A DNA stretch of 64,000 nt from Streptococcus mitis. GTDB lineage: Bacteria > Bacillota > Bacilli > Lactobacillales > Streptococcaceae. Made by a program: the position numbers and the translations under genes. The notes beneath the pieces are model-generated. The model made no database searches and was not told the DNA's origin. It was given only the letters and a program-made list of their open reading frames with translations. Location of the stretch: contig CAUPZW010000008.1 of the NCBI GenBank assembly GCA_963515655.1, positions 5,019 through 69,018 of the forward strand. The letters are read 5' to 3'. Below, one piece after another: positions 1-64,000 of this stretch; positions within the stretch are counted from its first letter, which is position 1; each line of letters starts with the position of its first letter.

Positions 1-852
1 GCCTTGAAAAAGGCAGAAGATGCCTTGGCAGTCTTGGGTGAGGATTACTTGAGCCGTGTTAAACGTGCCTTCAGCGAGCGTTGGATTGATGTTTACGAAA
101 ACCAAGGCAAGCGTTCAGGTGCCTACTCTGGCGGTTCTTACGATACCAATGCCTTTATGCTCCTAAACTGGCAGGACAATCTAGACAATCTCTTTACTCT
201 TGTCCATGAGACTGGTCACAGTATGCACTCAAGCTATACTCGTGAAACGCAGCCTTATGTTTACGGAGATTATTCTATCTTCTTGGCTGAGATTGCCTCA
301 ACGACCAATGAAAATATCTTGACGGAGAAATTATTGGAAGAAGTGAAAGACGACGCAACGCGCTTTGCTATTCTCAATAACTTCCTAGACGGTTTCCGTG
401 GAACAGTTTTCCGCCAAACTCAATTTGCTGAGTTTGAACACGCGATTCACCAAGCGGATCAAAATGGGGAAGTCTTGACAAGTGATTTCCTAAATAAACT
501 CTATGCAGACTTGAACCAAAAGTATTATGGTTTGAGTAAGGAAGACAATCCTGAAATCCAATACGAGTGGGCACGCATTCCACACTTCTACTATAACTAC
601 TATGTATACCAATATTCAACAGGCTTTGCAGCAGCCTCAGCCTTGGCTGAAAAGATAGTCCATGGTAGTCAAGAAGACCGTGACCGCTATATCGACTACC
701 TCAAGGCAGGTAAGTCTGACTATCCACTTAATGTCATGAGAAAAGCTGGTGTTGATATGGAGAAGGAAGACTACCTCAACGATGCCTTTGCAGTCTTTGA
801 ACGTCGTTTGAATGAGTTTGAAGCCCTTGTTGAAAAATTAGGATTGGCATAA
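1..852 (+). CDS. pepF: Oligoendopeptidase F (M3B metallopeptidase), C-terminal part; 5' end lies outside the window
   Basis: The frame is open from base 1. It carries the HETGHSMH (HExxH) zinc motif and a typical PepF C-terminal region. Confidence 0.9.
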
Positions 853-853
853 G

Positions 854-1567
854 ATGGTTGAATCGTATAGTAAAAATGCCAATCATAATATGCGTCGCCC
901 TGTTGTCAAGGAAGAAATTGTGGACTTGATGCGTCAGCGTCAAAAGCAAGTAACAGGTTCTTTAAAAGAATTGGAAGACTTTGCCCGTAAGGAAAATATT
1001 CCCATTATTCCCCATGAAACGGTTGCTTATTTCCGTTTTCTCATGGAAACCATGCAACCTAAAAATATTTTGGAAATTGGGACGGCTATCGGTTTTTCAG
1101 CTCTCTTGATGGCAGAACATGCACCAAATACCAAAATTACAACCATTGACCGCAATCCAGAGATGATTGGATTTGCCAAGGAAAATTTTGCCCAGTTTGA
1201 CAGTCGCAAGCAAATCACGCTTTTAGAAGGAGATGCGGTAGATGTATTATCTACACTGACAGAGTCCTATGATTTCGTCTTTATGGACTCTGCCAAGTCT
1301 AAATACATCGTCTTTCTGCCAGAAATACTCAAACACTTGGACGTTGGAGGTGTGGTTGTCTTAGATGACATTTTCCAAGGTGGTGATGTTGCCAAGGATA
1401 TTATGGAAGTCCGTCGTGGCCAGCGAACTATTTATCGAGGCCTTCAAAGACTATTTGATGCAACCTTAGACAATCCAGGACTCACCGCAACATTAGTACC
1501 TCTGGGGGACGGTATTCTCATGCTTCGTAAAAATGTAGCAGATGTTCAACTGCCTGAAAGCGAATGA
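854..1567 (+). CDS. SAM-dependent O-methyltransferase (family 3, YrrM/TrmR-like)
   Basis: The ATG lies 1 nt after the pepF stop. It has a LEIGTAIGFS SAM-binding motif I and a VFMDSAK motif typical of caffeoyl-CoA-type O-methyltransferases. Confidence 0.8.
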   Translation: MVESYSKNANHNMRRPVVKEEIVDLMRQRQKQVTGSLKELEDFARKENIPIIPHETVAYFRFLMETMQPKNILEIGTAIGFSALLMAEHAPNTKITTIDRNPEMIGFAKENFAQFDSRKQITLLEGDAVDVLSTLTESYDFVFMDSAKSKYIVFLPEILKHLDVGGVVVLDDIFQGGDVAKDIMEVRRGQRTIYRGLQRLFDATLDNPGLTATLVPLGDGILMLRKNVADVQLPESE

Positions 1568-1633
1568 TTTTCAGAAAAATTTAAGAAAATATAGTAAAAT
1601 AGATAGGGTAACACTTATCTCAAAGGAGTAGAC

Positions 1634-2572
1634 ATGAAGAAAAAACTATTGGCAGGTGCCATTACACTATTATCAGTAGCAACTTTAGCAGCTTGTTCGA
1701 AAGGTTCAGAAGGGGCAGACCTTATCAGCATGAAAGGGGATGTCATCACAGAACATCAATTTTATGAGCAAGTGAAAAGCAACCCTTCAGCTCAACAAGT
1801 GTTGTTGAACCTGACCATCCAAAAAGTATTTGAGAAACAATATGGCTCAGAAGTAGATGACAAAGAAGTCAATGACACTATTGCCGAAGAAGAGAAACAA
1901 TATGGTGACAACTACCAACGTGTCTTATCACAAGCAGGTATGACCCTTGAAACACGTAAAGCTCAAATTCGTACAAGTAAATTGGTTGAGTTGGCAGTTA
2001 AGAAGGCAGCAGAAGCTGAATTGACAGATGATGCTTATAAGAAAGCCTTTGATGAATACACTCCAGATGTAACGGCTCAAATCATTCGTCTTGATAATGA
2101 GGATAAAGCGAAAGAAATTCTTGAAAAAGCCAAGGCAAGTGGCGCAGATTTCGCTCAATTAGCTAAAGATAATTCGACAGATGAGAAAACCAAAGCGAAC
2201 GGTGGAGAAATCACTTTTGACTCTGCTTCAACAGAAGTACCAGATCAAGTTAAGAAAGCAGCTTTCGCCTTGGATGTTAACGGGGTTTCTGATGTCATTA
2301 CAGCTACTGGAACACAAGCCTACAGCAGCCAATATTACATTGTAAAACTCACTAAGAAAACAGAAAAATCATCAAATATTGATGACTATAAAGAAAAATT
2401 AAAAACTGTTATCTTAACTCAAAAACAAAATGATGCATCATTTGTTCAAAGCATTATCGGAAAAGAATTGCAAGCAGCTAATATCAAGGTTAAAGATCAA
2501 GCCTTCCAAAATATCTTCACTCAATATATCGGTGGTGGAGATTCAAGCTCAAGCAGTTCATCAAAAGAATAA
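1634..2572 (+). CDS. prsA: Foldase lipoprotein PrsA/PpmA (parvulin-type PPIase family)
   Basis: A GGAG RBS precedes it. It has a signal peptide with an LAAC lipobox, PrsA-like sequence and a Ser-rich tail. Confidence 0.85.
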   Translation: MKKKLLAGAITLLSVATLAACSKGSEGADLISMKGDVITEHQFYEQVKSNPSAQQVLLNLTIQKVFEKQYGSEVDDKEVNDTIAEEEKQYGDNYQRVLSQAGMTLETRKAQIRTSKLVELAVKKAAEAELTDDAYKKAFDEYTPDVTAQIIRLDNEDKAKEILEKAKASGADFAQLAKDNSTDEKTKANGGEITFDSASTEVPDQVKKAAFALDVNGVSDVITATGTQAYSSQYYIVKLTKKTEKSSNIDDYKEKLKTVILTQKQNDASFVQSIIGKELQAANIKVKDQAFQNIFTQYIGGGDSSSSSSSKE

Positions 2573-2733
2573 AACAGAAAAGGGCCAAGTGCTCTTTTTC
2601 TTATGACAAAAATAGTCTATCTGAAGGGTAAGAGTTTTTTTCTTTCGGAAAAAATGGTATAATAGCAATCAAAACTAGAAAATAAACGGAATTTGGGAAT
2701 AATTTCTTTTGTTCTCATTAGATTGGTGATACT

Positions 2734-3957
2734 ATGAAGATTAGTAAGAGGCACCTATTAAACTATTCTATCCTAGTTCCTTACTTACTTTTATCTATTT
2801 TGGGCTTGATTGTAGTCTATTCTACAACCAGTGCCATTCTAATCGAAGAAGGTAAAAGTGCCCTGCAATTGGTTCGAAGTCAGGGAATGTTTTGGGTATT
2901 TAGTTTAATATTGATTGCCTTGATATATAAGCTGAAACTGAATTTTTTAAGAAAAGAACGACTTTTATTTATTGTTATGTTTATTGAGCTAATTCTCTTA
3001 GCTCTGGCTCGTATAATTGGTACACCAGTCAATGGAGCCTATGGTTGGATTTCAGTAGGACCTTTGACCATTCAGCCAGCTGAGTATTTGAAGATTATCA
3101 TCGTCTGGTACTTAGCTCAGCGTTTTTCAAAACAACAGGATGAAATTGCTGTTTATGATTTCCAAGTTTTAACTCAAAATCAATGGATTCCTCGTGCTTT
3201 TAATGATTGGCGCTTTGTCCTTTTGGTAATGATAGGAAGTCTGGCTATTTTCCCAGATTTGGGGAATGCTACTATCCTAGCTTTGGTTGCCTTGATTATG
3301 TATACAGTTAGTGGAATTGCTCATCGTTGGTTTGTAGCTTTTATCGGTCTTTTGTTTGGCGTTTCTGCCCTTTCCTTAACAGCTATTGATATGATAGGGG
3401 TTGATAAGTTTTCAAAAGTTCCAGTATTTGGTTACGTTGCCAAGCGTTTCAGTGCCTACTTTAATCCCTTTGCTGACTTGGCAGGAGCAGGCCACCAACT
3501 CGCAAATTCTTACTTTGCCATGGTAAATGGTGGATGGTTTGGTCTAGGTTTAGGAAACTCAATCGAAAAACGAGGCTATTTACCAGAAGCCCATACAGAC
3601 TTTGTATTTTCAATTGTCATTGAAGAGTTTGGATTTGTGGGAGCTAGCTTGATTTTAGCACTTGTCTTTTTCCTAATTTTGCGAATTATCCTAGTCGGTA
3701 TTCGTGCTAAGAATCCCTTTAATTCCATGATGGCGATTGGGGTTGGTGGTATGATGTTGGTCCAGGTCTTTGTCAATATCGGTGGAATTTCTGGAATTAT
3801 TCCTTCGACAGGAGTAACCTTCCCCTTCTTGTCGCAAGGAGGGAATAGTCTTCTGGTCTTGTCTGTAGCCATCGCCTTTGTCTTAAATATTGACGCAAGT
3901 GAAAAACGTGCCCAATTGTATGAGGAGTTAGAAGCTCACTCATCAAACTATATGTAG
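2734..3957 (+). CDS. ftsW: SEDS-family peptidoglycan polymerase FtsW/RodA
   Basis: It is a polytopic membrane protein with the conserved GVTFPFLSQGGNS SEDS C-terminal motif. Confidence 0.85.
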   Translation: MKISKRHLLNYSILVPYLLLSILGLIVVYSTTSAILIEEGKSALQLVRSQGMFWVFSLILIALIYKLKLNFLRKERLLFIVMFIELILLALARIIGTPVNGAYGWISVGPLTIQPAEYLKIIIVWYLAQRFSKQQDEIAVYDFQVLTQNQWIPRAFNDWRFVLLVMIGSLAIFPDLGNATILALVALIMYTVSGIAHRWFVAFIGLLFGVSALSLTAIDMIGVDKFSKVPVFGYVAKRFSAYFNPFADLAGAGHQLANSYFAMVNGGWFGLGLGNSIEKRGYLPEAHTDFVFSIVIEEFGFVGASLILALVFFLILRIILVGIRAKNPFNSMMAIGVGGMMLVQVFVNIGGISGIIPSTGVTFPFLSQGGNSLLVLSVAIAFVLNIDASEKRAQLYEELEAHSSNYM

Positions 3958-3981
3958 AGCTGAGAGTGGAAAGGATTACCT

Positions 3982-6678
3982 ATGTCTCTTCAAAAATTAG
4001 AAAACTATAGTAATAAAGCTGTCGTGCAAGAAGAAGTGTTGATTTTAACAGAATTGTTAGAAGATATCACTAAAAACATGCTTGCCCCAGAGACTTTTGA
4101 AAAAATCATGGAGTTGAAAGAATTATCAACTCAAGAAGATTATCAAGGCTTGAACCAATTGGTTACTAGCCTGACAAATGATGAAATGGCTTATATTTCA
4201 CGCTATTTTTCTATCTTGCCCCTTTTGATTAATATCTCAGAAGACGTGGACTTGGCCTATGAAATCAACCATCAAAATAATATAGATCAAGATTATCTTG
4301 GTAAATTATCAGCAACGATTAAAATGGTTGCAGAAAAAGAAAATGCGGTTGAAATTTTAGAACATTTGAATGTTGTCCCTGTTTTGACAGCCCATCCAAC
4401 ACAAGTGCAACGTAAGAGTATGCTGGATTTGACTAACCATATCCACACCCTCTTGCGTAAGTACCGTGATGTGAAATTAGGCTTGATTAATAAGGAAAAA
4501 TGGCATAATGATCTCCGTCGTTACATTGAGATTATCATGCAGACAGACATGATTCGTGAAAAGAAATTGAAAGTTACCAATGAAATCACGAATGTTATGG
4601 AATACTACAATAGTTCATTCCTGAAAGCTGTTCCTCATTTGACTGCTGAGTACAAGCGCCTGGCTAAAAAACATGGCTTGGAGTTGAAACATCCTAAACC
4701 AATTACCATGGGAATGTGGATTGGTGGAGACCGTGATGGGAATCCCTTTGTTACAGCAGATACCTTGAAACAATCTGCCATGACTCAGTGTGAAGTCATC
4801 ATGAACTACTATGATGAAAAGATTTACCAACTTTATCGTGAATTCTCTCTCTCAACAAGTATTGTCAATGTCAGCAAGCAAGTCAGAGAAATGGCTCGCC
4901 AATCCAAGGATAACTCAATCTACCGTGAAAAAGAGCTTTACCGCCGTGCCTTGTTTGATATTCAATCAAAAATCCAAGCGACAAAAGCTTATCTGATTGA
5001 AGATAAGGAAGTTGGGGCTCGCTATGAAACGGCCAATGATTTTTATAAGGACTTAATTACCATTCGTGATTCCCTCTTGGAAAATAAGGGTGAAGCACTG
5101 ATTTCTGGTGATTTTGTTGAGTTGATCCAGGCAGTTGAAATTTTTGGTTTCTATTTGGCATCTATTGACATGCGCCAAGATTCTAGTGTTCATGAAGCTT
5201 GTGTAGCCGAACTCTTGAAATCAGCTGGTATTCATTCGCATTATAGCGAACTAAGTGAAGAAGAAAAATGCCAGCTTCTCTTGAAAGAATTAGAAGAAGA
5301 TCCACGTATTCTTTCTGCCACTCACGTTGAAAAATCAGAGTTACTTGAAAAAGAATTGGCCATCTTTAAAGCTGCTCGTAAGTTGAAAGATAAGTTGGGT
5401 GATGATGTTATTCGTCAAACCATTATTTCACATGCAACCAGCGTATCAGATATGTTGGAATTGGCTATCTTGCTAAAAGAAGTAGGGTTAGTTGATAAAG
5501 AAAGAGCCCGTGTCCAAATCGTTCCTCTCTTTGAAACAATTGAGGACTTGGACCACTCAGAAGAAACTATGAGAGAATACCTTTCTCTTCCTCTTGCTAA
5601 GAAATGGATTGCTTCACGTAATAACTACCAAGAAATCATGCTTGGTTACTCTGATAGTAATAAAGATGGTGGCTACCTATCATCATGTTGGACCCTCTAC
5701 AAGGCTCAACAACAATTGACTGCTATTGGAGATGAATTTGGCGTTAAGGTTACCTTCTTCCATGGCCGTGGTGGGACTGTCGGTCGTGGTGGTGGACCAA
5801 CCTATGAAGCCATCACATCTCAACCGCTCAAGTCTATCAAGGATCGTATCCGTTTGACGGAGCAGGGTGAAGTAATTGGGAATAAATACGGTAACAAAGA
5901 CGCAGCTTACTATAACCTTGAAATGCTAGTATCTGCAGCTATTAACCGTATGATTACGCAGAAGAAGAGCGACACCAATACATCCAATCGCTATGAAGCC
6001 ATTATGGACCAAGTAGTAGACCGTAGTTATGATATCTACCGTGATTTAGTCTTTGGTAATGACCATTTCTATGATTATTTCTTTGAGTCAAGTCCAATTA
6101 AGGCTATTTCAAGCTTTAATATCGGTTCACGTCCAGCTGCTCGTAAGACCATTACAGAAATCGGTGGTTTGCGTGCTATTCCATGGGTCTTCTCATGGTC
6201 GCAAAGTCGTGTGATGTTCCCTGGCTGGTATGGAGTTGGTTCAAGCTTCAAAGAATTTATCGATAAAAATCCAGAGAATATCGCTATCTTACGAGATATG
6301 TATCAAAATTGGCCTTTCTTCCAATCACTTCTTTCAAACGTTGACATGGTCTTGTCAAAATCAAATATGAATATTGCTTTTGAATATGCCAAACTTTGTG
6401 AAGATGATCAAGTAAAAGCAATCTATGAGACTATTCTAAATGAATGGCAAGTTACCAAGGAAGTTATCTTGGCTATCGAAGGTTATGATGAACTTTTGGC
6501 TGAAAATCCATATCTAAAAGCAAGTTTAGATTATCGTATGCCATACTTTAATATTCTTAACTACATCCAGTTGGAGTTGATTAAACGTCAACGCCGAGGA
6601 GAATTATCAAGCGATCAAGAAAAATTAATCCATACAACCATCAACGGAATTGCAACAGGATTGCGTAATTCAGGCTGA
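3982..6678 (+). CDS. ppc: Phosphoenolpyruvate carboxylase
   Basis: The 898-aa product carries [18 protein letters not shown] and [14 protein letters not shown] signature motifs and the C-terminal NSG. Confidence 0.96.
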
Positions 6679-6804
6679 TACCTATCAATCTTCCTCTTTT
6701 CCATAGGGGAATTTTTTGAATAGTTCAAAAAAATGCTAAAAGAGTCTTGACAAGTAGTTGAAAAATGATATAATTTAAACATTCAGAAAAGTAATCATAT
6801 AAAC

Positions 6805-7019
6805 TTTTTAGAGAGTCTGTGGTAGCTGAAAACAGATAAGTGGTGATGATGAAAATTGGGCTGGATGTTATTTAGAATTTGAAATCATAAAAATTCGGTG
6901 AGCACACCTTACAGTGCATCTCGTGATTGCGAGACAGAGCGATAGGGAAATTCCCTATAATTGAGGTGGTACCGCGCATCGACGTCCTCACACAAGTTTT
7001 TTGTGTGAGGACTTTTTTG
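6805..7019 (+). promoter_or_regulatory. T-box riboswitch leader (probably Trp-specific) with intrinsic terminator
   Basis: It has an AGAGAG stem-I start at 6810 and the conserved T-box AATTGAGGTGGTACCGCG at 6959-6976. The antiterminator (TGAGG/CCTCA) competes with the terminator GTCCTCACACAA/TTGTGTGAGGAC plus T6 at 6984-7018. Several TGG triplets lie in the stem-I region. Confidence 0.85.
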
Positions 7020-7058
7020 ATGGAGGTTAGTATGGAAAGAAAACGATGGCGTCGCTTG

Positions 7059-7167
7059 TTTATACTCAATGAAAATCAAAAAGCAAACTAGGAAGCTAGC
7101 CGCAAGCTGTACTTGAGTACGGTAAGGCGACGCTGACGTGGTTTGAAGAGATTTTCGAAGAGTATTA
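7059..7167 (+). repeat. BOX interspersed repeat (boxA-boxC type)
   Basis: It runs from TTATACTCAATGAAAATCAAA.AGCAAACTAGGAAGCTAGCCGCA (boxA) to GCTGACGTGGTTTGAAGAGATTTTCGAAGAGTATTA (boxC). An inverted copy lies at 44574-44690. Confidence 0.85.
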
Positions 7168-7208
7168 GATAAGTGAAGTATTTTAAAGGAATAAAAAGGA
7201 GAAATAGA

Positions 7209-8204
7209 ATGAAAAATAAACGTTTAATTGGAATTATCGCTGCGTTAGCAGTTTTAGTAGCAGGAAGCTTGATTTACTCTTCAATGAATAAGCCAGAAGC
7301 TAAGAATGAAAAGAAAGTTGCCAAAGTTGGTGTCCTTCAATTTGTGAGCCATCCATCTCTTGATTTGATTTATAAAGGAATCCAAGATGGACTTGCAGAA
7401 GAAGGCTATAAAGATGACCAAATTAAAATCGATTTTATGAACTCAGAAGGTGACCAAAGTAAGGTTGCGACAATGAGTAAACAATTGGTCGCAAATGGCA
7501 ATGACCTTGTGGTTGGTATTGCAACACCAGCTGCTCAAGGATTGGCTAGTGCAACAAAAGACCTACCAGTTATCATGGCTGCTATTACAGACCCAATTGG
7601 TGCTAACTTGGTTAAAGATTTGAAAAAACCAGGTGGCAACATCACAGGGGTATCTGACCACAATCCAGCTCAACAACAAGTTGAACTCATCAAGGCTCTA
7701 ACACCAAATGTGAAAACAATCGGGGCTCTTTACTCAAGTAGCGAAGACAATTCAAAAACACAGGTCGAAGAATTTAAGGCTTATGCTGAAAAAGCAGGTT
7801 TGACAGTAGAAACATTTGCAGTTCCTTCAACAAATGAAATTGCTTCAACAGTTAACGTTATGACTAGCAAGGTCGATGCTATCTGGGTTCCAATTGATAA
7901 CACCATTGCATCGGGATTTCCAACGGTTGTCTCTAGTAATCAAAGTTCTAAGAAGCCAATTTATCCAAGTGCTACTGCTATGGTAGAAATAGGTGGTTTG
8001 GCATCAGTTGTAGTTGACCAACATGACCTTGGTGTGGCAACAGGCAAAATGATTGCGCAAGTCTTGAAAGGTGCAAAACCAGCCGATACCCCAGTCAATG
8101 TCTTTTCAACTGGTAAGTCAGTGATCAACAAAAAATTGGCACAAGAGCTAGGTATTACGATTCCTGAATCTGTTCTAAAAGAAGCAGGACAAGTGATTGA
8201 ATAA
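7209..8204 (+). CDS. ABC transporter substrate-binding protein (ABC_sub_bind/BMP-like family), membrane-anchored
   Basis: An AAGGAG RBS precedes the ATG at 7209, so the track's 7173 start is an upstream extension. It has an N-terminal TM anchor and sits downstream of the T-box. Confidence 0.85.
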   Translation: MKNKRLIGIIAALAVLVAGSLIYSSMNKPEAKNEKKVAKVGVLQFVSHPSLDLIYKGIQDGLAEEGYKDDQIKIDFMNSEGDQSKVATMSKQLVANGNDLVVGIATPAAQGLASATKDLPVIMAAITDPIGANLVKDLKKPGGNITGVSDHNPAQQQVELIKALTPNVKTIGALYSSSEDNSKTQVEEFKAYAEKAGLTVETFAVPSTNEIASTVNVMTSKVDAIWVPIDNTIASGFPTVVSSNQSSKKPIYPSATAMVEIGGLASVVVDQHDLGVATGKMIAQVLKGAKPADTPVNVFSTGKSVINKKLAQELGITIPESVLKEAGQVIE

Positions 8205-8279
8205 TCTGTAATGGAGGAGTTGGGGACATCTCCTCCAATTTTTTACAATAGAAAGCATATAGAAAAGGTTAAGAAACAG

Positions 8280-9146
8280 ATGATATTATCTATTATTTCT
8301 CAAGGATTTATCTGGGCTATTCTAGGTCTGGGAATCTTTATGACATTTAGGATTTTGAACTTTCCAGATATGACGACAGAAGGTTCCTTTCCTCTTGGAG
8401 GAGCTGTTGCTGTCACTTTGATAACGAAAGGTGTGAATCCTTTTTTAGCAACTCTTATTGCTGTAGGAGCAGGTTGTTTGGCTGGTATGGCAGCAGGACT
8501 TCTTTATACAAAAGGGAAGATCCCAACCTTGCTCTCAGGGATTTTGGTGATGACATCTTGTCACTCTATTATGCTCTTGATTATGGGACGTGCAAATTTA
8601 GGATTGCTTGGAACCAAGCAAATTCAAGATGCCTTGCCTTTTGATTCGGATTTGAACCAACTCTTGACAGGTCTTATCTTTGTGAGTATTGTCATTGCTC
8701 TCATGCTCTTTTTCTTGGACACTAAACTCGGACAAGCCTATATTGCTACAGGTGACAATCCTGATATGGCTAGAAGTTTCGGGATTCATACTGGACGCAT
8801 GGAGCTCATGGGCTTGGTTTTATCAAATGGTGTGATTGCCCTTGCAGGAGCTCTCATTGCCCAGCAAGAAGGTTATGCCGATGTATCTAGAGGAATCGGG
8901 GTTATTGTTGTGGGGCTTGCAAGTTTGATTATTGGAGAAGTTATCTTCAAGAGTTTGAGCTTGGCAGAACGTCTGGTTACCATCGTTGTAGGTTCTATCG
9001 CTTATCAATTCTTAGTGTGGGCAGTTATTGCGCTTGGCTTTAATACAAGTTACCTTCGTTTGTACAGCGCCGTGATTTTAGCAGTATGCCTCATGATTCC
9101 AACATTTAAGCAAACAATCTTGAAAGGAGCCAAGTTAAGCAAATGA
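8280..9146 (+). CDS. ABC transporter permease (partner of the 7209 binding protein)
   Basis: It is a multi-TM protein. The start is ambiguous between 8211 and 8280; I chose the internal ATG just before the first TM segment. Confidence 0.75.
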   Translation: MILSIISQGFIWAILGLGIFMTFRILNFPDMTTEGSFPLGGAVAVTLITKGVNPFLATLIAVGAGCLAGMAAGLLYTKGKIPTLLSGILVMTSCHSIMLLIMGRANLGLLGTKQIQDALPFDSDLNQLLTGLIFVSIVIALMLFFLDTKLGQAYIATGDNPDMARSFGIHTGRMELMGLVLSNGVIALAGALIAQQEGYADVSRGIGVIVVGLASLIIGEVIFKSLSLAERLVTIVVGSIAYQFLVWAVIALGFNTSYLRLYSAVILAVCLMIPTFKQTILKGAKLSK

Positions 9147-9901
9147 CAGCAATTGTAGAATTAAAAAATGCAACCAAAGTCGTTAAAAATGGCTTTGATG
9201 AAGAAAAGATTATTTTAAATGATGTTTCCTTAGAAATTTTTGAACAGAACTTTATTACGATTTTAGGTGGAAATGGTGCTGGTAAATCAACTCTCTTTAA
9301 CACTATTGCAGGAACCTTATCATTAACCAGTGGAACTATCCGTATTTTAGGTGAAGATGTTACCAAATTTTCACCAGAGAAGCGTGCTAAGTATCTGTCT
9401 CGTGTCTTCCAAGATCCAAAGATGGGGACAGCTCCTCGTATGACAGTGGCAGAGAATCTCTTGATTGCCAAGTTTCGTGGTGAAAAGCGTGGATTGTTAC
9501 CAAGACGTCTGGCTAGCTATAAGGATGAGTTTCAGGCTACCATTGAAAAAGTAGGAAATGGTCTTGAGAAACATTTGAATACACCGATTGAGTTCTTATC
9601 AGGTGGGCAAAGACAGGCCTTGAGTCTCTTGATGGCAACCTTGAAGCGACCTGAATTACTCTTGTTAGACGAGCATACTGCAGCCCTTGATCCAAAAACA
9701 AGTGTTGCCCTCATGGAATTGACGGATGAATTTGTCAAGAAAGACCAGTTGACAGCTCTTATGATTACTCATCACATGGAAGATGCTCTTAAGTATGGCA
9801 ATCGCTTGATTGTCATGAAAGAAGGACGGATTATCCAAGATTTGAACCAAGAAGATAAAGCAAAAATGAAAATCTCTGATTATTATCAACTCTTTGAATA
9901 A
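9143..9901 (+). CDS. ABC transporter ATP-binding protein
   Basis: It has Walker A GGNGAGKST, the signature LSGGQRQ and Walker B LLLLDEHT. Its start overlaps the permease stop by 4 nt. Confidence 0.9.
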   Translation: MTAIVELKNATKVVKNGFDEEKIILNDVSLEIFEQNFITILGGNGAGKSTLFNTIAGTLSLTSGTIRILGEDVTKFSPEKRAKYLSRVFQDPKMGTAPRMTVAENLLIAKFRGEKRGLLPRRLASYKDEFQATIEKVGNGLEKHLNTPIEFLSGGQRQALSLLMATLKRPELLLLDEHTAALDPKTSVALMELTDEFVKKDQLTALMITHHMEDALKYGNRLIVMKEGRIIQDLNQEDKAKMKISDYYQLFE

Positions 9902-9990
9902 AGTAGGGAAAATGAGTGAAATGGTTTACTTTTTTTCTGAAATAAAGTATACTATATAAAGTAAACTATGATAACATGGAGGTATTGTGT

Positions 9991-11751
9991 ATGGTTGACA
10001 AACAAGTCATTGAAGAAATCAAAAACAATGCCAACATTGTGGAAGTCATAGGGGATGTGATTTCTTTACAAAAGGCAGGACGGAACTATCTAGGGCTCTG
10101 TCCTTTTCATGGTGAAAAAACACCTTCTTTCAACGTTGTTGAGGATAAGCAGTTTTACCACTGTTTTGGTTGTGGTCGCTCGGGTGATGTCTTTAAGTTC
10201 ATCGAGGAGTACCAAGGTGTTCCCTTTATGGAGGCTGTCCAAATCTTAGGTCAGCGTGTTGGGATTGAGGTTGAAAAACCGCTTTATAGTGAACAGAAGC
10301 CAGCCTCGCCTCACCAAGCTCTTTATGATATGCACGAAGATGCAGCCAAATTTTATCATGCTATTCTCATGACAACGACCATGGGGGAAGAGGCCAGAAA
10401 CTACCTTTATCAGCGTGGTTTGACAGATGAAGTGCTCAAGCATTTTCGGATTGGTTTAGCACCTCCAGAACGAAACTATCTCTATCAACGTTTGGCTGGT
10501 CAGTATCGTGAAGAGGATTTTCTAGATTCAGGGCTATTTTACCTATCAGATGCCAATCAATTTGTAGATACATTTCACAATCGCATTATGTTTCCCCTGA
10601 CAAATGATCAGGGAAAGGTGCTTGCCTTCTCAGGTCGTATCTGGCAGAAAACGGATTCACAAACTTCTAAGTATAAAAATAGCCGATCAACAGCAATTTT
10701 TAACAAAAGTTACGAATTATATCATATGGATAGGGCAAAAAAATCTTCTGGTAAAGCCAGTGAGATTTACCTCATGGAAGGGTTCATGGATGTCATTGCA
10801 GCCTATCGGGCTGGAATCGAAAATGCTGTGGCGTCTATGGGAACGGCCTTGAGTCATGAGCATGTTGAGCATCTGAAAAGGTTAACCAAGAAGTTAGTTC
10901 TGGTATACGATGGCGATAAGGCTGGACAAGCTGCGACATTGAAAGCCTTGGATGAAATTGGCGATATGCCTGTGCAAATCGTCAGTATGCCTGATAACTT
11001 GGATCCAGATGAGTATCTACAAAAAAATGGCCCAGAAGACTTGGCCTATCTATTAACGAAAACTCGTATTAGTCCCATTGAGTTCTACATTCACCATTAT
11101 AAGCCTGAAAACAGTGAAAATCTGCAGGCTCAGATTGAGTTTATTGAAAAAATAACTCCCTTGATTGTTCAAGAAAAGTCTATCACTGCTCAAAATAGCT
11201 ATATTCATATTTTAGCTGACAGTCTGGCGTCCTTTGATTATGCTCAGATTGAGCAGATTGTTAATGAGAGTCGACAGGCACAAAGACAGAATCGCATGGA
11301 ATGGATTTCCAGGCCGACGCCAATCACCATGCCTGTCACCAAGCAGTTATCGGCTATTATGAGGGCAGAAGCCCATCTACTTTATAGAATGATGGAATCC
11401 CCTCTTGTTTTGAATGATTACCGTTTGCGAGACGACTTTGCATTTGACACACCTGAATTTCAGCTCTTATATGATTTGCTTGGTCAGTATGGCAATCTTC
11501 CTCCAGAAGTTTTAGCAGAACAGACAGAGGAAGTTGAAAGAGCTTGGTATCAAGTCTTAGCTCAGGATTTACCTGCTGAGATGTCACCGCAGGAACTTAG
11601 TGAAGTAGAAATGACTCGAAACAAGGCTCTCTTGAATCAGGACAATATGAGAATCAAAAAGAAGGTGCAGGAAGCTAGCCATGTAGGAGATACAGACACA
11701 GCCTTAGAAGAATTAGAACGTTTAATTTCCCAAAAGAGAAGAATGGAGTAA
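9991..11751 (+). CDS. dnaG: DNA primase
   Basis: It has the [11 protein letters not shown]...CFGCG zinc finger and a TOPRIM region ([13 protein letters not shown]). A GGAGG RBS precedes the ATG at 9991. Confidence 0.95.
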
Positions 11752-11753
11752 TA

Positions 11754-12863
11754 ATGGCAACAAAACAAAAAGAAGTAACAACATTTGACGTACAAGTAGC
11801 AGAATTTATCCGTAATCATAAGCAAAAAGGGACAGCAACAGATGATGAAATCAATGCTAGTCTAGTCATTCCTTTTACCTTGGACGCTGATGGGATTGAA
11901 GATCTCTTGCAACGGATTCAGGATGCAGGGATTTCTATCACAGATAACGAAGGAAATCCAAGTGCGCGTGTTCTTAGTGCTGAAGAAGAACCAGAACTCA
12001 GCGATGAGGACTTGATTGGGTCAACTTCGGCTAAGGTCAACGACCCTGTTCGTATGTACTTGAAAGAAATCGGGGTCGTTCCTCTCTTGACCAATGAAGA
12101 GGAAAAAGAGTTGGCACTGGCTGTTGAAGCGGGCGATATCGAAGCTAAACAACGCCTTGCGGAAGCCAACCTTCGTTTGGTTGTTTCCATTGCTAAACGC
12201 TATGTTGGTCGTGGTATGCAGTTTCTTGACTTGATTCAAGAAGGAAATATGGGCTTGATGAAGGCGGTTGACAAGTTTGACTATTCTAAAGGGTTCAAGT
12301 TCTCAACTTATGCAACTTGGTGGATTCGTCAGGCTATCACTCGTGCTATTGCGGATCAAGCTCGTACCATCCGTATCCCAGTTCACATGGTTGAAACTAT
12401 CAATAAATTGGTTCGTGAACAGCGTAATCTTCTTCAAGAATTGGGACAAGATCCGACACCAGAACAAATCGCTGAACGAATGGATATGACCCCTGATAAG
12501 GTTCGTGAAATCTTGAAGATTGCCCAAGAACCAGTATCCCTTGAAACTCCTATCGGTGAAGAGGATGATAGCCACCTTGGGGACTTTATTGAAGATGAAG
12601 TGATTGAAAATCCAGTGGACTATACGACTCGTATCGTCTTGCGTGAGCAGTTGGATGAAGTCTTAGATACTCTTACAGACCGTGAAGAAAATGTTCTGCG
12701 TCTACGTTTTGGACTAGATGATGGAAAAATGCGTACCCTTGAAGATGTAGGTAAAGTCTTTAACGTAACTCGCGAGCGTATCCGTCAGATTGAAGCCAAG
12801 GCTTTGAGAAAACTACGTCAACCAAGTCGCAGCAAACCGCTTCGTGATTTTATTGAAGACTAG
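11754..12863 (+). CDS. rpoD: RNA polymerase primary sigma factor
   Basis: Regions 2-4 are conserved ([32 protein letters not shown]). It follows dnaG directly. Confidence 0.97.
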
Positions 12864-12877
12864 GAGTGAGGGGAAAT

Positions 12878-13207
12878 ATGGCTTATACAGAAGAACAAAT
12901 TGAAAACATCAAAACACGAATTTTATCAGCCTTGGAAGAAGTTATCGACCCTGAGTTGGGAATCGATATTGTCAATCTTGGTTTGATTTATGAGATTCGT
13001 TTTGACGGCGAAACAGGGCAAACTGAGATTGATATGACTTTGACAACTATGGGTTGTCCCCTAGCTGATCTTTTGACAGACCAGATTTATGATGCTATGA
13101 CAGAGGTGCCAGAAGTGACTGATACTGAGGTCAAATTAGTCTGGTATCCAGCCTGGACAGTTGAAAAAATGAGTCGCTACGCACGCATTGCCTTAGGCAT
13201 TAAGTAA
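12878..13207 (+). CDS. DUF59/MIP18-family (SufT-like) Fe-S assembly protein
   Basis: It has the PELGIDIVNLGLIY...TTMGCPL motif typical of DUF59. The ATG at 12878 follows an AGGAG RBS. Confidence 0.8.
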   Translation: MAYTEEQIENIKTRILSALEEVIDPELGIDIVNLGLIYEIRFDGETGQTEIDMTLTTMGCPLADLLTDQIYDAMTEVPEVTDTEVKLVWYPAWTVEKMSRYARIALGIK

Positions 13208-13322
13208 ACAAATAAAAGGATGTGAGAGACCATTGGAAAAGCGAGGAAATTTCCCCCTCTTTTCCTCTAGTCTCTCCTTTCTTTTGCTGATTTTATTCAA
13301 AGAAAATGATATAATAGTAGTT

Positions 13323-14366
13323 ATGGAACAAAAGAAATTACGCATCAATATGTTAAGTTCAAGTGAGAAAGTAGCAGGGCAAGGAGTTTCAGGTGCCTAC
13401 CGTGAATTGGTTCGTCTTCTTCACCGTGATGCCAAGGACCAATTGATTGTTACAGAGAATCTTCCAATCGAGGCAGATGTGACTCACTTTCATACAATTG
13501 ATTTTCCCTATTATTTATCAACATTCCAAAAGAAACGCTCAGGGAGGAAAATTGGTTATGTACATTTCTTGCCTGATACACTTGAGGGGAGTTTGAAAAT
13601 TCCATTTTTCTTAAAGGGAATTGTTAAACGCTATGTATTTTCTTTTTACAACCGAATGGAGCACTTGGTTGTTGTTAATCCTATGTTTATTGAGGATTTG
13701 GTGGCAGCTGGTATTCCACGTGAAAAAGTGACCTATATTCCTAACTTTGTCAATAAGGAAAAATGGCATCCCCTTCCACAAGAAGAGGTAGCTAGACTGC
13801 GAACAGAACTTGGCGTTAGTGACAATCGGTTTATCGTAGTAGGTGCTGGTCAAGTCCAGAAACGAAAAGGGATTGATGATTTTATCCGTCTGGCTGAGGA
13901 ATTGCCTCAGATTACCTTTATCTGGGCGGGTGGTTTCTCTTTTGGTGGTATGACAGATGGTTATGAACGCTACAAGAAAATGATGGATAATCCACCTGAA
14001 AATTTGATGTTTCCAGGTATTGTGTCCCCAGAGCGAATGCGTGAATTGTATGCCCTAGCGGACCTTTTCTTGTTGCCAAGTTACAATGAACTTTTCCCTA
14101 TGACGATTTTAGAGGCTGCTAGTTGTGAGGCTCCTATTATGTTGCGTGATTTAGATCTCTATAAGGTGATTTTGGATGAAAATTATCGGGCGACAGCAGA
14201 TAGAGAAGAGATGAAAGAGGCTATTTTAGAATATCAAGCAAATCCTGCTGCCTTGAAAGACCTCAAAGAAAAAGCTAAGAATATTTCCAGAGAGTATTCA
14301 GAAGAGCATCTGTTACAAATCTGGTTGGACTTTTATGAGAAACAAGCTGCTTTAGGGAGAAAGTAA
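13323..14366 (+). CDS. cpoA: GT4 glycosyltransferase (CpoA-like glycolipid synthase)
   Basis: It has the group-1 glycosyltransferase C-terminal EX7E region (LLPSYNELFPMTILEAASC). Its position after rpoD/DUF59 matches pneumococci. The track's 13233 start would run across a terminator hairpin. Confidence 0.75.
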   Translation: MEQKKLRINMLSSSEKVAGQGVSGAYRELVRLLHRDAKDQLIVTENLPIEADVTHFHTIDFPYYLSTFQKKRSGRKIGYVHFLPDTLEGSLKIPFFLKGIVKRYVFSFYNRMEHLVVVNPMFIEDLVAAGIPREKVTYIPNFVNKEKWHPLPQEEVARLRTELGVSDNRFIVVGAGQVQKRKGIDDFIRLAEELPQITFIWAGGFSFGGMTDGYERYKKMMDNPPENLMFPGIVSPERMRELYALADLFLLPSYNELFPMTILEAASCEAPIMLRDLDLYKVILDENYRATADREEMKEAILEYQANPAALKDLKEKAKNISREYSEEHLLQIWLDFYEKQAALGRK

Positions 14367-14381
14367 AAAGTGAGGTAATCT

Positions 14382-15707
14382 ATGCGAATTGGTTTATTTA
14401 CAGATACCTATTTTCCTCAGGTTTCTGGTGTTGCGACCAGTATTCGAACCTTGAAAACAGAACTTGAAAAGCAAGGACATGCTGTTTTTATCTTTACAAC
14501 GACGGATAAGGATGTCAATCGCTACGAAGATTGGCAAATTATCCGCATTCCAAGTGTTCCTTTTTTTGCTTTTAAGGATCGTCGCTTTGCCTACCGAGGT
14601 TTTAGCAAGGCGCTTGAAATTGCCAAACAGTATCAGCTAGATATTATCCATACTCAGACAGAATTTTCTCTTGGTTTGTTGGGGATTTGGATTGCGCGTG
14701 AACTGAAAATCCCAGTCATCCATACCTATCACACCCAATACGAAGACTATGTGCATTATATTGCCAAGGGGATGTTGATTCGTCCTAGCATGGTCAAGTA
14801 TCTGGTCAGAGGTTTCCTGCATGACGTGGATGGGGTGATTTGTCCGAGTGAGATTGTCCGTGACTTGCTATCTGACTATAAGGTCAAGGTTGAAAAAAGG
14901 GTTATTCCAACTGGGATTGAATTAGCCAAGTTTGAGCGTCCAGAAATCAAGCAAGAAAATCTAAAAGAACTGCGTAGTAAATTAGAGATTCAAGATGATG
15001 AACAGATGTTGCTGAGTCTTTCCAGAATTTCTTATGAAAAAAATATTCAAGCAGTATTAGCAGCCTTTGCAGAAGTTCTGAAAGAGGAAGACAAGGTTAA
15101 ACTGGTAGTTGCTGGGGATGGGCCTTATCTGAATGACCTCAAAGAGCAAGCCCACAAATTAGAGATTCAAGACTCAGTTATCTTTACAGGAATGATTGCT
15201 CCTAGTGAGACGGCTCTTTACTATAAGGCGGCGGATTTCTTTATCTCAGCATCGACAAGTGAGACGCAAGGTTTGACATACTTGGAAAGCTTGGCCAGTG
15301 GAACTCCAGTTATTGCTCATGGAAATCCTTATCTGGACAATCTGATCAATGATAAGATGTTTGGAACCTTGTACTACGGTGAACATGATTTGGCTGGAGC
15401 CATTTTAGAAGCCCTGATTGCAACGCCAGATATGAATGAGCATACCTTATCAGAAAAACTGTACGAGATTTCAGCAGAGAACTTTGGAAAACGGGTGCAT
15501 GAGTTTTATCTGGATGCCATTATTTCAAATAACTTCCAGAAAGATTTAGCAAAAGATGACACGGTCAGTCAGCGTATTTTTAAAATAGTTTTGTATCTTC
15601 CGCAACAGGTGGTTGCTGTACCCGTAAAAGGCTCTAGACGCATGCTGAAGGCTTCAAAAACACAGTTGATCAGCATAAGAGATTATTGGAAAGACCATGA
15701 AGAATAG
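14382..15707 (+). CDS. GT4 glycosyltransferase (diacylglycerol glucosyltransferase-like)
   Basis: It has the MRIGLFTDTYFPQVSGVATS N-terminus and a SETQGLTYLESLASGTP motif. It is paired with the CpoA-like gene. Confidence 0.8.
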   Translation: MRIGLFTDTYFPQVSGVATSIRTLKTELEKQGHAVFIFTTTDKDVNRYEDWQIIRIPSVPFFAFKDRRFAYRGFSKALEIAKQYQLDIIHTQTEFSLGLLGIWIARELKIPVIHTYHTQYEDYVHYIAKGMLIRPSMVKYLVRGFLHDVDGVICPSEIVRDLLSDYKVKVEKRVIPTGIELAKFERPEIKQENLKELRSKLEIQDDEQMLLSLSRISYEKNIQAVLAAFAEVLKEEDKVKLVVAGDGPYLNDLKEQAHKLEIQDSVIFTGMIAPSETALYYKAADFFISASTSETQGLTYLESLASGTPVIAHGNPYLDNLINDKMFGTLYYGEHDLAGAILEALIATPDMNEHTLSEKLYEISAENFGKRVHEFYLDAIISNNFQKDLAKDDTVSQRIFKIVLYLPQQVVAVPVKGSRRMLKASKTQLISIRDYWKDHEE

Positions 15708-15721
15708 AAAGAGGAACAGCT

Positions 15722-15913
15722 ATGAAAAAACAATTAATGAGAAGTGGGCGTGACAAAAAGATTGCTGGTGTTTGTGCCGGAGTGGCCCATTATCTAGATA
15801 TGGATCCAACTATCGTTCGAGTCATTTGGGGTGTCCTTGCTTGCTGTTACGGAGCGGGAATTGTAGCTTATATCATTTTATGGATTATCGCACCAGTAGC
15901 AACTGACTATTGA
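15722..15913 (+). CDS. PspC-domain small membrane protein
   Basis: It has RSGRDKKIAGVCAGVAHYLDMDPTIVRVIW, a typical PspC domain followed by one TM segment. Confidence 0.75.
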   Translation: MKKQLMRSGRDKKIAGVCAGVAHYLDMDPTIVRVIWGVLACCYGAGIVAYIILWIIAPVATDY

Positions 15914-15971
15914 AAACTAGCTGAATTCATGCTAAGATAATAGAAAATAGAATGTAACGAAGGAGAAAAAA

Positions 15972-16106
15972 ATGGCATTTGGAGATAATGGAAAACGTAA
16001 AAAAACGATGTTCGAGAAATTAACCTTGCTTATTGTGCTTATCATGCTAGTAGCAAGTTTATTGGGAATTTTTGCAACTGCAATTGGTGCCCTCAGTAAT
16101 CTATAA
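15972..16106 (+). CDS. 44-aa small membrane protein (below the ORF-track cutoff)
   Basis: An AAGGAG RBS lies 7 nt upstream. The product is MAFGDNGKRKKTMFEKLTLLIVLIMLVASLLGIFATAIGALSNL, a basic N-terminus plus one TM segment. Confidence 0.5.
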   Translation: MAFGDNGKRKKTMFEKLTLLIVLIMLVASLLGIFATAIGALSNL

Positions 16107-16169
16107 AATAGATTCAAGAAAATTTAGTGACTGGGATTTCCCAGCCCTTTTTTAAAGTGAGAAGAAAAA

Positions 16170-17480
16170 ATGAGTATGTTTTTAGATACAGCCAAGATTA
16201 AGGTCAAGGCTGGTAATGGTGGCGATGGCATGGTTGCCTTTCGCCGTGAAAAATATGTCCCTAATGGCGGTCCTTGGGGTGGTGACGGTGGTCGTGGAGG
16301 TAATGTGGTCTTCGTTGTAGACGAAGGTTTGCGTACCTTGATGGATTTCCGCTACAATCGCCATTTCAAGGCTGATTCTGGGGAAAAAGGAATGACCAAG
16401 GGGATGCATGGTCGTGGTGCAGAGGACCTTAGAGTTCGAGTACCACAAGGTACAACTGTTCGTGATGCAGAGACTGGCAAGGTTTTGACAGATTTGATTG
16501 AACATGGTCAAGAATTTATCGTTGCTCACGGTGGTCGTGGTGGACGTGGAAATATTCGTTTCGCGACACCAAAAAATCCTGCACCAGAAATCTCTGAAAA
16601 TGGAGAACCAGGTCAGGAACGTGAGTTACAATTGGAACTAAAAATCTTGGCAGATGTTGGTTTAGTGGGTTTCCCATCAGTAGGGAAATCAACCCTTTTA
16701 AGTGTTATTACCTCAGCTAAACCTAAAATTGGTGCCTACCACTTTACCACTATTGTGCCAAATTTAGGTATGGTTCGTACCCAATCAGGTGAATCCTTTG
16801 CAGTAGCCGATCTGCCAGGTTTGATTGAAGGGGCTAGTCAAGGTGTTGGTTTGGGAACCCAGTTCCTCCGTCACATTGAGCGTACCCGTGTCATCCTTCA
16901 TATTATTGATATGTCAGCTAGTGAAGGACGTGATCCATATGAGGATTATCTTGCAATCAATAAAGAATTAGAGTCATATAATCTTCGTCTCATGGAGCGT
17001 CCACAGATTATTGTAGCTAATAAGATGGACATGCCTGAAAGTCAGGAAAATCTTGAAGAATTCAAGAAAAAATTGGCTGAAAACTACGATGAATTTGAAG
17101 AGTTACCAGCTATTTTCCCAATATCTGGTTTGACCAAGCAAGGTTTGGCTACACTTTTGGATGCGACAGCTGAATTGTTAGATAAGACACCAGAATTCTT
17201 GCTCTACGACGAGTCAGATATGGAAGAAGAAGCTTACTATGGATTTGACGAGGAAGAAAAAGCCTTTGAAATTAGCCGTGATGACGATGCTACATGGGTG
17301 CTTTCTGGTGAAAAACTCATGAAACTCTTTAATATGACCAACTTTGATCGTGATGAGTCTGTCATGAAATTTGCCCGCCAGCTTCGTGGAATGGGGGTTG
17401 ATGAAGCTCTTCGTGCGCGTGGTGCTAAGGATGGGGACTTGGTCCGCATTGGTAAATTTGAGTTTGAATTTGTAGACTAG
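16170..17480 (+). CDS. obg: GTPase Obg/CgtA
   Basis: It has a Gly-rich Obg fold, the G1 motif [22 protein letters not shown] and a C-terminal OCT domain. Confidence 0.97.
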
Positions 17481-17489
17481 GAGACTGGT

Positions 17490-17648
17490 ATGGGAGATAA
17501 ACCGATATCTTTCCGAGATGCGGATGGTAATTTTGTTTCCGCCGCAGACGTTTGGAATGAAAAGAAATTGGAAGAACTATTTAATCGTCTCAATCCAAAT
17601 CGTGCCTTGAGATTGGCACGAACTAAAAAAGAAAATCCATCACAGTAA
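17490..17648 (+). CDS. 52-aa hypothetical protein (below the ORF-track cutoff)
   Basis: A GGAG RBS directly follows the obg stop. The product is MGDKPISFRDADGNFVSAADVWNEKKLEELFNRLNPNRALRLARTKKENPSQ, and a terminator follows. Confidence 0.45.
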   Translation: MGDKPISFRDADGNFVSAADVWNEKKLEELFNRLNPNRALRLARTKKENPSQ

Positions 17649-17695
17649 AGAAGATAAAACTCCAATTATCAGTTAAGTTAACTGTAACAAATAGA

Positions 17696-17734
17696 AGATA
17701 AGATCGAGAAAGGGCAAAGTTTGTCCTTTCTTTT
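17696..17734 (+). terminator. Intrinsic terminator, copy A of a repeated 39-bp module
   Basis: The sequence is AGATAAGATCGAGAAAGGGCAAAGTTTGTCCTTTCTTTT: a GAAAGGGCA/TGTCCTTTC hairpin plus a T-run. A near-identical copy lies at 51567. Confidence 0.7.
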
Positions 17735-17946
17735 ACTTGTAAATTATAATATGTTGAAATGGAATATGAACAAATCGATTAGAGAATTCAAATCAAATTT
17801 CTAACAAGGATTTAGAAGTCGTATTGTCCTATTCCAGTTTCAAAATACTATACTTTTTCTATTGAAAAAGAATTTTTTTACAAAAATAGTTGGCTATTTA
17901 GTTTATTTATGCTATAATGGGAACAATTATTTTTAGGAGGTGCAGT

Positions 17947-18588
17947 ATGTCTTATTTGTTTGAGATATTACCGAGTTTATTGAGCGGTGCAAGCATGACT
18001 TTGCAGGTTTTTGCACTGGTCTTGATTTTTTCTATTCCCTTGGGCGTTTTGATTGCCTTTGCCTTGCAAGTCCATTGGAAGCTCCTCCATCATCTGATTA
18101 ACATTTATATTTGGATCATGCGAGGGACACCCTTGCTTTTGCAATTGATCTTTATCTATTATGTGTTACCAAGCATTGGGATTCGTTTGGATCGTCTTCC
18201 TGCTGCTATCATTGCCTTTGTTTTGAATTATGCAGCTTATTTTGCTGAAATCTTCCGTGGAGGGATTGATACCATTCCTAAAGGTCAATATGAGGCTGCC
18301 AAGGTCTTGAAGTTTAATTCTTTTGATACAGTGCGTTATATTATTTTGCCTCAGGTGACCAAGATTGTTCTCCCTAGTGTATTTAATGAGGTTATGAGTT
18401 TGGTCAAGGATACCTCTCTGGTCTATGCTCTAGGAATTTCAGACCTTATCTTGGCTAGTCGCACAGCTGCCAACCGTGATGCTAGTCTGGTTCCTATGTT
18501 CTTGGCAGGAGCCATTTACTTGATTTTGATTGGGATTGTGACCATTCTTGCCAAAAAAGTTGAGAAGAAGTACAGTTACTATAGATAG
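17947..18588 (+). CDS. Polar amino-acid ABC transporter permease
   Basis: An AGGAGG RBS precedes it. It has a HisM/GlnP-type permease with the EAA loop (YEAAKVLKF). Confidence 0.9.
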   Translation: MSYLFEILPSLLSGASMTLQVFALVLIFSIPLGVLIAFALQVHWKLLHHLINIYIWIMRGTPLLLQLIFIYYVLPSIGIRLDRLPAAIIAFVLNYAAYFAEIFRGGIDTIPKGQYEAAKVLKFNSFDTVRYIILPQVTKIVLPSVFNEVMSLVKDTSLVYALGISDLILASRTAANRDASLVPMFLAGAIYLILIGIVTILAKKVEKKYSYYR

Positions 18589-18597
18589 GAGGCTGCC

Positions 18598-19227
18598 ATG
18601 TTAGAATTACGAAATATCAATAAAGTCTTTGGTGAAAAGCAAATTTTATCTAATTTCAGTCTAAAAATTCCTGAAAAGCAAATCCTAGCTATCGTTGGAC
18701 CTTCTGGTGGAGGTAAGACAACCCTCTTACGTATGCTTGCAGGTCTTGAAACCATTGATTCAGGGCAAATCTTTTATAATGAAGAACCTTTAGAATTGGA
18801 TGAACTGGAGAAGCGCAATCTACTAGGATTTGTATTCCAAGATTTTCAACTTTTCCCTCATTTATCCGTTCTAGACAATTTGACCTTATCTCCTGTGAAA
18901 ACCATGGGAATGAAGCAGGAAGAGGCAGAGAAGAAGGCACGTGGACTCTTGGAACAATTAGGACTGGAAGGGTACGCAGATGCTTATCCCTTCTCACTAT
19001 CAGGTGGACAAAAGCAGCGGGTGGCCTTGGCGCGTGCTATGATGATTGACCCAGAAATCATTGGCTACGATGAACCAACTTCTGCCCTGGATCCAGAATT
19101 ACGCTTGGAAGTGGAAAAACTGATCTTGCAAAATAGGGAACTTGGCATGACACAGATTGTGGTTACCCACGATTTACAATTTGCTGAAAATATCGCAGAT
19201 CAGATTCTCAAGGTTGAACCCAAGTAG
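18598..19227 (+). CDS. Polar amino-acid ABC transporter ATP-binding protein
   Basis: It has Walker A GPSGGGKTT, LSGGQKQRVALARA and Walker B IIGYDEPTSALD. Confidence 0.9.
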   Translation: MLELRNINKVFGEKQILSNFSLKIPEKQILAIVGPSGGGKTTLLRMLAGLETIDSGQIFYNEEPLELDELEKRNLLGFVFQDFQLFPHLSVLDNLTLSPVKTMGMKQEEAEKKARGLLEQLGLEGYADAYPFSLSGGQKQRVALARAMMIDPEIIGYDEPTSALDPELRLEVEKLILQNRELGMTQIVVTHDLQFAENIADQILKVEPK

Positions 19228-19236
19228 GAGGTGCTA

Positions 19237-20076
19237 ATGACTAATAAGAAAATTGCTTTAGTATTGGTTTCGCTCCTAAGCCTCTTTTTAACTGCATGTA
19301 CTCAGAAGGCTAGTGATCCAAAGCAGGATAACTGGGATAAGTATCAAGAACAAGGGACCATTACTATTGGTTTTGACAATACTTTTGTACCCATGGGCTT
19401 TGAAGAAAAGAATGGTCAATATACAGGCTTTGATATTGACTTAGCTCAAGCAGTCTCTGAAAAATTAGGTATCAAGGTGCAATTTCAGCCAATTGATTGG
19501 GATATGAAGGAAACGGAACTGCAAAACGGAACTATAGATGCCATCTGGAATGGCTATTCTGCGACTGATGAACGCCGAGAGAAAGTTGCCTTTAGCATTC
19601 CATATATGGAAAATCAGCAGGTTCTGGTTGCTAAGAAAAGCCAGCAAATTCGTTCAGTAGAGGAGATGAAGGATAAGACCTTGGGAGCCCAAGCAGGTTC
19701 CTCTGGTTATTTAGACTTTGAAGCTCAGCCAGACTTACTGAAAAATCGTGTTCAAGACCAGAAGGCCAATCAATACCAGAGTTTCAATGAAGCCTTGATT
19801 GATTTGAAGAATGATAGAATTGATGCCTTGTTGATTGACCGAGTGTATGCTAATTATTACCTCCAGTCTGAAGGGATATTAAATGACTATAATGTCTTTT
19901 CAGCAGGATTTGAAAGTGAATCTTTTGCAGTCGGAGTCAGGCCTGCTGACAAAAGATTACTCCAAGATTTAAACCAAGCCTTTATCGCACTATACCAAGA
20001 AGGAAAGTTCCAAGAAATCAGTCAGAAATGGTTTGGAGAAGATGTAGCAACCAAAGAAGTGAAAAGTAGAGATTGA
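19237..20076 (+). CDS. Polar amino-acid ABC substrate-binding lipoprotein
   Basis: It has an LTAC lipobox and a family-3 solute-binding fold (TIGFDNTFVPMGF, DAIWNGYSAT). Confidence 0.9.
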   Translation: MTNKKIALVLVSLLSLFLTACTQKASDPKQDNWDKYQEQGTITIGFDNTFVPMGFEEKNGQYTGFDIDLAQAVSEKLGIKVQFQPIDWDMKETELQNGTIDAIWNGYSATDERREKVAFSIPYMENQQVLVAKKSQQIRSVEEMKDKTLGAQAGSSGYLDFEAQPDLLKNRVQDQKANQYQSFNEALIDLKNDRIDALLIDRVYANYYLQSEGILNDYNVFSAGFESESFAVGVRPADKRLLQDLNQAFIALYQEGKFQEISQKWFGEDVATKEVKSRD

Positions 20077-20136
20077 GTTTTTACTCAGTCTCTTTTGACA
20101 TCAAAAAACCTCTGGCAAGTACCAGAGGATAAGAGA

Positions 20137-21636
<1,500 letters not shown>

Positions 21637-21763
21637 CTAGTTTTACTCAAAATTGAATACGATGAGTCATTTTTTGCGATACTCCCATTTTATCATAAAT
21701 ATCCAAGAAATTCACGGATAATCTTTAAAAACTAAAAAGAACTTGACACTAAAATCAAGTTCT

Positions 21764-22381
21764 TTATTGATAAGAGGTATCATTCCACGTATCAAGAGTG
21801 AATTTTTCAAAATCATGGGTTTCTAAAATTGTTAGGCTGGCATTTGCTAGACCGCCATCTTTACGAAGAAGTGGCTCTTTATAACCTAGAAGAGTACGAA
21901 GACTGGCAGTAAGATTGGCGCCGTGACCGACAATTAGAATACGCTCAGCTGGACTATCTTTGAGTGATTTGATAAATTGGATGGTTCGTTGCGTGGTGCT
22001 ATAAAGGGATTCAGCTCCGAACATTTGAGTGTCAAATTTAGCAAGATTAGAACGGAAAGCTCTGATTTGTTGCGGGTAAATAGCTTCCAAGGTTGCAATT
22101 TTCAAACCTTCCAACTTCCCCAGCTGCCATTCACGAAGATTAGAAACACTTTCTAAAGGACAGGGGCTCTGGAGTTGACTTTGGATAATCTCAGCAGATT
22201 TGACCGCTCGAGGTAAATCACTTGAATAAACCTGATCAAAAGGAATCTCCTTGAGATACTGGCCAAGTTGTTTTAGGGTGTCAATGGATTCAGGAAGAAG
22301 GGGAGAGTCTCCACTAGCACCTTGAAAGCGTCCTTCTTGGTTCCAGAGGGTACGACCGTGGCGGACAAAGTAGAGTTTCAT
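21764..22381 (-). CDS. Histidine phosphatase (phosphoglycerate mutase family)
   Basis: It has the N-terminal YFVRHGRTLWN RHG motif and a VGHGANL second catalytic His. Confidence 0.85.
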   Translation of the reverse strand: MKLYFVRHGRTLWNQEGRFQGASGDSPLLPESIDTLKQLGQYLKEIPFDQVYSSDLPRAVKSAEIIQSQLQSPCPLESVSNLREWQLGKLEGLKIATLEAIYPQQIRAFRSNLAKFDTQMFGAESLYSTTQRTIQFIKSLKDSPAERILIVGHGANLTASLRTLLGYKEPLLRKDGGLANASLTILETHDFEKFTLDTWNDTSYQ

Positions 22382-22863
22382 TACTTACTGTCCTCCAAGA
22401 TATCTGCAAAGTCAGCCTTTACAAAGCTAGCCAGGTCTTGTGGCGCGACGATAATGCTGTGACCAACTTCGCCTGCAGAGACAATCATTTGATCCAAGTC
22501 TAGAGCAATCTTATCGATAAAAATGGGGTAATTGTGTTTCTGACGAATGCCAACTGGATTATTGGCTCCATGAATGTAACCAGTTATTTTTTCCAAGTCC
22601 TTTTGGGGAATCATGCTCACTTTTTTATTGCCAGAAATTTTAGCTAGTTTCTTTTCAGACAAGTGTTGGGTGATAGGGACAATTCCGATAATCGGTCCTG
22701 TCTTGTCTCCCAAAAGAGCCAAGGTTTTAAAAATCTGATTTTGTTCATAGCCTTGAGGAAGCTCTCCTTCCAGGGCATTGATTTGAATCCCCTGATGTGG
22801 GATACCTGCTTTGGACAGGATTTGTTCCACCAATGTTTTTTTGACTTTAACTTTTTTTGCCAT
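22381..22863 (-). CDS. YbaK/EbsC-family aminoacyl-tRNA deacylase
   Basis: It has a YbaK-domain sequence of 160 aa and is translationally coupled to its neighbours. Confidence 0.8.
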   Translation of the reverse strand: MAKKVKVKKTLVEQILSKAGIPHQGIQINALEGELPQGYEQNQIFKTLALLGDKTGPIIGIVPITQHLSEKKLAKISGNKKVSMIPQKDLEKITGYIHGANNPVGIRQKHNYPIFIDKIALDLDQMIVSAGEVGHSIIVAPQDLASFVKADFADILEDSK

Positions 22864-23705
22864 TATTTATACTTATCCTCCAATTGGCTCATCCAAATAC
22901 CAAGCCAGATTCCCAGTGCAAAGAAGAAGGCGATGATGACATAACCGACAAGAGAAATACCGGTGTACTGGATACTTTCAGCATTTCCTGCATTTGGAAT
23001 CAAGATCAAAAGGGTACTTGATAGGACGATACCGATGATGAAATGATAGACACGTGAGTGGTAGTTGTTTAAGGCATAATCCATCAATTTTGAAAAAATG
23101 ATGAGAGTTGCACCAGCACCGATTCCAATCGGGAAGAAGGTTCCCAAGAGGTCAAAGGTTTTAAAACCAGTCAACATAGGAGCGTAGAGTCCCAAAATCA
23201 AAAGTAGGTTTGATGGACTGAGGCCCGGAACTAATACGCCAAGAGCCAGCAGTGCACCTGCTAGGACGAAATTAAGAAAGTTGGCACTTAAGGTTCCAAC
23301 GACAAAATTTAAGGCATAGAGTCCTAATCCAGAAATGATAAAGGTTGTCCAGAACCAAGCCAAATCAATCTTGTCTCGGTCAGATTCTCGAGTTGATTCT
23401 TTGAGGAGGCTAGGAACTGTACCAATGATGGCACCCGCGAAGCTCCATAAGACAAAGACCTGATAATTTTCAAGTAGGTATTCAATCGGGTAGGAAAATA
23501 AGCCGATTCCCAGAAGCATACCGATGGCAACTGGAATAAAGTACAAAACATTTTCTTTAAAGTCTTTAAAGGGGTGGGCCAGAAAGCCAATCATCCGTTC
23601 ATATATTCCTAAGATTGCTGCTAGAACCCCTCCCGAAATTCCCGGTAAGATAAATCCAAGAGCAATCACAATTCCTTTAATAACACGTGCTAACCATGAG
23701 AACAT
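22863..23705 (-). CDS. DUF368-family integral membrane protein
   Basis: It has 7-8 TM segments and the PGISGG motif repeated (LPGISGGVLA, VPGLSPSN), typical of DUF368. Confidence 0.7.
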   Translation of the reverse strand: MFSWLARVIKGIVIALGFILPGISGGVLAAILGIYERMIGFLAHPFKDFKENVLYFIPVAIGMLLGIGLFSYPIEYLLENYQVFVLWSFAGAIIGTVPSLLKESTRESDRDKIDLAWFWTTFIISGLGLYALNFVVGTLSANFLNFVLAGALLALGVLVPGLSPSNLLLILGLYAPMLTGFKTFDLLGTFFPIGIGAGATLIIFSKLMDYALNNYHSRVYHFIIGIVLSSTLLILIPNAGNAESIQYTGISLVGYVIIAFFFALGIWLGIWMSQLEDKYK

Positions 23706-23799
23706 ATACTTCCTCCAACTATTTCTATTTCAAAAAATCCTTACTATATTGTATCACAATCAAACACAAAAAGAAAAAGCAAATGCTACACAAATGCTT

Positions 23800-24600
23800 T
23801 TAAGGTTTTAAAAAGAGTTTTCTAAAGGTTTCTTCTTTGTTTTTTAAGGAAGAGATGACGTTGATATCCAAATCGTGGTCAAAGCCGGCAATTTTTCCTT
23901 TAGAAGTGTACTGGTGGATATCGTAATCTAAGTCCGTATTAGGTTTGGTTTCGAAAAATCCAGTATTTGATCCATAGGAGGGAATCCAAACAGACGTAAA
24001 CTTGCCTGTATCAATACTGTGTTCTTCCATGAAATAGACACCAATGTAGATTCCGATATTTTTAGCACCTAGCGATTCTAGTTTTGCACGAAAGGCTTCA
24101 ACACCTTCGTTCATATTAGACATGGTTTTTTCTTCCACGTCTAGCCAATAGTAACTAGGGCTGTATGGTGAAGATGCGTTATAGAATACTTCAGCGGCTT
24201 TTTCCATTTCTTGGACATTTTTTCCAGCTAAATAAGCATAGACACCAACTGGGACATTTCGTTTTTGAAACTCCGTGATATGGGTTTTAAAGGCCTTATC
24301 TACCCCATTAACAAAGGCAGCATCGTTCTCTTTGGACGTTTGAGCGCCACTATGGACGCGAACAATGGCTCCAGAAATGTTTTGGGACAGAGTATCGTAA
24401 TTAATTTCCTCAGGACGCTGCCAACCAGAAACATCAATTACCGGTTTATCTAAGTTATGTAATGCCTGGGTTTTTATTTGAGTAATATTTGATTTTGTTT
24501 TTACAGGATGATCTTCATAATGGGGGCGATTTAGGATTAACATAAAAATCATAATCCCAAAAAAACCAAATAAAATAAGCGGATTAAATTTCTTTCTCAT
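23800..24600 (-). CDS. GH25 muramidase (lysozyme), N-terminally membrane-anchored
   Basis: It has an N-terminal TM segment and a GH25 catalytic core (VIDVSGWQ...IVRV...YWLDVEE...HQYTS). Confidence 0.8.
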   Translation of the reverse strand: MRKKFNPLILFGFFGIMIFMLILNRPHYEDHPVKTKSNITQIKTQALHNLDKPVIDVSGWQRPEEINYDTLSQNISGAIVRVHSGAQTSKENDAAFVNGVDKAFKTHITEFQKRNVPVGVYAYLAGKNVQEMEKAAEVFYNASSPYSPSYYWLDVEEKTMSNMNEGVEAFRAKLESLGAKNIGIYIGVYFMEEHSIDTGKFTSVWIPSYGSNTGFFETKPNTDLDYDIHQYTSKGKIAGFDHDLDINVISSLKNKEETFRKLFLKP

Positions 24601-24740
24601 ATTTCATCATTTTACCTTAAAAATCAAAAAAAATCAAAAAAAATACTCAAAAAATGGGTTAGGGAAGGGACTTTGGAGCATTTTTTCATTCAAGATCGCG
24701 GAATGATTTGAAATATGGTATAATAAAAGGGAATTTCTAG

Positions 24741-26135
<1,395 letters not shown>

Positions 26136-26144
26136 GAGCCTATC

Positions 26145-26690
26145 ATGGAATTTGAAGAAAAAACGCTTAGCCGAAAAGAAATCTATCAAGGACCAATATT
26201 TAAACTGGTTCAAGATCAGGTTGAATTACCAGAAGGCAAAGGAGTTGCCCAACGGGATTTGATTTTCCATAACGGAGCTGTCTGTGTTTTAGCAGTAACG
26301 GATGAGAAAAAACTTATCTTGGTCAAGCAGTATCGCAAAGCTATCGAGGCTGTCTCTTACGAAATTCCAGCTGGAAAACTGGAAGTAGGAGAAAATACTG
26401 ACCCTGTTGCAGCAGCTCTGCGTGAACTGGAGGAAGAAACATCCTATACAGGGAAATTAGAACTCTTGTACGATTTTTATTCAGCTATTGGCTTTTGTAA
26501 TGAGAAGTTAAAACTATACCTAGCCAGCGATTTGACAAAGGTGGAAAATCCGCGTCCGCAGGATGAGGATGAAACCTTGGAAGTCCTTGAAGTGAGCCTA
26601 GAAGAAGCTAAGGAATTAATCCAATCAGGTCATATTTGTGATGCCAAGACAATTATGGCTGTTCAATATTGGGAATTGCACAAAAAATAG
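26145..26690 (+). CDS. NUDIX hydrolase (ADP-ribose pyrophosphatase-like)
   Basis: It carries the Nudix box [25 protein letters not shown]. Confidence 0.85.
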
Positions 26691-26701
26691 AGGAGGTTAG
26701 T

Positions 26702-27013
26702 ATGGGTAAACCTTTATTAACGGATGAAATGATTGAAAGAGCTAATAGAGGCGAAAAAATTTCGGGTCCTCCTTTACTAGATGATGAGGAAACCAAGATT
26801 TTACCAACCTCTTCTTCCTATTTTGGTTATGCCAATCCAAAGGATCATGGTTTTAGCCAGGAAACCTTGAAGATTCAGGTCGAACCGTCTATTCATAAAA
26901 GCCGTCGCATTGAAAATACCAAGAGAAATATCTTCAATTCTAAATTGAATAAAATCTTATTTGCAGTCATCTTTCTCTTGATTTTGCTTGTCTTAGCAAT
27001 GAAACTTTTGTAA
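26702..27013 (+). CDS. Hypothetical C-terminally membrane-anchored protein
   Basis: An AGGAGG RBS precedes the ATG at 26702. It has a C-terminal TM segment ([19 protein letters not shown]). Confidence 0.5.
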
Positions 27014-27029
27014 TAGAAAAGGAATTGAA

Positions 27030-27722
27030 ATGAAAATAGGAATTATAGCTGCTATGCCAGAAGAACTGGCTTATCTGGTCCAGCATTTAGACAATGCCCA
27101 AGAGCAAATTGTTTTGGGGAATACCTATCATACAGGAACCATTGCTTCGCATGAAGTCGTTCTCGTAGAGAGTGGAATTGGTAAAGTCATGTCTGCTATG
27201 AGTGTGGCGATTTTGGCTGATCATTTCCAAGTGGATGCTTTGATTAACACAGGATCTGCTGGGGCAGTAGCAGAGGGTATTTCTGTTGGAGATGTTGTGA
27301 TTGCTGACAAATTAGCCTATCATGACGTGGATGTTACAGCTTTTGGATATGCTTATGGACAAATGGCGCAACAACCGCTTTATTTCGAATCAGATAAAAC
27401 TTTTGTTGCTAAAATCCAAGAAAGTTTATCTCGATTGGACCAAAAATGGCATCTTGGATTGATTGCTACAGGAGATAGTTTTGTTGCAGGAAATGATAAG
27501 ATAGAAGCGATTAAGTCCCATTTCCCAGATGTTTTGGCTGTTGAGATGGAGGGGGCAGCTATTGCTCAGGCAGCGCATGCCCTTAATCTTCCAGTCTTAG
27601 TCATCCGAGCTATGAGTGATAATGCCAACCATGAAGCAAACATCTCTTTTGATGAGTTTATTATCGAAGCTGGACGTCGCTCTGCCCAAGTCTTATTAGC
27701 CTTTTTGAAGGCTTTAGATTAA
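27030..27722 (+). CDS. mtnN: 5'-methylthioadenosine/S-adenosylhomocysteine nucleosidase
   Basis: It has the Pfs family pattern (MKIGIIAAMPEE, GIGKV, VEMEGAAIAQ). Confidence 0.93.
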   Translation: MKIGIIAAMPEELAYLVQHLDNAQEQIVLGNTYHTGTIASHEVVLVESGIGKVMSAMSVAILADHFQVDALINTGSAGAVAEGISVGDVVIADKLAYHDVDVTAFGYAYGQMAQQPLYFESDKTFVAKIQESLSRLDQKWHLGLIATGDSFVAGNDKIEAIKSHFPDVLAVEMEGAAIAQAAHALNLPVLVIRAMSDNANHEANISFDEFIIEAGRRSAQVLLAFLKALD

Positions 27723-27798
27723 GCGAAAATTTGACAGTTTTTCTAGCTTATGATAAGATTTAAGTAAAGAAAAGCTAGAAAACGTTTCAGAGGATATT

Positions 27799-28290
27799 AT
27801 GAGTATTGAAATGACCGTCAGTGAGATTGCAGAGGTCTTAGGATTATCTCGCCAAGCAATCAATAACCGTGTCAAAGAATTACCAGAAGAAGACACAGAT
27901 AAAAATGACAAAGGGGTAACAGTAGTTACTAGAAGCGGCTTGATTAAGCTAGAAGAAATCTATAAAAAAACGATTTTTGAAGATGAGCCTGTCAGTGAAG
28001 ATGTCAAGCAACGTGAACTGATGGAGATTCTAGTTGATGAGAAGAATGCAGAAATTCTCCGTCTTTATGAACAATTAAAAGCCAAGGATCGTCAGCTATC
28101 AGAAAAAGATGAGCAGATGCGCATCAAAGACCGTCAGATTGCTGAGAAAGACAAACAACTAGATCAGCAGCAACAATTGACTCTTCAAGCCATGAAGGAT
28201 CAAGAAAATCTCAAGCTAGAGCTGGACCAAGCAAAAGAAGAAGTCCAATCCACTAAGAAAGGCTTTTTTGCTCGTTTATTTGGAGGATAA
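27799..28290 (+). CDS. HTH-containing coiled-coil protein, function unknown
   Basis: It has an N-terminal HTH (TVSEIAEVLGLSRQAINNRVK) followed by a K/E/Q-rich heptad region. Confidence 0.55.
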   Translation: MSIEMTVSEIAEVLGLSRQAINNRVKELPEEDTDKNDKGVTVVTRSGLIKLEEIYKKTIFEDEPVSEDVKQRELMEILVDEKNAEILRLYEQLKAKDRQLSEKDEQMRIKDRQIAEKDKQLDQQQQLTLQAMKDQENLKLELDQAKEEVQSTKKGFFARLFGG

Positions 28291-28397
28291 TCAAGGAGCT
28301 GTTTAGGTTAAATGCTAACCTGATGGCTTCTTTTATTTGTGAATAGTATAGTTGCTCAAAATGAATAAGAAGATAGACAGTAGAGGAGAAGGATAGA

Positions 28398-28988
28398 ATG
28401 GAACGATTAGAAGATTACATTGCTTTTGACTTAGAATTTAATCAGCACGAAGGACAAACACACTTGATTCAAGTATCAGCAGTGCGTTTTAGAGATGGTC
28501 AGGAAATCGACGCCTATGATTCCTATGTCCATACTAGTGTGCCTCTAAAGAGTTTTATCAATGGATTGACAGGGATTACAGCTGAGACCTTAAAAGATGC
28601 TCCACCAGTGGAGAAAGTTATCAAAGATTTCCAAGAGTTTGTGGGTTCTTTACCCATGGTTGGATACAATGCCGCTAAAAGTGATTTGCCTATTCTAGCA
28701 GAGCATGGTTTAGACTACAGCCAGCAGTACAAGGTAGATCTGTATGATGAAGCTTTTGAACGTCGGAGTTCGGATTTACACGGTATTTCTAATCTCAAGT
28801 TGCAAACTGTTGCTTCATTTCTTGGATTTCAAGGTCAGTCTCATAATAGTTTAGAGGATGCACGGATGACAGCGCGTGTTTACGAGTCCTTCCTAGAGTC
28901 GGATCAAGCTAGAGAATTGTTAGAGACAGAAAGTAGTCTTTCAAACAATCCTTTTGGAGGCTTGGACTTGTCTCAATTATTTGACTAG
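28398..28988 (+). CDS. DEDD-family 3'-5' exonuclease (DnaQ/epsilon-like)
   Basis: It has ExoI FDLEFN, ExoII (GYNAAKSDLPIL) and ExoIII (HNSLEDARM) motifs. Confidence 0.8.
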   Translation: MERLEDYIAFDLEFNQHEGQTHLIQVSAVRFRDGQEIDAYDSYVHTSVPLKSFINGLTGITAETLKDAPPVEKVIKDFQEFVGSLPMVGYNAAKSDLPILAEHGLDYSQQYKVDLYDEAFERRSSDLHGISNLKLQTVASFLGFQGQSHNSLEDARMTARVYESFLESDQARELLETESSLSNNPFGGLDLSQLFD

Positions 28989-28996
28989 GAGTGCCT

Positions 28997-30760
28997 ATGA
29001 AACCTGAAAAACCTAAAAATCTAGGTTTTAAGCAGATATACTTTAATCTAGATAAAATACTTTTTCTATTTTTCTTGACTTTCATGATGATTGAGTTTGT
29101 CTGGTTACCATCAAATTCTTGGATTGCTGGACTTTTGCTCCGTCAGACAGGTTATCTCTTTCTATCCTACAACAATATTTTTGCCATTATAACGGGTTCT
29201 CCCTTTGTTAGTCTTGCTTTATTTATTCTGGTAATCGTTAATTTACTGATCGCCTATTACCAGATAGGACTTCTCTTTATTGGTGCTCGGCATTTATTAT
29301 GTCATGAAAAGAGGACCTTGCTGGAGTACAGTCGCAAGGTCTTTCGACAAAGTTTCTTGTTTATGAAGCAAGTCACGCTTGCCAAGATAACCTTTATCTT
29401 CTTTTATGTCATGATGCTCTTTCCAGTGATTCGAAAGATTTTAAAGATTTACTACTTAAATAAAATTGTCATTCCGGACTTTATCGTTGATTATGTGGAA
29501 GACAAGTATTGGCTAGTAGGTATAGTGGTTACTATTCTAGCTTTACTTCTATTTTATATTTCAGTGCGTTTCATGTTTGCCCTACCTCAGCTTTTATTTG
29601 AGAAGAAGACAGTCAAAGAAGCAGTCAGATACAGTCTAGAGAAGACAAGAAAGCACTCCTGGTTTTATATTTGGAACTTGCTTTGGATTGTCGTCAAAAC
29701 CTACCTATTTTTCATTCTTTTATTGATTCCAATATTAGCAAGTCAGGCACTGATGGATGGTCTGACACATAAGGAATCTCTTGTTCTGGGAATTATCAAT
29801 TTTGTCTTGATTAAGAATTTTCATTATATAGCCTTGACTTACTTTCTTATTAAGTTTGTTTCCTTCTTAACGGGAGAAGAACTAGAAATTACACCAAGGA
29901 GAAAGAAAGACCACTGGATGAGATGGGGAGTGATGGGCTGTGCTTGTATCTTTTTCGCTCTTGAGGGTTATGTTTATTTAGAAGCTCCAGTAGCCAATAA
30001 ACCTTTAATCATTTCTCACAGGGGAGTATCTAATAAGAATGGTGTGCAAAATACCGTCCAATCACTAGAAAAAACCGCTCAGTTATCTCCAGATTTCGTT
30101 GAGACAGATGTTCAGGAAACAAAAGATGGTCAGTTTGTCATGATGCATGATGCCAATATTAAGAATCTGACAGGAGTTAATGCTAATCCACAGGATTTAA
30201 CTTTGAAAGAATTAACCAAACTTGATATTTCAGAAAATGGTTATCATAGCAAGGTGTCCAGTTTTGATGACTATCTCAATAAAGCCAATGAATTACATCA
30301 AAAACTTCTTATTGAGATTAAAACCAGTCGAAAAGATAGTCCAGATATGATGAAACGGTTTATGGAAAAATATGGAACGGTTCTTAAGCAGAATGGTCAC
30401 CAAATGCAATCCTTGGATTATCATGTGATTGACCAGGTTTTAGCCTACGATACTCAAATTCCAGTCTTTTTCATCCTACCTTATAATAGTATCTTTCCAA
30501 GAACCAAGGCTACAGGTTACACCATGGAGTATTCAACTTTAGATGAAAATTTTGTCAACAAGCTTTGGAATACCGATCAGAAATTGTACGTTTGGACCAT
30601 CAATAGTTCAGAGTCCTTTGATAAATCAGTTCATTTGGGAGCAGATGGCATGATAACGGATGACTTGGAACTGATTCAAGACCAGGTTACCATTGCCCAA
30701 GAAGACCCAGAGTATACTGAATTGCTTTTCAAACAGGCTATGGAATTCTTTAATTTTTAG
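28997..30760 (+). CDS. Membrane-domain glycerophosphodiester phosphodiesterase
   Basis: It has an N-terminal polytopic membrane domain and a C-terminal GDPD domain (ISHRG...ETDVQETKDGQFVMMHD). An AGGAG RBS favours the ATG at 28997 over the GTG at 28991. Confidence 0.8.
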   Translation: MKPEKPKNLGFKQIYFNLDKILFLFFLTFMMIEFVWLPSNSWIAGLLLRQTGYLFLSYNNIFAIITGSPFVSLALFILVIVNLLIAYYQIGLLFIGARHLLCHEKRTLLEYSRKVFRQSFLFMKQVTLAKITFIFFYVMMLFPVIRKILKIYYLNKIVIPDFIVDYVEDKYWLVGIVVTILALLLFYISVRFMFALPQLLFEKKTVKEAVRYSLEKTRKHSWFYIWNLLWIVVKTYLFFILLLIPILASQALMDGLTHKESLVLGIINFVLIKNFHYIALTYFLIKFVSFLTGEELEITPRRKKDHWMRWGVMGCACIFFALEGYVYLEAPVANKPLIISHRGVSNKNGVQNTVQSLEKTAQLSPDFVETDVQETKDGQFVMMHDANIKNLTGVNANPQDLTLKELTKLDISENGYHSKVSSFDDYLNKANELHQKLLIEIKTSRKDSPDMMKRFMEKYGTVLKQNGHQMQSLDYHVIDQVLAYDTQIPVFFILPYNSIFPRTKATGYTMEYSTLDENFVNKLWNTDQKLYVWTINSSESFDKSVHLGADGMITDDLELIQDQVTIAQEDPEYTELLFKQAMEFFNF

Positions 30761-31180
30761 TAAGCAAAAAGAGGTTGAGCAAAAAACCACCTCTAAAATA
30801 GCCAAAAAACGACAAAATAGAAACTAATATCTATGAAGTGGTTGAGATAGACTATTTATGTTAGATGTAAAAGGCTTACTAGCTTCTGCATGAAGAAGGA
30901 TTTCGAATATAAGGTAAATGAAAAATGGCTCTTGACCCCCTTTGGGGCAGATGAGAGAGTATTGTTGGCGCGTGCAAAGTTTATGTTAGAGACAAATAAG
31001 TTATCACAACATAGCTAGGTTTCAATTTTATGAGTATGAATCTCATAAAATTGGTCAAGAATCTACCCTCTAAAACATCAATTATACAAAAACACAGTCT
31101 CTCTTTGGCTTGATTGTGGTCAAGGCAAAGAGAGACTGTGTAGTTTTATTTTTGAGTTAATTTTTTCTTAAATCAAGTGC

Positions 31181-31612
31181 TTACTGAGGATTGCTTTTAT
31201 TTTCCGAAGTTGGGATATTGGACTGTTTTTCATTATCAGCGGCAGGTTTACTTGGAGTAGGAGTAGAGGAATCCTGAGTTGATGCTTTCTGTTCTTCTTT
31301 TTTCTCTTCCTTGACGCTAGCTTTTGGTGTTTCCTCTTGCTGTGTTTTTTCTTGAGAAGTGTTATTTTCCTTATTGGGACTAGTGTTTTCCTGAGGGGAT
31401 TCCTTTTGAATTTCTTTGACAATTGTTGTCGTTTGGCTTGTCGTAGGTTCTTTTTTAGTATTTTTGTTATTATCCAAGGCGTTCATGATCGTGATACTCG
31501 CGGTAATCAAGCCAAGGATACTACCGATAGTAGCAACGGTTTTTTGAAAGACCGTAAAGCCTTTTTTGATGTGTTCTGTTTTTGGTTTTGAGGTTCTACG
31601 ATAATTAGACAT
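31181..31612 (-). CDS. Single-pass membrane protein with low-complexity T/Q/E/K-rich ectodomain
   Basis: A GGAGA RBS precedes it. It has a basic N-terminus, one TM segment (VATIGSILGLITASITIM) and a disordered tail. A convergent hairpin terminator lies at about 31097-31140. Confidence 0.5.
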   Translation of the reverse strand: MSNYRRTSKPKTEHIKKGFTVFQKTVATIGSILGLITASITIMNALDNNKNTKKEPTTSQTTTIVKEIQKESPQENTSPNKENNTSQEKTQQEETPKASVKEEKKEEQKASTQDSSTPTPSKPAADNEKQSNIPTSENKSNPQ

Positions 31613-31749
31613 GTATTCTCTCCTTTAATTAAAATTTATTATACCTCATTTCTTTAAAAAAATCTTAAAAAAAGAGGAATTGCCCTTTCTTGTCGCAAGC
31701 TCCGTTTCATGATACAATAGAAGGAGTGATTTTAGAAAGCGTGAGAAAC

Positions 31750-32892
31750 ATGATTTACTTTGATAATTCAGCGACGACCAAGCCTTATCCTGAAGCCCTT
31801 GAAACTTATATGCAGGTAGCTTCAAAAATTTTAGGAAATCCATCTAGTCTCCATCGTTTGGGAGACCAGGCAACACGAATCTTAGATGCTTCGCGTCAAC
31901 AGATTGCGGATTTAATCGGTAAGAAAAGCGATGAAATCTTCTTTACCTCTGGTGGAACAGAAGGGGATAACTGGGTCATCAAGGGTGTGGCCTTTGAAAA
32001 AGCTCAATTTGGCAAGCACATCATCGTATCAGCCATTGAACATCCGGCGGTCAAAGAATCAGCCCTCTGGTTGAAATCTCAAGGTTTTGAGGTGGATTTT
32101 GCTCCGGTTAATGAGGAAGGATTTGTGGATGTTGAGGCGCTAGCAGGTTTGATACGACCTGATACAATCCTAATTTCTGTCATGGCTGTGAACAATGAAA
32201 TCGGCTCTATCCAACCTATTGAGGCTATTTCAGAACTCTTGGCAGACAAGCCGACTATTTCCTTCCACGTTGATGCGGTTCAGGCGCTTGCCAAGATTCC
32301 AACTGAAAAGTATCTGACAGAACGAGTGGATTTTGCGACTTTCTCTAGTCACAAGTTCCACGGAGTCCGTGGTGTTGGTTTTGTCTATATCAAGTCTGGC
32401 AAGAAGATTACGCCTCTTTTAACTGGTGGTGGTCAGGAGCGAGATTATCGTTCGACAACTGAAAATGTAGCAGGGATTGCAGCGACAGCCAAGGCTCTTC
32501 GTTTGTCTATGGAAAAGCTGAATATCTTTACTAGTAAGACAGGACAGATGAAGGCAGTGATTCGCCAAGCTCTTCTCGACTATCCAGATATTTTTGTCTT
32601 TTCAGATGAGGAAGACTTTGCACCTCATATTTTGACTTTTGGAATTAAGGGTGTTCGTGGTGAGGTCATTGTTCACGCCTTTGAAGACTATGATATTTTT
32701 ATTTCTACTACTTCAGCTTGTTCGTCCAAGGCAGGTAAGCCTGCAGGTACTTTGATTGCCATGGGAGTAGATAAGGACAAGGCCCAGTCAGCTGTGCGTC
32801 TTAGCCTAGACCTTGAAAATGATATGAGTCAGGTCGAGCAGTTTTTGACCAAGCTAAAATTAATTTACAATCAAACTAGAAAAGTAAGATAG
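31750..32892 (+). CDS. Class V aminotransferase / cysteine desulfurase (NifS/IscS type)
   Basis: It has the [10 protein letters not shown] start, the SSHKFHG PLP-lysine motif and an active-site SACSS Cys. It is paired with thiI. Confidence 0.88.
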
Positions 32893-32900
32893 GAGCATTT

Positions 32901-34115
32901 ATGCAGTATTCAGAAATTATGATTCGCTATGGAGAATTGTCAACCAAGCACAAAAATCGTATGCGTTTCATCAATAAACTTCGTAATAATATTTCAGACG
33001 TTTTGTCTATCTATCCCCAAGTTAAGGTAACCGCAGATCGCGACCGTGCCCACGCTTACCTCAATGGAGCTGATTACACCGCAGTAGCAGAATCCCTCAA
33101 ACAAGTATTTGGAATTCAAAACTTCTCTCCCGTTTATAAAGTCGAAAAGTCTGTGGAAGTTCTTAAGTCTGCTGTCCAAGAGATTATGAAAGAAACCTAC
33201 AAGGAAGGGATGACCTTTAAAATCACTGGTAAGCGTAGCGACCACACCTTTGAATTGGATAGTCGTGAACTCAATCAAACTCTTGGTAGTGCTGTTTTCA
33301 AGGCTATTCCAAACGTGAAAGCTCAGATGAAAAATCCAGATATTAATCTTCAGGTTGAGATTCGTGAGGAAGCGGCTTATATTTCCTATGAAACCTTTCG
33401 TGGAGCAGGAGGATTACCTGTGGGAAGTTCTGGTAAAGGCATGCTCATGTTGTCAGGAGGAATTGATTCACCTGTGGCAGGTTATCTAGCTCTTAAACGA
33501 GGGGTAGATATTGAGGCCGTTCACTTTGCTAGCCCACCTTACACGAGTCCTGGCGCCCTTAAAAAAGCCCACGATTTAACTCGTAAATTGACCAAGTTTG
33601 GGGGCAATATCCAGTTTATCGAGGTGCCTTTCACAGAGGTTCAAGAGGAAATCAAGGCTAAAGCACCAGAAGCCTACCTCATGACCTTGACACGCCGTTT
33701 TATGATGCGGATTACCGATCGTATTCGTGAGGTACGAAATGGTTTAGTTATCATCAATGGGGAAAGTCTTGGCCAAGTAGCTAGCCAGACCCTGGAAAGC
33801 ATGCAGACTATCAACGCTGTGACTAGCACTCCAGTCATTCGTCCCGTGGTTACTATGGATAAGTTGGAAATCATTGACATCGCCCAAGCAATCGATACCT
33901 TTGATATTTCTATCCAGCCTTTTGAAGACTGCTGTACGATTTTTGCACCTGACCGTCCTAAGACCAATCCTAAGATTAAAAATGCAGAGCAGTATGAAAA
34001 ACGGATGGATGTTAAGGGCTTAGTTGAGCGAGCAGTAGCTGGAATCATGATTACTGAAATTACACCTCAAGTTGAAAAAGATGAGGTGGATGACTTGATT
34101 GATAATTTGCTCTAA
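32901..34115 (+). CDS. thiI: tRNA 4-thiouridine synthase
   Basis: It has a THUMP domain and the PP-loop [10 protein letters not shown]. Confidence 0.95.
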
Positions 34116-34249
34116 TCAGAAAATCCAGAAGAATTTAGAAAAATAAATGAAAAAGTTAGTTTTTAATCCAAAATGGAAGCAAAGCTAACTTTTTTTCTAT
34201 AATTGTGATATAATGAGATAAAATTTTGAATATAGAGAGTTTTCTGACA

Positions 34250-35074
34250 ATGAATCAATCCTACTTTTATTTAAAAATGAAAGAACACAAACTCAAGGTT
34301 CCTTACACTGGTAAGGAGCGCCGTGTACGTGTTCTTCTTCCTAAAGATTATGAGAAAGACACGGATCGTTCTTATCCTGTTGTTTACTTTCATGACGGGC
34401 AAAATGTCTTTTACAGTAAAGAATCTTTCATTGGTCACTCGTGGAAGATTATCCCAGCCATCAAACGAAATCCCGATATCAGTCGCATGATTGTCGTTGC
34501 CATTGACAATGATGGCATGGGGCGGATGAATGAGTATGCGGCTTGGAAATTCCAAGAATCTCCTATCCCAGGGCAGCAATTTGGCGGTAAAGGTGTGGAG
34601 TACGCCGAGTTTGTCATGGAGGTGGTCAAGCCTTTTATCGATGAGACCTACCGTACAAAAGCTGACCGCCAGCATACGGCTATGATTGGTTCTTCGCTAG
34701 GAGGCAATATTACCCAGTTTATCGGACTAGAATACCAAGACCAAATTGGTTGTTTAGGTGTTTTTTCATCTGCAAACTGGCTTCACCAAGACGCCTTTAA
34801 TCGCTATATCGATCGGAAGAAACTGTCTCCTGAACAGCGCATATTCATCTATGTAGGAACAGAAGAAGCAGATGATACGGACAAGACCCTGATGGCTGGT
34901 AATATCAAGCAAGCCTATATCGACTCGTCGCTTCTCTATTACCATGATTTGATAGCAGGGGGAGTTCATCTGGATAATCTTATCTTGAAAGTTCAGTCTG
35001 GTGCCATCCATAGTGAAATACCTTGGTCAGAAAATCTACCCGATTGTTTGAGATTTTTTGCAGAAAACTGGTAA
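34250..35074 (+). CDS. Esterase-D/Fes-type alpha/beta hydrolase (putative esterase family)
   Basis: It has the GSSLGG nucleophile elbow and a VYFHDGQN motif. The start is uncertain among 34226 TTG, 34250 ATG and 34277 ATG. Confidence 0.7.
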   Translation: MNQSYFYLKMKEHKLKVPYTGKERRVRVLLPKDYEKDTDRSYPVVYFHDGQNVFYSKESFIGHSWKIIPAIKRNPDISRMIVVAIDNDGMGRMNEYAAWKFQESPIPGQQFGGKGVEYAEFVMEVVKPFIDETYRTKADRQHTAMIGSSLGGNITQFIGLEYQDQIGCLGVFSSANWLHQDAFNRYIDRKKLSPEQRIFIYVGTEEADDTDKTLMAGNIKQAYIDSSLLYYHDLIAGGVHLDNLILKVQSGAIHSEIPWSENLPDCLRFFAENW

Positions 35075-35092
35075 AGTAAGAAAGGGGAAAAT

Positions 35093-35833
35093 ATGCATAT
35101 TGAATATCTTAGCCACTGGAGTGGCAATCTTAACCGTGAAATGTACCTTAACCGTTATGGCCATGCTGGGATTCCAGTTGTGGTCTTTGCTTCATCAGGT
35201 GGTAGTCACAATGAATACTATGATTTTGGCATGATTGATGCCTGTGCTTCTTTTATCGAGGAAGGCCGTGTTCAGTTCTTTACCCTATCCAGTGTGGATA
35301 GTGAGAGCTGGCTGGCCACTTGGAAAAATGGTCACGACCAAGCAGAGATGCACCGTGCCTATGAACGCTATGTGATTGAAGAGGCTATTCCTTTTATCAA
35401 GCATAAGACAGGTTGGTTTGATGGTATGGTGACGACAGGTTGCTCCATGGGCGCCTACCATGCTGTCAACTTTTTCCTCCAACATCCAGACGTCTTTACC
35501 AAAGTAATTGCTCTCAGTGGTGTTTACGATGTACGTTTCTTTGTCGGCGATTACTACAATGACGATGCCATTTACCAAAACTCGCCAGTAGATTATATCT
35601 GGAATCAGAACGACGGCTGGTTTATCGATCGTTACCGTCAGGCAGAGATTGTGCTGTGTACGGGTCTTGGTGCCTGGGAACAAGATGGTCTACCATCTTT
35701 CTACAAGCTTAAAGAAGCTTTTGACCAGAAACAAATTCCAGCCTGGTTTGCTGAATGGGGACATGATGTCGCTCACGACTGGGAATGGTGGCGCAAACAA
35801 ATGCCTTATTTCCTTGGCAATCTCTATTTATAA
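35093..35833 (+). CDS. Second esterase-family alpha/beta hydrolase
   Basis: It has the GCSMGAYHA nucleophile elbow, lies 18 nt after the previous stop and has a GGGGAA RBS. Confidence 0.7.
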   Translation: MHIEYLSHWSGNLNREMYLNRYGHAGIPVVVFASSGGSHNEYYDFGMIDACASFIEEGRVQFFTLSSVDSESWLATWKNGHDQAEMHRAYERYVIEEAIPFIKHKTGWFDGMVTTGCSMGAYHAVNFFLQHPDVFTKVIALSGVYDVRFFVGDYYNDDAIYQNSPVDYIWNQNDGWFIDRYRQAEIVLCTGLGAWEQDGLPSFYKLKEAFDQKQIPAWFAEWGHDVAHDWEWWRKQMPYFLGNLYL

Positions 35834-35845
35834 AAGGAGTTACCT

Positions 35846-37012
35846 ATGAATTACCTTGTTATTTCTCCCTACTATCCCCAAAATTTTCAACAGTTTACCA
35901 TTGAGCTAGCCAATAAAGGCATTACAGTCTTGGGAATTGGCCAAGAACCCTACGAGCAATTGGATGAGCCCTTGCGCAATAGCTTGACCGAGTATTTCCG
36001 TGTAGATAATCTTGAAAATATAGATGAAGTCAAACGCGCAGTTGCTTTTCTCTTTTATAAGCATGGCCCAATTGATCGTATCGAGTCCCATAATGAATAT
36101 TGGTTAGAGTTGGACGCAGCACTCAGAGAACAATTCAATGTCTTTGGTGCCAAACCAGAGGATCTCAAAAAGACGAAATTTAAGTCTGAGATGAAGAAAC
36201 TTTTCAAAAAAGCAGGTGTCCCCGTGGTACCAGGCGCTGTTATCCAGACAGAAGCAGATGTGGATCAAACTGTGAATGAAATCGGCCTTCCAATGATTGC
36301 CAAACCTGATAATGGAGTGGGCGCAGCCGCTACCTTTAAGCTTGAGACAGAGAACGATATCAATCACTTCAAGGCTGAGTGGGACCATTCAACCGTTTAT
36401 TTCTTTGAGAAATTTGTCACGTCTAGTGAAATCTGTACCTTTGATGGTCTTGTAGACAAGGATGGAAAGATTGTCTTCTCAACAACCTTTGACTACGCCT
36501 ATACACCACTTGATCTCATGATTTACAAGATGGACAATTCCTACTATGTGCTCAAGGATATGGATCCCAAATTACGTAAATATGGTGAGGACATTGTCAA
36601 AGAATTTGGTATGAAAGAACGGTTCTTCCATATTGAGTTCTTCCGTGAAGGGGACGATTACATCGCCATTGAGTATAATAACCGCCCTGCAGGTGGTTTC
36701 ACCATTGATGTTTATAACTTTGCCCATTCCCTGGACCTCTATCGTGGATATGCAGCAATTGTCGCAGGAGAAGAGTTCCCAGCGTCAGAGTTTGAACCTC
36801 AGTATTGTTTAGCTACATCACGTCGTTCAAATGCTCACTATGTCTATTCTGAGGAGGACTTGCTTGCTAAATATGGCCAGCAGTTCAAGGTTAAAAAAAT
36901 CATGCCAGCGGCCTTTGCGGAACTTCAAGGAGATTACCTGTATATGTTGACAACTCCGAGTCAACAAGAAATGGAGCAAATGATTGCAGATTTTGGACAA
37001 CGTCAAGAATAA
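35846..37012 (+). CDS. ATP-grasp domain protein (carboxylate-amine ligase-like)
   Basis: It has an ATP-grasp layout (KPDNGVGAAATFK, FHIEFFRE, EYNNRPAGG) and lies 12 nt after the previous stop. Confidence 0.7.
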   Translation: MNYLVISPYYPQNFQQFTIELANKGITVLGIGQEPYEQLDEPLRNSLTEYFRVDNLENIDEVKRAVAFLFYKHGPIDRIESHNEYWLELDAALREQFNVFGAKPEDLKKTKFKSEMKKLFKKAGVPVVPGAVIQTEADVDQTVNEIGLPMIAKPDNGVGAAATFKLETENDINHFKAEWDHSTVYFFEKFVTSSEICTFDGLVDKDGKIVFSTTFDYAYTPLDLMIYKMDNSYYVLKDMDPKLRKYGEDIVKEFGMKERFFHIEFFREGDDYIAIEYNNRPAGGFTIDVYNFAHSLDLYRGYAAIVAGEEFPASEFEPQYCLATSRRSNAHYVYSEEDLLAKYGQQFKVKKIMPAAFAELQGDYLYMLTTPSQQEMEQMIADFGQRQE

Positions 37013-37119
37013 GAACTCTCGTTATTGAAGAAATTTTCTGAAAATTACAAAATATACTTGCTATTTTAGAAAAATAGTGTAGAATATAAGAAATAGATTT
37101 TTAGAATAAGGAGTGGAAT

Positions 37120-38142
37120 ATGACAGTAACAATTGATTGGGAAAAACTTGGTTTTTCCTATATGAAATTACCTTATCGCTATATTGCTCATTTTAAAAAT
37201 GGACAATGGGATCAAGGAGAGCTTACAGAGGATGCAACCTTGCATATTTCAGAGTCTTCTCCAAGTCTTCACTATGGACAACAAGCATTTGAAGGTTTGA
37301 AAGCTTATCGTACTAAGCATGGCAGTGTTCAACTGTTCCGTCCTGATGAAAATGCTAAACGCTTGCAACGTACCTGTGACCGTCTCTTGATGCCACAAGT
37401 TCCAACAGAAATGTTTGTAGAAGCTTGTAAAGCAGTTGTCCGCGCAAATGAAGAATACGTACCACCATACGGAACAGGTGGGACCCTATATCTTCGCCCT
37501 CTTTTGATTGGTGTCGGAGATATTATTGGGGTTAAACCAGCAGAGGAATACATTTTCACCATCTTTGCTATGCCAGTTGGAAATTACTTTAAGGGTGGTT
37601 TGGTTCCAACCAACTTCTTGATTCAGGATGAATACGACCGTGCCGCTCCAAATGGTACAGGTGCGGCTAAGGTTGGTGGGAACTATGCTGCAAGTCTCTT
37701 GCCAGGGAAATTGGCGAAATCACGTCATTTCTCAGATGTTATTTACCTAGACCCATCAACTCATACAAAGATCGAAGAAGTCGGTTCAGCTAACTTCTTT
37801 GGAATTACAGCTGACAATGAGTTTGTAACACCATTGAGTCCATCTATCTTGCCATCTATTACTAAGTATTCTTTGCTTTATTTGGCAGAACATCGCTTGG
37901 GCTTAACTCCTATTGAGGGGGATGTTCCAATTGATAACCTGGATCGTTTTGTAGAGGCAGGTGCTTGTGGTACAGCAGCGGTTATTTCTCCAATTGGAGG
38001 TATTCAACACGGTGATGATTTCCATATATTCTATAGTGAAACAGAAGTAGGTCCTGTGACTCGTAAACTCTATGATGAATTGACTGGTATTCAGTTTGGT
38101 GATATTGAAGCGCCAGAAGGATGGATTGTAAAAGTAGATTAA
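37120..38142 (+). CDS. ilvE: Branched-chain amino-acid aminotransferase
   Basis: It is a class IV aminotransferase of 340 aa (GTGAAKVGGNYAAS, EAGACGTAAVISPI). Confidence 0.95.
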   Translation: MTVTIDWEKLGFSYMKLPYRYIAHFKNGQWDQGELTEDATLHISESSPSLHYGQQAFEGLKAYRTKHGSVQLFRPDENAKRLQRTCDRLLMPQVPTEMFVEACKAVVRANEEYVPPYGTGGTLYLRPLLIGVGDIIGVKPAEEYIFTIFAMPVGNYFKGGLVPTNFLIQDEYDRAAPNGTGAAKVGGNYAASLLPGKLAKSRHFSDVIYLDPSTHTKIEEVGSANFFGITADNEFVTPLSPSILPSITKYSLLYLAEHRLGLTPIEGDVPIDNLDRFVEAGACGTAAVISPIGGIQHGDDFHIFYSETEVGPVTRKLYDELTGIQFGDIEAPEGWIVKVD

Positions 38143-38163
38143 AATAAACAAAAGGAGATTTTT

Positions 38164-40131
38164 ATGAAATCGAAAAAGTGGCTCTTAACAGCAGGAGTGG
38201 TCCTGAGCACAACAGCTTTTTTAGTAGCTTGTGGAAAAGCTGATAAAGAAGCAGATGCACCGACAACATTTTCATATGTCTATGCAGTAGATCCAGCATC
38301 TTTGGACTATAGTATAGCGACTCGTACATCTACAACAGATGTCATCGGGAACGTGGTTGATGGCTTGATGGAAAACGACCAGTACGGAAATGTTATTCCT
38401 TCCTTGGCTGAGGATTGGTCTGTGTCAAAAGATGGTTTGACTTATACCTACAAACTTCGTAAAGGAGTTAAATGGTACACTTCTGAAGGTGAAGAATATG
38501 CAGAAGTAACAGCCCATGACTTTGTAGCAGGATTGAAACACGTAGCTGACGGTAAGTCAGACGGTGTCTCTCTCATCCAAAATTCAATCAAGGGTTTGGA
38601 TGCCTACATGACTGGTGAGACGAACGATTTCTCTACAGTTGGTGTCAAGGCCTTGGATGATTACACAGTCGAATATACCCTAAACAAACCAGAAAGTTTC
38701 TGGAACTCTAAAGTTACAACAGCGACGATGTTGCCTGTAAATGAAGAGTTTTTGAAGGCATCAGGTAAAGATTATGGAGCAGTTACTCCAGCAGGGATTC
38801 TCTATAATGGTCCTTATTTCTTGAAGACCTTGACTTCTAAATCGTTGATTGAATACGAGAAAAATCCAAACTACTGGGATAAAGAAAAGGTAAAAATTGA
38901 GAAGATTAAATTGACCTACTACGATGGTTCAGATCAGGAATCCTTGATTCGTAGCTTCTCTTCAGGTGCCTATACGACAGCTCGTCTCTTCCCAAGTAGC
39001 TCAAACTTTGCTTCAACTTTGGAACAATACGGAGATAAAATTACTTATAGCCCACAGGACTCAAGTAGCTATTACTTCACATTTAACGTAAATCGTCAGT
39101 CATACAATAAAACTGCGAAAACAAGTGAAGAGCAAAAGACTTCTACTAAAGAAGCTATGCTGAATAAGGACTTCCGTCAGGCTATTAACTTTGCCTTCAA
39201 CCGTCATTCATATGCTGCTCAGCTAAATGGTGAAGACGGTGCGGACAAGATTATTCGTAACAGTCTCGTTCCTGACAACTTTGTACAAGCAGGTGGTAAG
39301 AACTTTGGCCAAATCGCCCAAGCAGAGTTGGTGAACTATGGTGACCAATGGAAAGGCGTTGAGCTAGTTGATGGTAAGGATTCTATCTACAACCCTGACA
39401 AGGCTAAAGCTGCCTTTGAAAAAGCTAAGAAAGACCTAGAATCTAAAGGGGTAACCTTCCCAATTCATTTGGATGTCCCAGTTGAACAGACAGATACCAT
39501 CGCCGTTCAACAAAGCAACTCTTTCAAACAGTCTATCGAATCAACTCTTGGTGCTGAAAATGTTGTCATAGATGTTCTTCAAATGACAGATAATGAAAAA
39601 GAGACAATCACTTCTCAAGCGCGTGTTCCTTCTCAAAAAGACTATGATTTGAACAGTACAGGATGGGCTCCAAGCTACCAAGACCCAGCATCTTATTTAA
39701 CTATCATGGATCCTAAATCAGGTTCTGCTATGAAACACCTTGGTATTACTAAAGGAAAAGATAAGGATGTTGTAGCTAAGATTGGTTTGGATCAGTATAA
39801 GAAATTATTAGATGATGCGGATTCAGAAACTACTAATCTTGAAGAACGCTATGAAAAATATGCCAAGGCTCAAGCTTGGTTGACAGATAGTTCATTATTG
39901 ATGCCAACAGCCTCATCTGGTGGTTCTCCAGTTGTAAGTAATGTTGTGCCATTCTCAAAACCATACTCACAAGTTGGTATTAAGGGTGACCCATATATCT
40001 TTAAAGGTATGAAATTGCAAAAAGATATCGTTACAACCAAAGAATATGAAGAAGCACTGAAAAAATGGCAAAAAGAAAAATTGGAATCAAACGGTAAATA
40101 CCAAAAAGAACTAGAAAAACACATTAAATAA
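38164..40131 (+). CDS. Oligopeptide-binding lipoprotein of the AliA/AliB/AmiA family (orphan; no adjacent permease)
   Basis: It has an LVAC lipobox and strong resemblance to pneumococcal Ali proteins (AEDWSVSKDGLTYTYKLRKGVKWYTSEGEEYA). Confidence 0.9.
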   Translation: MKSKKWLLTAGVVLSTTAFLVACGKADKEADAPTTFSYVYAVDPASLDYSIATRTSTTDVIGNVVDGLMENDQYGNVIPSLAEDWSVSKDGLTYTYKLRKGVKWYTSEGEEYAEVTAHDFVAGLKHVADGKSDGVSLIQNSIKGLDAYMTGETNDFSTVGVKALDDYTVEYTLNKPESFWNSKVTTATMLPVNEEFLKASGKDYGAVTPAGILYNGPYFLKTLTSKSLIEYEKNPNYWDKEKVKIEKIKLTYYDGSDQESLIRSFSSGAYTTARLFPSSSNFASTLEQYGDKITYSPQDSSSYYFTFNVNRQSYNKTAKTSEEQKTSTKEAMLNKDFRQAINFAFNRHSYAAQLNGEDGADKIIRNSLVPDNFVQAGGKNFGQIAQAELVNYGDQWKGVELVDGKDSIYNPDKAKAAFEKAKKDLESKGVTFPIHLDVPVEQTDTIAVQQSNSFKQSIESTLGAENVVIDVLQMTDNEKETITSQARVPSQKDYDLNSTGWAPSYQDPASYLTIMDPKSGSAMKHLGITKGKDKDVVAKIGLDQYKKLLDDADSETTNLEERYEKYAKAQAWLTDSSLLMPTASSGGSPVVSNVVPFSKPYSQVGIKGDPYIFKGMKLQKDIVTTKEYEEALKKWQKEKLESNGKYQKELEKHIK

Positions 40132-40229
40132 AGCAGAAAACTCTATATCAGACTTGGAATGATATAGAGTTTTTTCTTGCTAGTTTTAGGATTTTCTTGT
40201 AAAATAGAAAAAGTGAAGAGAGGTATGAA

Positions 40230-40460
40230 ATGAGTAAGAAAGATAAAAAAATCGAAATTCAAGTAGCAGATGCAAAAGTTAATGTTGGTAAAGATAGTTT
40301 TGAAGGTTATACATTGACTATCGGTAAAAGAGTTATCGGAGAAATTGCCGAATTAGACGGACAATTTGCCATCATAAAGAATGGGAATGTCGATAGTTTT
40401 TATAAAAAATTGGAAAAAGCTGTGGAAATTTTGATTGAAAACTATAATTTGGCAAAATAA
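40230..40460 (+). CDS. Small hypothetical cytoplasmic protein (76 aa)
   Basis: A GAGAGG RBS precedes it. It has no recognisable motif. Confidence 0.45.
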   Translation: MSKKDKKIEIQVADAKVNVGKDSFEGYTLTIGKRVIGEIAELDGQFAIIKNGNVDSFYKKLEKAVEILIENYNLAK

Positions 40461-40509
40461 TACTTGTTTTATTGAAAATTTCATGATATAATAGTTCTCG
40501 TTAAACATA

Positions 40510-40590
40510 GGAGAGATAGCGAAGAGGCTAAACGCGGCGGACTGTAAATCCGCTCCTTCGGGTTCGGGGGTTCGAATCCCTCTCTCTCCA
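40510..40590 (+). tRNA. tRNA-Tyr (GUA), long variable arm
   Basis: The acceptor stem is GGAGAGA/TCTCTCC, the anticodon loop is CUGUAAA and the T-loop is GGGGGTTCGAATCCCTC. CCA is not encoded. Confidence 0.9.
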
Positions 40591-40599
40591 TTTCATCAA

Positions 40600-40671
40600 T
40601 GGGGTATAGCCAAGCGGTAAGGCAAGGGACTTTGACTCCCTCATGCGTTGGTTCGAATCCAGCTACCCCAG
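40600..40671 (+). tRNA. tRNA-Gln (UUG)
   Basis: The acceptor stem is TGGGGTA/TACCCCA, the anticodon stem AGGGA/TCCCT carries the loop CUUUGAC, and the T-loop is GGTTCGAATCC. Confidence 0.9.
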
Positions 40672-40832
40672 TTCTTAGGTAATGATCAAGATAAAAAGCA
40701 AAATATCTTAGGGTATTTTATTTTTATAATTGAAAGACGTGAACGATATGAACATGTCCTTGCGGGTGCTTAGGAAAAAAATTATAAGTATGTCAAGTTT
40801 AAGAAAAACTTGATTGTTGGAGGATTTTTTAG

Positions 40833-42035
40833 ATGAACGAATTTGAAGATTTGCTAAATAGCGTTAGCCAAGTTGAGACTGGTGATGTTGTTAGTGCTGA
40901 AGTATTGACAGTTGATGCGACTCAAGCTAACGTTGCAATCTCTGGAACTGGTGTTGAAGGTGTCTTGACTCTTCGCGAATTGACAAACGATCGCGATGCA
41001 GATATCAATGACTTTGTTAAAGTAGGAGAAGTATTGGATGTTCTTGTACTTCGTCAAGTAGTTGGTAAAGATACTGATACAGTTACATACCTTGTATCTA
41101 AAAAACGCCTTGAAGCTCGCAAAGCATGGGACAAACTTGTTGGTCGCGAAGAAGAAGTTGTTACTGTTAAAGGAACTCGTGCCGTTAAAGGTGGACTTTC
41201 AGTAGAATTTGAAGGTGTTCGTGGATTTATCCCAGCTTCAATGTTGGATACTCGTTTCGTACGTAACACTGAGCGTTTTGTAGGTCAAGAATTTGATGCT
41301 AAAATCAAAGAAGTTGACGCTAAAGAAAACCGCTTCATCCTTTCACGTCGTGAAGTTGTTGAAGCAGCTACAGCAGCAGCTCGCGCTGAAGTATTCGGTA
41401 AATTGGCTGTTGGTGATGTAGTAACTGGTAAAGTTGCACGTATCACAAGCTTCGGTGCTTTCATCGACCTTGGTGGTGTTGACGGATTGGTTCACTTGAC
41501 TGAATTGTCACATGAACGTAACGTATCACCAAAATCAGTTGTAACTGTTGGTGAAGAAATTGAAGTGAAAATCCTTGATCTTAACGAAGAAGAAGGACGC
41601 GTGTCACTTTCACTTAAAGCAACAACACCTGGACCATGGGATGGCGTTGAGCAAAAATTGGCTAAAGGTGATGTAGTAGAAGGAACAGTTAAACGTTTGA
41701 CTGACTTCGGTGCATTTGTTGAAGTATTGCCAGGTATCGATGGACTTGTTCACGTATCACAAATTTCACACAAACGTATTGAAAATCCAAAAGAAGCTCT
41801 TAAAGTTGGTCAAGAAGTTCAAGTTAAAGTTCTTGAAGTTAACGCAGATGCAGAGCGCGTATCACTTTCTATCAAAGCTCTTGAAGAGCGTCCAGCTCAA
41901 GAAGAAGGACAAAAAGAAGAAAAACGTGCTGCTCGTCCACGTCGTCCAAAACGTCAAGAAAAACGTGATTTCGAACTTCCAGAAACACAAACAGGATTCT
42001 CAATGGCTGACTTGTTCGGTGATATCGAACTTTAA
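40833..42035 (+). CDS. rpsA: 30S ribosomal protein S1
   Basis: It has four S1 repeats (GKV.RI..FGAF..L...DGLVH.S), a basic tail and a GGAGG RBS. Confidence 0.95.
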   Translation: MNEFEDLLNSVSQVETGDVVSAEVLTVDATQANVAISGTGVEGVLTLRELTNDRDADINDFVKVGEVLDVLVLRQVVGKDTDTVTYLVSKKRLEARKAWDKLVGREEEVVTVKGTRAVKGGLSVEFEGVRGFIPASMLDTRFVRNTERFVGQEFDAKIKEVDAKENRFILSRREVVEAATAAARAEVFGKLAVGDVVTGKVARITSFGAFIDLGGVDGLVHLTELSHERNVSPKSVVTVGEEIEVKILDLNEEEGRVSLSLKATTPGPWDGVEQKLAKGDVVEGTVKRLTDFGAFVEVLPGIDGLVHVSQISHKRIENPKEALKVGQEVQVKVLEVNADAERVSLSIKALEERPAQEEGQKEEKRAARPRRPKRQEKRDFELPETQTGFSMADLFGDIEL

Positions 42036-42055
42036 TCAAATTGAAAATTCACAAA

Positions 42056-42088
42056 ATCCTTTGTTTTCTAAACAAGGGATTTTTCTTT
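42056..42088 (+). terminator. rpsA intrinsic terminator
   Basis: It is an ATCCTTGTT...AACAAGGGAT hairpin followed by TTTTCTTTT. Confidence 0.6.
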
Positions 42089-42120
42089 TGTCTGTAAGCC
42101 TTTTTTGATATAATAGTTCT

Positions 42121-42618
42121 ATGTTAGAATCAGAAAAACAATCACGTTATCAAATGTTAAATGAAGAGCTCTCTTTTTTGTTGGAAGGTGAAACCAATGT
42201 TTTGGCTAATCTTTCCAACGCCAGTGCTCTTCTAAAATCACGTTTTCCTAATACCGTATTTGCAGGCTTTTATCTGTTCGATGGAAAGGAATTGGTTTTA
42301 GGTCCCTTCCAAGGAGGTGTTTCCTGCATCCGTATCTCACTAGGCAAAGGTGTTTGTGGTGAGGCAGCCCGCTTTCAGGAAACTGTTCTGGTTGGTGATG
42401 TAACAACTTATCCCAACTATATTTCTTGTGATAGTCGAGCTAAAAGTGAAATTGTTGTGCCAATGATGAAGAATGGTCAACTGCTCGGGGTTCTGGATCT
42501 GGATTCTTCAGAGATTGATGATTATGATGCTATGGATCGAGATTATTTGGAACAATTTGTCGCTATTTTGCTTGAAAAGACAGAATGGGACTTTACAATG
42601 TTTGGGGAGAAAGCCTAA
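42121..42618 (+). CDS. GAF-domain protein (free methionine-R-sulfoxide reductase/YtsP-like)
   Basis: It has a GAF fold with GKGVCGEAA and LGVLDLDS motifs. No SD is present, and an extended -10 ends 6 nt before the ATG. Confidence 0.85.
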
Positions 42619-44276
42619 TGTATCAAGCACTTTATCGAAAATATAGAAGTCAAAACTTCTCCCAGTTGGTTGGACAGGAAGTTGTGGCTAAGACTCTTAA
42701 ACAAGCAGTAGAGCAAGAGAAAATAAGTCACGCTTATCTTTTTTCTGGTCCTCGTGGAACGGGAAAAACCAGTGTAGCCAAGATTTTTGCCAAAGCTATG
42801 AACTGTCCAAATCAAGTGGGTGGTGAACCGTGTAATAACTGCTATATTTGTCAAGCAGTGACGGACGGTAGTTTAGAAGATGTCATTGAAATGGATGCGG
42901 CCTCTAATAATGGGGTTGATGAAATCCGTGAAATCCGTGATAAATCTACCTATGCTCCTAGTCTTGCCCGTTATAAGGTTTATATCATAGACGAGGTTCA
43001 TATGCTGTCTACAGGGGCTTTTAATGCTCTCCTAAAGACGCTGGAAGAGCCCACACAGAATGTGGTCTTTATTTTAGCTACCACTGAATTGCACAAGATA
43101 CCTGCCACTATTTTATCGCGTGTCCAACGATTTGAGTTTAAATCAATTAAGATACAGGATATTAAGGAACATATCCACTATATCTTAGAAAAAGAAAATA
43201 TCAGTTCTGAACCAGAGGCTGTGGAAATCATTGCCAGACGGGCTGAAGGTGGGATGCGGGATGCCTTGTCAATTTTGGATCAAGCCCTGAGTTTGACACA
43301 AGGAAATGAATTGACGACTGCCATCTCTGAAGAAATTACTGGCACCATTAGCCTATCAGCCTTGGATGATTATGTGGCCGCCTTGTCTCAACAGGATGTT
43401 CCCAAGGCTTTGTCTTGCTTGAATCTTCTTTTTGAGAATGGTAAGAGCATGACTCGTTTTGTGACCGACCTTTTACACTATTTAAGAGACTTGTTAATTG
43501 TTCAAACAGGTGGAGAAAACACTCACCATAGTGCAGTCTTTGTTGAGAATTTGGCACTTCCTCAGGAAAATCTGTTTGAAATGATTCGTTTAGCTACAGT
43601 CAGTTTAGCGGATATTAAGTCTAGTTTGCAGTCCAAGATTTATGCTGAGATGATGACCATCCGTTTGGCGGAGATCAATCCTGAAGTAGCTCTTTCAGGG
43701 GGAGTTGAAAGTGAAATTTCTGCACTGAGACAAGAAGTGACACGTCTCAAACAAGAACTCGCCAATGTGGGAACCGTACCCAAGCCAACAAGTCCAGTAC
43801 CTACTCGCCCAGCAGCAGGCAAGACAGTCTATCGTGTGGATCGCAATAAAGTTCAATCTATCCTACAAGAGGCCGTCGAAAATCCTGATTTAGCACGTCA
43901 AAACCTGATTCGTTTGCAGAATGCCTGGGGAGAGGTGATTGAAAGTCTTGGAGGTCCTGATAAAGCTCTGCTAGTTGGTTCTCAACCGGTTGCGGCCAAT
44001 GAACACCATGCTATTCTTGCTTTTGAATCTAACTTCAATGCTGGTCAAACCATGAAACGAGACAATCTCAACACCATGTTTGGCAATATCCTCAGTCAGG
44101 CAGCAGGTTTTTCACCTGAGATTTTAGCCATTTCCATGGAGGAATGGAAAGAAGTTCGCGCAGCCTTTTCAGCCAAAGCAAAATCTTCCCAAACTGGAAA
44201 AGAAGTAGAAGAAGAAAGTCTGATTCCAGAAGGATTTGAATTTTTGGCTGATAAAGTGAAGGTAGAGGAAGACTAA
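42618..44276 (+). CDS. dnaX: DNA polymerase III subunit gamma/tau
   Basis: It starts [10 protein letters not shown] with the ATG overlapping the upstream TAA. It has Walker A GPRGTGKTS and the zinc module CPNQVGGEPCNNCYIC. Confidence 0.95.
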   Translation: MYQALYRKYRSQNFSQLVGQEVVAKTLKQAVEQEKISHAYLFSGPRGTGKTSVAKIFAKAMNCPNQVGGEPCNNCYICQAVTDGSLEDVIEMDAASNNGVDEIREIRDKSTYAPSLARYKVYIIDEVHMLSTGAFNALLKTLEEPTQNVVFILATTELHKIPATILSRVQRFEFKSIKIQDIKEHIHYILEKENISSEPEAVEIIARRAEGGMRDALSILDQALSLTQGNELTTAISEEITGTISLSALDDYVAALSQQDVPKALSCLNLLFENGKSMTRFVTDLLHYLRDLLIVQTGGENTHHSAVFVENLALPQENLFEMIRLATVSLADIKSSLQSKIYAEMMTIRLAEINPEVALSGGVESEISALRQEVTRLKQELANVGTVPKPTSPVPTRPAAGKTVYRVDRNKVQSILQEAVENPDLARQNLIRLQNAWGEVIESLGGPDKALLVGSQPVAANEHHAILAFESNFNAGQTMKRDNLNTMFGNILSQAAGFSPEILAISMEEWKEVRAAFSAKAKSSQTGKEVEEESLIPEGFEFLADKVKVEED

Positions 44277-44303
44277 AGAAAGATTTCATGATACAATAAG
44301 TTT

Positions 44304-44498
44304 ATGAATAGACAACAATTTATTATCATAGCGCTGTTTACAGCTGCTGAGACCTATTTTTTTAATGAAGCCTGGATGACTGGTCGCTATATTATGGCAG
44401 CCTTTTGGGCTATTTTGCTCTTTAGAAATTTTCGAGTCAGTTACTTGATGGGCAAAATAGTAGATGCCATTGACCAACATTTAAAAGGAAAAGACTAG
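44304..44498 (+). CDS. Small 2-TM membrane protein (64 aa), hypothetical
   Basis: The ORF has two hydrophobic segments and is followed by the terminator AAAGCCTTTTAGGCTTTTTTTT at 44521-44543. Confidence 0.45.
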   Translation: MNRQQFIIIALFTAAETYFFNEAWMTGRYIMAAFWAILLFRNFRVSYLMGKIVDAIDQHLKGKD

Positions 44499-44573
44499 TC
44501 CTCAGCTTCTAGACAAAATCAAAGCCTTTTAGGCTTTTTTTTGTTATACTATAAAAGTATATTTATTGACCTT

Positions 44574-44690
44574 TTATACTCTTCGAAAATCTCTTCAAAC
44601 CACATCAGCTTTATCTGCAAACTCAAAGCGGTGCTTTGAGCAACCTGCGGCTAGCTTCCTAGTTTGCTCTTTGATTTTCATTGAGTATTA
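44574..44690 (-). repeat. BOX interspersed repeat (inverted orientation), upstream of sufC
   Basis: Its reverse complement reads TAATACTCAATGAAAATCAAAGAGCAAACTAGGAAGCTAGCCGCAGGTTGCTCAAAGCAC...GGTTTGAAGAGATTTTCGAAGAGTATAA. Confidence 0.85.
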
Positions 44691-44762
44691 CCGTATTTTC
44701 TAGAGACAACTAGTATGTTTCTAGTAGGCACTGTAAAGGTCTTGAAAAAGAAAGGAACTATC

Positions 44763-45533
44763 ATGTCAGTATTAGAGATCAAAGATCTTCACGTTGAGAT
44801 TGAAGGAAAAGAAATTTTAAAAGGGGTTAACCTGACCCTGAAAACAGGCGAAATCGCCGCTATCATGGGGCCAAATGGTACTGGTAAATCGACTCTTTCT
44901 GCCGCTATCATGGGAAATCCAAACTATGAAGTTACCAAAGGTGAAGTCTTGTTTGACGGCGTAAACATCCTTGAATTGGAAGTTGACGAGCGTGCGCGTA
45001 TGGGACTTTTCCTTGCTATGCAATACCCATCAGAAATTCCTGGAATTACCAATGCTGAGTTTCTTCGTGCAGCCATGAATGCTGGTAAAGAAGACGATGA
45101 GAAGATTTCAGTTCGAGAGTTTATCACTAAATTGGATGAGAAGATGGAATTGCTCAACATGAAAGAAGAAATGGCTGAGCGTTACCTCAACGAAGGTTTC
45201 TCTGGTGGTGAGAAAAAACGTAATGAAATTCTTCAACTCTTGATGTTGGAACCAACTTTTGCCCTTTTGGATGAGATTGATTCTGGTCTTGATATTGATG
45301 CCCTTAAAGTTGTTTCTAAAGGTGTGAATGCTATGCGTGGTGAAGGCTTTGGTGCTATGATTATCACTCACTACCAACGTCTTTTGAACTACATCACGCC
45401 TGATGTGGTACACGTCATGATGGAAGGTCGTGTTGTCCTTTCTGGTGGTCCAGAATTGGCTGCGCGTTTGGAACGTGAAGGATACGCAAAACTAGCTGAA
45501 GAACTTGGCTACGACTACAAGGAAGAATTGTAA
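44763..45533 (+). CDS. sufC: Fe-S cluster assembly ATPase SufC
   Basis: It has Walker A GPNGTGKST and the FSGGEKKRNEILQ signature. An AAAGGAA RBS precedes the ATG at 44763. Confidence 0.95.
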   Translation: MSVLEIKDLHVEIEGKEILKGVNLTLKTGEIAAIMGPNGTGKSTLSAAIMGNPNYEVTKGEVLFDGVNILELEVDERARMGLFLAMQYPSEIPGITNAEFLRAAMNAGKEDDEKISVREFITKLDEKMELLNMKEEMAERYLNEGFSGGEKKRNEILQLLMLEPTFALLDEIDSGLDIDALKVVSKGVNAMRGEGFGAMIITHYQRLLNYITPDVVHVMMEGRVVLSGGPELAARLEREGYAKLAEELGYDYKEEL

Positions 45534-45560
45534 TTCCCTCGTATCTTTTAGGAGAAGTAA

Positions 45561-46823
45561 ATGACTAAAGAAAATATTAAACTTTTTTCAGAAATGCACG
45601 CTGAACCAAGCTGGTTGGCTGATCTCCGTCAAAAAGCTTTTGACAAGATTGAGACTTTGGAATTACCAGTTATTGAACGTGTGAAATTCCACCGTTGGAA
45701 TCTGGGTGATGGAACGATTACAGAAAATGAGCCATCAGCAAATGTTCCAGATTTCACTGCTTTAGATAATCACTTGAAATTGGTGCAGGTTGGAACTCAA
45801 ACAGTTTTTGAGCAAATTCCAGTTGAGTTGGCTGAACAAGGAGTGGTCTTTACAGACTTCCATTCGGCTTTAGAAGAAATTCCAGAACTCGTAGAAGAAT
45901 TTTTCATGTCATCAGTAAAATATGACGATGACAAATTGGCAGCCTACCACACAGCTTACTTTAATAGTGGTGCTGTTCTCTATATTCCAGACAATGTAGA
46001 AATCACAGAACCAATCGAAGGAATTTTCTACCAAGATAGTGATAGTGATGTGCCATTTAACAAGCATATTCTGATCATTGCAGGTAAAAACTCTAAAATC
46101 AGCTACCTCGAACGTTTAGAATCACGCGGTGAGGGTAGTGCTAAGGCGACTGCTAATATCACTGTTGAAGTGATTGCACGTTCTGGTGCTCAAGTGAAAT
46201 TTGCTGCGATTGACCGTCTAGGTGAAAACGTCACTGCTTACATTAGCCGTCGTGGTAAATTAGGCAACGATGCAAGCATTGACTGGGCCATCGGTGTTAT
46301 GAACGAAGGAAACGTCGTTGCTGACTTTGATAGTGACTTGATTGGTAACGGTAGCCATGCCGACCTTAAAGTCGTAGCTCTTTCAAGTGGCCGTCAGGTG
46401 CAAGGAATTGATACTCGTGTAACCAACTATGGTTGCAACTCAATCGGAAATATCCTACAACATGGGGTTATTCTTGAAAAAGCAACCTTGACCTTCAATG
46501 GTATTGGCCACATTATCAAGGGTGCCAAGGGAGCAGATGCGCAACAAGAGAGCCGTGTTCTTATGCTTTCAGACCAAGCGCGTTCAGATGCCAATCCAAT
46601 TCTTTTGATTGACGAAAATGATGTTACTGCAGGTCACGCAGCTTCTATCGGTCAGGTGGATCCAGAAGACATGTACTACCTCATGAGCCGTGGTTTAGAT
46701 AAGGCAACTGCAGAACGTTTGGTTGTCCGTGGTTTCCTTGGCTCCGTTATCGTTGAGATTCCAGTCAAGGAAGTTCGTGATGAAATGATTGCAACTATCG
46801 AAGAAAAATTGTCAAAACGCTAA
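45561..46823 (+). CDS. sufD: Fe-S cluster assembly protein SufD
   Basis: It has the SufB/D beta-helix family C-terminus ([13 protein letters not shown]) and lies between sufC and sufS. Confidence 0.9.
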   Translation: MTKENIKLFSEMHAEPSWLADLRQKAFDKIETLELPVIERVKFHRWNLGDGTITENEPSANVPDFTALDNHLKLVQVGTQTVFEQIPVELAEQGVVFTDFHSALEEIPELVEEFFMSSVKYDDDKLAAYHTAYFNSGAVLYIPDNVEITEPIEGIFYQDSDSDVPFNKHILIIAGKNSKISYLERLESRGEGSAKATANITVEVIARSGAQVKFAAIDRLGENVTAYISRRGKLGNDASIDWAIGVMNEGNVVADFDSDLIGNGSHADLKVVALSSGRQVQGIDTRVTNYGCNSIGNILQHGVILEKATLTFNGIGHIIKGAKGADAQQESRVLMLSDQARSDANPILLIDENDVTAGHAASIGQVDPEDMYYLMSRGLDKATAERLVVRGFLGSVIVEIPVKEVRDEMIATIEEKLSKR

Positions 46824-46830
46824 GGGGTAG

Positions 46831-48487
<1,657 letters not shown>

Positions 48488-48544
48488 GACAAGTTTCTTT
48501 TGTCTTATGAATCAGTAGAAATGAAGAATGAAAGAAAGGATATT

Positions 48545-49957
48545 ATGGCTGAAGAAAGAGTAGAACCAAAACCAATTGACCTTGGTGAATATAAATTTGG
48601 TTTCCATGACGATGTAGAGCCTGTCCTATCGACAGGAAAAGGATTGAACGAAGATGTCATTCGCGAATTATCAGCTGCTAAGGGAGAACCTGAGTGGATG
48701 TTAGAATTCCGTTTGAAGTCTTATGAAACCTTCAAAAAAATGCCTATGCAAACTTGGGGAGCGGACTTGTCAGAGATTGACTTTGATGACTTGATTTACT
48801 ATCAAAAACCATCTGACAAACCAGCTCGTTCTTGGGATGACGTTCCTGAAAAAATCAAAGAAACCTTTGAACGTATCGGTATTCCAGAAGCTGAACGTGC
48901 CTATCTAGCAGGGGCCTCTGCCCAGTACGAGTCAGAAGTGGTTTACCACAACATGAAGGAAGAGTTCCAGAAATTGGGGATTATCTTTACAGATACAGAT
49001 TCTGCCCTCAAGGAATATCCAGACTTGTTTAAACAATACTTTGCCAAGTTGGTACCGCCGACTGATAACAAGTTGGCTGCACTCAACTCAGCAGTATGGT
49101 CTGGTGGAACCTTTATTTACGTACCAAAAGGGGTCAAGGTAGATATCCCACTTCAAACTTACTTCCGTATCAACAACGAAAATACAGGTCAGTTCGAACG
49201 TACCTTGATTATCGTTGATGAGGGAGCAAGTGTACACTACGTAGAAGGATGTACAGCACCAACATATTCAAGCAATAGCCTGCACGCGGCCATTGTAGAA
49301 ATCTTTGCTTTGGATGGAGCTTATATGCGTTATACAACCATCCAAAACTGGTCTGACAACGTTTATAATTTGGTAACAAAACGTGCCAAAGCCTTGAAAG
49401 ATGCGACGGTTGAGTGGATTGATGGAAACTTGGGTGCCAAAACAACTATGAAATACCCATCTGTTTACCTAGATGGAGAAGGGGCGCGTGGGACTATGCT
49501 TTCTATTGCCTTTGCCAATGCAGGGCAACATCAGGATACTGGTGCTAAGATGATCCACAATGCTCCACATACTAGCTCATCTATCGTGTCTAAATCAATC
49601 GCTAAAGGCGGCGGAAAGGTTGACTACCGTGGACAAGTAACCTTTAACAAAAACTCTAAGAAATCTGTCTCACACATCGAGTGTGACACCATTATTATGG
49701 ATGACTTGTCAGCGTCAGATACTATTCCATTTAACGAAATCCACAACTCGCAAGTGGCTTTGGAACACGAAGCCAAGGTTTCTAAGATTTCAGAAGAACA
49801 ACTCTATTACCTCATGAGCCGTGGATTGTCAGAATCTGAGGCAACAGAGATGATTGTCATGGGATTTGTAGAGCCCTTCACAAAAGAACTTCCAATGGAA
49901 TATGCAGTTGAGCTGAACCGCTTGATTAGCTACGAGATGGAAGGATCAGTCGGGTAA
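48545..49957 (+). CDS. sufB: Fe-S cluster assembly scaffold SufB
   Basis: It starts [10 protein letters not shown] after an AAAGGA RBS and has a conserved SufB core ([19 protein letters not shown]). Confidence 0.95.
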
Positions 49958-50044
49958 AATTTGATTTTAGGTTTACTCAAAATCAAAGACTTTGAAGATG
50001 AACTTGTAACAAAAAGAGACTGAGAAAAAATATTTTAAGAACAG

Positions 50045-50091
50045 AAAACGCATGATATCAGGTGCCCCAAAAACTTGATATTATGCGTTTT
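50045..50091 (+). terminator. suf operon intrinsic terminator
   Basis: It is an AAAACGCATGATATCA...TGATATTATGCGTTTT hairpin with a 16-bp stem, one mismatch and a T-rich tail. Confidence 0.65.
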
Positions 50092-50339
50092 ATTGTGGGA
50101 AGGTTTATTGTATTCTCTCATGAAATAGAGTTTTTCTAAACGCTTTTGACTTTTGATATATTGTTGTGAGGACGAAGTAATACAATATATAAAGTAGTCA
50201 GTTCAAGGCAGGATATAATGTCTAAGGGGCTACTAATAGCAAGTATGTTCTTTATTTTGATATTTTTCTTAATCCAACAGACACTTACACTTTGAAACCC
50301 GTTCTCTAATCAATTCAAACCCTATACTTATTCAAATAT

Positions 50340-50555
50340 ATTGTGGCTGATGTAGGTTATGGTAGCGAATAAAACTATGTTTTTATTTGTGAATGATGAA
50401 AGATACTTCTTATTCCCTATACCATGCATCAGAAGGAATTGACATAAAAGAATCAGATTAGCGCAGATAACCTAATGAATTGGGAATATCTTGAAAACAA
50501 AGATTAGTTTATAAGATTTGGAACCGTTTTCTGTCATAATCTTTCAGGAAAGTAG
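50340..50555 (+). pseudogene. Stop-riddled remnant of an IS1182-family-like transposase
   Basis: A single frame reads IVADVGYGSE*NYVFICE**KILLIPYTMHQKELT*KNQISADNLMNWEYLENKD*FIRFGTVF. It resembles the (A/V)D(A/S)GYGSEENY...KYNYFHKEQ...NL.Y..E.D.Y.CP block of IS1182-type transposases, as I recall it. Confidence 0.35.
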
Positions 50556-50621
50556 TTGCTAAAAGATGTAAAAATTGATAGAATAAGGATTGTCTAAAAA
50601 ATTTTAAGGAGAATCTATCAA

Positions 50622-51527
50622 ATGGATTTCACATGGGCAATTAAATATGCCACTGAATTTTTGGCCACTGCTCTTTTGATCGTTCTTGGAAATGGTGCAG
50701 TTGCCAACGTTGAACTTAAAGGTACGAAAGGTCACCAAAGTGGCTGGATCGTTATCGCTGTTGGTTACGGTATGGGGGTTATGATTCCTGCCTTGATGTT
50801 TGGTAACGTATCTGGAAACCACATCAACCCAGCCTTCACTCTTGGACTTGCAGTCAGCGGTCTATTCCCTTGGGCACAAGTTGCGCCTTATATCGTCGCA
50901 CAAGTTTTGGGTGCTATTTTTGGCCAAGCCTTGGTTGTGGTAACACACCGCCCATACTACTTGAAAACTGAAAATCCAAACAACATCTTGGGTACTTTCT
51001 CAACAATTTCAAGTTTGGATAATGGTTCAAAAGAATCACGCTTTGCAGCAACTGTTAATGGTTTTGTAAACGAGTTTGTTGGTTCATTTGTCCTTTTCTT
51101 TGCAGCACTTGGTTTAACTAAACACTTCTTTGGTGCTGAACTAGTGTCAAAAGCGCAAGCGGCTATCAATTCTCAAGTTGCTCAAGCAACTACTCAAGGT
51201 CAAACAATTCCTCAAGAACAAGTAACAGCAGCACTTGAACAAGCTAAAGAACAAGTAGCTCCATTTATGACATCAGGTCTTGGAATTGCTCATTTGGCAC
51301 TTGGTTTCCTCGTTATGGCCTTGGTAACATCACTTGGTGGACCTACAGGACCTGCCTTGAATCCAGCCCGTGACTTTGGTCCACGTCTCCTTCATGCTTT
51401 CCTTCCAAAATCAGTTCTTGGTGAGCACAAAGGTGATTCAAAATGGTGGTATTCTTGGGTACCAGTAGTAGCACCTATCGCAGCAGCAATTGCAGCAGTA
51501 GCTGTTTTCAAATTCCTTTACCTATAA
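50622..51527 (+). CDS. MIP-family channel (aquaporin / glycerol facilitator-like)
   Basis: It has two NPA boxes (HINPAFT, LNPARD) and six TM segments, with an unusually long Q/A-rich loop between the halves. Confidence 0.9.
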   Translation: MDFTWAIKYATEFLATALLIVLGNGAVANVELKGTKGHQSGWIVIAVGYGMGVMIPALMFGNVSGNHINPAFTLGLAVSGLFPWAQVAPYIVAQVLGAIFGQALVVVTHRPYYLKTENPNNILGTFSTISSLDNGSKESRFAATVNGFVNEFVGSFVLFFAALGLTKHFFGAELVSKAQAAINSQVAQATTQGQTIPQEQVTAALEQAKEQVAPFMTSGLGIAHLALGFLVMALVTSLGGPTGPALNPARDFGPRLLHAFLPKSVLGEHKGDSKWWYSWVPVVAPIAAAIAAVAVFKFLYL

Positions 51528-51566
51528 GAAATTGAGTTCTTTATCCATTGTAATGGATTGAAGCAA

Positions 51567-51608
51567 AGATAAGATCTAGAAAGGGCAAATTTTGTCCTTT
51601 CTTTTTTT
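51567..51608 (+). terminator. Intrinsic terminator, copy B of the repeated 39-bp module
   Basis: The sequence is AGATAAGATCTAGAAAGGGCAAATTTTGTCCTTTCTTTTTTT. It differs from copy A (17696) at 2 positions over 39 nt. Confidence 0.7.
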
Positions 51609-52325
51609 GATATTGCGAATTGTGAAAGTCTGTTTTTTGCAGTTGTCAAAGTTTCGAAAATCAAAGGTATTGCATTGGATAAGATTATTATTCTCTCCTA
51701 ACTTTACGTTGGAATAAGGTAATTGAAGAGGGAGTAGATGCTTTCTTTATTAAGATTCTAAAAAGTCTAAAAGCGAGGATTAGCTAGCTCTAGATTCTTC
51801 TCAATGAGTACGCAAAACCTTACTCTAAAAGTAAAAATGTAGAATATTATAGTGGTGCTTTAATTCTTATTAGCAACTCAAGAGTGTCTCTATAATCTCT
51901 TTAGTAGTTAAGCACATACGAAAAGTCGGCGATACAATAGTTCGCTACTATGCTGTTAGTAGGGGTTGATGACCATGTACTAATGAAATATTTGATTAAA
52001 TTGCTTCATGGTTTGGCATGATTTACAATTCGCCTTAAGTATTGAAGTAGAAAAATTTGGTGGACTGTTTTAGCCGGAATTTAGGAGTATAATAACAAAT
52101 GGTAAAAAAGATTAAGAATGATTTTATCGTCTAGGGCTTAGTATGAGAAAAAAGTTTTCAATATCAAGCAGTTGTGATAAAATGTAATTGTTCCATAGGA
52201 TTCTTTCTAATGATGGCTTGGTCGCTTTTCACTATAGATTTTATGGGACTTTTTTCTACATCAAAATAGGCTCCATAATATCTATAAGGGATTTACCCAC
52301 TATAAATATTATAGAGCCTTTTTTA

Positions 52326-52625
52326 TCAGAATGGCAATTTCCCTGCGAAAGCACCTAATTTTTTCTTAGTCGTTTCATCGATTTGTTCAAGAGCAGAGTT
52401 GATGGCTTGAACAGTCATATCAGAAAGAGTTTCAAGGTCTTCCGGGTCAACGACAGCTGGATTGAAGTCAATACTGACAACTTTCTTATCTCCAGTTAAG
52501 GTAGCTTGAACAAGGTCTTGAGCAGATTTGCCAACAAATTGCATAGCAGCAAGCTCAGCTTGACTTTGTTCCATTTGTTTTTGAAGTTTTTGTGCTTGAC
52601 GCATCATATTTTGCATGTTCATCAT
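52326..52625 (-). CDS. ybaB: Nucleoid-associated protein YbaB/EbfC
   Basis: The 99-aa product has the [16 protein letters not shown]-terminus and a tweezer-like YbaB family pattern. Confidence 0.9.
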
Positions 52626-52810
52626 GGTGATTTACAGTTTCCTTTTATCTTATTTTCTTTCCTATTTTATCAATTTTAGGTTTAAAAGTCTATTGTTAGT
52701 ATGAATCTACTAACATTAAATTGTCTGAAAATTTATTGAAAAATGAGTGAAAACATGTTATAATGAAACGTAAAATTAATTAAGGTTTCCTGAACCAATA
52801 GGAGTAAACA

Positions 52811-53683
52811 ATGAAAAAACTAGGTTTTATCCTTTTATCTTCAGCCTTGCTATTGACAGCTTGTGCTGTTAGGTTTGAAAAATCAGCAGATACAACCGAT
52901 TCGTCTAAGGTGACAGCCTTGTCTGAAGATAAGCAAAAAATGCTTGATAAGGCCACAGCTGACTATAAGACTTTTGTGCAAGAGCAAATTGATAAACTTT
53001 TGACAGATACGGAAGGCTTTGTCAAACTGTTGAAAGAAGGTAAGTTAGAAGAAGCCAAGAAGGTCTATCCATTGATTCGTATGTCTTATGAGCGTTCAGA
53101 ACCAATTGCCGAAAGTTTTGGTGAGTCAGATGTCAAGATTGACTTCCGTTTGGCAGACTATATGGACGAAAACAAGACCGAGAAAGGTTGGTCAGGTTTC
53201 CATCGTATCGAGCGTATACTTTGGGAAGACAATACAACAAAAGGAACTGAAATCTACGGAGATCAGTTGGTTAATGATATCAAGGAATTGAAAGCTAAGA
53301 TTGCAACTGTAGATGTGGATTACAAGGTTATGTTGACTGGAGCAGTTGACTTGCTTAACGAAGTAGCGACAAGCAAGATTACAGGTGAAGAGGAAATTTA
53401 TTCTCATACAGACTTGTATGACTTCCGTGCCAATATTGAGGGAGCTGAGAAGATTTTCCAACTCTTTAAACCTTTACTTGAAAAATCAGACGCTAACCTA
53501 GTTAAAGAATTGGAAGCAGATTTCAAGTCTGTCAATAGCTTGTTAGACAAACACATGACCGACAAGGAACACTATAAGCTCTATACTGATTTGACAAAAG
53601 AAGATACCAAAGAATTGTCAGAAGCTGTGACAAAACTTGGTGAGCCTCTATCACAAATGGGTAAATTTCTTAGTGGAGAATAA
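52811..53683 (+). CDS. efeO: EfeO/EfeM-type (imelysin-like) iron-binding lipoprotein
   Basis: It has an LTAC lipobox and the GFHRIERILW HxxE metal motif. It is the first gene of the efe operon. Confidence 0.8.
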   Translation: MKKLGFILLSSALLLTACAVRFEKSADTTDSSKVTALSEDKQKMLDKATADYKTFVQEQIDKLLTDTEGFVKLLKEGKLEEAKKVYPLIRMSYERSEPIAESFGESDVKIDFRLADYMDENKTEKGWSGFHRIERILWEDNTTKGTEIYGDQLVNDIKELKAKIATVDVDYKVMLTGAVDLLNEVATSKITGEEEIYSHTDLYDFRANIEGAEKIFQLFKPLLEKSDANLVKELEADFKSVNSLLDKHMTDKEHYKLYTDLTKEDTKELSEAVTKLGEPLSQMGKFLSGE

Positions 53684-53688
53684 GAGTC

Positions 53689-54903
53689 ATGACTGAAAAA
53701 GACGAAAAGTTTTTTGAAAAGAAAATGGACCGTCGAGAATTTCTAAAAAAAGCAGGGATTGGAGGGGCTGGTTTAGCGCTAGGACTCTCTGGTGCTTCTG
53801 CTTTTTTCGCACCTAAGCTAGGAAGTCAGGAAAAAATCTCGTACGGAAATGAAAAAATTGCTTTTTATGGCAAGCATCAAGCAGGGATTAGTACGCCCAT
53901 GCAAAAAAATATCTATTTTGTTGTCTTGGATTTGCATACGACGGATAAGGATAAGATTATTCAGTTGTTCAAGGATTGGACGGATTATAGTGCCAAGTTG
54001 GTCGAGGGGGAATTGGTCAAAAAAGATGGCCAGAATGCTCTCTTGCCTCCGAGCGATACTGGTGAAACAGTCGGGCTCAATCCTCATCGTTTGACGCTAA
54101 CTTTTGGTGTTTCTGCGAGTTTCTTGAAAAAGATGAACTTGGAAAACAATCGTCCACAACTGTTTAGGGATTTACCGCCTTTTCCTAAAGAGCAATTGCG
54201 TGAAAAATATACTGGTGGAGATATTGTGATTCAGGCTTGTGCCGATGATGAGCAAGTTGCCTTTCATGCTATTCGAAATCTCATCCGTAAGGGGAGAAAT
54301 GCGGTGACCCTTCGTTGGAGTCAGTCTGGTTTTGCAGCTATCGGAGATCGAATGGAGACTCCGCGTAACCTCTTTGGTTTTAAAGATGGGACAGCAAATC
54401 CAACCAAGGAGCAAGACTTTGACCGCGTCATCTGGGCTGATAGTAAGGACTGGATGGAAAATGGATCTTATATGGCAGTTCGTCGGATTCAGATGTTTTT
54501 AGAGACCTGGGACCGTACTAGTCTTGAAGAACAAGAAAATACCTTTGGTCGTTACAAGGAAAGTGGTGCCCCCTTTGGTAAGAAAAATGAGTTTGATGAA
54601 GTGGATTTGAGTCTCTTACCTGATGATTCGCATGTTCGTTTGGCTAAAGAAGTGGAGAAACCACTTTTACGTCGTTCTTACTCTTACTCAGATGGGATTG
54701 ATGAAAAAACTGGCCAGTTTGATACGGGCTTGCTCTTCATTTCTTTCCAGAAGGATCCTGATAACTTTGTCAAGGTTCAAACCAATCTAGGTGCTACTGA
54801 TAAGATGAATGAATATATCACTCACATAGGTAGTGGACTTTTTGCTTGCTTTGGTGGTGTGGAGAAAGGAGGCTACATTGGTCAGAAATTATTGGAAGGC
54901 TAA
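53689..54903 (+). CDS. efeB: Dyp-type peroxidase EfeB with twin-arginine signal peptide
   Basis: It has the Tat motif DRREFLKKAG followed by a hydrophobic region, and a Dyp core (FGFKDGTANP). Confidence 0.9.
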   Translation: MTEKDEKFFEKKMDRREFLKKAGIGGAGLALGLSGASAFFAPKLGSQEKISYGNEKIAFYGKHQAGISTPMQKNIYFVVLDLHTTDKDKIIQLFKDWTDYSAKLVEGELVKKDGQNALLPPSDTGETVGLNPHRLTLTFGVSASFLKKMNLENNRPQLFRDLPPFPKEQLREKYTGGDIVIQACADDEQVAFHAIRNLIRKGRNAVTLRWSQSGFAAIGDRMETPRNLFGFKDGTANPTKEQDFDRVIWADSKDWMENGSYMAVRRIQMFLETWDRTSLEEQENTFGRYKESGAPFGKKNEFDEVDLSLLPDDSHVRLAKEVEKPLLRRSYSYSDGIDEKTGQFDTGLLFISFQKDPDNFVKVQTNLGATDKMNEYITHIGSGLFACFGGVEKGGYIGQKLLEG

Positions 54904-56575
54904 AAGCTGGTTCTTGGTTTTAGCTTTGTCATTTTTAATTCTTTCCCCAGTAGGTGCCCAAGAAAGCTTGAGTTCTTACTTTGTAAAAATCACAGATGCT
55001 TCTAAAGCGGTCAAAAATGGGAATCAGTCTGAGGGCCAGAAACTCGTTCAGGAGATGGCAACAGACTTTGAAAGAGTAGAAGACAGTAATTCTGAGGCTG
55101 GTAAAGTCGTTAAGGAAAAGTTAGCTCAATCAGGAGATATCACTGAAGATAAACTCACTGAAATTTCTTCAGCCTTATTAGCCTTTGAAAAAGAACAAAA
55201 TCCTATGGATTTAGATGCGGAAAAGGAAAAATTGGTAAACCGTCTAAGTCCTCGTTTTGAAGCCTTGGAACAAGCCATTGCCTCTAAAGATTTGGAAAAG
55301 GTTCGAGAATCCTTTAAGAAAATGAATTCCACTTGGACCATCAATGAAAGTGTGGTTCGTGACAATAGTACAGCTCATTATGGACGTGTTGAAACAGCCA
55401 TCTCTTTTCTGCGTAGTAGTATGGAAACCGAGCCTACAGATTTCAACTCAATCCAGACTTCCTTTGAGAACTTAAAAAAGGCTATTGATGATTTTGTAAC
55501 TGGAAAAGAAATAGCAGCAACATCTTCGGATTTGACTCTCAAAGACGGCATTGCCCTTTTGAAGAAGGCTTTGGAACAATTTCAAGCTGGTGATCAAGCA
55601 TCAGGAGCCGCTAGTATGAAGGAATTCATCACTATCTGGCCAACAATTGAAGGTTCTGTTAGCACGACCAATCCTTCCCTCTATACTCGAGTGGAAAGTG
55701 AAAGCCCTGTGATTATGGTCAAGGGAAGTGAAAAGGAATACCAAGAAAAATTAGAAAAACTGATTGCAGATTTATCACAAATTGATACCAGTGCACGTTA
55801 CAATGCCTTTGATGCTATGCTCATTCTCCTGAGAGAAGGTGTAGAGGCCCTTTTAATCGTTATGGCTTTGGTAACGACCTTGAAAGCAGCCAAGCTGCGT
55901 AAAGGGCTCAAGTGGGTTTATGGTGGTGCTATCACAGGAATCATGGCAAGTCTGGTTATTGCTTTCATCCTGCAAATTGCTTTTCCAGCAGTGACATCAG
56001 GATCCAATCGTGAAATCATAGAAGGAGCAGTGGGGATTTTTGCGGTAGTTATGATGATTTTGATTGGAATCTGGCTTCACAGCAAGTCCTCAGTCAAAAA
56101 ATGGAATACCTTTATGGAGTCACAAATGGAAACAGTGACTAAGACAGGTTCCTTTATTTCCATGTTTGCTCTCAGTTTTCTAGCTGTTTTCCGTGAGGGA
56201 GCAGAAACCATTCTCTTTTATGTTGGGATTCTACCAAGAATTTCCAGCTTTGAATTTGTCTTGGGAATTTCTCTTGCCTTGCTAGTTCTGGTAATTATTG
56301 CCGTTGTGATGAACAAGGCCAGTCAATTCTTCCTGCCACATAAGGTTTTCTTTATCCTGACTTGGATGATTTATGCCTTAGCCTTTAAGATGCTGGGGGT
56401 TAGTATCCATGCTCTTCAGTTGACCAATATGGCACCAAATCACTTGCTGACAGGATTTCCAACAAACGACCTGCTTGGAATTTACCCAAGTTGGGAAGGT
56501 TTGATCAGTCAGCTAATCTTTATTATTATTGTCTTGATTGTCACTTTCAGACAGGGTGAAGAATACGATGGATAG
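54878..56575 (+). CDS. efeU: FTR1-family iron permease EfeU with long N-terminal extracytoplasmic domain
   Basis: The TTG at 54878 follows a GGAGAAAGGAGG RBS. The signal peptide ends VGA/QE. Two REXXE motifs (REGVEA, REGAET) sit in the C-terminal 7-TM half. Confidence 0.8.
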   Translation: MVRNYWKAKSWFLVLALSFLILSPVGAQESLSSYFVKITDASKAVKNGNQSEGQKLVQEMATDFERVEDSNSEAGKVVKEKLAQSGDITEDKLTEISSALLAFEKEQNPMDLDAEKEKLVNRLSPRFEALEQAIASKDLEKVRESFKKMNSTWTINESVVRDNSTAHYGRVETAISFLRSSMETEPTDFNSIQTSFENLKKAIDDFVTGKEIAATSSDLTLKDGIALLKKALEQFQAGDQASGAASMKEFITIWPTIEGSVSTTNPSLYTRVESESPVIMVKGSEKEYQEKLEKLIADLSQIDTSARYNAFDAMLILLREGVEALLIVMALVTTLKAAKLRKGLKWVYGGAITGIMASLVIAFILQIAFPAVTSGSNREIIEGAVGIFAVVMMILIGIWLHSKSSVKKWNTFMESQMETVTKTGSFISMFALSFLAVFREGAETILFYVGILPRISSFEFVLGISLALLVLVIIAVVMNKASQFFLPHKVFFILTWMIYALAFKMLGVSIHALQLTNMAPNHLLTGFPTNDLLGIYPSWEGLISQLIFIIIVLIVTFRQGEEYDG

Positions 56576-57299
56576 AAAAGAATTGACAATCGTTGAACAT
56601 CTGGTAGAATTTAGAAAGAGATTATTGGCAGTGGTCATTTGTTTCTTTTTGGTATTCTGTGTCTCCTTGCTTTTCGCAGACCAGATTTACCAGTATGTGA
56701 CCCAATTTTTTCAGCAAAAGTTGATTGTTTTAGGGCCAAATGATATTTTATGGATTTACATACGCTTAGCTAGTCTGATGGCCTTTACTATCACCCTACC
56801 TTACACGGTGTATCATATTTGGTCTTTCATTAAACCTGGTTTAAAGAAGGAAGAAGCTAGAGCTATTTTTGCTTATATTCCAGCTAGTTTCCTTTGTTTT
56901 CTAGTTGGACTGGCTTTTGGTTTTTACTTTGTAACACCAGCCTTACTTCAGGTTTTATTAGGGCTAGGAGAAGGACTATTTGAAACGCAGTTAACAGCCC
57001 AAAATTATCTGTCCTTTGTTTTTCAAACGACCTTGCCCTTGGCTCTGATTTTTGAATTGCCGGTTATCATTGCCTTTTTGACGTCGATTGGGCTCATTGG
57101 ACCAGAATTGTTGATTGCTTATCGCCGATATGCTTATTTTATCTTATTGGTACTTGCAGTCATCTTGACACCAGCCGACTTTGTTAGTGATTTGGCAATG
57201 ACTGCCCCCTTGATTTTACTCTATGAATTGAGTATTGCTATCAGCAAACACATTATGAAACGCAAGCAGAAAGGAGCGAGAAATGGGAATCTTACGTGA
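56568..57299 (+). CDS. tatC: Twin-arginine translocase subunit TatC
   Basis: It has the MDRKELTIVEHLVEFRKRL start typical of TatC and six TM segments. Its start overlaps the efeU stop. Confidence 0.9.
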   Translation: MDRKELTIVEHLVEFRKRLLAVVICFFLVFCVSLLFADQIYQYVTQFFQQKLIVLGPNDILWIYIRLASLMAFTITLPYTVYHIWSFIKPGLKKEEARAIFAYIPASFLCFLVGLAFGFYFVTPALLQVLLGLGEGLFETQLTAQNYLSFVFQTTLPLALIFELPVIIAFLTSIGLIGPELLIAYRRYAYFILLVLAVILTPADFVSDLAMTAPLILLYELSIAISKHIMKRKQKGARNGNLT

Positions 57300-57453
57300 T
57301 ATCGGAGCACCAGGATTGATTATTATCGTTTTAGGAGCTCTCTTAATCTTCGGACCAAAACGATTGCCTGAACTAGGCGAATCAATTGGTAAAATGCTAT
57401 CCGAATTTAAAAAAGCAGTTAAAGGAAATGAAAATCAAGATAAGGAAGACTAA
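57283..57453 (+). CDS. tatA: Twin-arginine translocase subunit TatA (56 aa, below the ORF-track cutoff)
   Basis: An AAGGAG RBS precedes it. The product is MGILRDIGAPGLIIIVLGALLIFGPKRLPELGESIGKMLSEFKKAVKG..., with the canonical TatA TM segment, FGPK hinge and amphipathic helix. Confidence 0.88.
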   Translation: MGILRDIGAPGLIIIVLGALLIFGPKRLPELGESIGKMLSEFKKAVKGNENQDKED

Positions 57454-57470
57454 ATCTTGTCTAATAAAAA

Positions 57471-57522
57471 ACTTTGTACTCTGGTAACCATTGTGTGGCT
57501 AGCTAGAGTGCAAAGTTTTTTT
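57471..57522 (+). terminator. efe-tat operon intrinsic terminator
   Basis: It is an ACTTTGTACTCT...AGAGTGCAAAGT hairpin followed by T7. Confidence 0.65.
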
Positions 57523-57802
57523 GAGCTTGGAAAATTTGGAATTAAAAACTGATTTTAAAAATTCATGATTAAGCCTTTTATGGGTGGTCATAATTGATGT
57601 TTACAAAATTTTAAGAAAAATCAGGACAATAGTGATATATTTAAGAAGCTAATTCATAGATTATCTGATATATCCGTCCAAGATCTTGAAAAAATTGATT
57701 GACTGTTAGATATCATTTTCATTCCATATCAAGAATCAAAACAACTAAAAACAGAAGTAGTGTTTAGATAGGAAACTTTTTTAGATGTTAGAGACCCTGA
57801 TT

Positions 57803-57958
57803 TTATGATAAAATAAGTAGAAGATTTATATTTGTAGTTAATCTTATGTCCTTGTAAAATTTTTGTATTTTTAAATGTTTTTTTAAGAAATAATATTTTA
57901 AATACAGAGATAAAATATAGCCAAATAAAGAGTAGTGTAAAATTTGAATTGCCTTCAT
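57803..57958 (-). CDS. Possible 51-aa hydrophobic/basic peptide, divergent from the LytTR operon
   Basis: An AAAGGAAAG RBS lies 4 nt upstream of the ATG. The product is MKAIQILHYSLFGYILSLYLKYYFLKKHLKIQKFYKDIRLTTNINLLLILS. The context is AT-rich, so chance ORFs are likely. Confidence 0.25.
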   Translation of the reverse strand: MKAIQILHYSLFGYILSLYLKYYFLKKHLKIQKFYKDIRLTTNINLLLILS

Positions 57959-58067
57959 AGCTTTCCTTTCATTAGAAATTAGTTTATCAAATGAAGAAAG
58001 ATTAATATTATTGAGATACTAAAAAGTATCTATTTTATCCTGAAATGTCTAAATTAAGAAAATTTTT

Positions 58068-58098
58068 ACAATTTGAGATAGTATAGAAACCATTTGAG
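58068..58098 (+). promoter_or_regulatory. LytTR-type direct-repeat operator (two 10-mers in 21-bp phase)
   Basis: The sequence is ACAATTTGAG-atagtatagaa-ACCATTTGAG, with 9 of 10 positions identical and starts exactly 21 bp apart. It lies 61 bp upstream of the 58159 ATG. Candidate -10 elements are TATAAT at 58104 and TGATAAGAT at 58126. Confidence 0.55.
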
Positions 58099-58158
58099 AT
58101 TTTTATAATTTAATTTCCATCATTCTGATAAGATTAAACTTATAGAAGGAGGCTAAAT

Positions 58159-58491
58159 ATGAAAGACTATATTTTATATCAAGATAGAGCTATCGTAAAG
58201 GTACCACTCTCTAAAATTTATTATGTTACAACTCACCCAACAAAAGCTCATGCTGTTCTTTTTGTAACAGCAGAAGGGAATTTTGAAGCTTCAACCTCAC
58301 TAGCTAAAATCGAAGAGGAAAGTACAGAAGAACTTATTAGATGCCATAGAAAGTTTCTTGTGAATAAAGATAAAATAGCAGGATTTAATCATGAGACAAG
58401 AACGATTATGTTTATGGATGATAGAGTATCAGACATCGCTTGTTCTAGAAGACACTTTACAATATTAAAAAATCAGTGGAAAAATATATAG
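58159..58491 (+). CDS. Stand-alone LytTR DNA-binding domain protein (BlpS-like)
   Basis: An AGGAGG RBS precedes it. The 110-aa product aligns by eye with the C-terminal LytTR domain of the next gene (IYYV/LLYIET, CHRKFLVN/CHRSFIVN) and has no receiver domain. Confidence 0.8.
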   Translation: MKDYILYQDRAIVKVPLSKIYYVTTHPTKAHAVLFVTAEGNFEASTSLAKIEEESTEELIRCHRKFLVNKDKIAGFNHETRTIMFMDDRVSDIACSRRHFTILKNQWKNI

Positions 58492-58501
58492 GAGTGAAGT
58501 A

Positions 58502-59242
58502 GTGAATATTTTTATACTAGAAGATAATTTTTTACAACAGACTAGAATTGAAAATGTTGTCAAAAAAATTTTGGTGGATAATAAGATTGAGTATAGGCAT
58601 TTTGAGGTTTATGGAAAACCTCAACAGCTTTTAGAGGACATTTCAGAGAGAGGAAATCATCAATTATTTTTACTTGATATTGAAATAAAAGATGATGACA
58701 AAAGAGGATTAGACGTTGCTAGAGAAATTAGAAAACTTGATTCTCAAGCAGTGATTGCTTTTGTAACATCACATTCTGAGTTTATGCCTGTATCTTTTGA
58801 ATATTTAGTATCGGCTATCGATTTTATTGATAAAGAATTACCTGAACCGACATTTATAAAACGTCTTGAAAATGTTATTTTAAATGTTAGTAACAATCAA
58901 GGAAGAACAGTATCTGAGGACTCTTTTATATTTACAGGATCTAAAGCTCAAATTCAAGTCCCTTTTAAAGATTTATTGTATATTGAGACATCGTCAATCG
59001 CCCATAAGTTGACACTCTATTCAAAACGAGACATAGTTGAATTTTATGGACAATTATCCGAAATCATAGAACAGGAACCACGTTTATTTCAATGTCATAG
59101 ATCATTTATCGTAAATCCTTATAATATATCTTCAATTGATAAAGAAAATCGGGTAGTTCATTTTCAAAACGGGTCCTCTTGCATTGTCTCTAGATTAAAA
59201 ATACGGTCACTTATGAAAGCTGTTGAAAGACTACATGACTAA
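58502..59242 (+). CDS. LytTR-family response regulator (ComE/BlpR/AgrA type)
   Basis: It has a receiver domain (ILEDN..., LFLLDIEI phospho-Asp region) and a C-terminal LytTR domain. It starts with GTG after an AGGAG RBS. Confidence 0.9.
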   Translation: MNIFILEDNFLQQTRIENVVKKILVDNKIEYRHFEVYGKPQQLLEDISERGNHQLFLLDIEIKDDDKRGLDVAREIRKLDSQAVIAFVTSHSEFMPVSFEYLVSAIDFIDKELPEPTFIKRLENVILNVSNNQGRTVSEDSFIFTGSKAQIQVPFKDLLYIETSSIAHKLTLYSKRDIVEFYGQLSEIIEQEPRLFQCHRSFIVNPYNISSIDKENRVVHFQNGSSCIVSRLKIRSLMKAVERLHD

Positions 59243-59252
59243 GGAGATTTAG

Positions 59253-60578
59253 ATGGTATTTTTGCTAGATATTATAAGTGTTTTTCTATTGTTATGTATC
59301 CATGCTAGGGTTGTAGATGAGCGATTAAATCTAAAAAAACTAGTAGTGTCCATTATTCTGTACTATCTTTCAATATTACTATTCATTGTTGTATTTAAAT
59401 CAACAGAATTTTATTTTTTTGGGTCGTTATTGATTTATCCCACTTTTTTTATCTTGTATACTTTGTCTATTGGTGAATTAAGAAGTAAGGTCTCTTTATT
59501 ACTTTTTTACTCATTATTTCCACTTGGATTTTGGGATGTCATCAGAAATTTTTTAGGTTACTTTATAATTTCTAAGATTCCAATATTGTATAGACTATAT
59601 GAAACTAATCTAGGAACAATGATTTTCTCTTTATTAGCTGAAATTATTGTGTTTTTTCTTATTAGTCTCTTTCGATATAATTTTAGTCATTTAAAAATAA
59701 AGAACTTGGATAGAAAGACAAAATTTATTTTAATTACTGCGGATACTTTAATGCTAGCTTATTTTATCTTACCATCTTATATAAACTACAGTGATAAAGT
59801 AAGTTGGGATAGAATGTTGGATTATAAAGAATTATTGACAGCAGTTTACTTTTTATTGTTTATTTGTTTTGTTAATCTATTGGATAGAAAATTACTTCAA
59901 GAATTACAGGAGAAAGTCGTTCTACAAAAAGAAATTCAATTGCAAAATCTTAGTAATTATAGTCAACAAGTTGAGGGGCTGTATCAAGAAATTAGAAGCT
60001 TTAGACATGATTATGCTAATATTTTGTCAAGCTTAAAAATAGGTATAGATCAAAAAGATATTAATATGGTTTCTCAAGTCTATGATAGTGTTTTGAAAAA
60101 TTCTGGTGAAAAATTAAAAGGCAAGCGTTTTGATGTAGCACATCTAAGAAATATCAATGATTTGGCGCTAAAGAGTTTACTATTATCTAAGTTATCGGAG
60201 GCTCAAAACTTATCTGTTCCAGTTTCCCTGGAGATTAGTGAACAGTTCTCTATTAAAAATATGGAACAAATTGACTTCTTAACAATTACTTCTATCTTGT
60301 TAGATAATGCTATAGAGTCCTCAGCAGAGGGAGGAATAGCAGTTTGTTTCCTTGAAGATAGAGAATGGAATAAATTAGTCATGATTGTTAAAAATTCTAC
60401 TTTAGAAAGAGAGATCGAACTGAGAGATATATTCAAGCGTGACAATTCTTCAAAAGGAGTAGGACGGGGTATAGGATTGGCCAATGTTCGAAGAATCTTA
60501 AAATCTTATCCAAATGTATGTTTGAAAACTACAAGTAAAAATTATGTCTTTACACAGATTTTGGAAATAGAACTTTAA
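59253..60578 (+). CDS. HPK10-family peptide-sensing histidine kinase (AgrC/ComD/BlpH type)
   Basis: It has about six N-terminal TM segments, the H-box FRHDYANIL, the N-box LLDNAIES and the G-box SSKGVGRGIGLANV. Confidence 0.9.
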   Translation: MVFLLDIISVFLLLCIHARVVDERLNLKKLVVSIILYYLSILLFIVVFKSTEFYFFGSLLIYPTFFILYTLSIGELRSKVSLLLFYSLFPLGFWDVIRNFLGYFIISKIPILYRLYETNLGTMIFSLLAEIIVFFLISLFRYNFSHLKIKNLDRKTKFILITADTLMLAYFILPSYINYSDKVSWDRMLDYKELLTAVYFLLFICFVNLLDRKLLQELQEKVVLQKEIQLQNLSNYSQQVEGLYQEIRSFRHDYANILSSLKIGIDQKDINMVSQVYDSVLKNSGEKLKGKRFDVAHLRNINDLALKSLLLSKLSEAQNLSVPVSLEISEQFSIKNMEQIDFLTITSILLDNAIESSAEGGIAVCFLEDREWNKLVMIVKNSTLEREIELRDIFKRDNSSKGVGRGIGLANVRRILKSYPNVCLKTTSKNYVFTQILEIEL

Positions 60579-61098
60579 AAGAGCTATCATTCTTAGGATA
60601 TTCTATTGAATATTTTAAGGAGGGGCTCTTTTGTTATAGCTTTATAGACATTTAAATGCTCAATTTATAGCAAACATAGGAATTCTGACGTAACCATTTT
60701 ATGGTGACTCTCTTTCATTACTTTGATTCTAGGGTCAGGGGCCAAATGATAAGATGGTCTTTTTTTTAATAGATAAGGTATTCATTAATGGAAACTATGG
60801 AGGGGTAAGGAATTTCCTCTATGTTAAAGAGGATCATATCAGTTTGAATGGCTCTGGTTTCAAAGTCTATTTCTTTGGATTACATGATGATAGTAAGGTA
60901 AGTTGTACCTTCCTTATTTTTTAGCTAGTTCCTGTAAATGAGTTAGGAAATAGTCATAACAATAAAACTGGGCAAAAAAGCTAGAGTGACGAGTTCACAA
61001 TATCTAGCATCGATTTGTGGAACAAATTTTAAAATGGTTTATTTTTAATATTGAAAGGTTACAAATCATGAAAAAATACGTTTCGTGATGAAAAAAGT

Positions 61099-61203
61099 AC
61101 ATTTAAAGACTTTGTGGTAAAAATCTCTTCTTTCCTGATATACTGAACTTGTCAAGGTTATAATCTCATAAAATCATATATTATAGAGGATCTACTCATC
61201 GTG
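61099..61203 (+). promoter_or_regulatory. Duplicated promoter module, copy 1 (drives the 76-aa membrane ORF)
   Basis: It shares the runs ACTTTGTGGTAAAAATC (17 nt), TATACTGAACTTGTCAAG (18 nt) and TTATAATCT (-10) with copy 2. It ends in a decayed leader start, GTGGAAGCAAAAACAACTCATTCAAAATAG. Confidence 0.6.
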
Positions 61204-61255
61204 GAAGCAAAAACAACTCATTCAAAATAGTTTTAAAAAAAGAAGAGGTGCTAAT

Positions 61256-61486
61256 ATGTTAAATGAAACTATGATTCAGCTTATACTCATTGCGATTTGT
61301 TGCATGTACATTATTTTTAACACCAAGGCTGATAAAAACCCAAAGAGAGGATATCGTACAGCTTTGTACCTTTTCGTTTTGGCTGGTATTATATCGTATA
61401 TTATGAACTATCTAAATTGGTTAGATTTTTTCTTATTAATAACTCCGATAATGTGTCTATTTAAATTTGAAGATAAGTGGAGTTAG
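61256..61486 (+). CDS. 76-aa three-TM membrane protein (bacteriocin immunity-like)
   Basis: A GAGGTG RBS precedes it. It has three hydrophobic segments and sits behind promoter-module copy 1 in the bacteriocin islet. Confidence 0.5.
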   Translation: MLNETMIQLILIAICCMYIIFNTKADKNPKRGYRTALYLFVLAGIISYIMNYLNWLDFFLLITPIMCLFKFEDKWS

Positions 61487-61488
61487 CA

Positions 61489-61591
61489 GCATGTAAATAC
61501 TTTGTGGTAAAAATCGATTTTGTACTGCTATACTGAACTTGTCAAGATTATAATCTGACAAAAAATACCTATTATATAGGAGGTATCCATT
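61489..61591 (+). promoter_or_regulatory. Duplicated promoter module, copy 2 (drives the GG-leader peptide operon)
   Basis: It has the same conserved blocks as copy 1, with the -10 TATAAT at about 61549 and the AGGAGG RBS at 61578-61583. Confidence 0.6.
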
Positions 61592-61789
61592 GTGAATATA
61601 AAAACTATCGAACAAGTTAATGTGCGAAAAGCTGATACTCTTGCTACTGTTGAAGGAGGTAAAAATGACTTGACATGTATTTTAGATACGGCAGGGATGG
61701 TTGAGATAGGCTTTTTCAACGCTGATCCTGTTAGTGTTACATTTGCGATTTCAACAGGCGGGCTAGCGGCAGAAAGTTTTTGTAAATAA
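61592..61789 (+). CDS. Double-glycine-leader class II bacteriocin-like precursor (23-aa leader + 42-aa mature peptide)
   Basis: It starts with GTG 8 nt after AGGAGG. The leader MNIKTIEQVNVRKADTLATVEGG fits the GG-leader pattern (hydrophobic at -4, -7 and -15). The mature peptide is KNDLTCILDTAGMVEIGFFNADPVSVTFAISTGGLAAESFCK. Confidence 0.75.
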   Translation: MNIKTIEQVNVRKADTLATVEGGKNDLTCILDTAGMVEIGFFNADPVSVTFAISTGGLAAESFCK

Positions 61790-61932
61790 TGAGAAAAATA
61801 ATTAGTATATTTTATATTATTTCTCTAGGAATCTTGTCTTTACTAAAGTCACAAGATATTGTTGATATCATAGCAACTCTACTATTGATTTGTATAGGTT
61901 TAAAAGGAATAAACCAAAAGGGAACTTTATAA
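61789..61932 (+). CDS. 47-aa two-TM peptide (immunity-like), below the ORF-track cutoff
   Basis: Its ATG overlaps the TAA of the bacteriocin gene (TAATG). The product is MRKIISIFYIISLGILSLLKSQDIVDIIATLLLICIGLKGINQKGTL. Confidence 0.45.
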   Translation: MRKIISIFYIISLGILSLLKSQDIVDIIATLLLICIGLKGINQKGTL

Positions 61933-61936
61933 GGTT

Positions 61937-62116
61937 GTGACGACTATAATTTTTAGCCTCATTACATGTTTGGACAATGTTTCATTTGTTAATTTCCAAA
62001 TTGAGAATGGGGGTATTGTAACTAACTGTGATTGTGAGTCAACTAAAGATGTCATGGCTAATGGTTGGATATCATCATTGGGGAGGAGATATTGGATTTT
62101 AGCTTATAGAGGATAA
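61937..62116 (+). CDS. Possible second GG-containing peptide (59 aa), speculative
   Basis: The frame is open from the GTG at 61937. The product is (M)TTIIFSLITCLDNVSFVNFQIENGG/IVTNCDCESTKDVMANGWISSLGRRYWILAYRG. The RBS is poor and the leader deviates from consensus. Confidence 0.25.
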   Translation: MTTIIFSLITCLDNVSFVNFQIENGGIVTNCDCESTKDVMANGWISSLGRRYWILAYRG

Positions 62117-62119
62117 TTT

Positions 62120-62419
62120 ATGGATAAGAGAACAGAAGAAATTCTTAATAAGATTTATAATTTGATTTTAGATACAGATATTCATAAAAATGAACGAGAT
62201 ATTTTATTACGTTATAAAATTCTATTAGAGAATACAAAAAATGAGCAGAGAGTTGTCATGGAGTTGGCTGAAGCTCTTCGTCAGCAGGCTGTTAGTGGGA
62301 TTAATAGTCACAAATCAATGAGCCCAAAGGTTGCGACATTTTATAAAGAAATTGCCACATATGGACAATTGAGTAAAAATCTAGCTCAAGGATTAATTTC
62401 TTTTGGTATAACGAGATAA
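62120..62419 (+). CDS. Four-helix-bundle bacteriocin immunity protein (enterocin A immunity-like family)
   Basis: The 99-aa product is predicted all-helical. Its N-terminal EEILNKIYNLILD...NERDILL pattern resembles streptococcal class II immunity proteins. Confidence 0.6.
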   Translation: MDKRTEEILNKIYNLILDTDIHKNERDILLRYKILLENTKNEQRVVMELAEALRQQAVSGINSHKSMSPKVATFYKEIATYGQLSKNLAQGLISFGITR

Positions 62420-62494
62420 GGAAAATGAGCAGAAAAAACTTACCAAGTTTTTAACAAGACAAAAAATTTTTTATATAAATCTAAGGAAGTATTC

Positions 62495-62572
62495 ATGATG
62501 AGACAATTTGAAGTAATATTGTCCAGCATTGAAGGTGGACTTTCATGTTTTGAGAAGGAATTGTTGCTTTAG
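62495..62572 (+). CDS. 25-aa GG-leader peptide (MMRQFEVILSSIEGG/LSCFEKELLL), either a short signal peptide or a frameshifted bacteriocin
   Basis: A good AAGGAAG RBS lies 5 nt upstream. The neighbouring frame (62554-62631) reads EGIVALGGHGGAIISFLGRTGDIES*, a Gly-rich bacteriocin-like tail. Confidence 0.4.
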   Translation: MMRQFEVILSSIEGGLSCFEKELLL

Positions 62573-62638
62573 GAGGACATGGTGGAGCTATTATAAGCTT
62601 TTTGGGAAGAACTGGAGATATAGAAAGTTGAGGTACAG

Positions 62639-62812
62639 ATGAAGCATCGTTTAATAATTGCAATTAGTTTTATAATGACTGGGATAGCCATTAACATTTT
62701 ATTCGAATCAAATACTATTATTCATAAATTTATTGCTATATTAGGTCTGAGTATGTATTATAGAGGTGTTTTTAGAGAGTATAAAAATTTTAAAAACAAT
62801 TCAGATTTTTAA
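62639..62812 (+). CDS. 57-aa two-TM peptide (immunity-like), below the ORF-track cutoff
   Basis: A GAGG RBS lies 5 nt upstream. The product is MKHRLIIAISFIMTGIAINILFESNTIIHKFIAILGLSMYYRGVFREYKNFKNNSDF. Confidence 0.45.
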   Translation: MKHRLIIAISFIMTGIAINILFESNTIIHKFIAILGLSMYYRGVFREYKNFKNNSDF

Positions 62813-62971
62813 ATTTTATATTAAATCACGTAATTTGTGTGGCCTTAAAATTTGTGATTTAATAAACTTTATAAAATTGTAAAACAAAAAAAGTACCTAA
62901 TAGCATACTGAATACTTTGGATCAATAGTCATGTAACAAAAAAAGAACAGCTGAAACTGTTCTTTTTATCA

Positions 62972-63214
62972 TTATTTGAGACCGTATTTTTTGTTGAAAC
63001 GATCCACGCGTCCATCTGCTTGAGTGAACTTTTGACGTCCAGTGTAGAATGGGTGTGAGTCTGATGAAATTTCCACACGGATCAATGGGTAAGTTTCGCC
63101 TTCGAACTCAACTGTTTCGTTAGAGCGTTTTGTTGAACCGCTAAGGAATTGGTAACCAGTAGTTGTGTCCATGAAGACAACTGGGCGATATTCTGGATGG
63201 ATATCTTTTTTCAT
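62972..63214 (-). CDS. rpmE2: 50S ribosomal protein L31 type B (no CxxC zinc motif)
   Basis: It starts [16 protein letters not shown] after an AAAGGAA RBS. The track's 63256 start is an upstream extension. A bidirectional terminator lies at 62940-62970. Confidence 0.92.
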
Positions 63215-63309
63215 TTTGCAATATTTCCTTTCTGCCATGGTCTCTTTGCGAGCCATAGATTGTTACCATACTAGTCTATCAGATTCTGAAAAGTTTGGCA
63301 AGTATTTTA

Positions 63310-64000
63310 TCAGTTTTTAAGCAAGTTTTTTAACTTTTGATAGATGATTTCGTTTTCTTCTAGGCTATAGGAATTAGCACCACTTGCTAGAGGGTGGCCT
63401 CCACCATCATGTTCCTTGGCAATTTCATTGATAGGATGGATTTTACTGCGTAAGCGAACACGGTAGTGACCATCAGCCTGCTCCACAAAAATTCCCCAGA
63501 GGTTGACACTGTCAATGCGTCCAGGTGCACCGACAATGGCTGCAGTTTCAGCATCGGTAACATTGAATTGTTTCAAGACTTCTTGACTCAGGATAATGCG
63601 AGCAGCACCATTTTCATCCACTTCTAGATGGTCGTAGATGTAGCCTTGAAGTTTAGCAATTTTGTAGCTCATAGTGTCCATTTTGCGAGTGAGAGCCGCA
63701 AAGTCAAAGTTTTGTTCTCTCAGAGACGCAGCTAGGCGGAGGGTCCGTGCAGTCGTAGAAGGGTAGAGGAATCGACCTGTATCACCAACAATTCCTGCAA
63801 AGAGCAACTCAGCAGCTCGATCTGACAAGGCCAGTTGGGTTGTTTGGGCAAATAGGGTAATCATCTCGCTAGCACTGCTTGAACTAGTATCCACCCAAGA
63901 TAGATCACCATATACATCATCATTTGGATGGTGGTCAATCTTAATGAGAAAATCACCTTGACTATAGCGCTTATCATCTATACGAGCAGTATTAGCTGTA
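63310..64000 (-). CDS. nrnA: DHH/DHHA1 phosphoesterase (NrnA-like oligoribonuclease / pAp phosphatase); N-terminus lies outside the window
   Basis: The frame stays open to base 64000 and includes the IDHHPN DHH motif. The C-terminal GGGH DHHA1 motif (HDGGGHPLASGA) is present. Confidence 0.85.
   Translation of the reverse strand, partial: TANTARIDDKRYSQGDFLIKIDHHPNDDVYGDLSWVDTSSSSASEMITLFAQTTQLALSDRAAELLFAGIVGDTGRFLYPSTTARTLRLAASLREQNFDFAALTRKMDTMSYKIAKLQGYIYDHLEVDENGAARIILSQEVLKQFNVTDAETAAIVGAPGRIDSVNLWGIFVEQADGHYRVRLRSKIHPINEIAKEHDGGGHPLASGANSYSLEENEIIYQKLKNLLKN

What the first reader, a model, noticed from the sequence alone, without database searches (positions are those of the whole stretch)
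57454..62970. Orphan blp-like LytTR quorum-sensing / bacteriocin islet between tatA and rpmE2, with no intact pheromone gene and no C39 exporter
Seen in the sequence: about 5.5 kb that is visibly more AT-rich than both flanks. It contains a LytTR-only protein, a LytTR response regulator and an HPK10 kinase. These are followed by double-glycine-leader peptide genes and at least four small immunity-like ORFs. Established knowledge: in the canonical blp, com and pln loci, such kinases are paired with an adjacent GG-leader pheromone gene and a C39-peptidase ABC exporter (BlpAB/ComAB type). Neither is present here, and the flanks are housekeeping genes (tatA, rpmE2, nrnA). Inference: this is a stripped-down sensing and effector module. 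It would depend on an exporter and perhaps a pheromone encoded elsewhere or by other strains (eavesdropping). Alternatively it is a decaying locus. The S-R-H genes being co-directional with the effector genes also differs from the pneumococcal blp layout as I recall it.
Basis: partly seen in the sequence, partly recalled or inferred. Interest (0 to 1): 0.75.

Follow-up and report, generated by a model that had tools for sequence, protein, structure and literature searches.

The report
Blp bacteriocin locus missing pheromone/exporter
This is a streptococcal bacteriocin quorum-sensing (blp-type) gene cluster that has lost its pheromone and exporter genes by an old deletion and now probably only listens for other cells' pheromone to switch on immunity genes, a configuration already described in Streptococcus mitis and pneumococcus.

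Summary
A 5.4-kb AT-rich islet (about 57522-62928) lies between tatA and rpmE2. It carries blpS (LytTR-only), blpR (LytTR regulator), blpH (HPK10 kinase), peptide genes with double-glycine (GG) leaders, and immunity-like genes. It has no intact pheromone or C39-exporter gene.

It is not a new stripped-down architecture. In 12 of 34 informative mitis-group species-representative genomes, orthologous blpSRH (88-96% identical) is followed by convergent blpC-blpB-blpA. The window keeps a decayed 5' remnant of blpA (about 60700-61047, minus strand) and a truncated blpT. It is therefore a deletion derivative missing about 4 kb.

The regulators are intact and under purifying selection (dN/dS 0.12-0.23), and BlpR-type boxes with extended -10 elements are present. 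The bacteriocin genes are degraded: one is frameshifted, one is 5'-truncated and one is a chimera. Immunity genes are intact.

The best reading is a receiver-only immunity ("cheater" or eavesdropper) locus, induced by BlpC made elsewhere. Equivalent cases are published: pneumococcal blpA cheaters, S. mitis cassettes lacking blpC/blpAB, and "iblp" loci cross-induced by another locus. I judge it a new member of a known kind, of low to moderate interest.

The parts
57466..57522 (+). tatA terminator hairpin. It marks the left junction of the islet. The same ~68-bp element is duplicated on both sides of the alternative cargo in contig L052.
   Evidence: RNA fold gives -28.2 kcal/mol, z = -5.9. blastn against L052 places the junctions.
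57573..57779 (+). Relic, with an in-frame stop, of a small ORF (91 aa in L011). In other genomes this ORF lies in an ICE-like/lantibiotic context upstream of the blp cassette. It is not a GG leader.
   Evidence: blastn shows 85% identity to L011 5809-6014, and also to L017 and L026. Translation of the L011 ORF. Pfam context of L011: DUF5965/DUF5945, LanC, Toprim.
57777..57958 (-). blpT pseudogene. Only about the first 61 of 132 codons remain, with a frameshift. It is annotated elsewhere as a 51-aa ORF at 57803-57958.
   Evidence: tblastn with the 132-aa L011 protein gives two pieces in different frames. Cross-context homology ends at 57777.
58070..58134 (+). blpS promoter: LytTR direct repeats AATTTGAGA-N12-CATTTGAGA (58070-58099), 26 nt, then extended -10 TGATAAGAT (58126-58134).
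   Evidence: Only perfect match in the 64-kb window to the pattern MATTTRAGA-N12-CATTTRAGA, which I derived from this promoter and L011's, and best match (1 mismatch) to the published AATTCAAGA-type BlpR box consensus. Sequence shown. Same architecture as the S. mitis blp promoters in Table S4 of PMC11921387.
58159..58491 (+). blpS: 110-aa protein consisting of a LytTR domain only.
   Evidence: Pfam LytTR E 2e-16. 27% identical to the LytTR domain of the adjacent regulator. dN/dS 0.12.
58502..59242 (+). blpR: response regulator with receiver and LytTR domains.
   Evidence: Pfam. NCBIfam AgrA-like match below cut-off. Distant match to pneumococcal ComE 4CBV (141 bits, roughly 35-40% identity by eye). 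dN/dS 0.13.
59253..60578 (+). blpH: HPK10-type pheromone-sensing histidine kinase, 441 aa, intact.
   Evidence: Pfam HATPase_c_5; AgrC-like. H-box FRHDYAN is visible in the sequence. dN/dS is 0.05-0.13 in the kinase half and 0.2-0.96 in the sensor half.
60700..61047 (-). Decayed 5' remnant of blpA (C39-peptidase region, about residues 8-115) with several stops and frameshifts. It marks the deletion scar of blpC-blpB-blpA.
   Evidence: tblastn of L011 BlpA: 61026-60781, residues 8-90, 51% identity, E 2e-16. Six-frame reading. blastn deletion map.
61078..61144 (+). First promoter of the bacteriocin-immunity region (BIR): ACGTTTCGTG - ATGAAAAAAGT - ACATTTAAAG (61078-61108), 27 nt, then extended -10 TGATATACT (61136-61144).
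   Evidence: Conserved in loci with and without blpABC. Nearly identical to the 'blp1 bac1' promoter ACATTTCGTG ATGAAAAAAAG ACATTTTATG of S. mitis (Table S4 of PMC11921387).
61256..61486 (+). BlpF-like immunity protein, 76 aa, membrane protein.
   Evidence: Near-identical to proteins named BlpF1/BlpF2 in PMC11921387. dN/dS 0.14.
61490..61586 (+). Second, partial copy of the BIR promoter. Only the downstream half and the extended -10 TGCTATACT (61526-61534) are kept; the upstream repeat is lost.
   Evidence: Alignment of promoter copies.
61592..61789 (+). GG-leader peptide, 65 aa, GTG start, leader ends VEGG. It is an in-frame chimera of two neighbouring peptide genes.
   Evidence: GG scan. Weak Bacteriocin_IIc hit. 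blastn shows a 184-bp deletion relative to L008 that joins peptide A to the 3' end of peptide B. The exact peptide is common in metagenomes.
61789..61932 (+). 47-aa small membrane protein, immunity-like.
   Evidence: ORF conserved at 89-100% in related loci. No family hit.
61937..62116 (+). 5'-truncated relic of a garvicin-Q-like class II bacteriocin gene. The leader and the N-terminal part of the mature peptide are missing.
   Evidence: NCBIfam GarQ_core E 0.0014, below cut-off. Homology to the full-length L026 gene starts only at 61992. Full-length versions occur in loci that keep blpABC.
62120..62419 (+). Enterocin-A-type bacteriocin immunity protein, 99 aa.
   Evidence: Pfam EntA_Immun E 1e-13. 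Named 'bacteriocin immunity protein' by NCBI.
62495..62640 (+). Frameshifted GG-leader bacteriocin pseudogene (MMRQFEVILSSIEGG|LSCFE...).
   Evidence: The alignment to the intact L011 gene is 2 nt longer on the window side (window 76 nt, L011 74 nt). Intact versus broken versions compared.
62639..62812 (+). 57-aa small membrane protein, immunity-like. Last gene of the cassette.
   Evidence: Conserved at 67-100% at the end of related cassettes. Cross-context homology ends at about 62820.
62940..62967 (.). Terminator hairpin between the islet and the convergent rpmE2. It lies outside the islet proper; the right junction is at 62929.
   Evidence: Terminator scan. Junction.

Best explanation
The islet is a blp-family bacteriocin quorum-sensing locus. 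It belongs to the second, 'blp1/TCS14-like' lineage of the mitis group, not to com and apparently not to the pneumococcal-context blp. Its ancestor had the canonical layout blpT<- ->blpS-blpR-blpH <-blpC-blpB-blpA ->BIR. A deletion of about 4 kb removed blpC, blpB and most of blpA.

Shown:
- The deletion scar.
- Intact blpSRH under purifying selection.
- BlpR-type direct-repeat boxes with extended -10 elements in front of blpS and the first effector operon.
- Intact immunity-type genes.
- Degraded bacteriocin genes.

Inferred mechanism: BlpS, BlpR and BlpH are still made. The cell cannot make or export its own pheromone from this locus. BlpH therefore responds only to BlpC-type peptide supplied from outside the locus, either by co-resident mitis-group strains that carry the intact version or by another blp locus in the same genome. 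The predicted ligand family is NLWKNFDNLMLNKHRYSRFLN. This is the BlpC encoded next to the closest intact BlpH, which is 94% identical in the sensor half. BlpR~P then activates the promoter at 61078-61144. This turns on the BlpF-like, EntA-type and small membrane immunity proteins, and a possibly inactive chimeric peptide that would need ComAB or another C39 exporter. BlpS probably competes with BlpR at the same boxes as a brake. The net phenotype is a receiver-only immunity locus, that is, a 'cheater' or eavesdropper.
For: Orthology and synteny:
- In 12 of 34 informative species-representative loci, SRH at 88-96% identity is followed by a 46-aa GG-leader BlpC, a 452-aa HlyD-type BlpB and a 717-aa BlpA with C39, ABC_membrane and ABC_tran domains.
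- The window has a blpA remnant (E 2e-16, multiple stops) and a truncated blpT. The deletion endpoints are mapped.

Retention of function:
- blpH is full length in nearly all loci that lack blpABC.
- dN/dS is 0.12 for S, 0.13 for R, 0.23 for H (0.05-0.13 in the kinase half) and 0.14 for the BlpF-like gene.
- Promoter boxes and extended -10 elements are conserved and match the published S. mitis blp1-type promoters.

Effector asymmetry:
- Loci that keep blpABC carry full-length bacteriocin genes. Loci that lack it carry truncated or frameshifted ones but intact immunity genes.

Receptor matching:
- The BlpH sensor of S. shenyangsis, whose locus lacks blpABC, is 99% identical to that of an intact locus. 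The window's sensor is 94% identical to L011's. L011 and L048 share an identical BlpC while their sensors are only 91.5% identical.

Precedents:
- Pneumococcal blpA-frameshift cheaters still respond to exogenous BlpC and gain immunity (PMC3171984).
- S. mitis loci that lack blpC are induced by BlpC of another locus (PMC11921387).
- ComAB and BlpAB are promiscuous exporters (PMC6016807).
- BlpS is a repressor that competes with BlpR in S. gallolyticus (PMC8545106).
Against: - No expression or ligand data exist for this locus.
- blpT, blpA and two or three bacteriocin genes are already pseudogenes, so decay is under way.
- The small immunity ORFs show only weak constraint (dN/dS 0.45-0.58, on few substitutions).
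- The second BIR promoter copy has lost its upstream repeat.
- Pairwise dN/dS among recombining alleles does not prove present-day function in this particular strain.
- Whether this genome has another blpC or blpAB, or comAB, could not be checked.
- The predicted ligand rests on sensor similarity alone.
Confidence: 0.7

Rival explanations
1. Non-functional relic. After blpABC was lost, the whole locus is decaying neutrally. The intact SRH only reflects how recent the loss was, or repair by recombination from intact alleles.
For: blpT is truncated, blpA is reduced to a stop-ridden remnant, one bacteriocin gene is frameshifted, one is 5'-truncated and one is a chimera. A few related loci have a broken blpH: L024 has a stop, L037 and L038 have frameshifts. 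The site can also hold other cargo (L052).
Against: The blpA remnant is only about 51% (amino acid) and 70-74% (nucleotide) identical to intact blpA, while SRH is 93-96% identical. The deletion therefore looks old, yet SRH stayed intact in about 20 of 22 species-level lineages that lack blpABC, with dN/dS 0.12-0.23. The decay is selective: it hits bacteriocin and exporter genes, not the regulators or the BlpF and EntA immunity genes.
Confidence: 0.2
2. A satellite locus wired to a master system in the same cell. The genome carries another complete blp locus, and/or com. That system's pheromone, exporter or regulator (BlpC cross-talk, ComE binding, ComAB export) drives this islet, so no other strain is needed.
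For: S. mitis strains carry two or three blp loci each. Loci that lack blpC are induced by the BlpC of blp1 in the same strain (PMC11921387). S. pseudopneumoniae carries TCS14 in addition to com and blp (PMC6593409). The blpS box CAATTTGAG-N12-CCATTTGAG is intermediate between the published ComE boxes (GCAGTTGGG-N12-GCATTTGGG) and the BlpR boxes. ComE weakly activates blp promoters in pneumococcus (PMC4739728).
Against: In the genome scan, each species-representative genome whose locus lacks blpABC yielded a single locus with this BlpH type, apart from one MAG with two and assemblies whose locus is split across contigs. More divergent systems would not have been detected. Nothing in the 64-kb window encodes a second system. 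This rival differs from the best explanation only in the source of the signal.
Confidence: 0.3
3. One reading: a distinct, previously unrecognised orphan LytTR sensing and effector module, designed to work without its own pheromone or exporter.
For: There is no intact pheromone or exporter gene in the islet or in the 64-kb window. The form lacking blpABC is the majority, 22 of 34.
Against: The blpA remnant and the intact orthologous loci show that it is a deletion derivative of a complete blp locus. The same state is already described for S. mitis (PMC6722419; PMC11921387).
Confidence: 0.03

Closest known systems
Incomplete blp loci of Streptococcus mitis (iblp5.1/iblp5.2, blp6) and S. mitis blp cassettes that lack blpC/blpAB (PMC11921387; Kilian & Tettelin 2019, PMC6722419)
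   Same: blpT/S/R/H are kept. blpC (and exporter) is absent. The content is dominated by immunity genes. BlpR boxes with extended -10 elements are present. In the published cases, induction by BlpC supplied from another locus was shown experimentally. Only 4 of 20 S. mitis strains have intact blpAB, and 20% have blpC.
   Different: The published iblp5 loci use pneumococcal-type boxes (ACAATTCAAG). This islet uses the blp1-type boxes (ACGTTTCGTG...ACATTTAAAG). It sits between tatA and rpmE2, keeps a visible blpA scar, and still has one possibly translatable GG peptide.
S. mitis 'blp1' locus (PMC11921387) and S. pseudopneumoniae TCS14 (PMC6593409)
   Same: A second LytTR/HPK10 bacteriocin system in the mitis group, distinct from com and from the pneumococcal-context blp. 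The bacteriocin promoter is nearly identical (ACATTTCGTG ATGAAAAAAAG ACATTTTATG ... TGATATATT). The SRH-CBA-BIR layout is seen in intact relatives. Four S. pseudopneumoniae genomes carry this SRH.
   Different: blp1 is complete and its BlpC is G[L/W]WEELYETITTPLKLRTTFKP. Intact relatives of this islet encode peptides of the NLWK[ND]FD[ND]L... type.
Pneumococcal blp locus with disrupted blpA ('cheater' or BlpAB(-) 'opportunist' strains; Son 2011, Wang 2018)
   Same: The exporter is lost, blpSRH is retained, and the strains respond to exogenous BlpC and express immunity. They rely on ComAB for any export.
   Different: Pneumococcal cheaters keep blpC and a frameshifted full-length blpA, and they can self-signal through ComAB. 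Here blpC is gone entirely, so no self-signal can come from this locus. The regulators are a different lineage: a BlpS search did not retrieve pneumococcal BlpS.
ComCDE competence system
   Same: HPK10 kinase plus LytTR regulator, with direct-repeat boxes spaced about 12 bp apart.
   Different: The regulator matches pneumococcal ComE only distantly (141 bits, roughly 35-40% identity by eye). There is no comC. The associated genes are bacteriocin and immunity genes. A BlpS gene is present.
S. gallolyticus GSP-BlpHR-BlpS gallocin system (PMC8545106)
   Same: A LytTR-only BlpS is encoded upstream of blpRH in one operon. This gives a model for BlpS as a competitor of BlpR at the same operator.
   Different: It is from a different species group, and that locus is complete with pheromone and exporter.

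Membership tests
blp (bacteriocin-like peptide) quorum-sensing locus | HPK10-type histidine kinase paired with a LytTR response regulator | tested here: met
   HATPase_c_5 with an AgrC-like match; Response_reg plus LytTR. H-box FRHDYAN is visible in the sequence.
blp (bacteriocin-like peptide) quorum-sensing locus | LytTR-only BlpS encoded immediately upstream of blpRH, with a divergent blpT | tested here: met
   110-aa LytTR-only ORF 11 bp upstream of the regulator. blpT is present only as a truncated, frameshifted relic.
blp (bacteriocin-like peptide) quorum-sensing locus | Adjacent GG-leader pheromone gene blpC | tested here: not met
   No blpC by tblastn or by a GG-leader scan of the whole window. 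It is present downstream of blpH in 12 orthologous loci.
blp (bacteriocin-like peptide) quorum-sensing locus | C39-peptidase ABC exporter BlpA with accessory protein BlpB | tested here: not met
   Only a decayed fragment covering about residues 8-115 of blpA remains. Intact 717-aa and 452-aa genes occur in orthologous loci.
blp (bacteriocin-like peptide) quorum-sensing locus | Operons preceded by two 9-10 bp direct repeats about 11-12 bp apart, plus an extended -10 | tested here: met
   58070-58099 with TGATAAGAT; 61078-61108 with TGATATACT. The format matches Table S4 of PMC11921387. Binding itself was not tested.
blp (bacteriocin-like peptide) quorum-sensing locus | Bacteriocin-immunity region with GG-leader bacteriocins and cognate immunity genes | tested here: inconclusive
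   The immunity genes are intact (BlpF-like, EntA_Immun, and two small membrane ORFs). The bacteriocin genes are frameshifted, truncated or chimeric.
Pneumococcal-context blp (TCS13, SP_0524-0547 orthologue) | Same chromosomal context and close orthology to pneumococcal BlpS/R/H, with AATTCAAGA-type boxes on effector promoters | tested here: not met
   The cassette lies between tatA and rpmE2 here and at three or more other, different sites elsewhere. The effector promoter is of the blp1 type, not AATTCAAGA. A BlpS homology search returned only 19 clusters, none named as pneumococcal. No direct protein comparison with pneumococcal BlpRH was possible.
ComCDE | Regulator orthologous to ComE (highly conserved in the mitis group, from general knowledge), with comC upstream of comD | tested here: not met
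   Distant match only to ComE 4CBV, 141 bits. No comC-like ORF.
Incomplete/receiver-only blp locus ('iblp', blpAB(-) cheater) | blpSRH retained; blpC and/or exporter non-functional; immunity genes retained; inducible by exogenous BlpC | tested here: inconclusive
   The first three features are met. Inducibility cannot be tested with these tools and rests on published precedents.

The most novel reading that the evidence does not exclude
The form of this blp1/TCS14-like cassette that lacks blpABC is not an occasional defect. It is the majority state, maintained by selection, across mitis-group species clusters (22 of 34). Its receptor alleles stay matched to the pheromones of the minority of producers that keep blpABC. 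The cassette moves as a unit among at least four chromosomal sites, including ICE-adjacent ones. This would be a cross-species, community-level producer/listener polymorphism in the oral microbiome.
Probability: 0.35. Interest if true: 0.45.

Novelty: new member of a known kind. Interest (0 to 1): 0.27.

Why it matters
The islet adds a well-resolved example to the known picture in which many commensal mitis-group streptococci keep the 'ears' (BlpH/BlpR/BlpS) and 'shields' (immunity genes) of a bacteriocin system while losing the 'voice' (BlpC), the exporter and the 'weapons'. The example has a visible deletion scar, nested deletions, selective decay of toxin genes and conserved regulators.

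It gives a concrete, testable ligand prediction for a receiver-only receptor. It shows that the same cassette occupies several chromosomal sites. This is relevant to how immunity to bacteriocins spreads among oral streptococci and to interpreting bacteriocin-gene surveys. It does not reveal a new kind of system.

Tried and rejected
1. Early idea: 57590-57770 (+) hides a decayed GG-leader pheromone gene ('...LSDISVQDLEKID*'). Rejected. It is a relic of a 91-aa ORF found in an ICE-like context in L011.

2. Idea: the organism is S. thermophilus, because of Tat/EfeUOB and an exact kinase present in hundreds of metagenomes. Rejected. Named homologues are S. mitis, S. infantis and S. shenyangsis, and the exact proteins are in S. 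mitis SK579.

3. Looked for canonical AATTCAAGA BlpR boxes on the effector promoters. None were found. The promoters turned out to be of the blp1 type, with the real -10 at TGATATACT/TGCTATACT rather than at the downstream TATAAT.

4. Apparent 19-bp-spaced 'ACTTTGT' repeats and a TCATGAAAA/TGATGAAAA repeat were considered as novel operators. I dropped them once the blp1-type register explained the conservation.

5. The ORF at 60754-60924 (56 aa, + strand) was considered as a gene. It is the antisense strand of the blpA remnant.

6. The short peptide MMRQFEVILSSIEGG|LSCFEKELLL was considered as a possible new pheromone. Rejected as a +2-nt frameshift of a bacteriocin gene that is intact in L011.

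7. Rfam scan of 56000-64000: only a sub-threshold L31 leader hit.

8. A direct protein comparison with pneumococcal BlpR/BlpH and with S. mitis blp1 or S. pseudopneumoniae TCS14 could not be made.

Full report
**What is there**

The segment from about 57250 to 63000 has 24-33% GC, against 38-45% on both sides. On the + strand it holds three regulatory genes:
- a 110-aa protein that is only a LytTR domain (58159-58491);
- a 246-aa receiver + LytTR response regulator (58502-59242);
- a 441-aa kinase with the HATPase_c_5 domain, whose nearest NCBIfam model is AgrC (59253-60578).

Downstream lie, in order:
- a 76-aa membrane protein (61256-61486);
- a 65-aa peptide with a VEGG leader (61592-61789);
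- a 47-aa membrane protein (61789-61932);
- a 59-aa ORF with a weak garvicin-Q-core hit (61937-62116);
- a 99-aa enterocin-A-type immunity protein (62120-62419);
- a short IEGG-leader ORF (62495-62572);
- a 57-aa membrane protein (62639-62812).

The flanks are tatC/tatA upstream, and rpmE2 and nrnA downstream on the other strand. A six-frame scan of all 64 kb finds GG-leader ORFs only in this islet, and no paralogue of the three regulators elsewhere.

**Where it comes from**

The exact kinase occurs in hundreds of metagenome assemblies. The exact proteins are those of Streptococcus mitis SK579. Homologues at 93-99% identity are labelled S. mitis, S. infantis and S. shenyangsis.

**The decisive comparison**

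A scan of one genome per bacterial species returned 39 loci with this kinase at 85-97% identity, in S. mitis, S. pseudopneumoniae, S. infantis, S. shenyangsis, S. nidrosiense and unnamed Streptococcus.

In 12 of the 34 loci with enough flanking DNA, blpH is followed on the opposite strand by three genes:
- a 46-aa GG-leader peptide, for example MDKKQLSLKKFPTISSEDLLKIYGG|NLWKNFDNLMLNKHRYSRFLN;
- a 452-aa HlyD-type protein;
- a 717-aa protein with Peptidase_C39, ABC_membrane and ABC_tran domains.

These are followed by the effector genes on the same strand as S-R-H. This is the canonical layout: blpT, blpSRH, convergent blpCBA, then the bacteriocin-immunity region (BIR). S-R-H being co-directional with the effectors is therefore normal.

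The other 22 loci, and every islet seen at the tatA-rpmE2 site, lack blpCBA.

The window still carries the scar:
- Residues 8-90 of BlpA match 61026-60781 on the minus strand (51% identity, E 2e-16). The reading continues to about residue 115 through several stops and frameshifts.
- At the DNA level, window 60658 corresponds to a point 80 bp after blpH in the intact locus L011. The next matching block (60718/60803-61026) is the 5' end of blpA. About 4 kb is missing.
- Some relatives have a further 262-bp deletion and others have no remnant at all, so the deletions are nested.
- The divergent upstream gene blpT (132 aa in L011) is cut to about 61 codons and frameshifted.

**Which LytTR system it is**

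The regulator matches pneumococcal ComE (PDB 4CBV) only distantly, at 141 bits and roughly 35-40% identity by eye. This is not comDE.

Three observations suggest it is also not the pneumococcal-context blp:
- The cassette sits at four or more different chromosomal sites: tatA/rpmE2 here; prfB-ftsEX...metK in L014; carB...fruRKA in L019; and next to lantibiotic/ICE-type genes in L011 and L026.
- A homology search with BlpS returned only 19 clusters, none of them pneumococcal.
- The effector promoter, ACGTTTCGTG-ATGAAAAAAGT-ACATTTAAAG followed by 27 nt and TGATATACT, is almost the same as the 'blp1 bac1' promoter tabulated for S. mitis. It is unlike the ACAATTCAAG boxes of pneumococcal-type loci.

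S. pseudopneumoniae is reported to have an extra LytTR system, TCS14, next to a ComC/Blp-type peptide and bacteriocins. Four S. pseudopneumoniae genomes carry the present cassette. The assignment to a 'blp1/TCS14-like' lineage is an inference, because I could not align against those proteins directly.

**Is the circuit still usable?**

The blpS promoter has the only perfect repeat pair in the 64 kb, AATTTGAGA-N12-CATTTGAGA, followed by 26 nt and TGATAAGAT. The first effector promoter is conserved between loci with and without blpABC. The second copy, at 61490-61586, has lost its upstream repeat.

blpH is full length in almost all loci that lack blpABC. The exceptions are L024, L037 and L038.

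Pairwise dN/dS against other loci lacking blpABC:

| Gene | dN/dS |
|---|---|
| blpS | 0.12 |
| blpR | 0.13 |
| blpH, whole gene | 0.23 |
| blpH, kinase half | 0.05-0.13 |
| blpH, sensor half | 0.2-0.96 |
| BlpF-like immunity gene | 0.14 |
| The three other small immunity ORFs | 0.45-0.58 (few substitutions) |

Sensor alleles in loci lacking blpABC match those in intact loci. The S. shenyangsis sensor is 99% identical to that of L017, and the window's is 94% identical to that of L011. For comparison, L011 and L048 share an identical BlpC although their sensors are only 91.5% identical.

**Effectors**

Loci that keep blpABC encode full-length bacteriocins. Loci that lack it mostly encode broken ones. 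In the window:
- The 62495 gene has a 2-nt insertion relative to the intact L011 gene.
- The 61937 ORF lacks the leader and the N-terminal part of a garvicin-Q-like bacteriocin; homology to the full-length gene starts at 61992.
- The 65-aa peptide is an in-frame fusion of two neighbouring peptide genes, created by a 184-bp deletion.

The immunity-type genes are intact. The 76-aa protein is near-identical to proteins named BlpF, and the 99-aa protein is EntA_Immun.

**Mechanism proposed**

The locus acts as a receiver only. BlpH senses BlpC made elsewhere. BlpR~P then activates the promoter at 61078-61144 and the immunity genes are expressed. BlpS probably competes with BlpR at the boxes, as shown for S. 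gallolyticus. Any peptide export would need ComAB or another C39 transporter, which are promiscuous in pneumococcus.

The structure, the selection signals and the promoter elements are shown. The signalling itself is inferred from precedents:
- Pneumococcal blpA-frameshift 'cheaters' respond to exogenous BlpC and gain immunity.
- S. mitis loci lacking blpC are induced by the BlpC of another locus in the same strain.

The signal source could be other strains or a second system in the same genome.

**Novelty**

Kilian and Tettelin (2019) already reported that all S. mitis strains have a blp cassette with the regulators. Only 4 of 20 have intact blpAB, 20% have blpC, and few have bacteriocin genes. 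The 2025 S. mitis study named 'incomplete' blp loci and proposed a defensive role for them.

The present islet is another member of that class, in the blp1-like lineage and at a different chromosomal site. The site itself is a cargo hotspot. One contig carries a ParE/RelB pair there, flanked by two copies of the tatA terminator hairpin.

**Verdict**

This is a new member of a known kind, and interest is low to moderate.

Noticed in passing
L052 10172-11128 (corresponds to window 57522-62928): At the same tatA-rpmE2 site, one metagenome contig carries a ParE-toxin/RelB-antitoxin pair instead of the blp islet. The pair is flanked by two copies of a ~68-bp hairpin element. The window has a single copy, which is the tatA terminator. 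The site behaves as a cargo hotspot.
   Followed up: partly
window 57466-57522: A strong hairpin (-28.2 kcal/mol, z = -5.9) followed by a U-run, directly after tatA. It is duplicated in L052. It could be just the terminator, or a small repeat element that mediates cassette exchange.
   Followed up: partly
window 57573-57779; L011 5830-6105: The left edge of the islet holds a relic of a 91-aa ORF. In L011, L017 and L026 this ORF lies among DUF5965/DUF5945/DUF5966, Toprim-primase, LanC and Spa1-immunity genes, an ICE or lantibiotic-island context. This hints that the cassette travelled with a mobile element.
   Followed up: partly
L014, L019, L011/L026 versus the window: The same blpSRH-BIR cassette (homology block window 57777-62820) occupies at least four unrelated chromosomal contexts in different mitis-group genomes. 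L011, L012 and L048, which represent different species clusters, have 100% identical BlpA, BlpB and BlpC. This suggests recent horizontal transfer.
   Followed up: partly
window 58070-58099: The blpS box (CAATTTGAG-N12-CCATTTGAG) is intermediate between the published ComE boxes of S. mitis comA promoters (GCAGTTGGG-N12-GCATTTGGG) and the BlpR boxes. Competence (ComE) might therefore drive blpSRH expression. This was not tested.
   Followed up: no
L035 11866-12009: In one locus that otherwise keeps blpABC, blpC has an in-frame stop inside the mature peptide (KNIWKKIEDFFHINNRVT*FLN). This is a different route to loss of the signal.
   Followed up: no
L024, L037, L038 (blpH): Three related loci have a stop or a frameshift in blpH, so complete loss of the receptor also occurs in some lineages.
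   Followed up: no
window 63225-63258 (minus strand): A sub-threshold Rfam hit to the L31-Firmicutes ribosomal-protein leader, upstream of rpmE2 (25.5 bits against a gathering score of 33.3; E 0.05).
   Followed up: no
window 52811-57453: Upstream of the islet lies an EfeO (Peptidase_M75) / EfeB (Dyp peroxidase) / FTR1 permease / TatC / TatA iron-uptake and Tat cluster. Most of the S. mitis loci examined lack it (it was found only in L013 and L037 among the genome loci). In L052, efeO and efeB are fragmented.
   Followed up: no
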